From Vitrella brassicaformis CCMP3155 (taxonomy: Eukaryota > Protista > Chromerida), in assembly GCA_001179505.1 (NCBI GenBank), contig CDMY01000306.1, positions 1-64,000 of the forward strand: DNA of 64,000 nt, read 5' to 3'. Below the pieces are notes generated by a model. It did not search any database, was not told the DNA's origin, and worked only from the letters and a program-made list of their open reading frames with translations. Position numbers and translations under genes: made by a program. This document shows positions 1-64,000 of this stretch, one piece after another (positions within the stretch are counted from its first letter, which is position 1; every line of letters starts with the position of its first letter).

Positions 1-174
1 GCCCCTTTCCACCGCGAGCTTAAATCCCTGGGGAGGTTTGGATACGAAGAATGACCTGAGAGATCATCAAGATCATCAACATGACATTGTCCGTCCTTCA
101 GCGGGCAGTGAGAAGTTGGCAGTGAGTTGAGATCTCATCTCCTCCTCTCATTTCATCGTCTATCCATAGAATCG

Positions 175-999
175 ATGTCGCTGGTGGTGGTGCCGCCCGA
201 GGTGGCCTGTCTGGACGGCAGCGTCGAGTCCTTCTTCCGCGGCATCGTATCGGGCACAGTCTTCGGCATTCTATTCGCCAAAGAACTCAACACACCCAAG
301 CGCAAACCTGGCAGCAGCAGCGGCAGTGCCACTCCCACTCATCAGCAACCGAGTACAGGCGTGTCATCATCTCGGCCGCCCTCTTCGGGCAAAATCCAGC
401 CGCATTCGTCAGTGTTGCGCGGCGTGCGGTGGATAAGTCGTCGGAGTCTGCTGACGGGCAAGACCGCCCTGTACTTTGGATCTTGGTGCTGTAAGTCATC
501 CACACTCACTGCAGAGAAGACGCATACACATTGACAGGCTGCTTCATTGTCGGATTTTCTGGGTGTGTCTGATGGACGATTGTGTGCGTTGGTTCAGTTG
601 TGACGTCGTTCATGTCGTGTGCGCTGCGGCGCATCGGGGTGCCCTATCCGCTGGACGCCGGCACTGGAGGGGCCGTAGCAGGCGCACTCGTGTAAGGCCG
701 AATACAGCCACACACACCCTCACACACAGACGAAAGGTCTCCAAGTGGGGTTGTCTGGTGTGCGTGTGTGTGTGTGTGTGCAGTTCGATAGTTGGTCGTG
801 AGTCGGCCAACTTTTTCGCCACGGCCGTCCTCGGCAGCGCTGCGTTCAGGTGAGAGAAGCGAACCACCACACAAGGCAAACCAACGGCTTGACACCCGTG
901 TCTGTGTCTGTGTGATGTGTGAACGTGGTGAGCAGCATAGTGGTGCACGGCGTCGACACGGACAAGAAGTCCACCAACTTGTGGAGAGATCCAGCATGA
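175..999 (+). CDS. Tim17/Tim22/Tim23 (PRAT)-family-like small membrane protein, multi-exon
   Basis: Hand-spliced product: MSLVVVPPEVACLDGSVESFFRGIVSGTVFGILF...SFMSCALRRIGVPYPLDAGTGGAVAGAL...FFATAVLGSAAFS...LWRDPA*. It has Gly-patterned hydrophobic helices and the C-x-L-RR...GGAVAGAL segment typical of this family. GT-AG introns near 491, 692 and 850. Confidence 0.5.
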
Positions 1000-1556
1000 C
1001 AACAGACAAGACCGCCGGCCGTCTGCTGATGTCGGTGGGGGGCACTTACAGAATGCGGCGTGGTTCGACGATGGACTCGAGATGCGTGCAGAGAGATCGA
1101 TCCATCGACAGGCAGACAGACAGGATGTGTGTGTACAGTATCGTCGGTAGGGACACGGATGCGTTGACACGTGAGTGACATTCGCATGGCCATTCTGTGT
1201 ACTTGCACGCTCGGTTCAAGGATGGTGCATTTCCATGGCGTGCGTGTCTCTCATTCGTTTACTTACAGCCCGGCCGAAATCTCTGATGCATTAACCATCT
1301 TCTTAAAGGCACACACGCAGACACACACACACACACACACATGCCAGAAGGTCCACATACATATCGGCCACATGTCTATAGCACGTATCGAGCCATACAC
1401 ACATACGGCCTGCATCCACACCATACCATCCTCCATCAGCAGCCATATCAGACTGCCCAATCAATCGCCCATAGCCATAGCCATATCTCTATCTCTATCT
1501 CTAGCTACTCTAGCCATCTTGCCTCAATGGGCTCGCTCGTATTGTCTGTCTGTCCA

Positions 1557-4500
1557 TCAGACGAGGTAGTTCAAGAGCTCCATAGCGTCGAAATCTCTAA
1601 CGGTGCGCTGCTGGCCAAACACGCTCTTCATCCACAGCAGCATCGGCCCTTCTTTATCAGCTACTGTAGGGCTATCACGCCCCCCCCCCGCCCCCATCTG
1701 CTGTGCTGCAGGGGATGCCGAGAAGATGGCCGACGGGGGAGACGCGAACATCGCCCGCCGCTGCGCATCCAGCCGACGCTCAGACATGGTCGAGTGATGA
1801 GAGTGCAGGCGGCTCGTGTTGGCCTCCAGCTGCAGCATGTTGGTCGCATTGCTGGTGGGTGACAGCGACAGGTCCTGTTCGTCTTCGTGTGGGGCAGTAT
1901 CCTCCTCCGACTGATGATGGCCGACAACGCCGCGGAGGAACAGGCTGGTCTTAGTCACGTTGGGGGCCGTTGCTGCCGGGCTGATCGTGGTGTATGTTGT
2001 GTCGTTGGCCATTGGGATGGATGTGGCTGTGGGTGTGGGAGTGGGAGTGGGAGTGGGAGTGGGTGTGGGGGGCGGTCGTGTGCCGAAGAGCCACCCCCAC
2101 CAGGTGCGACGAGGGGGCTTTGTCGTACTAGTTGCCATGGTTGTGTTGGTCGTGTTGGCGGACACGCTGGCTGCTGGGGCGGCTGGAGGGGCCGTCGTGG
2201 GGCCGTCGTTGGATGGGGGGAGGGTGGCTTTGTGCTTGTCGCCTTTCTTGTGCGTGGTGTGTTGCAGGATGGGGGCCTGCTGAGCCATAGGCTGGCTGCC
2301 GTCTTGCTCTCCAGGCCTTGCTGGTGCGGGGACAGGGACAGGTTCAGGAACTTGCCCGCTGCCTGCTGGTGGCTGCTCCTGCTGCTCGTGTTGGTGGTCA
2401 TTGGCTGTGGTGGTCTGCTCGTGCTCGGTGGTGGTTTCGGTGCTAATTGTCGTCTTGACGGTGACCCCCGGGCCGTGGACGGTCTTGCTGCCCTGCTGGG
2501 AATGAGTGTGGTTGCCGACGATGGTCACGTACGTCACGGTGTGGACGTCCGTGCCGCCCCCGTGCGACTCGCTGGTGATCAACGTCTCGTTGCGCGTCGT
2601 CACCGACGAGTGGTTGCTGTTGGTGTCGATGGGCACAGAGGAGGAGCTAGTAGAAGTGGTCGTGCTCGTAGGAGTAGGTGTCTTGGTATGGGGCTTGGCG
2701 TGGCCGCCGGCAGCCACCACTGGCCAAGGGGTCGCGATCGCCCCGGGCGAAGTGGTCGGCGGCAGTATGGTGACATTTGGCGGGAAGGTGGGCATCGCTC
2801 CCCCGACGCCACTGACTGCAGGGAGCGGCCCGTCCGATGCCATGTCGGTCGGCGGCACGATGGCGGGAATGGGGGCGCCGGCGGGCCCGTGGGCTGAGAG
2901 GGTCATGTTGACGATCTGTGGGAAGAGGCTGGACACGTTGTAGACGGAGCGGCCGGGGAGGCTGGTGGACGACGGCTCGATGGCTGCCTGCGACAGGTTG
3001 ATGTTCCTGCCGGTGCTGGGGCTGGTGCTGGTGCTGCTGCTTGTGCTGTTCTCGCGTGTGTGCTGGTTGAGGCCGCCTTGCGAGTGTCCCACGGCGAGCA
3101 GCGAGTGAACCAGGCCGCCGCCCTTGCCCTTCGCCCCAGTCTTCTTCTTGTATCCCGACGGCCCCATGACGATCACATGCTCCGTAGTCCCCCCACCCCC
3201 ACTGCCACTGCCACTGCCGCTCCCGCTCTCAGTATCGGCGGACCGCATCCTAGAAGGCGCTGGTGCTGTTGTGGTGGTAGTACATCTCGCACATTGCCCC
3301 TTGGGCCTCAGCGTCACCCTGGCCGTCCCGCCCTCGGCACTGGGGGTGGTAGTAGGCTTGGTGGGGCTGGTGGCCACCACCAGCGACTTACGGACCTTGG
3401 GGCGCCTCAGCTTCGGCTTGGTGGCGAATGGCAGAGCGATGGGGTTGGAGCGGCGAGAGCGACGTGCTCGACGCCGGATGGCGGCTGCTGTCGCTGCCGC
3501 TACTGGTAGCACTCCTTCAGCAGCGGTAGCACTAGCGGGATGGCCGTCACGGTACGAAGAATCTTCAGGAATGGCCGTTGTTGTCACATCCGCGGTCGAT
3601 GTGGAATTCGATGTGGGTGTGTCCGTCTGGGCGACCTTGACGACTGACGCCTTGCTCACCACGATGCCCCCCTGCGTCTGATCCTCCTCTGTGGGCTCAC
3701 TCGCACCGTGCTGCTCCGGGGATGCTGCTTCTGTTGGTATGGCTGTGGTTGGGGTGGTGGACGAGCTGTTGCTGCTGCTGTCGGTGGCGTGCGACTCGAG
3801 CTCGGGGTTGTTGGTGCATGGGAAGGCCCCCATCGGCAGGGGGCTGGTGGTCGGTGCGGCGCTCTCACTGGCGGAAGACTGATGGATGCAAGGATGAGCA
3901 GCGGGGACAATTGGTGGTCTTTTCTCTGCGTGTGGGTGGGGTGGGTAGGTTGGTGCGGGTGCGTCCTTTGCTCACCGATTTGGTGTCCTTCTTGACGCAG
4001 GCGAGTTTGCAGAAGGATGATGTGGTGACCGGGCACATGAGTGCACCCACGCTGCCGTGGCAGGAGGAATCCTTGGGCGGTGTGAACTCGGGCGCGGTGG
4101 CCGCCAGGTAGTCGATGTTCCCCTTTTGCAGGTCGCAAAACGGCTGCAGCAAGCAATAAAGCAAGGAGGGGCAAAAGGAAACCACACACAGATAGATACC
4201 GATGTGCGTGTGTGTGTTTCCTCCCCGCCCCGCCATCCCACCCCACTGGTCACCTTGGAGTACATGCTGCGGACGCATTGGGAGCCTTTGGTGCCCTTGG
4301 TCGAACCTGACAGCACGAAACAACACAACACAACACAACACAGCACGCGGAAATGAACAAGACAGATCACATCAGATATATCCCCAGCCGCGTACCTCCT
4401 CCCTTCGCCCACAGGCAGTTCTGGCTACACGAGCATTTCGTATACTCCGACTCCGACAACATCCTCACACCCCGCCCCAGGCTGCGGAACGACACACCTC

Positions 4501-5047
4501 CCTCCCCGCCATCTGAACCACCACCACTCGTCAGCCCCGCCGATGGTGTGGATGAGGGTGTAGGTGTGGCGGCTCGTGGGTTGCGCCAACGGGGACTATT
4601 GAAGCCGCGGCTCAGGACGAGCTCGGCCAGGAGGCTGATGGACCAACACAACACACAGAGATCCGTTCATGGCTGGATCTCGTGGTGATTCCATCCATCC
4701 ATCCATCCATCCATCCATCCATTCACTGACCTGAGTCCGCTCCATGACCATGGGAAGTGCAGGGGAGAGTAGAAGCCGTACGCCGGCGGCTGCAGCACCT
4801 TGCGGCGCGTCGACGAACCGCCCTCCAGCAGGGACGTTCCGACGCATCCGCTCGTCGTCGAATTGGCAACACACTGGTGGGCATCTGACGGCGGCGATAG
4901 ATGGCCGTGGCCGTCTGCCTGATCAGAGGGCGGCGAATAAGCTTTGATGCGGCCCGGCCCGGTGGTCAGCAGAAAACCCACCAGCAACAGACGGGAGATC
5001 TCGCCGAAGGCGCCAGAAGATCGGAGGTGCATTCCCGTGCCGCTCAT
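1557..5047 (-). CDS. Hypothetical secreted/surface protein: hydrophobic N-terminus, Cys-containing N-terminal exons, long Thr/Ser/Pro-rich mucin-like C-terminal exon
   Basis: 758-aa ORF 1557..3833 is T/S/P/A rich. Upstream minus-strand coding exons lie at about 3970-4150, 4250-4310, 4375-4630 and 4735-5047 (…RLLLVGFLLTTGPGRIKAYSPP…, CSCSQNC, FCKLACVKK) and are separated by microsatellite introns. Confidence 0.6.
2029..2068 (-). repeat. Coding hexamer tandem repeat (GTGGGA/GTGGGT on +) encoding (Pro-Thr)n
   Basis: gtgggtgtgggagtgggagtgggagtgggagtgggtgtggg on +, which translates to PTPTPTPTPTPTPT in the 1557..3833 ORF. Confidence 0.9.
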
Positions 5048-5708
5048 ATCAGTGCGTATCTGCTGGTCTCAGGCTGCCTTGTCATCCGTCGTGAAAGGAT
5101 TTGTTTTTCCCCTTAATTTACAAATCCTTTCGTAAACGCAGCGTTCCCCCAATGACCATCTCCAGCCTGAAAACGTGCCTGAAGACACTCGACAAACGTT
5201 CGCACATGGAGGGATGGACGGCGTGTGTGTGTGTGTACCCGTCTGATCTGACGTGGCGTCAAGACCCTCATGCTGCCGGCCGTCAAGACGACCTAAATAT
5301 GACGTGTGGTCATCTTAGGTCGTCTTACCTGTGCGTCTCTCTGCCCGGGCTGTGTGATGGGGGCGAATGTGCAATGTGGTGCGAACACAGGGACACTAGT
5401 AGTGAGAGGTTCGTTCGAATGGGTGAGTTCGCACATCGGTTCTTGCACAAGCACACGACAGTTCGTCGTCACTCACACACTCACACACACAGTGAGAGAG
5501 AGAGAAGAAGGCACCGAGGACACCAGCTATGTACACAGACTAGTCACCACCACAGACCAACCGCAACACAGCCGCCTCGACCGCCACCCTAAAAATACAG
5601 AGACGGCCTCAACCCACCGACCAGCCATCCATCCAGCCAGCCACTCATGCAGCCAGCCTACCATCCAGCCAGCCATCCAGCTACGTCAGTAAGTCAGACA
5701 GTGGATCA

Positions 5709-7619
5709 TCAGCACTCGACGGTGACGCCATGGTGTGCCTTGAGCTCATGTTGGTCCTCATCCTCGTCAAACATGGCCTCTTCCTCAAAGGGCGTCCGCA
5801 GGTGCTGCGCCGATGACGGGAAGGGCGGAGGGAAGCCGGCCGCCCCGGCGTCAGCCACCTGGCCGGTCTCCTCCCCCCTCAGCTGCTTGCGGAAGATCTG
5901 GAGGGGCCGTTTGAATCCCTTGGGGGCTCCCTCTGGCTGCGGGGCGGCGATCTCAGTGACCTTCTCGAAGCCCACTTGCCGCGTCAGGAGGTCCTCAAAG
6001 TCTTGCGGCTTGAGCTGGATGGCATTGATGCTCTGCTGGATGTCTGGGGGCAAGGTCTTGGCCTTCTTCTTGTAGGACGACCAGGGCTGTGGCTCCAACA
6101 CAAACAGACCGCCCGGCTCCAGCAGCCGGTAGACCTTGACAAAGAAGTCGCGGACGCCCGTGTCGCCCTGGTGGATGTGCACCCACTTGATGACGCTCAA
6201 AGCCAGGATCACACCGAACTGGTCGCCCCGACGCTCGAAGATGTCAGACAGCACGAAGTTCTCGGCGCGGAACTCTATGTTGTGCGGGAAGCTCTCCTGG
6301 CTGCTGTGGGGCGACTTGTCGTCGGTCTCAAGCTGGTCGAGGGACCCCTCCCCGCCCTCATCTTCCTCCTCCTCGTCGAATACGCCCTCGTCAGACGCCT
6401 CCTCCTCCCCACCACCCTCACCCTCCTGTGTCTCGTTCAGGGCCGCCAGGTCGATGTCGATCTCGCCATCCGGCAGCTCGGGCTCCTGCTGTTGCGCCTG
6501 CCGGCCCTTGCCCGACACTGCATCGTCATGCAGCTTGCCGAGAGTGGCCGTGTGCCGCGGGGGAGCTGCCGCTGCGGTCGCGTCAGCGGCCGATGGGGTG
6601 CCGTCCCTGCCATGTCGCTTGGTCTCCTCCCTCCTCACTTTATCGATTACGCTCTGCGGTGCCTCCCACCAGTGGAGAGGCTTCGTGCCGGGGTGGGCCC
6701 AGGGGTAGGGACGGCCGCTCGCTGCACACTCAGCAGCAACAGCAGCATCAGCAGCATCAGGCTTGTCACGGCCGTGGTGCTTCTTGGGCATCTTCCGCTT
6801 GGCCGTGTCGACCCGTATCTGCCAGCCGTTCTTCTTGATGCGCTTGAGAATGCGGTTGGCCTCAGCGACGAGCTCGACGTCGACGTCGATGCCGACGACG
6901 TGCATGGGGTCGAGGAGGGCGGCGACGGTGAGGGGGATGACGCCGATGTTGCAGCCGATGTCCAGAACGTACTTGGCCTCGAACAGCTGGGGGTCGAAGC
7001 GCACAAGGGCGTCGATGCGGGGGTCGACCTGGCTTTCGTAGAGGTGTGAGGGGTCGCGATAGCCGTCGTAGTACCGGTTGTAGTTGCCGTGGGTGTAGAC
7101 GGGCTTGTTCTGGTGCCGGATGGGACCGCGGATGAGACCTAGAGGCTGCAGCACCGCAGGCAGCCCTTTGGCGTCACGCTCCAGCCGACGAGCCTTCTTC
7201 TTCGACAGCGGCTTCTTCTTCGCCTCTCCTCCTCCAGAGGCAGAGGCAGAGGCAGCAGCACTGCTCGGCTTCCTGTCGCCTTGCTGTGCACCAGCATCAT
7301 CCGTCCTGCCCCGCTCTGCCGCTGTGCCGTCCCGCTGCGAGCTCTCTCCTTCCTTGGCGTCGTGGTTTTGCCTGCTGGGTACGTCTTGCAGTCTGCGTTT
7401 CTTCCTGAGCGGCGACGGTGAGGGTCGGTGATTGGTTGACTCAGGCGACTCGCTCTCGCGGTGGCTGAAGTTGCGTCGCTTGCCCTTGCGGTGAGAGGGA
7501 GAGCGAGGCCGGGAGGCGTTGGGCCGGCGTCGCTTGAAGGGACGGGCTGACTGGCTGCGGCTTCGGGGACGCTCACTTAGGGGAATATGAGGCGGGCGGT
7601 GGAGGTCTTCGCTGTCCAT
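5709..7619 (-). CDS. MEPCE: Bin3/MEPCE-family RNA methylphosphate capping methyltransferase (636 aa, apparently intronless)
   Basis: Motifs YTHGNYNRYY, VLDIGCNIG (SAM-binding), GIDVD, FPHNIEF, ILALSVIKWVHIHQGDTG and LEPGGLFVLEPQPWSSYKKK are the Bin3 signature. Confidence 0.93.
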   Translation of the reverse strand: MDSEDLHRPPHIPLSERPRSRSQSARPFKRRRPNASRPRSPSHRKGKRRNFSHRESESPESTNHRPSPSPLRKKRRLQDVPSRQNHDAKEGESSQRDGTAAERGRTDDAGAQQGDRKPSSAAASASASGGGEAKKKPLSKKKARRLERDAKGLPAVLQPLGLIRGPIRHQNKPVYTHGNYNRYYDGYRDPSHLYESQVDPRIDALVRFDPQLFEAKYVLDIGCNIGVIPLTVAALLDPMHVVGIDVDVELVAEANRILKRIKKNGWQIRVDTAKRKMPKKHHGRDKPDAADAAVAAECAASGRPYPWAHPGTKPLHWWEAPQSVIDKVRREETKRHGRDGTPSAADATAAAAPPRHTATLGKLHDDAVSGKGRQAQQQEPELPDGEIDIDLAALNETQEGEGGGEEEASDEGVFDEEEEDEGGEGSLDQLETDDKSPHSSQESFPHNIEFRAENFVLSDIFERRGDQFGVILALSVIKWVHIHQGDTGVRDFFVKVYRLLEPGGLFVLEPQPWSSYKKKAKTLPPDIQQSINAIQLKPQDFEDLLTRQVGFEKVTEIAAPQPEGAPKGFKRPLQIFRKQLRGEETGQVADAGAAGFPPPFPSSAQHLRTPFEEEAMFDEDEDQHELKAHHGVTVEC

Positions 7620-7792
7620 GATCCAGATGCCATAACACGCGACAAAGCAAGCGGTCTTATCAAAGCGAGCTCAGTGGCTTCTGCGAGCTTAGCTGGCAGA
7701 TCTGCGTGATCTGCGACGCAACCCCTTGATAAGCAGCGCTGATCTACTGATTCGTACTCAAACTTGTTTGCGGCTTCTTTTTGTCGGATCCG
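7620..7792. promoter_or_regulatory. Putative bidirectional promoter between Bin3 and the DEAD-box helicase
   Basis: 173 bp separate the divergent ATGs. The spacer contains the inverted 8-mer pair CTTATCAA (7656-7663) and TTGATAAG (7726-7733). Confidence 0.4.
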
Positions 7793-10700
7793 ATGGTTTC
7801 ATCTACGTGGCTCCTCGTGGCTGCACAAGGCCTGCAAGCCACGAGGCAGCCCACCGCCTGGTTGCTGAGCACCCCTCCCATCCAAGATCCAACACGATGG
7901 CGTAGGCGAGGCTGCAACAGATGTCTGCGGGCAACACCCACACAGAGCGACCCATCGATGCCGTAAGGAGGCACATGCACCTACCTTGCATGACGATGCA
8001 TTAGCTAGCTGCAATGTGTGTGTGTGTGTGTGTGTGTGTGTGGTGTTGATCCATCCATCCATCGCAGGGATCTGTTGTCGAACCTCGAGCAGTTGGTGGA
8101 GAGCCGGGAGGCCAAGAGGCCGAGGCCGCCGGCGCGGGAGGGGCGGCAAAAGGTCAACCAACAGATCCAAAGCCAAGGTGGGTAGCCCACAGGGCCACCA
8201 AGCCCCGCCAGAAGGCCCTCTCAACATGGCATGCATCACCGATGTGCTGTGGTTGTCTGTGTCAGGCGAGAGCATCACTGGCCAAGCTGGGTCATTCGAC
8301 GAGACCTCCCTGGACGCCTTCTACGGCGAGTATGTCCCGTTCTCTTCCCTGCGGCTCCACCCATCCCTTGTGCAGCAGCTGAGCCAGACGGGCAAAGACA
8401 CAGCCACCCTCATCCAAGCCCTGGGCATCCCCAGCATTCTCACAGGAGATGACGTCATCGTCGGTGCTGAGACGGGCAGCGGCAAGACACTCGCATACCT
8501 AGTGCCCCTGCTGGATCGGCTGCTGCGGGAAAACGAGAGAGAAGGAGAGGCTGAGGCCAGCGACGGGAGTGGCGGTAATACTGACCGATCGCGGATGTAT
8601 CCAAGGGCCGTTGTGATGGTGCCCAATCGCGAGCTGTGTGACCAAGTCTACAGATGGGCACAAGAGCTCGCCAGGTGTGTGGCGGGATGGAGAAAGGCAC
8701 TCACACCAGAGTGGCAGGCAGGGATGGGCCCCCCCCCCCCCCCCCCCCNNNNNNNNNNNNNNNNNNNNNNNNNNNNNNNNNNNNNNNNNNNNNNNNNNNN
8801 NNNNNNNNNNNNNNNNNNNNNNNNNNNNNNNNNNNNNNNNNNNNNNNNNNNNNNNNNNNNNNNNNNNNNNNNNNNNNNNNNNNNNNNNNNNNNNNNNNNN
8901 NNNNNNNNNNNNNNNNNNNNNNNNNNNNNNNNNNNNNNNNNNNNNNNNNNNNNNNNNNNNNNNNNNNNNNNNNNNNNNNNNNNNNNNNNNNNNNNNNNNN
9001 NNNNNNNNNNNNNNNNNNNNNNNNNNNNNNNNNNNNNNNNNNNNNNNNCCCCCCCCCCCCCCCCCCCTGTGTGTGTGGCTGTGTGGTGGTATGGCCAGGC
9101 CTTTGGGCGTCACGACTGAGATGGTGTGGGGTGGTTATGAGTCGTGGCCCTTCACGCCCGCCCAGCCGGCGCCCGACGTGCTCATCTGCACCCCTCTCTT
9201 CCTCGGACGGTTCACCAAGGGCGGGTGCGTCAAGGACATATCGCTCTTTCAGAGCGTCGACACTCTGGTCGTCGATGAAGCCGACCTGCTGCTCGACGGC
9301 GGATACAAAAAGGTGAGTGACGACAGGCCACTACACACGCGATGCACAGGTGGATGATTGTGATGTGTGTGGCGATTGGTGCAGGACCTGGAGGCTGTGT
9401 TGACGGTGTTTCGGCGCAGCGGTCGGCAGGGCGCGCCGACGCAGCACATCATGGTGGCCGCAACGCTCCCAAACCGGGGGTCGGGATCAGTCGATGCATT
9501 CCTCGAGAGGAGATTCCCAGAGGTGATGTCAGGCGGCATGAATGAATGACACTCGCACAAGTGAAAGCGCCTCACCTGTCTGACACTATCTGTGTCGTCT
9601 TGTGTCTGCCTGCCTGCCTCTCCCTCCCTCCCTCCCTCCCTCCCTCCCTCCCGACAGGCGCTCCGTGTCCGGAACAGCCTGATGCACCAGCACCTGCCGG
9701 GCATGCAGCAGGATTTCATACCCATCGGCTACGACGCGTCCACGCGCGACCGGCTCAACATGCTCGTCGACAAGGTCACCGAGATGCAACGCGATCGCGC
9801 CAGCCGGGGGGGCGAGGAGGCGGTCGATGTGGGCAAGACCATCATCTTTGCCAACACGGTCAACTCGGCCAAGGCCGTGGCGAATGCGCTCTTCGATGTG
9901 GGCATCCCCGTGGTGCCCTGCCATGCGGTCAGTCCGTCATTGGTGTGTATATGTGTGTGGGGGGGGGGGGAGAGGAGGGCNNNNNNNNNNNNNNNNNNNN
10001 NNNNNNNNNNNNNNNNNNNNNNNNNNNNNNNNNNNNNNNNNNNNNNNNNNNNNNNNNNNNNNNNNNNNNNNNNNNNNNNNNNNNNNNNNNNNNNNNNNNN
10101 NNNNNNNNNNNNNNNNNNNNNNNNNNNNNNNNNNNNNNNNNNNNNNNNNNNNNNNNNNNNNNNNNNNNNNNNNNNNNNNNNNNNNNNNNNNNNNNNNNNN
10201 NNNNNNNNNNNNNNNNNNNNNNNNNNNNNNNNNNNNNNNNNNNNNNNNNNNNNNNNNNNNNNNNNNNNNNNNNNNNNNNNGGGGGGGGGGGGAGAGGAGG
10301 GCCATAGGGCCATGTGTGTGTGTGTGTGTCGATCAGGACCTGCGTGCCGCTGAGCGGATATCAAACCTCGATGCCTTCAGGTGGCTCAGCCAGCCAGACA
10401 GACAGGCAGACGGGCATCGCTGTCACCTCTCCCATGCCTCATTCCCCTGTCTGTCTGTCTCTCTCTCTGTCTGTCTGTCTGTCTGTGCTTTGATTGTCAG
10501 GCGTGGCATATCGTCGATACTGGTGTGCACCGACCTGGCGGCCCGTGGGCTGGACATCCCCAGGATAGCCACGGTTATCCAATTCGACTTCGCCCCCAAT
10601 GTGGTGGCCCACCTGCACCGGGTGGGCCGGGCGGCGCGGGCGGGGCGCGCCGGCCACGCAATCAACTTCTACGGCAAGGACAGCGAGGACCTCGTTTCCA

Positions 10701-10897
10701 TGATACAGGAGTCACTCAAAGTGGCAGAGGAAAGGTCAGCAGACAGGCTGGGCCCACCCCTCTGCACCCTTCGTGTGTCTGCAGTGCGCATCTCTGTGTG
10801 TGTGTGCAGGGGCAGTGACGGCGGTCTGTTGGAGCAGGCATTCAGTCGCAATCGGAGCCTGCGGAAGAAACTGAGGAAACAAGAGGTCAGTAAGTGA
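7793..10897 (+). CDS. DEAD-box RNA helicase, probably organelle-targeted (RH22/DDX28-like), multi-exon, spanning two gaps
   Basis: Q motif (FSSLRL…IQALGIP), [61 protein letters not shown] and C-terminal [12 protein letters not shown]. The N-terminal extension [14 protein letters not shown] splices in frame through 7962/8069 and about 8177/8266. An extra 3' exon to about 11003 is possible. Confidence 0.9.
8749..9048. other. Assembly gap (300 N) within a poly-C tract
   Basis: Run of N flanked by C homopolymers, inside a helicase intron. Confidence 1.
9981..10280. other. Assembly gap (300 N) near poly-G tracts
   Basis: Run of N flanked by G-rich tracts, inside a helicase intron. Confidence 1.
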
Positions 10898-11764
10898 GGG
10901 AGGGAGGGACACACCGGCCGGCGTGATGGTTGCGTGTGTGTTTGGTGTGTGCTGCTGCAGAGGAGTGGCCAGGACACAGCGGGGCGGGCAACAGTGCCAT
11001 CTTGATTCGATCAGGGAAGGACTGACACATCCATCCATGTGTGTGGCTGCCCTTGTGTCAACGGGTGGATGCGATGCGCTCGAAGACTTGGTTACATACA
11101 TCATCAAGTCAGTGCTTGTGGCGAGTGAGTGGTGTGTTGGTTTTAACTTCATCCAATCAAATCCCATCCATCCATCCATCCATCCATCCATCCGTCATGT
11201 CGCCACCAGCCACGGACCTCAACGCGACCTCAAACAAACGCGATTCCGGTCGTTCCGTCTCGTAGATCGCATCCCGTCCGTTCTGTCGCCCCGTCGTGAT
11301 CTTGATTCGTCTTCCCTCGCGCCTGAATCGCCTGGCTGCCTTCCTGGTACCCATGCGTATCCGAACACGGAAGGGATGCGTTCGTGCGTTTGTGTGTGGG
11401 GGGGTTCGTTGAATCAGATTCATGGCTGAAGTGCTGCTGTGGTGTGGCAGGTAAGGTTCATTTTGGCACCTCCCTCTCTGTCGCCTCACTTACAGCACCA
11501 TCGGGTGCGCTGCGCACGCGTCCACACTGGTTGGCAAGGTGGTCCACCCCTTAATTGTCGTGTCACTTTGTCTTCTTGCGCACCGGATCTGGTGCGCATC
11601 AAGATCTGCAGACAGATACACTCAACCGCGCACACACACACATGCTGTCTGTGCGGCTGTCTGGCTGTGAATGGAATGTGCTCAGTTTGGCTGCGGCAGT
11701 TCCCTGCCTTAATTGTCCTACAGCGCTATAGCGGTCTATCTGAGCAGAACTCAAGACAAGCAAC

Positions 11765-12470
11765 ATGGGGCAAACACAAGCAAGATCCGACTCGATGGAG
11801 CACCCGGAATTTGACGAATGGGGACACAGCTTCCCCAAGGTGGAGAACATCCGCTACTTCAAGCTGGAGGACAGCTCCTTTTCGCTCTCACATAACCCGG
11901 GCGACTGGATAGACAAGGGACGCTTCAAGACCGTCGGGTGGGTATCTGATCAGAGAGACAGTAGAGGGAAGGGTGTGTCTGAGAGTTGAGTGTGTGTATC
12001 TGGCTGGCAGGGATGTGTGGAAGTACCTGCTGTGGTTGGGAGAGGCGGGACGTCACCAAACGGGGTATTTGAAGCTCACTGGCTATGACGACGTCGAAGA
12101 CGGCACACTCATCGGCGACAAGTGCGTGTGCGGGCGAGGCGACGGACACGCCCTGTGTGTGTGTATGTGTGTGTGTGTGTGTAGGGGGAAGACGCAGAAC
12201 GATCCGTTCATCATCAAGAAAGTGCGTATGGTAGGTGGGCACAGACCACAGACATGCAGCGAGATCACAAGGATCTCTCTCTCTGTCTGTCTGTCTGTCT
12301 CGTGTGTGTGTGTGTCCACCCACCCCACCGTCCGTCCGTCAGGGGATATTGAGATGATGGAGGAGTTGAAGCAAGGCACACACCACTGGTCAGGCACATA
12401 CGACTGGGGTGTCTTCCATGCTGACCACACGGACGGACGCGCAGCAGTAGCGGGAGGGGTGAATGAGTGA
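11765..12470 (+). CDS. Small hypothetical protein (about 150-160 aa, 4 exons)
   Basis: Exons splice in frame: MGQTQARSDSMEHPEFDEWGHSFPKVENIRYFKL…FKTVG|DVWKYLLWLGEAG…LIGDK|GKTQNDPFIIKK…|DIEMMEELKQGTHHWSGTYDWGVFHADH…VNE*. No family recognised. Confidence 0.55.
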
Positions 12471-13382
12471 GGTGAGCCTCACGACGTGCGGAGCGGATGC
12501 GCCAACATTTCTTTCAACACTCGGCTGGCTGAGCTGGCTGAGTTTGTGTTGGTTGGATTCGGAGACAGCGGGGATTGATCTGTCTGTCTGTCTGTCTGTC
12601 CGACCATCAGAAAGCCAGTTTGTGTCTTTCTCTTGCGCACCCACACGCACAGACAGAATTGCACACACCGCACGGCACGCACATCGGATTCTGCCACAGG
12701 ACACGACCGATGGACAGACAGACAGACAGACAGATAGACACTGGTTACCCTTCCCGTGTGACGTGAGTGACATTTGTTGGAACCTTTCTGTCTCGGAGGA
12801 CTGACTGGTGCGGTGCATACTGCTTGATGCGTGGTGACTAACGTTGGTGACGGCATTCACGTGTAGATGAGGCATTCATCCATTCGGACGCAGAGCTCCC
12901 TGATGGATCTAATTAATCTGCCCCGTGTCTGTCGCTCAGATGGCATGGGTCGAACGAATCCTGACTTACCTGACTGAGGGACTTGCCTCCCACGTGAGTC
13001 CTTCGCACTCAGCTCACCTGACGCACACAGATCCATCCATCCATCCATCCACCTTGTCCGACGCCACCCACGCTAATCGACGACCGACATACATGAACCA
13101 GCCGATATATAATGGTCTAGTATATGTACAACAAACACAATACAGACCCACTGGCTGCAGGCGTCGGTCTGTTTGTCGTTCATCCACACGCACGCCCCCC
13201 CGCCCCCCCTCCCCGGCCCCCTGCCTGACTTTGTGGTCAATGGCGGGCAGCCATTGACCACGGCGGGCACACAGCTCACCCCACCCACTCACTGTCTGTC
13301 CGTAAGTGTGTCCCCCATGGCGTGGTTGGCTCTCCTCTCCTCGACCAATCCTCCAGCCGCTTGCCTTGCCCGCCGCGTTCAT

Positions 13383-13817
13383 TCACTGGCCGAACATGAC
13401 GTGCAGGAGCTCCTCAAACACGGGCTTGGATAACCTGACGGACGACACAGACCGACACACATCAGGTTAGGTTAGGTTACACACAGAGAGGGGAAGCTCT
13501 GTATATGCCACTCACTCCTTCCCTCAATCCCCCGCTCCCCACCTCCCCACTGACTGCCTGACCTGTAAGCGAGATAGTAGACAGCCCCGTAGATGGCCCC
13601 CGCACAGTGGCCGATGATGTCGAGGTGCCCCGTGGCCATGTCGAGCAGCAGAGACGCCAGGAGCACCAGAGGGGCCCGCATGGGGTAGCCCAGGAAACGC
13701 ATGACTCGATTGGGGAGGTGGAAGGCGTGGAAGCTCATCATCGCATACATCCCGCCGTTGCCTGCAGGATCCAACCAACCAACGATGTGGGCATCAATCA
13801 ATTAACTAAACAGTAAG

Positions 13818-13848
<31 letters not shown>

Positions 13849-14889
13849 GCTCACTTCCGAGTCGCTCCACGTTCTGGTGCAGCAGCAGCTTGGAGAGGAC
13901 CACCGAGCACAACAGAGAGAACACACTCCCACCGATGTACAACCTGACAACAACAAACACCACACGGTCATACATCCTTGTTGGCCTCAATCGACTTCTC
14001 CCCATCGCACCGCGCCCATCGCCGACCCGATCCGACCTGTAGAAGGCAACCGCACCCAGGCTCCTTCTTAGCTCGGGTGAGAAGGTCAGGTAGGCGAACA
14101 CATTCACTATCAGCTGGAACACATCCGCGTGCGACAGCGGCGCCAGGAGGAGCGACCACGGGCGGGCGTAGAGGTTGTGGTACGACGCGACGAAGTGCTT
14201 GCCGACGAAGATGCGGGCCAGCTGCCAGAGAAAGAAGACGCTAATCTGTGTGACGACCAGGACGTTGAGCTCCTGCTCGATGGTCCACTTCTGACGCATC
14301 GCGGGGATGGGGATGCCCAGAGAGAACCAGTGACGCGCAAGCCCTGACAACACAGGCAGCCAGGCAACACACACACACGCACACACACACACCTCTCTGT
14401 GTCTGTATGTGTCCTTTGGTGCCTCATAGGTATCTCTTTCACTCACCTATAAATGTGTCCCGCGGATGGAAATACACGCTGCAGACGAGAAGGTCATAGT
14501 AATGCCGCTCCTGCGCACAGCAAAGTAACGCACACACACCAGACACTCCTCCATCCATCCATCCATCCATAAGTGCCTCCAGCCATGGTTCTATCCATCC
14601 ATCCATCCATCTCTGCCCGGACCTGGACGCCCAGCCACTTGGCGCTATCCTCGAGCAGCCCCTGTAGCTTGGCCTTGATGTTGTGCCGCTGGGCGTGCAT
14701 GTACCGCCGCAGATCTCTCTCGCTCGGGTTGGTCAGGTAGAGGCACACCAGCGCCGCTGACACGCAACACACTTGCACGGGGACGGTCAGCCGTATCCGC
14801 CACCGTGTAGGTCTTCTGGGTGTGGCGGCAGCAGGCCGCCGGGCTGCCCCTTCACCAGCAGCGGAATCGGTCCGCCGCTCCTCGACCAT
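13383..14889 (-). CDS. Rhomboid-superfamily membrane protein (probable pseudoprotease) with an N-terminal DUF4359-like segment
   Basis: Contains RPWSLLLAPLSHADVFQLIVN, a TM4 equivalent RLGSNGGMYAMM (across the 13855/13761 junction) and TM6 DIIGHCAGAIYG. The N-terminal part reads LYLTNPSERDL…ERHYYDLLVCSVY…TFIGLARHWF. Confidence 0.75.
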
Positions 14890-15007
14890 GATTTGATGAG
14901 TAAGCTGCACCGTCAAGTGATTTCTAAGTGACGTGGAAAGCCGACACACCAACGAACGATGTCGCCTTCGGGACTCGTACTTCTCAGCTCGCACTTTCGA
15001 GAGGACG

Positions 15008-17184
15008 ATGGCGGACATCACTCCTCAGGTACAGGCGGATGCATCAGAGTGCATCCATCTCCATCCCATCCCATGCATCCCTCTGCTTTGTGTGTGTCTG
15101 CCTGTCATGTCACGACAGGAGTACGACAAGATCAGTCGTGCCTTCCGCCATCCCGAGTTCCGCGGCCTCTTCCAGGAGTACGTCGATGAGATATCAGACC
15201 CCAAACACAGAGAGGTGGGCGTCATGCCGACAGTGTCATTCGGGTGCATGCCTCTGTCTGTCTGTCTGTCTGTCTGTCTGTGTCTGTGTGTCTGTGTGTT
15301 TGGTTAGGAGCATGACAAGTACCTGCGTGAGCTGGAGGAGAAGGGCGAGGGCAAACCCGGCCAGCGGCTCATATTCCCTGAACCAGGTACGTAGGTGGGT
15401 GAGAGATGGGATGCGCGATTGGGTCTCTGTTTCTTTGCACGCCTATGGCCGGTATATGTCTGTGTATGTCAGGATGTTGCGTTAAGACGGCCGTGCAGCA
15501 CCCCAACGGCTCGCAGCAGAAGCTCTTCATCAACATATGCCAGTCGGAGAGGTCGGTGTGCTGTGGCAGCACCCACCATATGTCTGTTTGTGTATGTGTG
15601 TGTATCTGTGTGTCTGCGATGCGCATCCATCAATCAGGGTGCATGACATGAAGCAGACGAGTCAGGACGGCGGCACCAGTGTGTCGCTGCCGTACGTCCT
15701 GGGCAACCCCAGACCTGACAAAGACCACAGTAAGCAAACACAGCACGCGAGAGGCAGAGCAGCAGTAGGCCATATGACGATGAGATGGGTGTCTGTGCTT
15801 TTTGATCTAATGTCGATCAGACGGCGCCGGCTGCCTGACGTGCGACATGTGTGTGGGCACGCTCACCTACAAGAAACTAGAAGGTCAGGCAGGCAGGCAG
15901 GCAGTCGCCTCCCATCGCTCCACAGAGCACAATAATCACACTCACTCACAGCCGCATCCATCCATCCGCCCATCCATCCATCCGCCCTATGTCGTCAACG
16001 ACCATTGCAGATCACCGCATCATGAAGCTGTGTGTGGAGGAGGCGTCCAATGGGATGAAAAGGCGGTACTTCACCAACAACGAGGAAATCAAGAAAGGTG
16101 CCTGCCTCGTCAATCATCACCATGAGTGTCACCATCAGTGAATGCCTCTCTATGTGTTGTCTCTTGTGTGTTGTCTGTTGGTGTTGTGGAGCAGATTTCA
16201 AGGTGCTCAAGTACGTGCGTTGCAAGGGCGACAAACCATCGCCGCTGAGCGTCAACGAAAAGGAAATAAAACCTCTCAAGGGCAAGGGCAAGAAAGACAG
16301 CACCAACAGGTGAGGCAGACAGAGGGGCACACACACACACAACACAAACATATAGATAGGTGGGGAGAGGAGAGAGGGGCAGGGAGGGAGGGAGGGAGGG
16401 AGGACGCACCTGCACCGCACACGCACTCCGTTGAGTCATGGTGTCTACTGCTGTCGAGTGAGTCATCGTGAATTAGCGAGTGCCACAAAGACACGCCTGT
16501 CTGTCTGTCTGCCTCGCAGCCAGACAGAGAGGGAGGGAGAGGGTACTCGGCCTTGTGTGTCCCACACTGCACACACCAGGGTCATATGACCCTCACACAA
16601 TCTGAATGTGTGTCTGTCTTGCTTCCCTCCTCCCACCGTCCGTGTGTCTCTCCCTGTCTGTGTGTTCTGTATCAGAGCCCTCTCTGGTGCGCCGAGTAGC
16701 AGCGCCAGGGCGGCACCGCCCGACGACGCCGATGAGTCCATCACGCCTGCCGAGGTGAACCGGCTGCTGGACAAGCTCAAGAAGGACAAGGCTCACAAGG
16801 AGGGCAACACACTCGACCAGCCCACGACGCAGGAGGAGGCCACGACCGCTCCTGCTGCCGATGCTCCGCCGTCAGCGAGCCCTCCTGGTGGTGGTGGTGG
16901 TGTCAATGGCGTGAAGAGTGAAGATGAGAAGGGCGGCGAGGGGCAGGCGGCTGGTGCTCAGGGTGTGGTGAAGCCCACCTACAGGATCATCTATGGCCAG
17001 GGTGAGACAAGCGGGCATCGTGTGGGTGGTCGTGCTTGTTCACGAGCGCGTGGTGCGTGTGTTTGTTCAGGTGAGTTGCGCATCGAGGGCACTCTGGGTC
17101 ACGCCCATGCCGACAAGTACCTACCGGTACGAACACACACAACAGAAAGACTTCCATATCGATGCCTGCCTGCCTCCCTGAGTG

Positions 17185-17220
<36 letters not shown>

Positions 17221-18846
17221 TGTGCAGTCGGAGGCGTTGCGGCCGGCCACCAGCCTGAAGGTGGAAGTGGAACTGCCAGGAGTGGTCAGTCAGCCAGCTG
17301 CCTCGCTCGACAGACACACGTTGACTGGGGTTGTGTTGTGAATGAATGCATTGGATGGGATGGGGTGGGTGCGGTGCATAATGCAGTCGTCAGCAAGTGA
17401 GATCAAGACAGCCGAGTTCACCACCGACACCCTCACTGTCGACGTCCCCCACAGATACCACCTGGTCAACAAACGCAGAGAATACCATACCCATCGAATG
17501 CCCTCTCTCATTTGTCCATCTGTGTGGGGTGTGTATGTGTCCGTGTGTGTGTGTGTTCTCAGCAGGAGCTGCCCCTGCCCCTTCCCGTCAAGTATGACGA
17601 CGGCACTGCCAAGTTCCAGAAGACCAAGGCCGTCCCCACGCTCAAGCTGGCCGTCCCCGTAGACATCGATGCACTCAAGGCCAGGCGCAAGGCCAACACG
17701 CCCACACCCGCGCCCGCACCCGACGACAACGCCGCACCCCCGCCAGACACACACACGGCGAGAGGCCAAGGAGAGGGCGACCATAGCCAGCAGACGACCA
17801 ACGGCAGCCATGAGACGGAGGCTGCTGCGGCACCTGCCCCTGCTGCTGATGTGGTGGCTGCTCCTGAGGTGGTCGCCAGCCGCTCCCAGGCTCTCTGTGA
17901 TGAGGAGCTCGGCACTGGCTCGGCACTGCACATAGTCGGAACAGGCGGCGAAGCAGTGCAGTCAGCAGACGAGTCGGCACAAAATGGCAACCAAGACCAA
18001 GACCAGGATGCCACAGCATCGGCAGCAGCAGAGGAGACGCAGGAAGGCCCCATTGCAGGAGACGCTGCAGCGGCACCGTCCGAGCAGCGTTCGAGCGAGA
18101 AGTCCGGCACCATCCTCACCAGACCACAGAGAGACCGCGAGGCGCTCAACGGCGACCTGGTCGAACGGAAACAGCCCCCCGAAGAGCAGAGGGACGATGA
18201 CGATGACCAGACACCTCTGCTGACCAATGGCTGTGCCCCTCGCCCCTCCCCCTCCTCGTCCATCAGGACCAAGGTCTACGACTACCCCGACAACGCCGCC
18301 AGCGTCATATCGGTGCTGCTGGAGCTCAGCGGCACCACCACCATGCCCAGCGCAGTGGAGATCGCGGTGCCGCATGGTGAGGGCAGTGAGAGGCAGCTGC
18401 AGATGACCCTCCTCCCTGGCGACGGGTGCGGATGGGAGATGATGGTCGTGGCGCCGCTCAAGGTCACCCGCACATGCGACCTGGTTCTGGAGGAGACGCG
18501 GGCATTCGGCGTGACCTTCAACGGCCTGCAGATCCATGTGGAGCTTACCAAGAGAGCGGCGGACACACCGCCATCAGCCGCCACTCGCGTGACGGTGCCG
18601 ATCAAATGGCGGGAGCAACAGAGGTTGCCAGCAGACGAGGAGGGAGGACCAGAGGCAGCAGAGGAGGGTGCCGGCGAGTGCGGTGAGGGGCGTGAGGGGG
18701 ACGATGGCGACGAAGATGAGTTCACGGATATGCCGCTGCCGAGTCTGTCTGAGGCGCTGTCTGGGGACCGGTCGGTGCTGAGCATGCATGGGATCGGCAC
18801 GCAGGTGACGCTGCGGGACCAGAGCTCCTGGAGGTATAGAGAGTAG
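15008..18846 (+). CDS. DNAAF2: Kintoun/PF13 axonemal dynein assembly factor (PIH1 + CS domains)
   Basis: N-terminal EYDKISRAFRHPEFRGLFQEYVDEISDPKHRE and LIFPEPGCCVKT…KLFINICQS…SLPYVLGNPRPDKD…TCDMCV. The CS region reads VEVELPGVS…TAEFTTDTLTV…LPLPVKYDDGTAKFQK. Confidence 0.88.
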
Positions 18847-19687
18847 AGTGAGGGACGGACGGACGGCGGGAGGGCCTGTGTATACGACGCATGCGTAGCT
18901 GTGTGTGTGTGCATGTCTCTGTGTCTGTGGAGAACACCCCTGCCTCCGTGCTGGTGCGCGGTTGAATGGGCGTGTGGAAGGCCTCACTGTTGCATGGCTT
19001 GATTGTCCGTCCGTCCGCAGATGAACCGCGCACACAACAACACACCGACACACACACACACATGCAGAAGCCGACTCTACAGACAGAGAGACATGATACG
19101 TTCAGACACGCAACAACCTGTGTGGACACTTCAATGCACTGCCTGATAGTGTATCTTCGGTCCTGTCTTGGCCACCATTGTGTGTTCCCATCGGGTCACC
19201 AGAGCGCGTTTGAGGCTGGCCGCAGCTCCCACTTGCAGGGCTGCGGCCGTCTCAATCACCCAAGGGCAACCAGATGCAAACACACAAAGGTCCGCAACAT
19301 CCCCGGCAAGGTCAACCAGAAAATCAGACGACTTCCAGCAAATAGGTGTGTGCAGACGTGCTAGTGTGTGGGGTAAGTGAGTGTGGGTAGACAGATGGAA
19401 GACACACGAGCTCTCCATACCATACCATACAGGAACAACCATACCTACAGCCAGACAGCCACCCAGCCCACTGCGAACACTGCCATGCATCCAGGCACAG
19501 CCATTCCGACAACACACACACACACACACACTCAGACACACCACTCTCCGCTATGCTACACACACGTACCCACCCATTTTGTCTGTCTGTCGATAGAAAA
19601 TCAGAGTGAGTGAAGCATTGAGCGAAAAATCGGCGTTGGTTGGGCCAGGCGACTGTGTGGGGTGGGTGGGGTTGCCCTCTTTCTGGT

Positions 19688-21041
19688 CTAGACGACTTCG
19701 GACAGCAGCATGGCGCTCTCCTCAGGCGGCCTGGCGCGGTACTCGAGTATGGCCCTGTCGCCGTCGATGGACACCTCGAGGTAGGCCTCGGGCCGCGCCG
19801 CCTCGATCTTGGCCATCTCCTTGTTATACTCATCCACACCAACCTTGACACCCCACAAGATGCCTGACCAGCAACAAACACACACACATCCATCCTGCTT
19901 TGTTTGTGTCGCCCGCCCTCGCCGCCTCACCTCCCAAGAGGACCACGACGACGACAACGGGGTTGAGGAGGGCACCGACGACCTCCACGCCCGCTATCTC
20001 AGCACCGACAGAGCACATGGCGCGAACAAACACGCCACCCGCAGCGGCGTAGACGAGCCTCTTGGCCCCTTGCCCCGCTGCCCGACCAATCTGCCGCAGA
20101 CGGTCGATGGTCGACATGGCCATCACCACCTGGCGATGACAAAACATCAAAACAGCACACACAGCTGCAGTGGGTGCCCCATCCTTACGCACTGTGTGGC
20201 TGTCCGTCGTTGGGTCACTCACCTGTATGCCTATTTCGCTGAGTCGTGCGTTGACCTCTTGGAGCGCATCGCCTGGCACCGAGTAGGAGTGGCAGGCCAT
20301 GGTGTCCAGCTCCTTGTGGTCCCTCACCGCATCCAGGAACGACTCGAAATCCTTGCGGATCGTCCGCTTCCTGCCCTTGATGTAGAAGCTCTCGCCCATC
20401 TCGGCCGCCGACGCCCGGCTGCCCGCCCCCACCTCCTCCGACTGGATGGTCTGCAGCGACACCACCGACTCGTTGTCATTGTCGCCAAGGCCCTCGTCGC
20501 GACGCGGCACCAGCTGGAAGGACTGCTCGTCCGCGAAGCTGCCGTACAGGCTGCCCACGGCTGGCCCGGCCGCCGACTGGCCGACCTTGGCGAACTGCTC
20601 CGAAGGCGAGACGAGGTCGCGGACGAAGGAGCCGGGGATGGCCGGGTGGTAGACCTCCACACGGGGCATGAAGTTGTTTGGTTTGTTGAAGAACGACGAC
20701 ACGGCCGCATCGTCTGCGATGGTGAGCTTCTCCTCGCCAGAAAAGCCGACAAAGGTGACCTCGCGACCAATGTCAGTCGATGCCGAGGCGGGTGCGCTGG
20801 GCAGGCTGCCTCTGACGATTTGGCGCAGGTGGTCGAGGGTGGCAGGGATGACCGTCTGCAGCAATGCACACACACACGCGCGCGCGACCAGGGAGTCAGG
20901 CGACACAGGGTGCAGTTGCAGTTGTGCGTGACAGTGAGGGTGCGAGTCGAGCCGATTTCCTACCTGTCGGACGATATGTGAGCCTGCCCCTGACCCGATG
21001 ACCAGCTTCCAGCATCCCGTCACACCCGATGACGCCATCAT
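19688..21041 (-). CDS. Hypothetical protein: PB1-like N-terminal domain and C-terminal Gly/Ala/Val-rich hydrophobic helices
   Basis: Spliced product: MMASSGVTGCWKLVIGSG…HIVRQ|TVIPATLDHLRQIV…VTFVGFSGEEKLTIADDAAVSSFF…, then AAAGGVFVRAMCSVGAEIAGVEVVGALLNPVVVVVVLLG|GILWGVKVG…SEVV*. Confidence 0.5.
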
Positions 21042-21416
21042 GCACCGGATGTATACGCAGACAGGAAGGAAGGCTGGCTTGCACGCCTCTCTCAAGGCAG
21101 CACAGCCTCTCGATAACGGTAGTGCTTTGGACCTACTTCACTTCGCCAACTGCGAGCTTTACACATCAGCTCGCATACTCTTCCCTGCCTTTTCTTCTGT
21201 CCCACGACCATGCACAGAGCACAGCCAAGCGGATGAGTCATCCTCCATTCTCTTGCTGGGGGCTTCCAAAACAATCCGACGACCTTTCCTCGACAGGACC
21301 CTCAGTCAGCTGTCTGTTTCCGCTTCTTCTGACGGTTTCCACCGGCGCCGCGCTCGATTTCTTTTTCCTCCTTCTGCACTGACTGGATGTTGATTGACTG
21401 ATTGGCGATAATTCCC

Positions 21417-22210
21417 ATGTCGAGGACGCGGCCCCTGCTGGACCTGCGGGAGCAGCACCTGACCGATGTGGACCTCTCCCTCTATCCAAGAGTCGAAGAA
21501 ATAGGTCAGCATCGACGTCAACCAACAACGCTCATCTGCAATGACAGTTGTCTCAATCGGTTGTCTGTGTCGATCCGTCCGTGTGTGTGCCAGTTCTGGA
21601 TGACAACCAGCTGACGGCCATCCGCTCTCTCCCCCGTCAGGTTCATAGTCTGTCCTTGCGCAGCAACCGCCTGCCCGTCATCAGCGAGGCGTTCGGCGAG
21701 GCATCGGCGCTGCAGGCCATCGATGTGGCCCAGAACCGGCTGGTCGCTATCGACCATCTGGCGCGCTGCTTCCACCTGCAGCACCTGGACCTCAGTGGCA
21801 ACTTTCTCGCCGATGAGGCGCTCAGCTGCCTGGCGGGACTCAAGGTGAGTGGGTTGGCGGAGGGCCAACGAGTTGGAAGCGGATTGATTGTGGCATTCCA
21901 ATTGATTGTCTGCGCGTGTGTGTGTGTGTGGATCAGTCGTTGCGTCGGCTGTATTTGCGCAACAATCGTCTGCAGGAGGCGGAGGTGTTCTTCCCGTGGC
22001 TCAACCAAATACCCCTAGAGGTGAACGAGCGACTGATGGATGGATGGATGGTAGATGTGTGTCGTATTGTGTGTCGGTGTTGGTTTGCAGGAGCTAGATT
22101 TGTGTGGGAATGCGTTGAGGGACGTGATGCCCTTCCTCCGGGGGGCTGCCTTGAGGTGCCTGTGGATCGCCGGCAACCAAATCGACACACTAGTCATCAA
22201 GTCTGTCAAC

Positions 22211-22242
<32 letters not shown>

Positions 22243-25200
22243 CCACCGTTGTCCTGTGTGTGTCTGTGTGTGTGTGTGGCCAGACACTCCCTGCCCGCAT
22301 TGGAGCTGCTGGATGCCCGGGACAACATCATCGCAGGTGAAGGCAATATATATCAGAGCTTTGTACTTCCCGCTGGTGGCGATTTGTCTACTGTGCTCTC
22401 CTTGCGTTCAGTGGTTGACGGCTTGCCGCGTGCTCCTGTGCTGCGTCAGCTGCTTCTCGACGATAATAACATCACGCCATCAAACATCGACCCACACCTG
22501 CAGGTCACTACCATACCATCCGACACACAAGGCACTTTGAAGACCCCTCCATCCGTTCATCGATCATTCCGTGCGTTTCAGCACCAGGAACTGACTTCGG
22601 TCTTCCTCTCGCGCAACCGACTCGGCCACAAGCCAGCCACGGAATCATCGCCCTCTCAGCGCTCACCGCCATCGACATCGATTGACCCGCCCATTTCGCC
22701 AGACCGGCTCAGGTCACAGTATGCAGCCCCAGGCGCAGCGTCGCCCGCCACTGGCGTCACCAATGGCCGGTCGCCGCCCTCGATGAGCAGAAGCGGGTCG
22801 AGTGGGTCGCCTGGTCGGTGGGGTGGCGGCATGGGAGGCGTGGAGAGGTGGCACTGGCACATGGGCCGGCTGCAGGTGCTGGATTTGAGCTCCAATGGGC
22901 TGACAATGGTGCCTGACTTGAGGGGATGCCGGGCGCTGGAGTCTCTGTCCCTCAGGTGAGCAGGGAGGGAGGGGAGCGATCGCACACATCAAGACGTGTT
23001 GGTTTGCAGGGACAATGTGTTGGCGTCTTTGAGCGGCATGGCGACCAGCGATGAGCCCTTGTCGAGCCTGACCTTCCTAGACGCAGCGTACAACGCCATC
23101 CAGGACCTAGACGCTGCCACACTGGCGACCTTCGGTACGCAATAACTGCTCCACACACCATTCTTATAGATAGCAGATTCATGCTGCGTATGATGGTCCA
23201 TCAGGTTCGCAGCTTCGCACTCTGCTCCTGATGCGCAATCCCATTGGCAACTGCGACAGGCTCATTCAGACATTCCAAAGCGGAGAGGTACGAACACACA
23301 CAAGATGGCACATGGCACAGGTGACACCATTTCAGTTGCTGTGTCCTTGTCCCATCAGGCCGGCGAGCTCCGCCATTTGGATCTGCGTGACACTCCGCTG
23401 ACATTCGCCTTCTATCCGGGCTCTCAGGTTTTGCCGGCCAACCCGTGGGAGACGACGCTCGACATCGCCTCATATGACCTGGAGACCGCCGCAGGCATGC
23501 CAATGGACGACGCCACTATGCTGGCCAGAGACCAATACAGGTGGGGAACCCATGTGCACAAAGTTCCCTGTCCTGTTCTCTCCCTTGTTCTCATGTGAGT
23601 GGGTCCCTTTCAATGGTTGTCTCAGGGCGTCTCTGTTGGCCGCGTGTCCGCTGCTTCAGACCCTCGATGCCATCCTGGTGTCGACGCACGACAGGCGCCG
23701 CAGCACCGACACGCCCCCACTCATTCCCAAGCCCTCCCCCCTGCCAGACAAACGGCTGTCGTTCAACTCGCAGGGCCTGGCCCTCCTGCCGCCACCGCCT
23801 CCCTCACACACCACCCTCGAGGACGGCTTCGCGTCAGTGACCCACCGGCTGAGGGAGAGGCCCTCCGGCAGCTTCGTCCTGGAGAGCACCATGGACGTGT
23901 CGCCCAAGCAGGGGGGCACCAAGGCATCGCCATTCCTGACGCTGACCAACCCCCAGGAGCTCGGCAGCTCGTTCGAGGCCTACTTCATGAACCCCGCCAG
24001 GCACAAGGGCGGCCAAGGGACTTTGCCGGTGGAGCCGCCGTCGGTGTCGCCACCAAGGACGCCGCCCCAGCCGACATCGCTGCATGGGCCGACGGGGCAG
24101 GTGCAGGACATCACCACCGGCTACCCCACGATGCAGCCATCGGACCTCAGGTACAGCAAAGAGGCGGTCCACTTCCACCTCGATCCTGAATTCGACACCC
24201 CTGTGGGCGCACGTGAAACCCATGACGGCTCCCCGTCCGGCGGCACCGACCTCAACATGACCCCGCGCACTCGGCAGCGCCGCACCTGTCGTGTGTGGAT
24301 CCTGGCGCCCAGCAAGCCCGCCCACCTGCCGCCCAACAGCGTCACTGTCCCCTACGACATGGGCAACGAGGGGGGGACGCTCGTGCTGTCGCATGAGGCA
24401 TCGTGGGAGGAGGGCGGCGGTGGCTCGCCCACACGCACATCCATCCAGCGGGCTGGTGGGCCGAGGCGGGATGCGATGGAGGCTGACGACGGGTCATCTC
24501 CTGAGAGGCCGATGGCGACGGACGTTCATGAACGGCCGCCAGCGCCGTTGCCGACAGGGGAGGTGCCGCAAGCCCTCCATCGTGCGATGGGCGATGCAAC
24601 GGCCCAGTACCGGTGGACGTCAGCTCCGGCAATGGAGCAGCGACGGCCCGAGAAGCCTCAAGAAGGGCTGGGATGGTCCGGGAGCATCGTGTACGTGGAG
24701 ACCCCCAGCCCCCAGCAGACGCAAATGCGGCGAGTGTCTGCCCCCGTCAGTCGCATCAGGCCCCATCTTAGTATGTCGCCAACATTCAAGCGTGCGCCCC
24801 TATCGACGTCGAGTGACGAGGACGAGAGGCTGCAGAAGGAGCGACTGGCTGGCCGTGGCCGCCCCAGCGAAGAGAGCGAGTCGCTCCACCTGACGCCGCC
24901 GGCAGGGAGGAGCGACGGCGGCACTCCTGATGGGTCGACAGGGGCGATGCGGCCACGTCTGGTCGGCAAGGCGTCGCTCGAGAGGATTCAAGAGCATGAA
25001 GAGGAACACATGCAGCAGGAGTCACCCCACTCTGGCGGTCAAGCCCTCCGCATGAGCCGCATGCCGTCTCGAGCTGCCGCCTCCCAGGCGCTGTCATCCC
25101 AGCCCTCTCTCCAGCCTGCTGCCTCACCCTCACGCGACGGCCTGATGGATGGATCTCCACGCCAGCCGGACAGCGGGAGGCTGCCGCCTTCTCGAGGCCA

Positions 25201-28200
25201 GAGCACCCGGAGTGTTGCCGCATTACCGGCTGAGGAAGGCGTCGAAAGAGACGGCCGTCAGCCCTCTCGTCACTCTACCAGAAGGGGCGACACGACCCTC
25301 AGAACAACACCTGACCGACAGTCGTCTCGGGAAGCCGCCAGAGAGTATCGCGAGATGGGTGACGAGAGGAGGCCGGCCAAGGAGGACAGGGGAGCCCACT
25401 CCATCTCTCGGTCACGTACGTACGAGCCGCCATCTGGCGCTCGAGCGGAGCCGCGCCAAGGTCATGTGGAGCGGGCCAGGACGGACCGCTTCGACGGCGT
25501 GATGGATGCTGCAGGGTCGACAGGGGCCTTCCACAACGGGGATGGAGCTCCAGCTGCAGCTGCGCGCACCGCTACCAGAGAGGATCCAACAAGGGAGGAC
25601 AGCCGACCCGACGGCCTGTCGCCTTCCAGCCCGTCACCGAGGAGGCACCCTGACATGAACTACCGGCTAGACGACGCACAACCATCGCGTGGACCATCCC
25701 GTGCGCCATCTTCCATGCCCGTGTCGCCGTCAGCCGCGAGGCAGAGGGCCGTTGGTCCAGGTATGTCAAGAACGGACGGCTTTGAGGCTCACAGGCCACC
25801 AGAGCGGGACCCGCGTGGGCAGCGAGGCTTCGACAGTGGCTACGACAGGTCGGCTGCGGCGTCCCGAGCCCGCACACGAGAAGACATCACCTCTGACGGA
25901 CGGGATGAAGCAGTCCTCAGGGAGTATGTGTCGCACGATGATGACAGCGGCCCACATGACCGTCAGGTCCCTGCCACCCGATCACCATCCAGGCGCGCTG
26001 AGACGAGCTACCAGCCAGAGGATGCGCAGCCACTAGGTGTGCCGTCACGCGGACCGTCCTCTCTGCCCGTGTCGCCATCAGCAGCGCACCACGTATCCTT
26101 CGGTCCAGACGGGGCCGATAGTTTTGACGATGGTCGGAGGGGACCTGCCATGGATGAGACGCTTGAGGGGCGATTGACAAGGACCCTAGGCGAGGGGGAG
26201 GTGGCTGCAGCCGACGAGCGTGAACACAGAGGGTCGGCTCCATCGCGGGGCCGCACCCAAGAAGGCCTGCGGTCAGAGGCAGCGAGGCCGCAGCCCTCAA
26301 GCGAGGACATGCAACGATACGATGAAGGTCCTGTCAGCCGATCGCCAAGCAGACGGGTCGACATGGGCTACCAGCCAGATGCTGAACTGCCATCGCCCCA
26401 GCGTCAGCAGCCCTCACGTCAGCCGACACTGCAAGGCGACACGGCCGCCGCAGGACCAGTCGACAGACAGCCGTCGAGGCAGCTAACAGCCGACAGGCAT
26501 CAGGCGGAGGACGATTGGCAGAGGAGCGACGGTCTCAGGGATGATGGTGTCTCACGCTCTCGGACACACGAGCCATCGCGAGATGGTGCGGGGTCTCGAG
26601 GACCGTCTTTTCATGCCGAGAGGGCCATGACGGACCGATTTGACGACAGGCAAGGAGGGCCGATGCGCGAGAGGGAGATGCACGAGGGCGGCAGTGAAAG
26701 AGAAGTATATCAGCGTGACCAGCGGCTGCCTGGAGCCTTCCGAGCTCGCACACGAGAAGACATCGGCTCTGGTGGAACGGACCAGGACATGACGAGGGAG
26801 GACATGTCGCGCCAAGGCAGCCGACGGGACGGCGGGGGCTCGCCTGTCAGCCGATCCCTGTCCCGCCCAGCAGAAGATGATCAGCCATGGCCCCAATACA
26901 GCCGGGAGGAATCACGAGTGCCTTCCTCCATGCCTGTATCGCCATCAGCAGCGCGGCAGAAATCCCTGCGTCCAGAGAAGGTGCCGACGGAGCGATTTGA
27001 TGACGTTCGCGGCGGGTCAAGAGAGGGGCGGTTCCAAGAGGGACTGCGCGAGAGGGAGGCGGGGCTCGGTGACGGTGGGAGAACGGACTATGACGGTGAA
27101 GGCGGCCCTGCGGCAGCTTCGCGCGGCCACACGCGAGATGACCTCATTTCTGATCGAAGCCAGGAGGTCACTGGCCATATTGTCTTGCGTGAGGACAGCC
27201 GATACGATGACCGACCGCCTACCAGCCGGTCACCGAGCAAGCACACTGATCTGCGCTACCGGCTAGACGACGCGCAGCCATCGCGTGGACCCTCTCGCGT
27301 GCCATCTTCCATGCCCGTGTCGCCATCGGCAGCACAGCAGATGAGGCACGAGAGGGGGCAATATCGGCAGCAGAGCTTCCGGCGGGATGGCCGCCCTGAT
27401 GAAGCTTTCGACGAGCGACACTATCCAGCAGACGACCGTGAAGACCGCCGCTCGCCATCCCATAGCGATGTGGCCCCTTTCCGTTCCAAGGCGGGCGAAG
27501 GGCGCCAGCGCACTTACAGCTACGACGATCGCAGTGCGGCGTGGCCACCGCCCATCCCCATGCGTGATGCCAGCCAGTCCATGACGCCCCGACGCGACGA
27601 TGACGACGGCTACGTCCGACCGCCTGCACAGAGGCCTGAGGACGAGAGGCTGCCGTTGCGGCACAACCAAGACGAAGGGAGAGCAATGGGCCCACCGGCC
27701 ATCGCCGACAGGAGAGCGGCGGAATCCTTTCATGAAGACGGCAAGGGGAGCGGGGGTAGTGGGTCGCCGACTGCTCGAGTGTCTTTTCCGGACGCCCCGG
27801 ACGAGCCGCCTGGTGCGCGCGGAGTCGACATGCATTACCGGCGAGGGGGGACAGAAGAGGACGGCCGCACCGATCGGGGCTATCCGCCTCACGACAAGCC
27901 CACTGGTGCGGACAGGCGCGACGATTATGTAGAGGAAGACGAACGGCGAGGAGACGCCATGGGTCAGCAACGAGGACGGGACGGGCGGCAAATGGCAGGG
28001 GAGGGGAGAAGTGAGTCGTTTGTTGAAGGTGCCAGGGGCAGGGATGACGGTTTGCCACCTGCCCGAGGGGGTTCCTTCCGAGATGGGCCAAGGAGGGCTG
28101 ACATGTACGGCAGCCGCGAGCCTACGAGGGATGGCCAACGAGAGGTGGAGCTTCATGGGCGCGGTCCATCCACTCATGAGCTGGCAGCAGAGGACGACGG

Positions 28201-31200
28201 CTTCCCGGAGCGGGTCATTCACTTCGAGGGCACGGCTTCCATCCACGACTCACCAAGGTCACCTGGTCGGCAGCGAACACGGGAGGCTGCTGACATCGAT
28301 GACTTTGCGGATCGCGGCCGCTCAGCACACGACCTGCCATCTGCAAGGGATAGATATGACGAGCGTGCCGTGGATCATCAGAGGGGTGCCTCCTTCTATG
28401 CAGGAGATGTGAGCCGTCAGCAGTCCCAGCCAGCGCCGCTTCAACCCTCTCGGGGCCCGACCGCCCAGCTGTCGCCACGGCAAGCCACTCGGGGATCAGC
28501 ACACATGGAGAGGGGCCAGACATACCAGGAACACTATAAGGATTATGATGGTGAGGAAGAGCCGGAGCATGAGACGCTTTCCCGCCAGCCTTCGTCTTAT
28601 CCCCCAGCCGCTCGGGACAGCCCAGGTCGATATGACAGCAGACGGGACCTGGAAGACGCTCGTGGTGCGAAAGACCTGTCGCCGCAGAGGAGCCGCGAAC
28701 CCCTATCAAGTCGGCAAGCCTCGCGACCCCTCTCCAGTCGACAGCCGTCAGGCCCGCCGCATACACAGCGAGATGAATATGACCGGCCGTCAAGCCGCGA
28801 TCTCCATCCAGGCCCTTTCCGGTCTCGCGATGACATGAGAGGTGCCGCATCGTACGCTGAGACCGATCGGGCGCTGTCGAGACCGACCACGAGACAGCGG
28901 AGCGAGGCTGTTGTGGATGAACAAGACGACACCGCACTTCGGCAGCAGCGATCAATGGGGACACGTCGAGAAGAGGACGGCAGGTCCCCGGCTGGGATGG
29001 GTCAGCGGCTTCCCTTTCACATCTCTGATGGGCGTCATCTTGCCCCCTCAGTCGCGGCATCGCGTCAGCCCACAGGCGAGCAGATCGCATACTCGCGCGA
29101 GCGGACCCGCGAAGAACAGCTGCCGCCTGAGGAGGAGCGGGTCGACACGTCGCATCGACCAGCCCGCGAGAGGGATCAGAGGCCGCCCCCTCGATCCGAC
29201 AGCTCGCCTCTCGGACCAGACGAACGTCCCCCTGGCCGCCCACAAGCTGGTCGCACCCAGACGTGGAGCGCTGAGGCTCAGGAGGGCCCGACACGGACGT
29301 CCACAATGAGAGCGGCAGTGGATGATCGCAGCGGCATTGATGAAGGGGAGGTCGCTGCATGGATTGCCGAGTTCCTCGACACGATGGCTGCCGAGCTATC
29401 TGGGCAGGGCCCGCACATCCAGGGAGGAGAAGGTGTCGACGCGGGGACGGCTGCGCTCTTGAAGATCGTCGCAGAGGCGAGGCCGGCGGGTGGAAGGGAC
29501 GGGCTGCCGGGGCGTGCGGCAACGCTCCAGCCCGAGCGTCTGCGTGATTTGTCCCGGCAACTGAGTGCGCCCAACATGAGCCGGGCTGTGGCTGAAGCGC
29601 TGCGGGCAAGGCAGGAGGCAAGACAGCAGGCCGGGCGGCAGCAAGGGCAACAGGCACCACACGAGAGACAGGAAGGGGGCACCATGCCACAGGCCGACAC
29701 GGATGGGCCAGTGTCGCCCGAGCAGCAGCAGCAGGGAGAGCAGGCTGGCGAGGGTCAGGTTCGGTTCGCCGAGGCAACTCAGGTGTTAGCAGAGTCTCAG
29801 GTGCCCCACCGATCGTGGACGGTGGACATGCTGCGCCAAGACCAGGTGCAGCGCCCATCCGACGACCTGCGAAGAGTGGTAAGTGTCAGTGCAGTGCATG
29901 CTATACTTTTGCGTTGTCAACCCCAACCTGGCCACTCATGCGAACACTCCATCGCTGCGTACGTTGTGTTGTGTGTATTCCCATTCATTCAGCGAACTGG
30001 CGGCGGTGCTGACGAGGCGAGGCGTGAAGGTATGGCGACGCAGCCCTCTCGCGAGACGGCCCTCAGCCCACCGCTACCCGGCCGGCCGCTGCAGGCGCTG
30101 CCCTCAGGGGCAGTGGAGAGCGAGGCGCCTGACCTCTCTCGGCCCAGCACCATGGCATGGGACGCCTCGCCACGACAGCCCAGTGAGAGGGGAGCCGACG
30201 AGTACCCCAGTGACCGGGAGGGCACCACCGCCCGGCAGCCAACACAGAGTCGTCCATCGTCCAGGGCCGCCACCTCTGCGTACCCCTCTCGGCTCGGCAC
30301 GGGCGACAGCATCCCATCGGATGAGTCGCTGGAGAGGCAGAGGAGCCGGATTTCGGACAGGAGTGGCCGAATGGGCGATACAGAAGAAGGGCAGCGGCCG
30401 GCACCTGCCGATCAGGCGGCTCACGAACCTGCGGGGGGCCGCCCGCCTGAGCGCGTTGATGCGTCGCAAGCGCCCGTCGAGTACGCTATGAGTGACGAGG
30501 GCTTCAGCGTTGTCGAGGCTCCCCAGCCACCACCGCAGCAACAGCCACCACCGCAGCAACAGCAAGGCGGCCCCCCGCAGTCTCGTCATCTCGGCAGCAG
30601 CCAAGAAATGTCCTGGCGGTTTCCTCCCGGCATTTTCCAAGACACCCCCTTCTCATCAGCCACAGTGTCGCGGGAGAGCCTGGGCGAGGTGATCCTGTCC
30701 AGCGACCCTCCCTCACGGCAAGGGACGGACAGGTGGGGCCGCGGACAGGCCCCCCCGCAGCGCCACATCGGCACGCAGCCCTCGTCACTGCTCACACCCG
30801 TGACTGAGGAGCCAGACGAGGAGAGCCACCAGGAGGACAGGAAACAGCCGCCCAGAGACCAGTCCACGTCGACATCCGACCTGACGGAGGACAGCACCAA
30901 GATGATCGAGTCGCGCCAGCTGCCACCGCGGCCGTCGGGTGCTCCCAGACGACACACAGGCGGCGACAGTCCTGAGGAGGGTGGTGGTGCCATGCCGATG
31001 CCGCCAGAGGCAGGAGCCGTCCGTCTCAGAGACGCCGGGGTGCAGGCTGAGTACCATGAGGTCGGCGGGCCGCTACTAGAGGGCCCAATCATGCCAACTC
31101 GAGCACGGCAAGAGGGAGCCGCGGCGGCGGCTGCTGATGCTGTGGGCCGTTGGATTGGTGAGACCACCAAGGCTCCACGCAGCTATGGGCCACCAACCGA

Positions 31201-34200
31201 TGACGGACCCGCCCGAGGAGGCCTGGATGAGCAGGGGTCGATGTCAGCGGGAGTGTCTCAAGGAGCGACCATGGACAGCGCCTCCTTGTCTGGCTCGCCT
31301 GCCGCTTCGATTGCCAGGGGTGCCCCCGACATGCACATTCGCGTCGTGTCGGCCGCCGGAGAGTCCCTGGACCGCCAGCCATCACAACCAGGGGCAGAGG
31401 ATGGGGGTATTTCGCCAGCATCCCAGCGCAGCCAAGCGGCCTCCGCGAGCAGGCAGCCTACACTCTCACAGCAGGCCTCTCACTACCCGCAGCCATCCCT
31501 GGCAGAGCAGCCGTCATCACTCTCACCGCAAGGCATCCGCGGGGAGGAGGTGCCCTTGGGAGCAGCACGGACTGTGAGCAGCCAGCCGATGGAAAGCGGA
31601 GCTGTGAGTCGTCTTGGGTCTGCTGGCGAGCCTGAAGGAGGTGCAGGGGAGTGGGAGGTGATTCAAGATGCTCAGCAAGCTGCAAGAGGGGTGTCAGGTG
31701 AGGAGCCTGCAGTGGGCCTCACGCGCTGCCCTGCAGTGACGGACCTCCACATGACGCCTGACCTGAGAGAATTCCGGCAAAGCGACACTGCAGCGGTGAG
31801 AGGTGTCCAACCGTCATCCGCAGCCCAGCAACGCACAGTGAGGGCGGAGGGACCGAAGCCCGTCATGGACACTTCAGAGGACACCCTTCCGGCCCAAGCA
31901 CCGACTACGCAGCCCCCGTCGCAAAACAGAAGGCCCGACGACACAGCGGCACCAATCAAGCCGGTCGTCGCGCAGCCACGTAAAGGAGTGGCCGAGTCCG
32001 GCCCATGGGCAGGGCAGCTGAGGCATGACGCAGCCGGCACATCCCCCTACCGACGGGTCGTCTCGGCTGGCGCGGGTGGTCAGGGACTACAGATAAGAGC
32101 AACGGTCGATGATACTACGGTTCCCGCAGAGGATGTGCGCTTCCCAGCTGCCCCTTCTGCCGCACCTGCTGTGCCTGGTGGGGCACCTGAAAGCCCTGAG
32201 GACTGGCAGAAAGCGACGTCACGCGGATCACCTGCCACGCCATTCTTCGGTCATCCCGCAGCCAGCCGCTCCCCTGCTGTCACTGCACGGCCTCCACAGG
32301 AGCCGACCAGCGCTGCGCAAGTCGTTGCAAGACCCCTTGACCAACGCATCGAGAGCGGCGAACAGGGAAAGACGGCGTCGATAGAGGCACAGCGGGAGTT
32401 CCAGGGTGATGGCAGCACTTTCTCCTTCGATGGAGAGCGCAGGGAGACGGCCCAGCCACCAACGCGGCAAGAGACGGGGCAGGTGCGAACCCCCACACGA
32501 CACGTACACAAAATTCACGGATTGGATTGGGTTGTCTCGTCTGTGGTCGCTTTCCTTCAGGCTGCCCCGTTGCAAAGCGACGCAGAGCGGCAGATGGCGG
32601 GCAGGCACAGCTTCGTGGACGACATCCGCCAACGCATCCAGGAGGTGACTCCTGCTGCAGCTGTCCCGCCACCTGCTGGGCAGCTCCTGAGCACATCGCC
32701 ATCGCCATCTTCACCGCCGGTTGCCAGCGGCCTCTCACCGGCAAGCACCGCCCCGCGGCTCACGCCCTCGCCTGCTCTCGCCGGCCCAAGCAGTCTGGCG
32801 TTCGAGCAGCTGCCCGCCTCTGCATACCTGCCACCAGCAAGAGCGACCCCCACAGCAGCACTGCCGCCATCCCACGGCCGGAGGTCCCCAGAAGTGGCTC
32901 AGGCATACAATGACCTGGCGGCGCTGCGCGGCGATGTAAGGAGAGGGGCTGAGGCGAGAGCGAGAGACCCCCATCTGCTACCGCCCCTCAAGCCGCCCTC
33001 CCCAGGGCCGTTCGGCAGCCTGATGGGGGCGCAGACCGACAGGGGGCTGCCGAGCCACCACCCAAACACCACAGAGGCTGCGTGGCGTGACGATCGTGCC
33101 AGCAGCTTGCGCGAGGGCTTCCTCACCTCGCGTGGGCGGAGACCTGTGCGCGGGGCGAGGCGGCTGCTCGACTCGGCCGAGTATCTCAGGTACCTGCAGG
33201 AGCAGAAGGAGGACGTCCTGCGCCGACTTGATGCCGTCCGGGCCGACCTGCGTGCCCCTCTCAATGTGGACGCTGCCATTGGTCTGGGATCCGTGTCGTC
33301 AGCATCCTCTGACATGCACGTCGAAGCGGCGGCCTACTCTCGCATAGACGACCTGATTGCTGGTGACAGAGACCCACTGGCCCTCACCTACACCTCTCCC
33401 GGAGCCCGCCACACTGCCTTTGAGGACGTCGAGACACAGCTGCTGCTGGACTCCATCAGACGGTCGTCGGAGGAGGCGGCCAACGTGAGGCAGAGGAGCT
33501 GGCGTTCGCGTGAGGCAGAGGAGCTGCGCGACCAGCTGCTCCAACAGAGACGAGGGAGGGCATTGCTGCCGGAGGACAGCACTGACCACGAGCCCCCATG
33601 GCCGCCACGACCGTCTCGGATCCATGCCCATCTCAACCCAGAGAGGAATCCTCATGCGGCTGCAACCTCCCTCCCGCCCACCCCACTGGTGCCTACGAGG
33701 CCGACCGAGAGCGTTCCCGGCTTCGCCGACATCTCACTGCAGCCGACAGGCATCATGCCGAGTGCGTTGCCCCCCCGGAACCTTCAGACCCTGTCCTTGC
33801 CCCGGCAGGCATCCCCTCCGACACGCGTCAAGATGAGAGCTGGCGATCGTGAAAGTGGCCTCCCGTTGCCATCGCGCGTGCCATCACTCAGCGGCACAGC
33901 TGCTCAGGGGCGCTCAGAGCCGCTTCATTTCGGAGGGGATGAGAGAGTGAAGGGCATCCTTGAGGGAGTCCAGCGTCGGGTGGCTGACCGAGACGATGGC
34001 CTGACGCCTTCAGACGTGTCTGCGTTGCTGGAGCAGCTTGTGCGCGACGTCGTCGCGACTGCGGGGCCTGGTGGTGGAGGGCCTCTGGAGGGCATGGAGA
34101 GGGTGCTCCGGCAGGCGCTAGAGAAGGCACAATCCTTCTATGGACAGGGTGGGCGCCATATCAGAAATATCGGCATCAATGGGTTTGCCCACTTCCTCCC

Positions 34201-35858
34201 CTTTGTGCTGTGCTTGCAGGTAAGGGTGGAGCGACCGTCATCACCCGCAGCGCCTTCTTGGCAGTGGCCGAGTGGGCAGCCAATCAGCTACGCCGCCTGC
34301 AGGACGGCGTGCAGGAGGTGCGACAGCTCAGCCAGCGACCTCCCGGTGTCGACTCGTCCCGTCTGCTGCAGCAAGGCGTCTCCATCACGCCACACCAGCC
34401 TGCCCACCCCTCCGACACCACCCTCCCCGCCCTCTCGCGGCCAGTGTCCCCCTATCGTGCTGCCCATGGGATCGTCCCCGAGCCCGTGCTCTCCTTCCGT
34501 GACGATCCATTGGAGCTCGACCAGAGGGACGTCATCGCACCGTCTGAGAGTGGGCCGCCGCTGTCTGTGCACATGGGGCGGGTGGTGGGGAGGCCGACGG
34601 GAGATCGCAAGGCGGCCACCCTGCTCGAGTACGCCGTGCGCAAGCCACTGCAGCTTCGCTGCATGAGGGGCACCGACGGGTCGGCGATGAGGGACGCCAC
34701 GCTCGTGTGTGCCGTCGTCGAGAGCGACGAGAGGAGACAAATTGAGGTGGGTGGGTGGAAGCATGATAAAGCAGGAAGACGGGAATGTGCCCACTTGTCG
34801 CTTGTGCGGCGACATGCATGTCGTCGGTGCGGTGTGGTGCAGGATATGATAGAGTCGCAGTCACACATCCCCGCTGCCACAGGCCCCTTCTTCACCCGAC
34901 GCATCATCAAGACCTACGCGCCCCGGCTGCAGGCAGGAATCGCCCGGCTGTGTCGGCGCGACTGTGCCGCCCTCAAGCCCGCATACCGATACAGCTATGG
35001 CGACCGCAGCGTTTCTGCCGGCACTGGCGAAGGGGACGACTCGGAGATCGACGAGGGGGTGGTCACGTGCGATGTGCCCCGATGTGTCCTGAACAGCCTG
35101 TTTGTGCTGTTCTATGCCGCCCCGACGGATGCTCTCACCAAGATCGTGACTTCGCCCTTCGGCTTTGGGGCGGTGATGGTGGAGGGGAGGGACGGGAGGG
35201 GAGTGCAGGGCTGTGCGGCCGTCAAGGTCCTGCACTTCGCTGAAGACCTTGTGCAGGTGAGATAGATGGCCACGATGAAGCCAAGAAATAAGGAAGGGGG
35301 CCTCACAGCTGCTCATGTGTGTGTGTGTGTCTGTGTGTGTGTGTGTTTAGGCTGAGACGCTTCGGTTTCTGACATGGGGTCCCGAGCAGACGCCGCCGTC
35401 GGGGTCGAAGCGGCTGCCGATCAAGAGAGTCGTGTTGGCTCTCGTCGCACTCGGCAACTGCCTCACCGCAATGATGTCCTTCCAGGTGAGAGCAACACAT
35501 CGCCCCGACTCTGTGTGGTGCCGTATGTGTGGTGGTCTGGTCTGTTCAGCATGCCCTTGAGACGGTAGAGGGTCAGCGGCTGTTCTGCCGCGCTGACGAG
35601 CGGGGCTACGATTCGGTGTTCTTCCCGGATGTGCGTGTGTATTCCATCCTGATACCGCCAGAGGCGCAGACCACCAACAACCCTCACGCCCCACCGTACG
35701 CACAGACGAGGGAGGATGCAGGCAGACACACACACAGGCAGGCGGGGGACACTCAAACCACGACACGGCTTCTTCTCTGTGTGTGTGTGTGTCTGTGTGT
35801 GTGCAGCTTCTATCGTGCCATTCCTGGGTATCTTCTCGAGTACTGCGACAGCACATGA
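21417..35858 (+). CDS. Giant (about 4,000+ aa) protein: N-terminal leucine-rich repeats with cap, long disordered repeat region, C-terminal degenerate PARP/ADP-ribosyltransferase-like domain
   Basis: Many LxxLxLxxN repeats from 21417 to 23400 (LHLDLSGN-type: LQHLDLSGNFL, LRRLYLRNNRL, LELLDARDNII, LQVLDLSSNGL) and the cap ACPLLQTLDAILV. The 3730-aa open frame 23474..34666 follows. C-terminal exons encode LFVLFYAAPTDALTKIVTSPFGF, VLHFAED, KRVVLALVALGN, GYDSV and RAIPGYLLEY*. Confidence 0.8.
25450..27340 (+). repeat. Degenerate intragenic repeat module, about 5 copies, in the giant LRR gene
   Basis: Recurrent RxRTREDI…SRSPS…Y..DAQPSRGPSRxPSSMPVSPSAA…TDRFD blocks. There are near-identical DNA copies at about 25660-25740 and 27256-27330, and weaker copies near 26008 and 26905. 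Confidence 0.8.
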
Positions 35859-36276
35859 CGGCAGGGGCTATGTCATGTTGCCGACGATTGCTGGATGGCT
35901 TGCTGACAAGTACCGTAGAGTGTGTAATGTAAGGCACCGACCGTTGTGAAGGAAGGTAAGGTAGCTTCCGTCTGTGCTGCGTCGCGTCCCGTGTCTGATA
36001 GCTAGGCTGGTGTACAGTGTATAGCTGTCTGTGCTGTAGCATTCCATCCATCTCTAGCTACGTACGCACTCCCCCACTTAGTTGGGTGCCATCCGTTCAT
36101 TCATTCCTCGTATCCCGACTCCCATTTGGTTGTGATTCGGATCAGTCTGTGTCTGCATGCATGGCAATGATTGCATCCCACATTTGTGTCGTGTGAATAT
36201 GCTGTCCTTTGCCTGTGCCCGAATGCCACGAATGGAGGCCGAGACCCGACCCCACAGGCCATACCCAAGTTTGAGG

Positions 36277-36297
36277 CTCAGGGTTTGAAACCCTGAG
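36277..36297. repeat. Perfect 10-bp inverted repeat CTCAGGGTTT-G-AAACCCTGAG
   Basis: Read directly from the sequence; it lies about 105 bp upstream of the ATG at 36402. Confidence 0.85.
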
Positions 36298-36401
36298 GAA
36301 AGGCGAGACCCCACAGACCCTAACCCACACCCGCAACCAACTCTGCCTAAGAGGAAAATCGATCTGCAGATCACAGGCTTGGCCGCGCAGCTCTCTGAGA
36401 G

Positions 36402-37010
36402 ATGGAAGTTTTGAGACGAGCTCGTGTCTTCCCAGTCCCATCCACCCGCACTCCCTCGCTGGTCGCCAGCCGCCTTGCGTCCCCGCCACCCCTCTCGTCC
36501 GCCACACAGACCCGCTCATTCGCCATCAAGAAGCTGCACGCCTTCCGTCCGAACTCAGACGAGGTGCCTCGCGAGACGCACGCCAAGTACGAGAGGCACG
36601 GCAACCCCGACAGCTGGGAGAAGGATCCGCGGTGGCAGGCCCACATGGGGCACATGTCTGCCGGCGCCAGGGGCATGAACAGGCCGGATGTGTCGCTGGG
36701 ACCGCACAAGCGGGGCTGGATCTTGGTGTGGACGCCCATCAAGGACGACCCCTGGGGCTTCTTCATCGACTGCGTCATGATTGCCACGGCCATCTACACC
36801 GTCGCCAACCTCTCCTGGGGCGAGCCCTACCACCTGCGGCGCAAGAGGGTCATAATCGAGCGGCTGTACAAGGAGTACGGACTCACCGAGGCCGACGTGG
36901 ACGAGATCGAGGGCTATGACGCCCCGCTGTCCGACGACACCGACCCACTCGCCGTGCCGGCGCCATCGCCCGCGTTCTCACAGAGCATCACATCGGGCGG
37001 ACTGCAGTAG
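36402..37010 (+). CDS. Hypothetical single-pass mitochondrial protein (202 aa, intronless)
   Basis: The N-terminus is rich in Arg/Ser/Pro and poor in acidic residues, like a presequence ending …TQTRSF. One hydrophobic segment (PWGFFIDCVMIATAIYTVANLSW) is followed by HLRRKRVIIERLYKEYGL. Confidence 0.6.
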   Translation: MEVLRRARVFPVPSTRTPSLVASRLASPPPLSSATQTRSFAIKKLHAFRPNSDEVPRETHAKYERHGNPDSWEKDPRWQAHMGHMSAGARGMNRPDVSLGPHKRGWILVWTPIKDDPWGFFIDCVMIATAIYTVANLSWGEPYHLRRKRVIIERLYKEYGLTEADVDEIEGYDAPLSDDTDPLAVPAPSPAFSQSITSGGLQ

Positions 37011-37731
37011 CAGGGAGGCCAGGGGAGAGGAGAGGAGAGAAGAGGGGCAGGCAGGCAGGCAGGCCGGGCAAGTGCTTTGCTGTTTTGGGTGGCATGTGAT
37101 GAAGCAAGTGCATGGCTGTGGAGTGATGCATTCGTTGTGGAGGGGATGTGAGAGTGTTTTGATGTGACTTGACTGCTGTGTGACGACATGGCTGGTGCCT
37201 CTGTTCGGAAGCGGTCGTGTAGTTGCCGACGAGAGGATCCACGCATCCCTTTCATTGGTGAGTACACCGGCTGTTTCTCTGATACATAGAGGCAGCAGAC
37301 CCGGCCTCGACGAGCACGCAAAGCGATCGATGGACAGTGCAGTCTTTGTGATGGCACCCGAGCATTTGAGTGATCGGAGTGTTTGCTTCCGCGGCAGTGA
37401 GTCAGCAGCAGTTGATGCCGCACATTCGTCGGGATAGACCAACGAATGGACCGCGTCAGCTGCTGGCGGTCTTGGCTGGCGCAGAGGGATGCATGCGATC
37501 GTGTGGTGGAGTGGAGTGTTCATGAGAGCTCCATGGATGTCTGTCTATAGGTATCAGTCGCTGCAGTGCTGTCGGGAAACATCGACCAATGAACCTCATC
37601 AACTCACTCTATCAATCCCATGTCGCCAACACGCACTCAGTGTCAACGACTCGCTGTCTCATCGGCCCACATCCATCCATCCATCCATTGACACCCCACA
37701 GCCCTCCGTCCCGTCCGCCGATGCATAGAGT

Positions 37732-40349
37732 TCATGCCGCCGCCACGGCTGGTGGTGGTGGCGGTGCCGCTTGTCCAGTGCCGCCCGTTTTGTTGTGTCT
37801 GAGATAGCTCTCGCAGAAGGCCTCGATGTCCCCGTCCAGCACGTCCCGAGCCGCAGAGGTCTCGGTGCCGGTGCGGGTGTCCTTGACCACCTGTGTGCAT
37901 ATGACACACACCGATGAATGCAATGCAGGCCATGTCTGTGTCCGTGCCTATCTGTGTGCCTGTCTGCCTGCCTTGTAAGGGTGCAGGACGTAGTTTCGTA
38001 TTTGGTTGCCCCACTCCGCCTGCACCATGTCGCCCCGGATCTCTGCCAACTCCTGCGACATACACACAGACAGACAGACAGACAGGCAGCTGCAGAGGCC
38101 GTTGCCGTTGCTGGCGTTGTTCGGCTGTTTTGTCTGACTGACCTGCACACGCTGCTCCTCCTTGATGACCAGCAGCCTCTCCTTCAACATCTTCAGAGCT
38201 ATCTCCTGCGTGCGACACACACAGACACAGTACAGAGACACATCCACACGGAGAATCGATCGTTTCCTTCCCGCGCCCGCCCCGCCCCGCCCCGCCTCAC
38301 TTTGTTCTTGAGCTGTGACCGCTCCTGAGTGCACCTGAACAGGCGACCGACACTCACACGCACCCCAATGAGAATTCATTGCCCATGAGTGGCAGGCAGG
38401 CAGGCAGGTGTCTCGCTTACTTGACCATGATGTTGGTGGGTATGTGGAGGATGCGCACGGCGGTCTCGACCTTGTTGACATTCTGACCCCCCTTGCCGCC
38501 CGACCGCATTGTCGTCACCTGGACACACACACACACACACACACACAGGCACAGGCACACACACAACGAAAAGGATGGAGCAAAGATGGGGTGAATGGCG
38601 TTGCCCGTCCACCCACCTCGAGGTCTCTGTCGTCGATTGTGATGTCGCGGACGTCCTCGTCGGGCAGGATGGGCATGGTCTCCACGCCAGCGAAGCTCGT
38701 CTGCCTCTTCCCCTGAGCGTTGAACGGGGATATCCTCACCAGACGGTGGGTGCCCTTCTCGCCACTCAACAGGCCGTACGCATACTCGCCCTAATAAGGG
38801 GATGAACGAACGAAGCACACACACAAATGCACCCACGCCGCACCCTACCACTGCTGGTAGGAAGATCTTCCGACTCACCTCGATTTCGACCTCCGCCGAC
38901 TTGATCCCAGCCTCCTCCCCGTCAGACCGATCCACCACACGGGCACGCCAGCCCTGCAACCGACATGCAAGCAGCGCCATCCATCCATCCGTCCATCCAT
39001 CCATCCATCCATCCATGGCGCCCCTCTCTGCCCCTCTCTGACCTTACCTTCCTCTGTGCGAATCTGAGGTACATCCTGAGCAGCATGTCAGCCCAGTCGC
39101 ACGACTCGGTGCCGCCCGCTCCGGCAGTGACGTACAGCCGACATCCCACGCGGTCATACGGGCCATCCATCAGCTTCTCCAACTCCTGACAGACAAAGTC
39201 AGGTCAGGTGGGTCTGTGTGGTTTGGGGTAGGGATCCCCTGTCCGTCTGTCTGTCTGTCTGTCTGCCGCTCACCCAGCTGTCCATGTGCCGTGAGAGGCG
39301 CTTCATCGTTGTCACGGACTCTGCCTGTCCATCCATTTCATTCAACGCACACGTGTGGCACACGTGTGGATCCATCCATCCATCTGTGCAGTGAATGAAC
39401 TGTCACTCGTGTCTTTCTGTGGTCACCAGGAATTCGTTTCTCTCTGCATCGGAGAGCTCCTCCGAAGTGACGAAGTCGATGGCTGCTTCGGCGTCCTCCA
39501 GTGACCTCCTCCACCCTTCAACTGAACTGCGGCTCTCCTGATACGATACACACACATGGAGAGAGAACACGCGTCCCACATTCATTTCTGCGCGTCTCGG
39601 GGCACTCCTTCCTTACTTTGAGCCTCTGCAGCCGTGCGGACAGCTTTGACGCACGAGCAGGGTCGTCCCAGAAGTCCTGACACACATACACACAAAGCAA
39701 ATCGGGAGATGGTGGACGGGACGGGTTGAGGCCCATGAGCAGAGCGGCACTCACCTCCTTGGTCGTTTCCCGCTGGATGCTGTCCATCTCTCGGCCAATC
39801 GAAGGCAGGTCAGCAAGCTCCACATTCCTATTGCAAGATGGAGGCACAGAAGCGGAATCACAGATGGATGGATTTAGCGCATGGTTGTGTGTTGTCCGTC
39901 CTGCGCACGCCCCACCTGTCGTATCGCTCTCGAAGCGTGTCGAGCGTCCTCTTGACCTCATTCACCTCGACAGCAGAAGCTGCACATATCCACCCATTCC
40001 ATTGCAACAAGATCACAGTGCAAATCAAATCGACTCGCCGCTTCTCTGCTTCTCTCATCTCACCTGGTGGTTGGTCGGCAGCAGCTGCCTTCAGCGACAC
40101 GCCCTGCAGCAGCTGCCTGTAGTGGTGATGGAAAGGCCGCTGCCTGTCCAGCACTGTAATCTCCCTTCTGCAATCTCTGCAGGAGGCTGCGCGTGGCCTT
40201 CTGACTGGGCTTAGGAAGGAGGGTGGCGCCATGCTGCGATGAGTGACGCTTCTGAGTGCGTCATCGGCAAGATGTGAGAGATCTTTCATCGACGCTGCCG
40301 GGATCATCGAGAGGATGCCTTCGCAGACAAGCCAAATGCACCAGAACAT
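37732..40349 (-). CDS. prfB: Organellar (probably plastid) peptide chain release factor 2, multi-exon
   Basis: Motifs [43 protein letters not shown] (SPF anticodon-mimic of RF2), [18 protein letters not shown] (GGQ), [14 protein letters not shown] and VLDGDI. The N-terminus is hydrophobic and followed by a Ser/Arg-rich leader. The start codon is uncertain. Confidence 0.93.
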
Positions 40350-40853
40350 GAGCCAAATAGGTGAGGCGGGATCTTGAGCTCGCAAGGCTGCGCGTCCTCG
40401 AGTCGAGGCGCGGCAGGGATCCGCCGACGACGCGCCCCCGAACGGAGTCGTCTTTCGAGCGGAGTCGAGGGGTTCCCATCCTGCAACTGACCCGTATCTA
40501 GCGGATGGAGCTTCCGGCGCCGAGGGGGGACGACTCTGCGGCGTGGGGGAGGCCCGGGGTGGCGCATCTCAAGAGCGACTCGGCCAGATCTACGACTTAG
40601 TCCAGCAAACGACTCGTATTCAGCGGACGGCCGTGGGTTTCGGTCTGGAGGCCTCGTGAGTGTGTTCCTTGGGTTCCTCTGTGCATGTGGAGCGTGCGTG
40701 GGTGATTCCTGTTGCGTGTCGTCGTTTGACTGTGCGTGAAAGACATGGGACTTGGCCGTCAGGCCGCTTAGGACATTCTGTGAAACCGCTCCCCCCGGCA
40801 GCAGCGGTTTCATTTGCGAGCTAAGGAGATCTGGCGCTTTCTGAGGCTTTCCC

Positions 40854-41621
40854 ATGGCTATGGTGATGCATCTCTCGCGTGAAGGCAGAAAACTTATGCT
40901 GCGGATGGGCATGCGTCAACTCAGCACTGCCAGCACCACCAGCACAGCATCCCATTCATCCTCCAGTCAGCAGAGCCCGCCACCCCGGCCCAGGCCGTCC
41001 CGCGCGTCGCAGCTGCTCGAGGGCAGGCGTGTGTTGGTGGTGCCTGACGAGGAGAAGGAGGTCTACATCGCCATGGAGAAGGGCGACGGCGAGCTGGAGA
41101 GGCTCAGAGACCGGCTGCTGAGGGAGAAGAGGGCTGCAGACGAGCTCGAGAAAGACAGGCGGAGGGAGCGAGCCGAGAGGATTCTTCTCAGGGTGGCCGA
41201 GGCGGCCAAGCAGGAGGGAGAGGGAGAGGGGGAGGGGGCGAGGGATCCGGTCGGCTCGCCGCAGCCTGGTGTGTTTGCGCAGCTGTCTGGTGAGGTGGTG
41301 AGGTACGGCAAGTATGTGGAGCAGACGTCACACTTCCTCGCGAGCAGATTTGCACTGACTGCGAGGTGAGTGAGGTGGGCGCCACACAACACATACGCGC
41401 CGCCAGCCCGAGGCCAAGGGAACAGATCATGTTGTGTTGGCTGGTCCCTGGTTGTGTCAGGCCGTATTACTATCCGCCGGCGCCGGCCGATGACATCTCC
41501 ATCAAGCCATACGAGGAGGGCATGACGATGGCGCACCACTACCCAAGCAAACTCATACCGGTAGATGTGTGCATTCATTCACACCCACTTCCCCACACCA
41601 CCCACATTGGTTGTGTGTGCG

Positions 41622-41670
<49 letters not shown>

Positions 41671-42665
41671 GCGTGTTGCAGAAGTCTGTGAGCTACCGGT
41701 TCCCCTACTCTTTTCTCGTGCACAATCTGCAGAGCCGCTTCATGAGCGACAAACGCACCCAGCGCTTCAACAAGTTCCTGCTCGAGGAACGGCTGAGAGA
41801 CAAGGTGGGGTGCACACACAGACACCGACAGATGAACAGATGGATGGATGGATGGATGGATGGATGGCGTGTGTGTGGTGGCAGGCGTCATTGGTGTTTG
41901 TGCTGCGCGGGACGGCGACGAGCAGCAAGTTCGCGAGATACGACTGGGTCAGCTTCCTCAAACACGCCGGCATGGACACCGACGCGCTGACAAGGGACAG
42001 AAACATACAGACGATCAACGTACGCATCGACGCACATGCATGTATACGAGTCCACATGTCGTGGATGGATCTCTGTTCGTCGTTTGTGTGTGCCTGCAGT
42101 TGTATGTGTGGGACGTCAACCGTGCTGCGCGGATGATAATGCAATACCGAATGCTCGCCAGCATACAGCAAAACGTACACACGCACATTAACAGACAGAC
42201 AGGCAGACAGAGAGGGAAAGATGCGACGTGCGCGTCGACATTCATCCAATTCGTCAGTTCCGTGAGGAGATTGATTCGACGTTCGCTCACTTCGACAACC
42301 TGAAGTGGGACACGATGAAGCGGCTTCACCTCTACAACAAACAGCTCATCACGGTGCTGCTTGTCGACCCAGCGCTGCTCATCAGGTAGGCCCGTACACA
42401 CACAAATGGTCACCTTCGGTGCATCATTGACGCAAGCACGGTGCGTGCAGATGGCATGCTGTTGGTCTGCCCACTGAGGAGGCAGCACAGACACTCAGGT
42501 GCGTGGGCAGACAGGCAAGCAAACAAGCATCAAGATCAACAACCCAGTTGTTTTTCTGGCCTATATGGTTTATCTGACAGGGAAGCCCTGCGTGAGTTGA
42601 GCATGGAGCGGTCGCACCGAGTTTTGCCGAATGTCACCATCGGCAGCAGCAGCAGCAGCAGCTGA
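40854..42665 (+). CDS. ATP10: Mitochondrial ATP synthase assembly factor ATP10-like
   Basis: Presequence-like N-terminus (…LRMGMRQLST). Hand-spliced C-terminus LHLYNKQLITVLLVDPALLIR|WHAVGLPTEEAAQTL matches the ATP10 N…YLVD…IRW..G….EE pattern. LRDK|ASLVFVL also fits. Confidence 0.72.
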
Positions 42666-43149
42666 TACGACGCGCGTGTGGAGAGATAGTGGCCTTATGC
42701 GCAGCTGGATAAGCTGAGAGCAAAGCGTTAGACATTCATACATGCACACAGGAATGTATGGTACACGAGAGGGGGTCTGTCAGTCGCCATGCATACACAC
42801 ATGCAATGCAGCAGGGAGGCTGTGGTCATGGTGTTCATGTGACAATCGGACCACCGCAGGGGATTGAATCCATCCAATCGCCCCGGCCGCCTGGCAGACC
42901 ACACACACCACCCATCGACAGAGCGAGCAAGCTACCACATGGAAATGGGAGGGAGGCTGTTGGCCGCAAACAGGCAGGCGGCTCGGCTAGATAGATATTG
43001 ACACCCTCACTCAGTCGTCATGCAATGGACTCCCTCCCAAAGTAAGAGGACCAGAGGACCGGTCTGCATTCATCCGACTACTTTAACTACACACAAAGCA
43101 GAGGGGCTGACTCGACCAGACAGACTAGACAGAAGCCGTCGCTTGGTCG

Positions 43150-44661
43150 TCACGCCTGGCGGCCGTTGGTGGCCTGCTGGCCATCACCGTCGGCCATTTT
43201 CCCGCCTTCTTGGTTGTCGGTGGTCTTTGTGTAGATGACGTCGTAGTGGCCGGGCCGGTAGAGCAGGTGAATCGCCTCCTCGTCTGCCCCACACCCCTCG
43301 GGAAATGTCAGAGGGGCTGCGGGTAGGACAACACACGCAGAGAAAGCAACACGTGAGCGTGTGTTTGTGCCTGCAGGGGCGTGCGTGTGATGTGCACCTG
43401 GTTCTGCGGTGTCTGATGCATCGATGTACTGGATGCGCACCGGGACCTTGAGGACCGACGTCAACGCGATGATCTGCACGTGCTCGGCTTCAACCCACCT
43501 GACACATATACAACACAACACAAAGTGACGCGCATCCCCACATGTGAACAATTGTCGGAGAGCTCACATTGGGTCGACTTCTGTCTGGACGTATTGATGG
43601 ATGGAGGCGTGTGTGGTGAGGAAGGGCTCAAACTCAGGCGCATGAAGCTTCAGATGGGTGCCCGTCAGAAACCTGATCAACCAACCACAACCGCGCACAC
43701 ACATCCGTTCCCGCTGGCTGGGCATGTTCGTGTGCTACCTTGCGTATACGACGAGTGAGTTGGAGACGCCGGCGTCCTGGAATGTGGTCTCGAGCTCTGA
43801 CGGTCCTGTTGCCGACTCGCGCAGCAGCTTCAGCTGGTCCAAAAACTCTGATACATTGACGAGGATGGCCACAGGCACGCGTGTAGACCACGAACGAGAG
43901 CATATCGATTGCCTTGATCGCTCACCATCGTAGAAGTCGTCCACAGTCGACTCTGTGTACCTGCACACATCAAACCAGCACACAGCTACACGCGTGTGGC
44001 CATCCATCCATACACCCTTCCATGCGTCCGTGTGTACCCAGCGGCCTCGAGTTGTTTCCTGGATTCGGTGATGAGGTTGATGTATTCGTCGATCTGACTC
44101 CGATGCCGCAGCAGCCACTCGAACAGGCCGTACAGATACGAACGGTAGAAACAACACCCGTCCTTGCACACTCGCCTGACACACACGCACACGAGCATCG
44201 GACACGCACACACATCTGCCTGTGCGCCATGTATGCGCGCACCTGATGCCGCCGTATTGCTTCTTGAGTGCGCGGATCTTTGGCAGGAAGGAGGGGTTGT
44301 CCGCGTACCTGCGCAACGGGCAGACACACCCCATGTGCACACGGACGTGTGTACAGCGTGGCGTGTCCGTTCACATACTCGTTCTCCAGTCCGTCTAGCG
44401 GCTCCACAGGTCCCACCAGCGGCTGCACCTCCACCTCCTTCCTCACCTGACGCCACTCGGCACACACACACTATATCTAATGCGTCGAAATGTTGATATG
44501 TGATCTGTCTGTCTGAGCCTGCTTACCTCCCTGTGGTGATCAAGTATAGAGTAGTCGTCCACATGGCCGTTGGCCTGAGGCGTCACGCCGCATTCGAACG
44601 CCTCCTCCTGCTGCTGTGGCGCGTCCGCCGATTCGCCCGTTGCCTCAGGGGGAGACGACAT
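43150..44661 (-). CDS. OTUB1: Otubain-family deubiquitinase (peptidase C65)
   Basis: PLVGPVEPL, YADNP, IRRVCKDGCCFYRSY (catalytic Cys box), EAEHVQIIALTSVLKVPVRIQYID and IHLLYRPGHYDVIY (His box). Confidence 0.9.
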
Positions 44662-44845
44662 TGGAACGCAACAAACACCAAGACACACTGACAGTGACTG
44701 ACCCTCGCAAGCCATGGCAGTTGGCCGGCCGTTGGAAAGGGAGGACAACTTTTGAGACAGTCAACGCGACTCGGGAGAGAAACCACCTTTTTCTCAATCT
44801 CGCAATCTTCCCTTCGAGCAGCCTGAAGAGATTCTCCATTGCAAA

Positions 44846-47800
44846 ATGAGCTCACGGCCTCCTCGTCCGTCCGACATCAACACCACGGCGTCTCCTCCGA
44901 GAGCCTCACGGCAGACAGCCTCGTCCAAGCCGAGGGCGGCAGCGGATGTCACCATTCCCGGCTTGCCTCACGCCCGAACGTCAGAGGGCATCACCACTCG
45001 CCGGGAGCGAGACACACAACGCGCCACAGGTCGGCACAAGAGAGGCGCCAGTGAGGGCCCTGGGGCGCATGCCGCCAATTTGAAAGCGGTGCGAGCACCG
45101 CCGCCACCGCCAAAAGGAGAGGGGGCGAAGCTTAGAAAAGTTCTGGGGGAGTGGATCTTTTTCTCGGATTTCGACTCGGGCAACGCTGCAGAGGTGGAAG
45201 AGATCAACGGCGAGGTAGACACGTGAGACACGCACACACGATGGGAGGCTGGTTCACCATCTGCGGGTCATTCACTCTTCTGTCTTGCATGCTGCAGTAT
45301 CATGTGTGGGTGGCACCTGACTGTCTGGGCACGCCTTTCCCCGTCAACCAGGAGCACAAGCATCACAGCAAGAAAGACGATGCGGCCAATGGCGGTGGTG
45401 CGCCAGAGGGCGAGAGTGACGACGATTCCACGGAGAGCGAGCCCACCGCCACTGAGAAAGACGTGAAGGACAAGGACGGCAGTGGGCGGGCGAAGAAGGC
45501 GTACACGCCCTTCCACACTTGGTTCTACTTCGGCATCGAGGGAGGCACAAAGTAAGGGAGACAGACAGACAGACAGAGGGAGCCATTGATTGACTGCCTC
45601 AAGAGCGTTTTTCGTTCGTATGTCTGGGCAGAGGCACGTCGATCGCCTTGGTGATTCGTCGGTTGAATCAGCAGGGGCGGCTGTTCCAGCAGGGCATGAA
45701 GCCAGTGGTGCGGTGCGTCCCACATGCCACCAAGTGGAAGCGCCTGACCACTCCGTGTGTCGGCACGGTAAGCGGAGGCACAGCAACATTTCATCGATCT
45801 GTCTTTCCCGCCATTGCTGGGTGGTTGCAGAACGTGAACGGCGAGTTCAGAGTGTCGTTCCGCCACACGTTTGAGGCAGACGGCGGCTGCACCTACTTCG
45901 CCTTTACCTATCCCTTCAGCTATGCCGCCAACCAGGTGACCACACAGAAACTACCTGCACGCACAAAACACGATCTGTCTGCTTTTGGTCAGCTGTACCT
46001 GGACTTGCTTGAGCACCATTTTCGCTCGTCGCCCTTCTCGCCGGCATGGCACCCATCATCACAGCCGCCGTCTCTCGACCCATGTCCAGCAGTGTCGGGG
46101 GGCCACGCCGCCCTACACAAGGCGCACTCGTGCCCCGACGACCCGCTGCTGGCTGCTGTGGATGAGGAGGTGATCGAGGAGGACATTCGCGTCGAGGATG
46201 ACAGCACACATGATGAGAGAGACAGAGACAGGAAGAGGCCGCCCTCCTCTGTCTGGCAGAAGCTGACGGCGGTCTGGCAGCGACGAAAGAGCACCGAGCC
46301 ACTGCCGTTGAAGTGTGACGAGGCCGCTGGAGAGAAGCTGCCCGCACCTTCCCTCCCGCCGATCGGCTCGTCAGCCAATGTGGCTCCGCGCGTCGTCAAG
46401 CGACTCTGTGGAGCCATGCAGGGCAGCCGAGCGCGCAGCTTTGACCATCCTCAGCAACCTGACAAGCCAATCGAAGCAGACAACACAGACAGCTCCCCGA
46501 ACGCGGCCGCCGAGAAGCTTGTGATCGAGCCTGCAGGCGAATTGGATGCCGATTTCAAGCAGCGAGACTCAGTCAGGCGGCTGACGTTGAGTGAGTTCGA
46601 GCAGCTGACGGGTGTGTCCTTCCAGAACGGCGTCACCTTGTCGACGTGCAGAGACGTGTACTTCGCGCGCCAGCTGCTGTGCCACAGTCTGGAGGGAAGG
46701 AGAGTGGAACTCCTGACCATCACCGCTGCGCCTCAGTCACAGCTGCCATCGTTTCAGCGCGCGAACACAACCACACAGATCGGCGTGCCTGCCGTGGAGA
46801 ACGAGAGAAGTAACAAGCTGGTGCGAGACTCGTCGCGCGATCGGCTGAGACCTTCGGGAAGGAACATCAGCAATCTGCCCGCACACCTCCTCCCCACGGC
46901 GGTCAACGCAAACACAAGCAGCAGCAGCGAGAGCAGCGAAGCAAAACGCCCTCCGCGGGAGAGCCCTCTTTGCTTCGACGAGTGCGCTGTGGCAGGAGTG
47001 AGGTTGGGTGAGGAGCCGCCCTCTGCTCTGCGGCTGCCTCTTGCCTTCCCTGGCCGCAAGGTCATCTTCATATCGGCGCGGGTGCACCCTGGAGGTATGC
47101 AGCTGCAGAAAGGCAGACTCACCAGTAAGGCGCGTCGAATGTGTCTGTCGTGATTTATCTCGCAGAGACTCCCGGGCAGTTTGTGTGTCTCGGCCTGCTG
47201 CACTTCCTCCTGTCCACCGACCCCCGTGCACAGCTCCTCCGTCACTATTTTGTCTTCAAGTGCGTCCCCATCATCAACCCGGATGGCGTGGCGAGAGGCC
47301 ACTACCGAGCCAACCTTCGCGGACAGAACTTGAATCGATACTATGACACGCCCCATCCCCACAACCACGAGGCCATCGCGCCGATCCGTCGGCTGCTGGT
47401 GCATTGGGCCACGAAGGGAATCCCGATGGACAGAAAGGGCGGCGATGGCGGAGGTCGGCTGGCCTTCTACATGGACCTGCACGGCCACGCAACGAAACGC
47501 GGGACGTTCGTTCTGGCCAACCACCTGAGCGGATGGGACCAGATCTGGAACGTGGCTTTTTCGCGGCTGCTGGGCCTCAACTCGCCTCATTTCGAGCCTG
47601 ATGCGTGCTCGTTCTCGATGAAAAACATGAAGAGCAAAGACAACCGCGACGGGCTCTCGAAGGAGGGATCTGGCAGAGTGGCCGTCTACCGAGCAACCGG
47701 ACTGTACCACTCCTACACGCTCGAGTGCAATTACAACGCCGGCAGGTGCACCCACCCCATCCCGTCTGCACCCGGTGTTGAGCCCCAGCTGCCCCACACG

Positions 47801-50253
47801 GTCATCCCTGTCTCCCAGAAGACTCCAGTGCCGTACACAGACGAGGTGTGGGCGCAGATTGGCCAGGCTATATGTGTCTCCGTGCTGGACTTCTACGGCT
47901 GGAATCCCTGCTCGCGGCTGCCGTCGAGCAGGTACCGGTCTCTGATCGGTACGTGAGCATGCAGACAGGCAGACTGGCGCATCCTTCGTGACAGTACTTG
48001 TGCATATGCTCCATGCTGACGCAGGTCTTCTCGATTCGTTCCCGCCCTCGTTCAAGATCGACTCTCGCAACCTGGCACGCAATCGCTCCCGCCTTCTGAA
48101 GGCCACCCTCCCCGCCAACACCAACAACAGCAGCATCAACAGCCCACTGGTCCCACCGCCCGACGTCCCTCCGCCCTTCTTCCCTGCCTCTGGCAGCCCA
48201 CTGCCCCCCAGCATTCCCTCCGACCTCCCTGCGTGGATCAAAGTGTCTGATCAGTTTCTGCCCGACGCGCTGAGCGGCAAGACCAGCAACTGGCCCTACC
48301 TCAACACCAACCTGACGCCGCATGTCCGGCCGCCGCCCGTGTCGGTGGACAAGAGCAGAGGCAGAGACCGGAAGAAAGACGACAGCGAGGGAGACGCAGA
48401 GAAGAGTTGTGACGAGGCTGTGACGGCGAGTGAGCTCGAGCCGCCGGCGGCTGTGGAGGCAGGTGGGTGAGGGAGGAGGGCGGAGGGAAGAAACGGTAAA
48501 GCGAGCGGCGTTCTATGCCTTCACTGGACCCACAATGTCCTTTCTGCATCGTTCTTCCATGCATGAGTCTCAGAGGCAGCTAAGGACGAAGTCACCGTGC
48601 CAGATGACGACATTGATGACGAGCCGGAGATGCCGCAGCAGCCCCCTTCACCCACCGCCATGCCGCCGTCGGCCAGAAAGATGCCAGTGGCCATCAACTC
48701 ACCCCCGCCATCACCAAACAAGTCACAGCTGCCTTCACCAAAGCGCCGGCCCGAAAAGCAAGCGCTGTCTCTGCGTGGCCAAGCTGCAGTGGTACAGTGT
48801 AGGCACAATGTATTACTTGCTTGTTTCTCTGTCGCAGCGTCTCTGTTACATGCAGAGCCGCGATCGATCGGTGGACGCGCCATCATCACGCATTCCGCGG
48901 CCTCCATCAGCCTCGCGCACGAGAAAGGCCGCCGCCACCAATACCGAGAAGACGGCAATATCATCATCGCCCGAGAGTGCAAAACTCGAGGAGCGGTTGT
49001 CGCGAAGCGGCTGGCAGCGACGACCAGGGTCAAGAGGGAACGACGACAAGGCAAGAGAGGAAAAGACGGTCTCTTCAAGGAGGCTGCCGTCATTTGAGAG
49101 TCAGTCAACGGCTGCGAGTCTCGAGCGAGGGCCGGTGCTGGCCAAGACGACCCCGCCTGCCCCAAAGGCCTCCCTTCTGCCAAAGCCGCAATTGCCGCAG
49201 ACAGTCACCATCCCATCTTTCGCGCGCCTGCCCAACTCTCGGTCCATCTCCTCTGGCGAAGACGAACAGCAGCCCCCCGTGCTTCCGTCGCTGCTCAAGC
49301 CGCCCACCCTCTATCCCAGGCGTGCCAACTCCCTGGTGCGGCCTCCTCTGGGACCCCAGATGAAGCGCATGATGGGCGAGGACTGCCGGTCCCGCTCCAA
49401 CCGTGGTGGGATTGAGGGCATTCTCGCTTCATCGCCGCGGACGATCAGACGGCTGCTTGACGCGACCATGAAGGTGGAAGAGGCGGAGGAATGGGCGACG
49501 GACAGCTTCGCTAGTGAGAGCTCTGTTCATGAGGATATGGACGTGCCGGCGGCGGCGGCGACAGATGAAGGTGGTCAGAGTGAAGCGGCCAAACAGCCTG
49601 AGACACAGCCAGCCCCGATGGAAGACAAGAAAGAGAAGCCCGTGTCTCTCTCGAAGACGGTCAGGAGACCGCCCCCACCCAAGGCAGCCAATCCCAAGGC
49701 ACCCATCCCTCCCCTGCCGCCCCCTCTCACGAAGAGTACACCCGCGCCAACAGCAGCATCCACAACGGCCTGGCGCATGCGGTCGTCGCGTCTGTGCACG
49801 GGCAGGCGGAAACCCCCCGTACCAACAGCCAAGAAAGACAGCCGCGTCGACGGGGAGCGGCTGTGTCTCTCGCTGCGCTACCCGAATCAAGACGCGCTGG
49901 CGCTGAGGCGGGCCGTCAGGGGCGACACCAAGGGACCAGAGTATGCGACACAGAGGGCTACTCTCAATCCAAGCAGATCGACCGACACGCTCGTGCAGCC
50001 GACAGGCCGCTTGTCGCTCATGAAGCGGGGCAGAAGTTTGGCCAACATCGACCACCACCCGCAGCCAATGTCTCAGCCGCAGCAGCAGGGGCTGCCAGCC
50101 GGAGTGAGTGAAGCGCTCGAGAGAGAAGAGAATGAGATGATGATCGCAGCGATGGCCTCGTTGCGTCAGCAGAATGGTGTCATGATGGCCCCCTATCCCT
50201 TCTATGCAACCAATATTGACGGCAATTTCAGAAATGTGCGGGTCAAGATATGA
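44846..50253 (+). CDS. AGBL5: Cytosolic carboxypeptidase 5 (M14 tubulin deglutamylase) with long disordered C-terminus
   Basis: FSDFDSGNA, TWFYFG, FAFTYPFSY, LCHSLEGRRVELLTIT, ISARVHPG|ETP, PIINPDGVARGHYR…GQNLNRYY, MDLHGHATKRG, SKEGSGRVAVY and HSYTLECNYN. The Zn ligands and catalytic Glu are intact. Confidence 0.9.
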
Positions 50254-50431
50254 CAGACAGGGCATTGACATGGGGATTGGGGAACAGAGCGGGCGGTCGA
50301 GTTGTTGTTTTCGTGTCTGCGTGTGGGTGGGCGGACATGCAACGGATGGATGGGACTTTTTCTTTATGTGTCCTCGGTGCATGCCTGCCTGCTGACGGAT
50401 ACGCAATTTGTGCAGGCTGTTCGCAGGACGA

Positions 50432-52836
50432 TCATGGTGCATGGAGTCGAACCATACCTGACACACACAGGCTGACTGGTATGCGCTTCCTCTTGGTGTC
50501 TGTGGCGTGGAAGCAGACGAAGGTCCAAACTTCGAGTTGGACGTTCCTTCCATCCTGACGGTCAACAATTGGTCTGTACATGCCTGTCTTGGTCCATCCA
50601 TCCATCACCATCCATCTATCCATCCATCCCCCCAAAGAGCACGTACGACACGACAATTGTCGGTGTGCATTGAGAAAAGAGGATGTCGCATCGTGTGTTT
50701 CTGTCTCCATCCGCAAATCAAAGAAATCGTCCAAGCAGACATGTCATGGCAGCTCAAACATACTTGAATGAAAAGGACAAAACTCGTTTGTGCTTACTGA
50801 CTGATACTTGTTCTCATCAGCAGCGGTCAAAAACATCAGCACAAGGACTGGCACATTGCGAATGATGATAGCAGTGCCGCTGATGCCCAGTGCCAGCAAG
50901 TGCATCCTGATGACGCCCGGCTCGGTTATGCTCTTAATCAGGGGCAAGTTGGCAGAGCGCACGAGGCAGATGTAGAGCGCACCCTCGAACAAGACTTCTA
51001 TCAGCACCATGATTCCCAGACCTACTAGCCTCTCTAGCAGGTGACGGACGGATGGAAAGAGGATCTGGCCGACAGTGATGTTGAACAGGTTGGTGAAGAT
51101 GAGCACTGTCAACTCGACCAAGCTGTAGGCATGCATTTGCTGCAGCAGTGGAGGCAAAACAAGTGTAGAATGAATGGATTTTCTTGTCTCTCGCTTTCCT
51201 TGCTTACATCGCTGAGACGCCGAAGGAATATCGGGTGATAACCAAATTGAACAACCTGAGTGGAGACGTCCAGAAACGTGCTCAAAGACATCATGGAATA
51301 GCGACTGGCCCCCTTGAAACTCATCATGGTCGTAGAAAGGCGGCTGAGTAGCCTGACTGGCGTCTGCTTATCGCGCGTTTCCTGAGTATCTTCAGCAGTG
51401 ACAGTGTTGAAGTGCCGATCTCGTACCGGCCTGTATAGGAATCTCACCAGATTTCTTCTCGCGGCACCACCTATGAGAACGAAATACGGAATGGCTAGGT
51501 CGGTAACGAAGTCGAATGATGCAAAAATCAAGCTCGACAGAAGCTGATAAGGAGAGACATGTCCAGGAAAGACGAGGAATGGATCTGACGCGAGAACAGC
51601 GTCGATGTGCCCACCCCTACCTGAGAGGAGATATATTCCATCTTGGCCTGGACGACCCTTGAGAAGAGTGCAAAGCCGAACGCTACAAACGTGATTGCTG
51701 GAGACGTTTGCAGGGCAGGGCCGTCCTTCAGAGAACGAACGATGCCAGTGACTGAAACACAGACCGAACACGCATGGAAACATGCTAATGTATCCATCGA
51801 TCGAGTCGCATTTCTTACGGGTAGCAACAAAGGGCGACACCACGAGCAGCCAAGTGAAGAGGACGCCTGTCTTCTCGCGATCTGTTGTTGCAGTCCGGGC
51901 AAGTGGCATAAAGTAGAGGCGTACGGCAAACGAAAGACAGATGACCACTACAAAAATGACCCATGTCTTGAGAATATACGCCCGCTTCCTGATTATCGTC
52001 GATTTCTGAGCCACTTGGCGAAAGACCCTGACAGGACAGGCACAACGACAGAGAATATGTGCCTACTATCACAGTTCCTCTCTCACATGAGGGGTACGAG
52101 CAGCGTGATGGGGTAATTCATGAGCGGCGCATATTTGTGGAGTTTCCGCAGGGTCTCGACGTGGTGGAAAAGTGCAAGAGCCACGTATGGGACAAACCCA
52201 GCAAGGAAGAAATACCAGGTCGTCCTCAAGCGGCGGACAGCCCCAATTGCGCTGCCCTCAGCCACAAGTAGTATCAAAGTCATATAGCATAGGGCAACGA
52301 TGATGCGGCGAGTTACATCAAGGACTATCCCTGCTGCTCTCGCGCTCAATTTCTCGCACGCCGACCAGTACGCCAGCCACACCAGGGCCCAACAGACTGC
52401 AAAGCCGACGGCTGCAATTAGGTGGAATAAGAGTACCTGGAAAGTGACAGACCTGAAAGGACTGCGACATTGCGCGAATCATTACCTTTGTGACTCGTCT
52501 TACAGTCGTCCAAAGCGGCTCAGGAGTGAAGACCGCACCAACGAATGAGCCTCCTTCATATTGCAAGTCAGTTTGGAACTCCTGAAAGGAGGCTGCATGT
52601 CCCGCGCATGCTCGGAATTCATTCACCCTTTCTTCGAGCTCCACCTCCTCTTTGCGCAGCGCTCTCCCGTCTTCTTCTCGGTCCTCATGATAGACAACCC
52701 CCTCTTCTGAGTAGGTTTCTGTAGGCAGACCGCAGGTCAAGTCGTTGGTCCCAGTGGCGCCTGTGCTCTCTGGGTCAATGACATTTTGCTGGTTCATCGC
52801 TGACTTTAAATCTCTCCACACGCGCGAGATCCGCAT
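50432..52836 (-). CDS. Hypothetical multi-pass membrane protein, multi-exon
   Basis: An acidic N-terminal tail is followed by many hydrophobic helices: IIVALCYMTLILLVA, WYFFLAGFVPYVALALF, TWVIFVVVICLSFAV, AITFVAFGFALFSR, LLSSLIFASFDFVTDLAIPYFVLI, LVELTVLIFTNLF and LGIMVLIEVLFEGALYICL. Exons join through GT-AG introns. The 3' end is uncertain. Confidence 0.55.
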
Positions 52837-52895
52837 GCAGACTGGGGGTCTGTCTTCAGGCCCCCACATCGGCGCCGTCCGTTCTTCCCCCTCCC

Positions 52896-54194
52896 ATGGC
52901 GAATGCTGCCTGTTCTCAGCACGAGGTGGACGTCCTTCTGCCCCACATGCCCTTCAAGAGCGCGATGCACATCTTCAGGAGGAAAGGTACACACATGAGT
53001 AATTGTCCACCTTTCCTCCGCCTGACCATGCAATCAGAATCCTCATTTTGGTCTTGTGTCCAGTGGACAACAACTTCCACTCGCCCAGAGGTGCGCATTC
53101 ATGAGTGAAAGCAGCACATTGAATGTGGGCCTCTCATTTCTCTCTCCCTCTCCTCTGTGTTCCCGGCTGCAGATGCATTCAGGTGCACGTCAGAGCAAAG
53201 TGGGGCGTGTGCGCCTCATTGTGTGCCTTGATGTCCGTCTGTCGGTTGTCCACACTGCAGAAGGTTCTCTGGTAGCTATGAGGGTGCGATGGACTTCCAG
53301 ACCTTCTGCAAGAATGCCCCCGACATCTTTGCGGAAGGTCTGGTTCTCCCCTGTGTGTATAAGCACTATATGTGCATTGTGCACATGCGCGAACTGCTAT
53401 TCATCCAGATTTCGTCAACGAGGCGTATTTGCGGCCTTTGTTCACGGCCATGGACCACGACAAGGACGGGGCCATCAACTACGGCGACTTCCTAAGGTAG
53501 GTGGCTGAACATCTCAGTAAGAATCTCTCTCTCTGTGTTGTGCGGTTGTGTGCCTGCAGGTGCGTGAGTGAGGTGCATGACTACGCGCCGTTCGTGGACA
53601 TTCCCGACATCGAGCACCTTGAGGGCATGCTGACGCTCGAGGCGGGTTGGTAGAAAGAAAGAAAGAAAGAAAGAAAGAAAGGCACACACCTGTCTGTCTG
53701 CATGCATATGCATTTCTTCCCACACACAGTTGTGTCTCCCTCCTTGCTTTCTGTTTGTCTTGGCAGCGTGGAACCTGCTGTTCCTGAAAGTCTTTGGGCG
53801 ATTCACGAGTATACAGGAGGTCGGTCCGTCACATATACACACCAGCGGACAGATGAGTGCGCGTCTGCCTACCTGCCTCGTAGTCTTTTCTCGGCATCTG
53901 CCGCGAGCGACTGCGCCAGCCGGCCAACGCGATCACGCCAGAGGACTTCCACGCGTTCTTGGACACCGTTGGGCTGCGGATGTTCGCTGAGGACGAGGAG
54001 GAGCTCTTCAAGAGGATCGACACGAACGGTATGTACGTGTAAGGCGTGTGTGTCTGTGCGAGGGAGGTGTATTCCTGTCTGTCTGTCTGTCTGTTTGTCT
54101 GCATGTATATGTAGGCGATGGTGTGATCGACTACCAGGAGTGGGAAAATGTTTTGATCTACGGGGCGGTGCATCACGGCATTGTCGTGCGGTGA
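52896..54194 (+). CDS. EF-hand calcium-binding protein, multi-exon
   Basis: Canonical loops DHDKDGAINYGDF and DTNG|DGVIDYQEW, plus degenerate EF helices (AMDFQTFCK, ITPEDFHAFL). Confidence 0.8.
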
Positions 54195-54413
54195 CAGTGG
54201 TGGTGGGTCGCGGGGGGGTTGGTTGGCCAGGGGAGGGAGGTTTTGCGTCGTTCCTTCTTCATGATGGCCCTAGGTCGATGAACGATTGATCCTTACGCGC
54301 ACGCACACACGTATCGGCCTGATGTCTGACTCTTCCAGACCTATCGACGCCTGCATGCCTCAGGCCTTTCCATGAACGTCTTAGCCACTCACACATAGAC
54401 TTCTATCATCTCC

Positions 54414-55894
54414 CTATTTCCGCATCTTTGCCGCGGCGAAATGGAAGATGAGCACCAGGAGCATGATGGCCAGCAGCAGAGCAAAGCCGGGCTGTGTGAC
54501 GTGGGCGGCGGCGGTCATCTGCCCACCTCCACCGTATACATCTTCCTCACCCATACCCTGCATCCATTCACACACAATATCTACACATACATGCATGTGA
54601 TGGACGAAGGTCGCTTGTAGACTGACCGCGAACTGTCGTGTGTTTTCGCAGACTTTGATGGGCGTGCAGGTGCGCTCCTCAACGTCTTTGCCCTCACACT
54701 CCTTCCCGCCACCCTGACACACGCACACATACAGAGTGGCGCACAAGGGCAGAAAGAGAGAGAGAGAGAGAGATCGGTCTATGCGTGAGTGTGTATGTGC
54801 TGCTCTCCCCCATTTCCTCTCACCCGTGCTTCGGTCTTGACGGACCTCGAGCGTATTTGTTTGGGCGGCGTCTGGCCTTGGGGCGTGCACCTGAGTGTGG
54901 CGCAGACAGACAGGGAGGAAGCACAGCCATGTCTCCGTGTACATATGAATAGGTAGGCGGATGGATGTGCCAACGGCTTTGTGTGGCTCACGGCAATGGG
55001 CACTCCTGCCAATCGCCCCAGCCGCTCCACAAACAGTCACTGACTGGCAGCCAGGCACGCAGGCAGGCAGCCAGCACACCAATGAATGTGTGAGTATGAG
55101 TATGACTGTGAGTGTGAGTGTGTGTGCGCGTGCGTTCCGTCTGTGCAGCTACTGACCGCATCGTTCGGTGGTACATTGTTCAGTGTACGCCCTGTTCTCA
55201 ACGTCGCAAACCGTGTTCTTGCCGGGCTTCCTGCACACCACACGGCATGGATGCCCCACCCATCACACCGGTGTGTGACCGGCGAACCTTTTCCAGATGG
55301 GCTTGCGTGAGCGCTTGCCGCCCCCACAATCGACACGAAGACCGCTGAAGACACAACCGGGGCGTATAGGCATGTTATTTTCTGTAGGGACACAGGTAGA
55401 GAGTGCGGCGCTTACTCTGTTCCCAGGCACTCGCCCCACTCCTCCCAGGTGTACTCACAATCATACTCTGCCGTATACACACAGATGTGCATTCCCCGGT
55501 GTGTTGTGTGGGTTTATCTGCAAAGATCTCTCTCGCTCACCACAGTCGGGTAGGTCTCTTGTACAATCCTGTTTCCGTGTCTGGGGCTTACATCTCTCCG
55601 GCTGATATCAGAAAGTGCACACTCTATGGGATGGCCTGTGTCTATCTGTCTGTATGACATACGTCTTCCTTTGCCTCCTGTGTCTGCTCAAGCGGCGGGT
55701 TGTGGCCCTCAGGCTTACATCTGCACACACACGCAGTCAGGCAGGAAAGAGCCCCAATGCACCAGATTGATGCTCTTTGCAAAGGATGGCACGGTGGTCC
55801 CTTCCTCTCCCTGGCGGACATACGAGGCCGTGCACAGTGGGTCCCAGTCGCCGTATTCGCAGGGAGGGGGATCCTTGCTGCCGCCGCCACCCAT
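54414..55894 (-). CDS. Thrombospondin type-1 repeat membrane protein, copy A (about 230 aa, 9 exons)
   Basis: Spliced product: MGGGGSKDPPPCEYGDWDPLCTAS|CKPEG…DCTRDLPDC|EYDCEYTWEEWGECLG…CGGGKRSRKP…C…C|VSDCLWSGWGDWQECPLP|C…KQIRSRSV…|GGGKECEG…EERTC…|…FALLLAIMLLVLIFHFAAAKMRK*. Confidence 0.85.
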
Positions 55895-56230
55895 CAACGG
55901 TGCTCAAATGAGTCAGACCTCCACAACAACAAACGATTGCGCAAGGAGAGAAATGACGGTCAGGCACGGTGGCTCTTATGGCTGTGTGCCCGCGGTTTGA
56001 ACTCGACGTCGAGAGCGGGCACTGGGAGGGGAGTGAGGGGAATGGCCCCAAACGGCTGAGCTCGCGATTTTTTCCTTCCCTCCTCTCTCCCCAAGAGCGT
56101 TTATCGTGTCAGAGGAGGGGCCGCCACTCGTGCTTCATCCACTCACATCCCCCTACCCATCCATTTCCATCACCACACCTGGGGCTCCCAGTCGCCTTCT
56201 CAGCGGCCAGCACCGGAGCGTGATTCATTC

Positions 56231-57441
56231 ATGGCGGCGCTTCTCTCTCGGTTAACCACGGTGCTGCTCGCCCTCCTGTTCCTCACACACGGCGCCGTTG
56301 CGCAGCAGCAGGCCCCCCAGGAGCCCTGCAAGGAGGGCCACTCGTCGTGTTTCCTCATGCGGGGTCTCCAGCAAGTGTACGATCCGTACCTCACGGACTG
56401 GGGGAGCATCCAGTTCGACCCCAATACGCCTGTATTCGAGCGATTCGAGCGCCTTCTCGGGAGGTGCACTGACAGGAACCTTGGTTTGGGTGCTGGCCTG
56501 ATGCGCATCGTGAACGGCGACGGGACTCTGGTGTGGGAGGGGGCGTATGATGGCGGCCCGCCGGGTCGCAACGCGAAGCCGCCCCCGGTCACCCGAAAGC
56601 ATCCGTATGAGATCGCCAGTATCTCCAAGATGCTCACGGTGAGTGGTACTAGTTGATCGATGAATGGCCGGCCAGTCATGCACTTCTTGTGTTTTGTTGT
56701 CGCTGTTTCTGGTGTGTAAGGCGGCGACCGTTTTCACGTATGTCGACGAGGGCAGGATCAACCTGTCAGGTACCACATACATTGGTGAACAATCCCAAGC
56801 ACCGTCTCAATTGCCTGTGTGTCTGTCTGTCTGTCTGTCTGTCTGCAGACAAGATCATGGATCTGGTGCCGAATGAGACAAAGGTGCCCCCCACGCTGCA
56901 TCAGTACAAGGGCAAGTACTACACCGACCAGATAACTGTCCAGATGCTCCTCAACCACAAGTCGGGACTCCCGGAGTACTGGAGTGTGAGATACCCAGTG
57001 TTACCCACACACATAGATACACCACTGGCAGTGATCTGTATGTCATTGACAGTCGCCCGACTTCAACAAGACCTTCCTCGCCGACGTCAATCGCTGGTGG
57101 GAGCCAGAAGAGGTCATTGCCTTTGCCGCCAAGATGGAGGCCCATTACGTGCCATACACCGGCGAGGACGAGCCTTACATCGAGAAGTACGACCAGATGG
57201 CCGTGTACTACTCCGACACTAACTACATCCTTCTGGGGTTTCTGTTGGAGGAGCTGGAGGGCAAGCCGCTGGCTGAGGTTTACAAGTTGCGGCTGTACGA
57301 GCCCCTCAACATGACCAGCACATGGCTGCGTTATAGAGAGGAAGCAAGGTGGGTATGCCAGCTGCAGATATGGGTACAGAGAGAGACAGCACATCACACA
57401 CACGTGCAAGCCGCCACTCTCTCTGTGTCTCTCTCTCTGTT

Positions 57442-57479
<38 letters not shown>

Positions 57480-58347
57480 TGTGTGGCCACAGGAGCTCTC
57501 TGCCGATATTGAATCGTTACTGGAGCAAGCCGGCCATCCATGGCAATGAGCAGATCGACATGTCTCTGCACCGGCGGCAGACCGCCGAGTGGGCCGGCGG
57601 AGGGCTCGTGTCTACCAATGAGGACCTCATCAAGGTGCTGCGGGGCATCTTCGAGAGCCGTCGGCCAGGACCGGGCGGCCTCTACAAGAACAACGAAACC
57701 GTCCAGCGTTTCTTTGGCCCGGATGCCTTTCATATGCACGTGGATTACGACACCAAAGAAGTAGGTATCGAGTTGCATTGACTGCGTTGCCTTGGCTTGT
57801 GCGGCTACATAAAATGCATTTCGGTGTGTGTGTGTGTGTGTGTGTTGCGCTTTGGTGTTTGTCAGGGGCAGTGGGACAACGTGTACTCGTCTGGTATCTT
57901 CAAGGTCAAGTTCGACAACGAGGAATGGGGCGAGATCCTCGGCCACGAGGTGAGAGCGCCCTGATTAGATCTTATCCCTGTATCCCTGTGTGTGTATTGT
58001 CGTTCATCTTGTTTGGTCCATGCAGGGCTCCGGCAACAGCTTCGTCTACTGGTTGCCGCCCCTCGAAACATCCGATGGCCGCCGGCTCGGCGACTACTAC
58101 TTCGTCGGTAGGTCCCCCCCAGAGGTGCGTGCATTAATTGGTTGTGACTCAATCAGGCACGCTGAACCAGCTGGAGCAGCTGCCGGACATCCCCAACCTA
58201 TTCTGGTGGTTCGACGTCGTCTGGGAGACTGTCGAGCAGCTGGTCGATCTCGAAGTGCAAGAGAAATTAGCTGTCGAGATACCGCAGTTGCCAAAATATT
58301 TGCAAGAACGGCAAGCGGAAGCACAAAGGCCGGCGATCGAAACATAG
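56231..58347 (+). CDS. Secreted beta-lactamase-family (class C/PBP-like) serine hydrolase
   Basis: Signal peptide MAALLSRLTTVLLALLFLTHGAVA, SxxK motif (EIASISKML), ITVQMLLNHKSGL, YSDTNYILLG, PLNMTST, AGGGLVST and GHE|GSG. Confidence 0.9.
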
Positions 58348-58724
58348 TAACCTTTGTGGCCGGTACAAATAATGTGTTGCAGTGGCAGTATCCAGTGGCG
58401 CTAAGTCATTTGGCTCTGGGACTTTTCTTGCTTTCCTGACTGGATAGGCGACTGACCAATCAGTTGGTCTACGTATTTGTGTAGATAATCCCACCTCACC
58501 TCTCTCTTCTGCGCTTTTTTTGCGCTCGTTCCTCGCACCCCCCTTCTTGCCTTTCCAGCTGCGATTTTGGGTCGTCACTCATTAGTGAGTGGGTGGGTTA
58601 CGGAATTGCCGTCTGTCAGGGCTAATGACCAAAAGGGGGTGTGAAGGGGTGTCTGCAGTTGTGCTGCCTTCGTCGTGTATTGAAAGGGCAGGTGTTAGCG
58701 AATGTGCATTACAGTTTGTGTTTG

Positions 58725-58756
<32 letters not shown>

Positions 58757-58883
58757 AATTTGCATGGTTCATTCGCTGAATGCAATGCGCTGTGACGCTT
58801 AGCTTCTTTAAGCTTCTTATTCCTGAGGAGGGGTTCGTTTTGGAGCGTGATGTTGTGCTTTGGGCTTGAGCTGCTTGTCGCCT

Positions 58884-59133
58884 GTGATGGTGCCTGATCG
58901 GCCGTTTGGTTTGTGTCTGGATGCTGCTGCCTTTCATGCTGTGTGGTGCGCTTGTGTGTCTGTGATTGCGTTCCCGCCTTCGTGCCTTTCACGTCAGTTT
59001 GCTGATTGGCTTTCACAGAAACTGTGGTCGTAGAGTCGGCGATGTCTCGCACACAGAAAGGCACAAGAGCGGACCACACGTTATGAATGGCAGCAGCATC
59101 CAGACACAAACCAAGCGGCCGACCAGACATCAC
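58884..59133. repeat. Imperfect inverted repeat (arms about 58884-58960 and 59051-59133)
   Basis: The reverse complement of the left arm, atgaaaggcagcagcatccagacacaaaccaaacggccgatcaggca, matches the right arm atgaatggcagcagcatccagacacaaaccaagcggccgaccagaca with 4 mismatches. Weaker pairing continues inward. Confidence 0.8.
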
Positions 59134-59451
59134 ACATACATCAGTGTTGACTTCATTTGAGACAGAGAGACGTGAGAGAGGGTCGGTGATGTGTCCATAT
59201 GGATGAATTATACACGGAATACCACTCATCTCAGTGAGTAAGAGAGGCAGGGAGTGAGTGGCTGTGTGTTTGTCTATGGAGAAGAGGCAACAGGATTCCA
59301 AGAGATGGTGCGGGCGGGATCCTGCGAATCTTGGGGTGAGCATGCAGGCGGTGAGCAAATCGTCTTGACAGATCTTAGCAGACCTGAGTGTCTTCCTCGG
59401 GCCTATGTATAAGTCACGACGCGTGCCTATCCAGATAGTGCTCCACATGGT

Positions 59452-60644
59452 CTATTGCCTGCACGTTCTCACAAGCACTCTTCTACTCTCGAAGTGAGAC
59501 ATCAGCGCCAAAACCAGAACGGCCAGTAGCAAAGCAAAGGCGGGTTCTGTACCGTGTGAAGCCGCGGACGGCTGGCCACCGTCGCCATGTGTGTCTCCAC
59601 CATCACCCATACCCTGCATTCCATTCATCAACACCACAGCCATGGATGTGTGGGCCATGCAAACATGCAAACATGCAAACATGCAAAGAAGGAGGATGAA
59701 TGAATGAATGAATGGGTGGGTGAGATCATGCACTTCCTGGGTGACTGACTGACCGCGAGTTCTCTTTGCTCTTGTGCGCTTTTGCAGACGGTGAGGCCAG
59801 GGCATGTGCGCTCCTCATTCGCCTCACCCTCGCACTCCTTTCCGCCGCCCTGACTCACACACACACACACACACACCCCTGTGTGTGCTCCCCCCAACAC
59901 AGTCGTCACGTTTCTTTGTGTACTGGTCCACCCGTGCTTCGGTCTTGATCGATCTTGTGCGTGTCTGCTTGGGCGGCGCCTGGCCAGGAGGCGTGCACCT
60001 GAGTGTGGCGCAGACAGACAGGAGGAACACACAGACACACATGCAGACATGTCTCGACGTAATCGACCGTCCCAGCGCATGGACACACGGACAATCTTAC
60101 CCTTAACCACCACCACCACCCTGTCTCGACGCATGGCTGGCTCAACGCATGGCTGGCTCTATATGGTCGGTCGGTTGGCTTACGGGAGTGGGCACTCGTG
60201 CCAGTTGCCCCATTCCTGCCACTCACAGTCATCCACTGAAGGCATGCAAGACGTATATATAGGCACATGTGTGCACTTACATGCATGTGCTCACGTTCGT
60301 ATGTGTGTGTGGACTCATTTGTTCACCGCATTTGTCCGTGGCGCACTTCTCAGTGTACGCCTTGTTTTCAATGTCACACACCGTGTTCTTGGCTGTGGGC
60401 TTCCTGCATACCACACGGAGACACAGGTAGGTAGGCACATAATGAGTGCGCCAATCAGGTGACGCACCTTGTCCAGATGGGCTGGCGTGAGCGCTCTCCA
60501 CCCCCACAATCGACACGAAGACCACTGATGGATGAATAGCACACACGATTGGATGGATAGATTATGGTCTCACTTACTCTTTTCCCAGGCACTCGCCCCA
60601 CTCCTCCCAAGTATACTCACAATCATACTCTGCGTGTGCACCAC

Positions 60645-60697
<53 letters not shown>

Positions 60698-61110
60698 CTA
60701 GGTAGTGTACCGCAGATCGACTGTCTTTCACCGCCCCACTCACCGCAGTCGGGTAAGTCTCTCGTGCAGTCGTGGTTTCGCGTGTTGGGCTTACATCTTT
60801 CCGGCTGATATCAGGCATGCACACTCTGATGGATGGGCTGTGTCTGTCCGTCTGTTTGTGTGACTTACGTCTTCCTTTGCCGTCTGTGTCTGCTCAAGCG
60901 GTGGGTTGTGGCCCTCAGGCTTACACCTGCAAAGTGCAAACACACGCACACACGAACGACGAGCGAGTTAATGAATCTCTGCCTGCGCGGCGCCCGCAGT
61001 ATACACACACACGCATACACACATACGTATGTACTGTACGTTTCAGAGCAGGGCGGGGACCATTCCTGGTATTTGCAGGCAGGCTTCTCAGAGCTCCCTC
61101 CCCCGCCCAT
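59452..61110 (-). CDS. Thrombospondin type-1 repeat membrane protein, copy B (paralog of 54414..55894)
   Basis: Spliced product: MGGGGSSEKPACKYQEWSPPCSET|CKPEGHNPPLEQTQ…|EYDCEYTWEEWGECLGK…CGGGERSRQP…|VDDCEWQEWGNWHECPLP|C…KQTRTRSI…|GGGKECEGEANEERTC…|…FALLLAVLVLALMSHF…*. Intron positions and phases match copy A. Confidence 0.85.
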
Positions 61111-61349
61111 CGATATGATCCTCAACAGCTGACAACGGCGGAGTGTATGGCCCTCAATTTGTGGCTTCTATGCAGTGCAAGAGATGACCTGTGCACCTGC
61201 TCCCCGTGGGGGGTGAAAACCTTCGAGACGCGGGCCCCAAATATTAATGGATCGCGCTGCGAGCTCACCTCGCAGACCTTTTTTCCTCATTTTTCGTGCT
61301 CTAGATGCCGACATCTGCCTAACCTCATCGCAGCAATCAGCAATCAATC

Positions 61350-62364
61350 ATGATGTGGCTGCTCGCCGCCTTGGTGTTGTGGTGTGTGGCGCCTGTGCTA
61401 TCGCTGGCTGCTGTGGACATCCATGTGCACGTAGATCTGGGCCGCGATGATCTCTCGGTGGGTGTCAGGGGGCAGGCAGGCAGGCAGGCAGGCATGGAGA
61501 AGGATGCATGTGCATTATCTCTGTGCACGTGGTCCTTGTGTGTGTGTGGCAGATCTCTCCTAGTGTCAAGGCTGATGTGTTGAGGGCGGTCGGCGAGCAG
61601 CTGGACAAGGCGCTTGCCACAGATGGGTACGCATACACACACACAGACAGACAGACAGACAGGCAGACGGAGAGAGCATAGTCACTGTGTGAAGATGTGT
61701 GCATCAAATGTGTGCAGCAGTGGGATGGTGGCCAATCAGGTGGAGCACGACGGCATGCGTGTGGAGGTGCGCGTGACGGACTCGCAGCAGACCTCTTCCA
61801 GCCAATCAGATAATGAACAGGCACGTCTACTCACACACATAAAACTGTACGTGGGCATATCAGTGTGAGGTGCGTTGGTGCCAAACACAGGATCGAGTTG
61901 ACCTGTTGAAGTGCTCACTGCCGAGCCTTAGCGGCACGTCTTTTGTATGGTCGTCAAAGAGAGACCCAACAAGCTCTGGTGCGCACGCCCACACAGACAC
62001 ACGCAACCACAGAAAGGTACACGTGACGATGTGTGTGAATGGGTGTGTGTGGCAGGCCCCCCCGCTGCTCGTGGGGAGACCTCTGTGCAGTTGGGCGATG
62101 GCGCAGGGCCATGGTTCGACCTCTCGCACACACTCCAGGCAGCAGACGGTACGCACACACGCGGGGGCACCCGTGTTGGTATGTATGGATGGATGGATGG
62201 ACACAGATATGCGTCGGTCGTTCTACGGCCATGGGCAGCTGGTGCATCACGAGAGCGACGCATCCACACTCGACTATGACACGGTGCGGCCGTGCCCTGA
62301 GGACGATGCGGACGGTACCTATGCTTACCACAGGCACCTTGGCCACACTTGTGTGTGAATGTTG

Positions 62365-62395
<31 letters not shown>

Positions 62396-64000
62396 CAGGG
62401 TGTCTGTTCACGCAGCAGAACTTCCAGCTGCGTTTCCCCAGCGGCAGCGTCCTCTACATCTCCACGGCCGCATCGGCCAACCGACCGCCACTCCCCCATG
62501 ATGAGCCCCTCAAACAGGCAAACACACAGATGGTATTACCACACACAGAAAGACTCACCGACCTTCTCTCTTTCTAAGCTGTAGTTGCGTGCGTCACATG
62601 CAGATGCCTGAATTGCCCGCCCCAGCACCAGTACCAGCGCCAGCCGCAGCTCCAGCCCGGCGGCTCTCACGTCGAGAGGACCCCCACCCACTGGCCGACA
62701 ATAGCGAGTCCAAAGCCCACAATTTTAACTTTGGCGGTCAGTTGCCCCTGTCACGCACACACACACACATGGATGGACGGATGAATGGGTCTGTCTGTCT
62801 ATGTGTGTGCATGGGTATGTGCAGGTGGTGGTGGTGCGGACATGCCCGACGGCACTCAGCTCAACTTCGGTGGCGGCGGGGGACTCACTACCGTCGTCGA
62901 CGAGTCACAGCAGCCAGGAGGTAGGTACATGTCATGTGGAGTGGACTCACACTCATCCACTGCCCCGCCCCCCCAACGCACATACACCGTCTGAGTGGAT
63001 GTGATTGATGTGTGCAGCGATGGGTTGGCACAAGCGCAGCAGCAACCGGTTTTCGTCATTCAAATTCGGCGGCGGAGGGGGGGCTGTGCTGCCTGACGGT
63101 CAGACAGACAGACAGACAGCACAAATGGGCGTGTGGAGACATCTCTCTCTCTCTCCATGTGTGTGGTCAGGTACGGTCTTGAATTTCGGTGGTGGCGGCG
63201 GATTGCATGTGGGCAACGCGCGATTGAGCCGTTTCAGTGCCATCATAGAAGACGTCGAAAGAGCCCTGTGTGAGCATGATGAACACAGACAGACCCCAGG
63301 ACACAGACCCCCTCACACACACGACGTGACGTGACGTACACACTCCTACCTACACACTTTACTGCTTTGTCTGTGTGTGTCGTTCATGTCAGCTGCATCG
63401 ATCGACTGGTCCAAAATGAAAGTCGACTACGGTACGTGGGCAGTTGCCTCCCCACCACACGCTCTCACAGACCTCTGCACCAACACACACACACACCGTA
63501 TGTGTGCGTGTGTGTTTGTCCATCCATCGATCGCACACACACAGCCGCCCTTGCGAGTGGCGATGAGGCCAGCGGCACCGGCGACTTCAACTTCGGAGGC
63601 GGCGGGGGGGCCGAGATTCCTGACGGTATGTTCCATCCCATCCACACACACACACACACACACAATGGATGCGTTCGTGTGTATCATTCTTGTGCCTGTC
63701 TTCCTTAATGCAGGCACTGTGTTGAATTTCGGTGGCGGTGGCGGTCTTTCGACCAATGCTGAGACGCAGACAGTGGAAGGCCAGCAACAGCAACAGCAGC
63801 AGCAGGAGGGTGCGCGGAGAGAATGTGCCCATCCCATTTGTGTGTGTGTGGATGGGAGTACATGTGTGTGCAGCCACCATGGCTGAGCAGCTGTCATCCG
63901 AGCCGGAGGGGGGATGCTCCAAGGTCCACGTCATCCTGCCCATGAAAGGGGTACCGTACGCACGCATCCACCTCTCAAAAAGTGATGTGTCTATCGGTGT
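61350..64000 (+). CDS. Secreted hypothetical protein with repeated FGGGGG motifs, probably running off the window end
   Basis: Signal peptide MMWLLAALVLWCVAPVLSLA. Many short exons, three of whose modules read F-x-FGGGGGA-x-x-PDGT-x-LNFGGGGGL. Confidence 0.62.

What the first reader, a model, noticed from the sequence alone, without database searches (positions are those of the whole stretch)
54414..61110. Pair of TSR membrane proteins that start with an N-myristoylation motif instead of a signal peptide
Seen: both paralogs begin MGGGGS[K/S], which fits the MGxxxS myristoylation consensus. There is no hydrophobic N-terminus, and copy A has an in-frame TGA three codons upstream of the ATG. Yet both carry two clear and one divergent disulfide-rich TSR modules and a C-terminal TM helix with a short basic tail (no TRAP-type acidic/Trp tail). 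The Gly4-Ser start is kept although neighbouring residues differ. Known: TSR domains are extracellular adhesins in apicomplexan micronemes, and Toxoplasma MIC7 is reported as a myristoylated type I micronemal protein without a classical signal peptide. Inference: this may be an undescribed family of myristate-dependent secreted adhesins in a probably free-living relative, which would suggest an ancestral unconventional secretory route.
Basis: partly seen in the sequence, partly recalled or inferred. Interest (0 to 1): 0.82.

Follow-up and report, generated by a model that had tools for sequence, protein, structure and literature searches.

The report
Signal-peptide-less TSR membrane protein pair in Vitrella
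Two neighbouring, expressed genes of the alga Vitrella brassicaformis encode small adhesin-like (thrombospondin-repeat) membrane proteins whose mRNAs really do start at a myristoylation-type MGGGGS motif with no signal peptide, so how their disulfide-rich domains reach the cell surface, or whether they do, is open and testable.

Summary
Both genes lie on the minus strand and have 10 GT-AG exons: A at 54414-55894 (240 aa) and B at 59452-61110 (250 aa). RNA-derived contigs confirm the splicing. In these contigs the sequence upstream of each ATG is collinear with the genome for 134 nt (A) and 111 nt (B), with no upstream ATG and with in-frame stops. No signal-peptide exon is seen.

Model A is identical to a "complete" transcriptome ORF (P0001). 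P0001 passes the Pfam TSP_1 cutoff for module 3. All three modules align with TSR arrays and fold like properdin and thrombospondin-1 TSRs. The only hydrophobic segment is a TM helix 4-12 residues from the C-terminus.

GGGGS is kept through four synonymous Gly-codon changes, while the rest of exon 1 is 35% identical. The genome matches Vitrella brassicaformis CCMP3155, which encodes NMT.

Only these two members exist, and no relatives share the architecture.

Myristoylation and an N-out topology like Toxoplasma MIC7 are plausible but untested. The "ancestral route" claim is weak, because there is no homology to MIC7 and the family sits in one species.

The parts
54414..55894 (-). Gene A coding region, 10 exons, 240 aa. 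Exons: 55894-55824, 55720-55663, 55601-55541, 55467-55416, 55344-55288, 55230-55157, 55043-54992, 54890-54824, 54713-54627, 54557-54414.
   Evidence: A/B alignment. GT-AG model. All introns are seen in transcript contigs L021 and L022. Translation is identical to P0001.
55895..56028 (-). 5' UTR of A. It is collinear with the genome, has no ATG, and carries three in-frame stops.
   Evidence: X1 record 1 covers 55824-56028 with no differences. L021 has 134 nt of UTR and L022 has 43 nt. There is no ATG between 55895 and 56137 on this strand.
55824..55894 (-). Exon 1 of A: MGGGGSK (NMT-consensus start) plus the first third of the divergent TSR1.
55541..55894 (-). TSR module 1 of A (exons 1-3, residues about 9-63). 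It keeps six Cys and W17 but lacks the second Trp, the CGxG motif and the Arg ladder.
   Evidence: Alignment A2 with TSR arrays. AF2 model pLDDT 72-83. Pfam does not call it.
55157..55467 (-). TSR module 2 of A (exons 4-6, residues about 64-124), with WEEW, CGGG and RSRK motifs.
   Evidence: Not listed by Pfam at E<=1.
54627..55043 (-). TSR module 3 of A (exons 7-9, residues about 125-192).
   Evidence: Pfam TSP_1 scores 22.8 bits against a cutoff of 21.6 at residues 131-186. TSP1_spondin scores 29.7 bits, below its cutoff of 41.
54414..54557 (-). Exon 10 of A: acidic Gly-rich stalk, TM helix (residues 218-236), tail KMRK, stop.
   Evidence: KD19 maximum of 2.74. AF2 helix 216-239.
59452..61110 (-). 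Gene B coding region, 10 exons, 250 aa. Exons: 61110-61040, 60926-60869, 60804-60744, 60629-60578, 60524-60468, 60403-60327, 60235-60184, 59998-59932, 59849-59754, 59613-59452.
   Evidence: Model. Seven splice joints in X1 and X7 contigs. L023. Residues 1-124 are identical to P0002.
61111..61221 (-). 5' UTR of B. It is collinear with the genome, has no ATG, and has an in-frame stop 19 codons upstream.
   Evidence: X7 record 21 covers 61038-61221. L023 has 96 nt of UTR. The nearest upstream ATG is at 61290.
60295..60326 (-). Alternative donor of B intron 6. It extends the exon by 32 nt and shifts the frame after residue 124, giving the 244-aa product P0002 without TSR3 or the TM helix.
   Evidence: L023 aligns 60405-60295 and then 60235. 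P0002 sequence. The canonical joint 60327/60235 is seen in X1 and X7.
56231..58200 (+). Context only: a divergently transcribed beta-lactamase-fold serine hydrolase gene with a hydrophobic signal-peptide-like start. Its mRNA 5' end is about 50 nt from A's. The end coordinate is approximate.
   Evidence: ORF list. Pfam PF00144 at 38.8 bits. GT-AG joints and the contig starting at 56078.

Best explanation
Two tandem, transcribed paralogs in Vitrella brassicaformis encode single-pass proteins with this layout: MGGGGS N-terminus, three thrombospondin type-1 repeats, an acidic Gly-rich stalk, a TM helix, and a 4-12 residue basic tail. There is no signal peptide.

The most likely mechanism is like that of Toxoplasma MIC7. 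NMT myristoylates Gly2 during translation. The finished chain is then inserted after translation by its only hydrophobic segment, with the basic tail left in the cytosol and the N-terminal domain moved across the membrane. The 18 cysteines form TSR disulfides in the ER lumen. The lipidated TSR rod ends up on the cell surface or in a secretory organelle as a binding module.

Shown here: the gene models, expression, the true start codon, TSR identity, the position of the TM helix, the charge asymmetry around it, and the presence of an NMT gene.

Inferred: myristoylation, orientation, the insertion route and function.
For: - Start codon: the first AUG has in-frame stops upstream in the transcript contigs. 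A/B DNA similarity begins at the ATG.
- Purifying selection: omega is 0.27 at dS 0.71.
- N-terminal motif: GGGGS is kept through four synonymous changes while the rest of exon 1 is 35% identical. Gly2, Ser6 and Lys7 (A) fit the NMT consensus. An NMT gene is present.
- TSR identity: Pfam TSP_1 over cutoff, alignment to TSR arrays with nearly invariant Cys, and an AF2 model of pLDDT 80 that matches properdin, C6 and TSP-1 TSRs at probability 1.0. All 18 Cys are conserved between A and B. By general knowledge, TSRs are disulfide-bonded extracellular or lumenal modules.
- Orientation: the N-flank of the TM helix is acidic (-2 and -3) and the C-flank basic (+3 and +4), which fits N-out/C-in by the positive-inside rule.
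- Precedent: MIC7 is N-myristoylated, lacks a signal peptide, and its N-terminus is protease-protected in the lumen (PMC7373427).
- Context: both genes sit head to head with genes whose products have signal-peptide-like starts.
Against: - There is no direct evidence of lipidation, topology or localisation.
- The TM helix ends 4-12 residues before the stop codon, so it cannot leave the ribosome before termination. SRP-dependent type III insertion, as proposed for MIC7, cannot apply as such. To my knowledge, no pathway is known that moves a 215-residue N-terminal domain across a membrane after translation using a C-terminal anchor.
- By formal criteria these are tail-anchored proteins.
- Conservation of GGGGS comes from a single pair and is only modestly significant (P 0.006-0.17).
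- An MG start is common. About 6% of Toxoplasma proteins have one and only about 1.8% are predicted to be myristoylated (PMC7373427).
- Assembled contigs cannot exclude a rare isoform.
Confidence: 0.45

Rival explanations
1. Tail-anchored topology. The GET/TRC40-type pathway inserts the C-terminal helix after translation. The whole TSR region stays in the cytosol, possibly tied to a membrane at its other end by the N-myristate. That would make a two-ended tether between membranes, and the basic tail might direct it to an organelle outer membrane.
For: There is no signal peptide, and the single TM helix lies 4-12 residues from the C-terminus in both copies. That is the defining layout of tail-anchored proteins (general knowledge). 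N-myristoylation is a cytosolic modification, so it fits without any special route. The tail is short and carries no trafficking or glideosome motif.
Against: The protein has 18 conserved Cys in canonical TSR spacing and a confident TSR fold. To my knowledge no cytosolic TSR is known, and the fold depends on disulfides. The acidic N-flank and basic C-flank favour the opposite orientation.
Confidence: 0.2
2. The protein is signal-peptide-less but not lipidated. It reaches an N-out orientation by its TM helix alone, and MGGGGS is only a flexible Gly-Ser leader kept for some other reason, such as N-terminal processing or stability.
For: The evidence for ectodomain character is the same as in the best explanation. 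A consensus match alone is a weak predictor of myristoylation (PMC7373427). Gly-Ser runs are generic flexible linkers. The stalk also holds a GGGG run.
Against: Five of five residues are conserved against 35% in the rest of exon 1, with silent-site turnover. Ser6 and Lys7 are the positions NMT prefers (general knowledge).
Confidence: 0.2
3. A conventional signal peptide exists but was missed. It would come from a rare alternative first exon spliced to one of the AG sites just upstream of the ATG, or from a transcript start not captured by the assemblies.
For: AG dinucleotides lie 8-20 nt upstream of both ATGs. Contig assemblies drop rare variants and cannot show true 5' ends (caveats).
Against: Contigs from the MMETSP/JGI assembly, from Logan run ERR558152 and from runs X1, X7 and X8 are all collinear across those AG sites. 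A's mRNA start (about 56028) lies about 50 nt from the start of the divergent neighbour's mRNA (about 56078), which leaves no room for an exon. A/B similarity stops at the ATG.
Confidence: 0.08

Closest known systems
Toxoplasma gondii MIC7 (TGGT1_261780), an N-myristoylated micronemal membrane protein (PMC7373427)
   Same: Starts MG with a Gly at position 3 as well. No functional signal peptide. An N-terminal array of small disulfide-rich extracellular-type modules, a single TM helix near the C-terminus, positive charges after the helix, and a short tail.
   Different: MIC7 carries EGF modules, not TSRs, so it is not homologous. Its myristoylation and lumenal N-terminus are shown by experiment, whereas here both are inferred. 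The Vitrella tails are only 4-12 residues. MIC7's tail is described only as "short", and I did not check its length. The Vitrella host is a free-living alga.
TRAP/MIC2-family and other apicomplexan TSR adhesins (TRAP, MTRAP, TRSP, PTRAMP, SPATR). This comparison rests on general knowledge and was not tested with sequences here.
   Same: TSR module(s) followed by a single C-terminal TM helix in an alveolate.
   Different: Those proteins have cleavable signal peptides, and the TRAP family has an acidic tail with a subterminal Trp and often a vWA domain. Here there is no signal peptide, no vWA domain, and a basic 4-12 residue tail. Woo et al. 2015 also found no TRAP orthologues among chromerid TSP1 proteins (PMC4501334).
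Tail-anchored (type IV) membrane proteins
   Same: No signal peptide, and a single TM helix within about 30 residues of the C-terminus, which forces post-translational insertion.
   Different: Tail-anchored proteins have cytosolic N-terminal domains. Here the N-terminal domain is a disulfide-type extracellular fold, and the flank charges point the other way.
Metazoan TSR arrays (properdin, thrombospondin-1 TSR2-3, complement C6)
   Same: Best structural matches (Foldseek probability 1.0, E about 5e-6 to 1e-5). Same six-Cys pattern and the same Trp/Arg ladder in modules 2 and 3.
   Different: Those are secreted proteins with signal peptides. Sequence identity is 22-27%. Module 1 here has lost the ladder.

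Membership tests
Thrombospondin type-1 repeat (Pfam TSP_1, PF00090) | Profile score over Pfam's gathering cutoff | tested here: met
   P0001 (identical to model A) scores 22.8 bits against a cutoff of 21.6 at residues 131-186, which is module 3. Modules 1 and 2 are not listed. TSP1_spondin scores 29.7 bits, below its cutoff of 41. Single exons by reference gave nothing.
Thrombospondin type-1 repeat (Pfam TSP_1, PF00090) | Six-cysteine pattern and a W-x-x-W / R-x-R ladder in each module | tested here: met
   Cys columns are invariant or over 90% conserved in alignment A2 for all three modules. The Trp and Arg ladder is present in modules 2 and 3 and lost in module 1.
Thrombospondin type-1 repeat (Pfam TSP_1, PF00090) | Three-stranded elongated TSR fold | tested here: met
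   AF2 mean pLDDT is 80.2. The top Foldseek PDB matches are properdin, C6 and TSP-1 TSR2-3, at probability 1.0.
N-myristoylated proteins (NMT substrates) | Gly2 after the initiator Met, with a small uncharged residue at position 3, Ser/Thr at 6 and no Pro at 7 (PROSITE PS00008) | tested here: met
   Both proteins match. The start codon is verified by transcripts. The NMT gene is present on contig C915.
N-myristoylated proteins (NMT substrates) | Myristate covalently attached to Gly2 | not testable with these tools
   This needs YnMyr labelling or mass spectrometry.
MIC7-like myristoylated, signal-peptide-less N-out membrane proteins | N-terminal domain in the lumen or outside the cell, C-terminal tail in the cytosol | not testable with these tools
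   Only indirect evidence: an acidic N-flank and basic C-flank, and the disulfide-type fold.
MIC7-like myristoylated, signal-peptide-less N-out membrane proteins | Sequence homology to MIC7 (EGF modules) | tested here: not met
   Pfam finds only TSP-type domains in P0001 and no EGF. The structural matches are TSRs. No MIC7 sequence was compared directly.
TRAP/MIC2 adhesin family | Cleavable N-terminal signal peptide | tested here: not met
   No hydrophobic N-terminal stretch, and no upstream coding exon in the transcripts. SignalP itself was not available.
TRAP/MIC2 adhesin family | Acidic cytoplasmic tail with a subterminal Trp; often a vWA domain | tested here: not met
   The tails are KMRK and ESRRVLVRTCRQ. 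Pfam finds no vWA domain.
Tail-anchored proteins | No signal peptide, and a single TM helix within about 30 residues of the C-terminus | tested here: met
   The TM helix ends 4 residues (A) or 10-12 residues (B) before the stop codon, and there is no other hydrophobic segment.
Tail-anchored proteins | Functional N-terminal domain in the cytosol | not testable with these tools
   The TSR fold and conserved Cys argue against it, but this was not measured.
GPI-anchored surface proteins | An N-terminal signal peptide plus a C-terminal hydrophobic signal without a charged tail | tested here: not met
   There is no signal peptide. The hydrophobic segment is followed by a basic tail of 4-12 residues.

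The most novel reading that the evidence does not exclude
These would be true "reverse tail-anchored" proteins. They would be N-myristoylated in the cytosol, and then a 215-residue cysteine-rich TSR domain together with its lipid would cross the ER membrane after translation, with a helix at the extreme C-terminus as the only signal. That would reveal an insertion route not yet described. It would also show that the MIC7-type use of a lumenal or extracellular myristate exists in a free-living relative of Apicomplexa, and so is not an adaptation to parasitism.
Probability: 0.25. Interest if true: 0.85.

Novelty: new variant of a known kind. Interest (0 to 1): 0.58.

Why it matters
MIC7 is so far an isolated case: a myristoylated protein whose lipidated N-terminus ends up inside the secretory pathway, by a route nobody has defined. 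This pair is a second, unrelated example. It uses a different extracellular fold, comes from a free-living photosynthetic relative of Apicomplexa, and has a more extreme layout with its TM helix at the very C-terminus.

That gives a compact (240 aa), transcript-verified substrate for asking three questions. How is such a protein inserted? Does the myristate travel with it? Is this route older than parasitism? If the TSRs instead turn out to be cytosolic, that would be the first cytosolic use of this fold. Either answer is informative, and either can be obtained with standard reporter assays.

Tried and rejected
- **Pfam on single exons by reference:** no TSR hit. The exons are 16-29 aa and each TSR is split over three of them.
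- **Six-frame TSP_1 scan of the genome:** 41 hits elsewhere and none at this locus, for the same reason.
- **Getting a reference for the spliced protein:** an intron-spanning open frame (window:54417-55082:-, region 124-222) was searched by reference. It returned P0001, which equals the joined model A, so all later protein work on A used P0001.
- **Joined model of B:** the canonical 250-aa B has no reference. It was built only inside scripts for translation, dN/dS and hydropathy and was not sent to any search or fold tool. P0002:1-124 stood in for its N-terminal half.
- **More family members in the genome:** a DNA search, a first-exon pattern search and a search with the TM exon found only A and B.
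- **Relatives elsewhere:** the word search found only P0001 and P0002. phmmer against 1.84 billion representatives gave 793 hits, all generic multi-TSR proteins at 31-46% identity. A screen of the top 150 found no other small protein with an MG start, TSRs and a C-terminal TM helix.
- **ESM Atlas:** only generic TSR clusters, with scores of 0.78 or less.
- **Earlier notes of this scan, searched by words:** nothing.
- **Papers:** nothing on this family.
- **GPI anchor reading:** rejected, because there is no signal peptide and the tail is charged.
- **Spliced-leader trans-splicing:** rejected, because the 5' ends are collinear with the genome.
- **Not available here:** SignalP, DeepTMHMM and NMT predictors. 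I used hydropathy windows and the PROSITE pattern instead.


Full report
**What is there**

The stretch 54414-61110 holds two paralogous genes on the minus strand. A six-frame reading and a DNA alignment of the two copies show ten conserved blocks separated by diverged spacers. Taking these blocks as exons gives GT-AG introns throughout and open frames of 240 aa for A and 250 aa for B (exon coordinates are under "parts").

The two proteins are 70% identical. dS is 0.71, dN is 0.19 and omega is 0.27, so both are under purifying selection.

**Organism**

The window's assembly has 72,700,666 bases in 1064 contigs. That is exactly the figure published for Vitrella brassicaformis CCMP3155 (PMC4501334). 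Vitrella is a free-living photosynthetic chromerid and a close relative of Apicomplexa.

**Transcript evidence**

Of the public runs that hold this DNA, X1 and X7 carry contigs with GT..AG joints and so hold spliced RNA. X8 also holds RNA-derived contigs: a spliced copy-A transcript contig laid on B's exons. Laid on 55500-61499, these contigs confirm A's introns 1 and 2. They show seven of B's nine introns as joints.

- An X1 contig runs without a break from exon 1 of A to 56028, which is 134 nt upstream of the ATG.
- An X7 contig runs from exon 1 of B to 61221, which is 111 nt upstream.

A word search with an intron-spanning open frame, given by reference, returned P0001. This is an MMETSP transcriptome ORF labelled "complete", and it is identical to my model A. 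Its transcript contigs L021 (JGI) and L022 (Logan ERR558152), together with B's contig L023, align exon by exon to the window:

- All nine A introns are as modelled.
- The 5' UTRs of 134, 43 and 96 nt are collinear with the genome and hold no ATG.
- In-frame stops precede both start codons. A has three. B has one, 19 codons upstream.

A contig of the divergent neighbour gene begins at 56078. That leaves about 50 nt between the two mRNA starts. The similarity between A and B also ends at the ATG.

There are caveats. These are assembled contigs, not raw reads, so a rare isoform or the exact cap site cannot be judged. Also, X1 and L021 probably derive from the same data.

**The protein**

P0001 has no hydrophobic stretch at its N-terminus. 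It has one strong TM segment, residues 218-236, followed by KMRK. B's helix is followed by ESRRVLVRTCRQ.

All 18 cysteines are conserved between the copies, six per module.

- Pfam calls TSP_1 just over its cutoff for module 3 (22.8 against 21.6 bits). TSP1_spondin falls below its cutoff, and modules 1 and 2 are not called.
- Aligned with three-repeat stretches from long TSR arrays found by phmmer, all three modules fall in register, with nearly invariant Cys columns. Modules 2 and 3 keep the Trp and Arg ladder. Module 1 keeps only one Trp and the six Cys.
- An AlphaFold2 model built on that alignment has a mean pLDDT of 80 and a C-terminal helix at 216-239. Its best PDB matches are properdin, complement C6 and thrombospondin-1 TSR2-3, at probability 1.0.

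**The N-terminus**

Both proteins start MGGGGS, and both match the PROSITE myristoylation pattern at Gly2. A also has Lys7.

The four Gly codons all differ at the third base between A and B, and Ser6 is kept. The remaining 17 residues of exon 1 are only 35% identical, and those that are conserved are mostly the structural Cys, Trp, Tyr and Pro. Five out of five has a probability of about 0.006 at that local rate, but 0.17 at the gene-wide 70% rate. It also comes from a single pair. This is suggestive, not proof.

The genome encodes an N-myristoyltransferase.

For a base rate: in Toxoplasma about 6% of proteins start MG, and about 1.8% are predicted to be myristoylated (PMC7373427).

**Family size**

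Searches of the genome found only A and B. These were a DNA search, a first-exon pattern search and a search with the TM exon.

- The word search of 5.8 billion proteins found only P0001 and P0002.
- phmmer over 1.84 billion representatives gave 793 hits. Apart from these two, all are generic, mostly very long, multi-TSR proteins at 31-46% identity. None of the top 150 repeats the small architecture of MG start, TSRs and C-terminal TM helix.
- I found no paper on such proteins.

**How it may work**

The layout is contradictory. The protein has a disulfide-type extracellular fold, no signal peptide, a start that fits a cytosolic lipid transferase, and a TM helix so close to the stop codon that it cannot be seen by SRP during translation.

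The one experimentally established parallel is Toxoplasma MIC7.

- MIC7 is myristoylated at Gly2, which excludes a signal peptide.
- Its myristoylated N-terminal EGF domain is nevertheless protease-protected in the microneme lumen, while the C-terminus is digested.
- The authors propose type III insertion, citing a long TM helix and positive charges after it (PMC7373427).

The Vitrella proteins share those features. Their flank charges also fit N-out/C-in: -2 and -3 before the helix, +3 and +4 after it. I therefore rate a MIC7-like fate as the most likely single explanation, at 0.45. My odds for the parts are:

- true start: about 0.9
- TSR identity: above 0.95
- myristoylation: about 0.6
- N-out topology: about 0.6

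The formal criteria are met and myristoylation would be unproblematic. However, a cytosolic TSR with 18 conserved Cys would be without precedent.

The other rivals are an unlipidated N-out protein (0.2) and a missed signal-peptide isoform (0.08).

**Comparison and novelty**

These are TSR proteins by test. They are not TRAP/MIC2-family members: there is no signal peptide, no vWA domain and no acidic Trp tail. They are not homologues of MIC7, which is built of EGF modules.

They work, at best, like MIC7. For that reason I class them as a new variant of a known kind rather than categorically new. The claim of an ancestral route rests on analogy between two unrelated proteins, and on a family confined to one species. 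It is weak as it stands.

**Rule compliance**

- Exons were searched by reference.
- The joined model A was used in tools only through the database protein P0001, which is identical to it.
- The joined canonical B model has no reference. It was kept inside scripts and not sent to any search or fold tool.

Noticed in passing
window 60295-60327 (minus strand), locus L023: One transcript contig of gene B uses an alternative donor 32 nt into intron 6. This shifts the frame after residue 124 and gives a 244-aa product (P0002) without TSR3 or the TM helix. Other contigs (X1, X7) use the canonical donor.
   Followed up: partly
window 56028-56078: The mRNA contigs of gene A (minus strand) and of the beta-lactamase-fold hydrolase (plus strand) begin only about 50 nt apart, which points to a very compact bidirectional promoter. 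Gene B is likewise head to head with a gene starting near 61350 whose product has a signal-peptide-like start.
   Followed up: partly
window 56217-57760 (plus-strand hydrolase gene): RNA contigs in X1 and X7 lie on the hydrolase exons with many base differences (43 in 421 nt, plus 3- and 6-nt gaps) and at higher depth than the exact-match contigs. This suggests an expressed paralogue or divergent allele of about 90% identity elsewhere.
   Followed up: no
window 58582-59448 (minus strand): A 288-aa open frame lies inside what the contigs show as the long 3' UTR of gene B (collinear from 59612 down to 58768). It was called as a gene on L023 but has no Pfam match. It may be a chance ORF in GC-rich DNA.
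   Followed up: partly
introns 2, 7 and 9 of A and B (e.g. 55602-55662 vs 60805-60868): These introns share 85-94% of the shorter copy's bases between the paralogs, against 63-70% for the other introns. Exons 2-5 are about 90% identical in protein, while exon 1 is much more diverged. This patchy similarity suggests partial gene conversion.
   Followed up: no
window 60059-60125 (inside intron 7 of B): All four runs show very high summed depth here, and many contigs carry unrelated sequence on both sides. The stretch holds a (GGT)n-like run shared with many other transcripts.
   Followed up: no
window 52869-54114, locus L021: The transcript contig of gene A runs on into the spliced exons of the convergent downstream gene, so the 3' ends of the two genes overlap or abut.
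   Followed up: no
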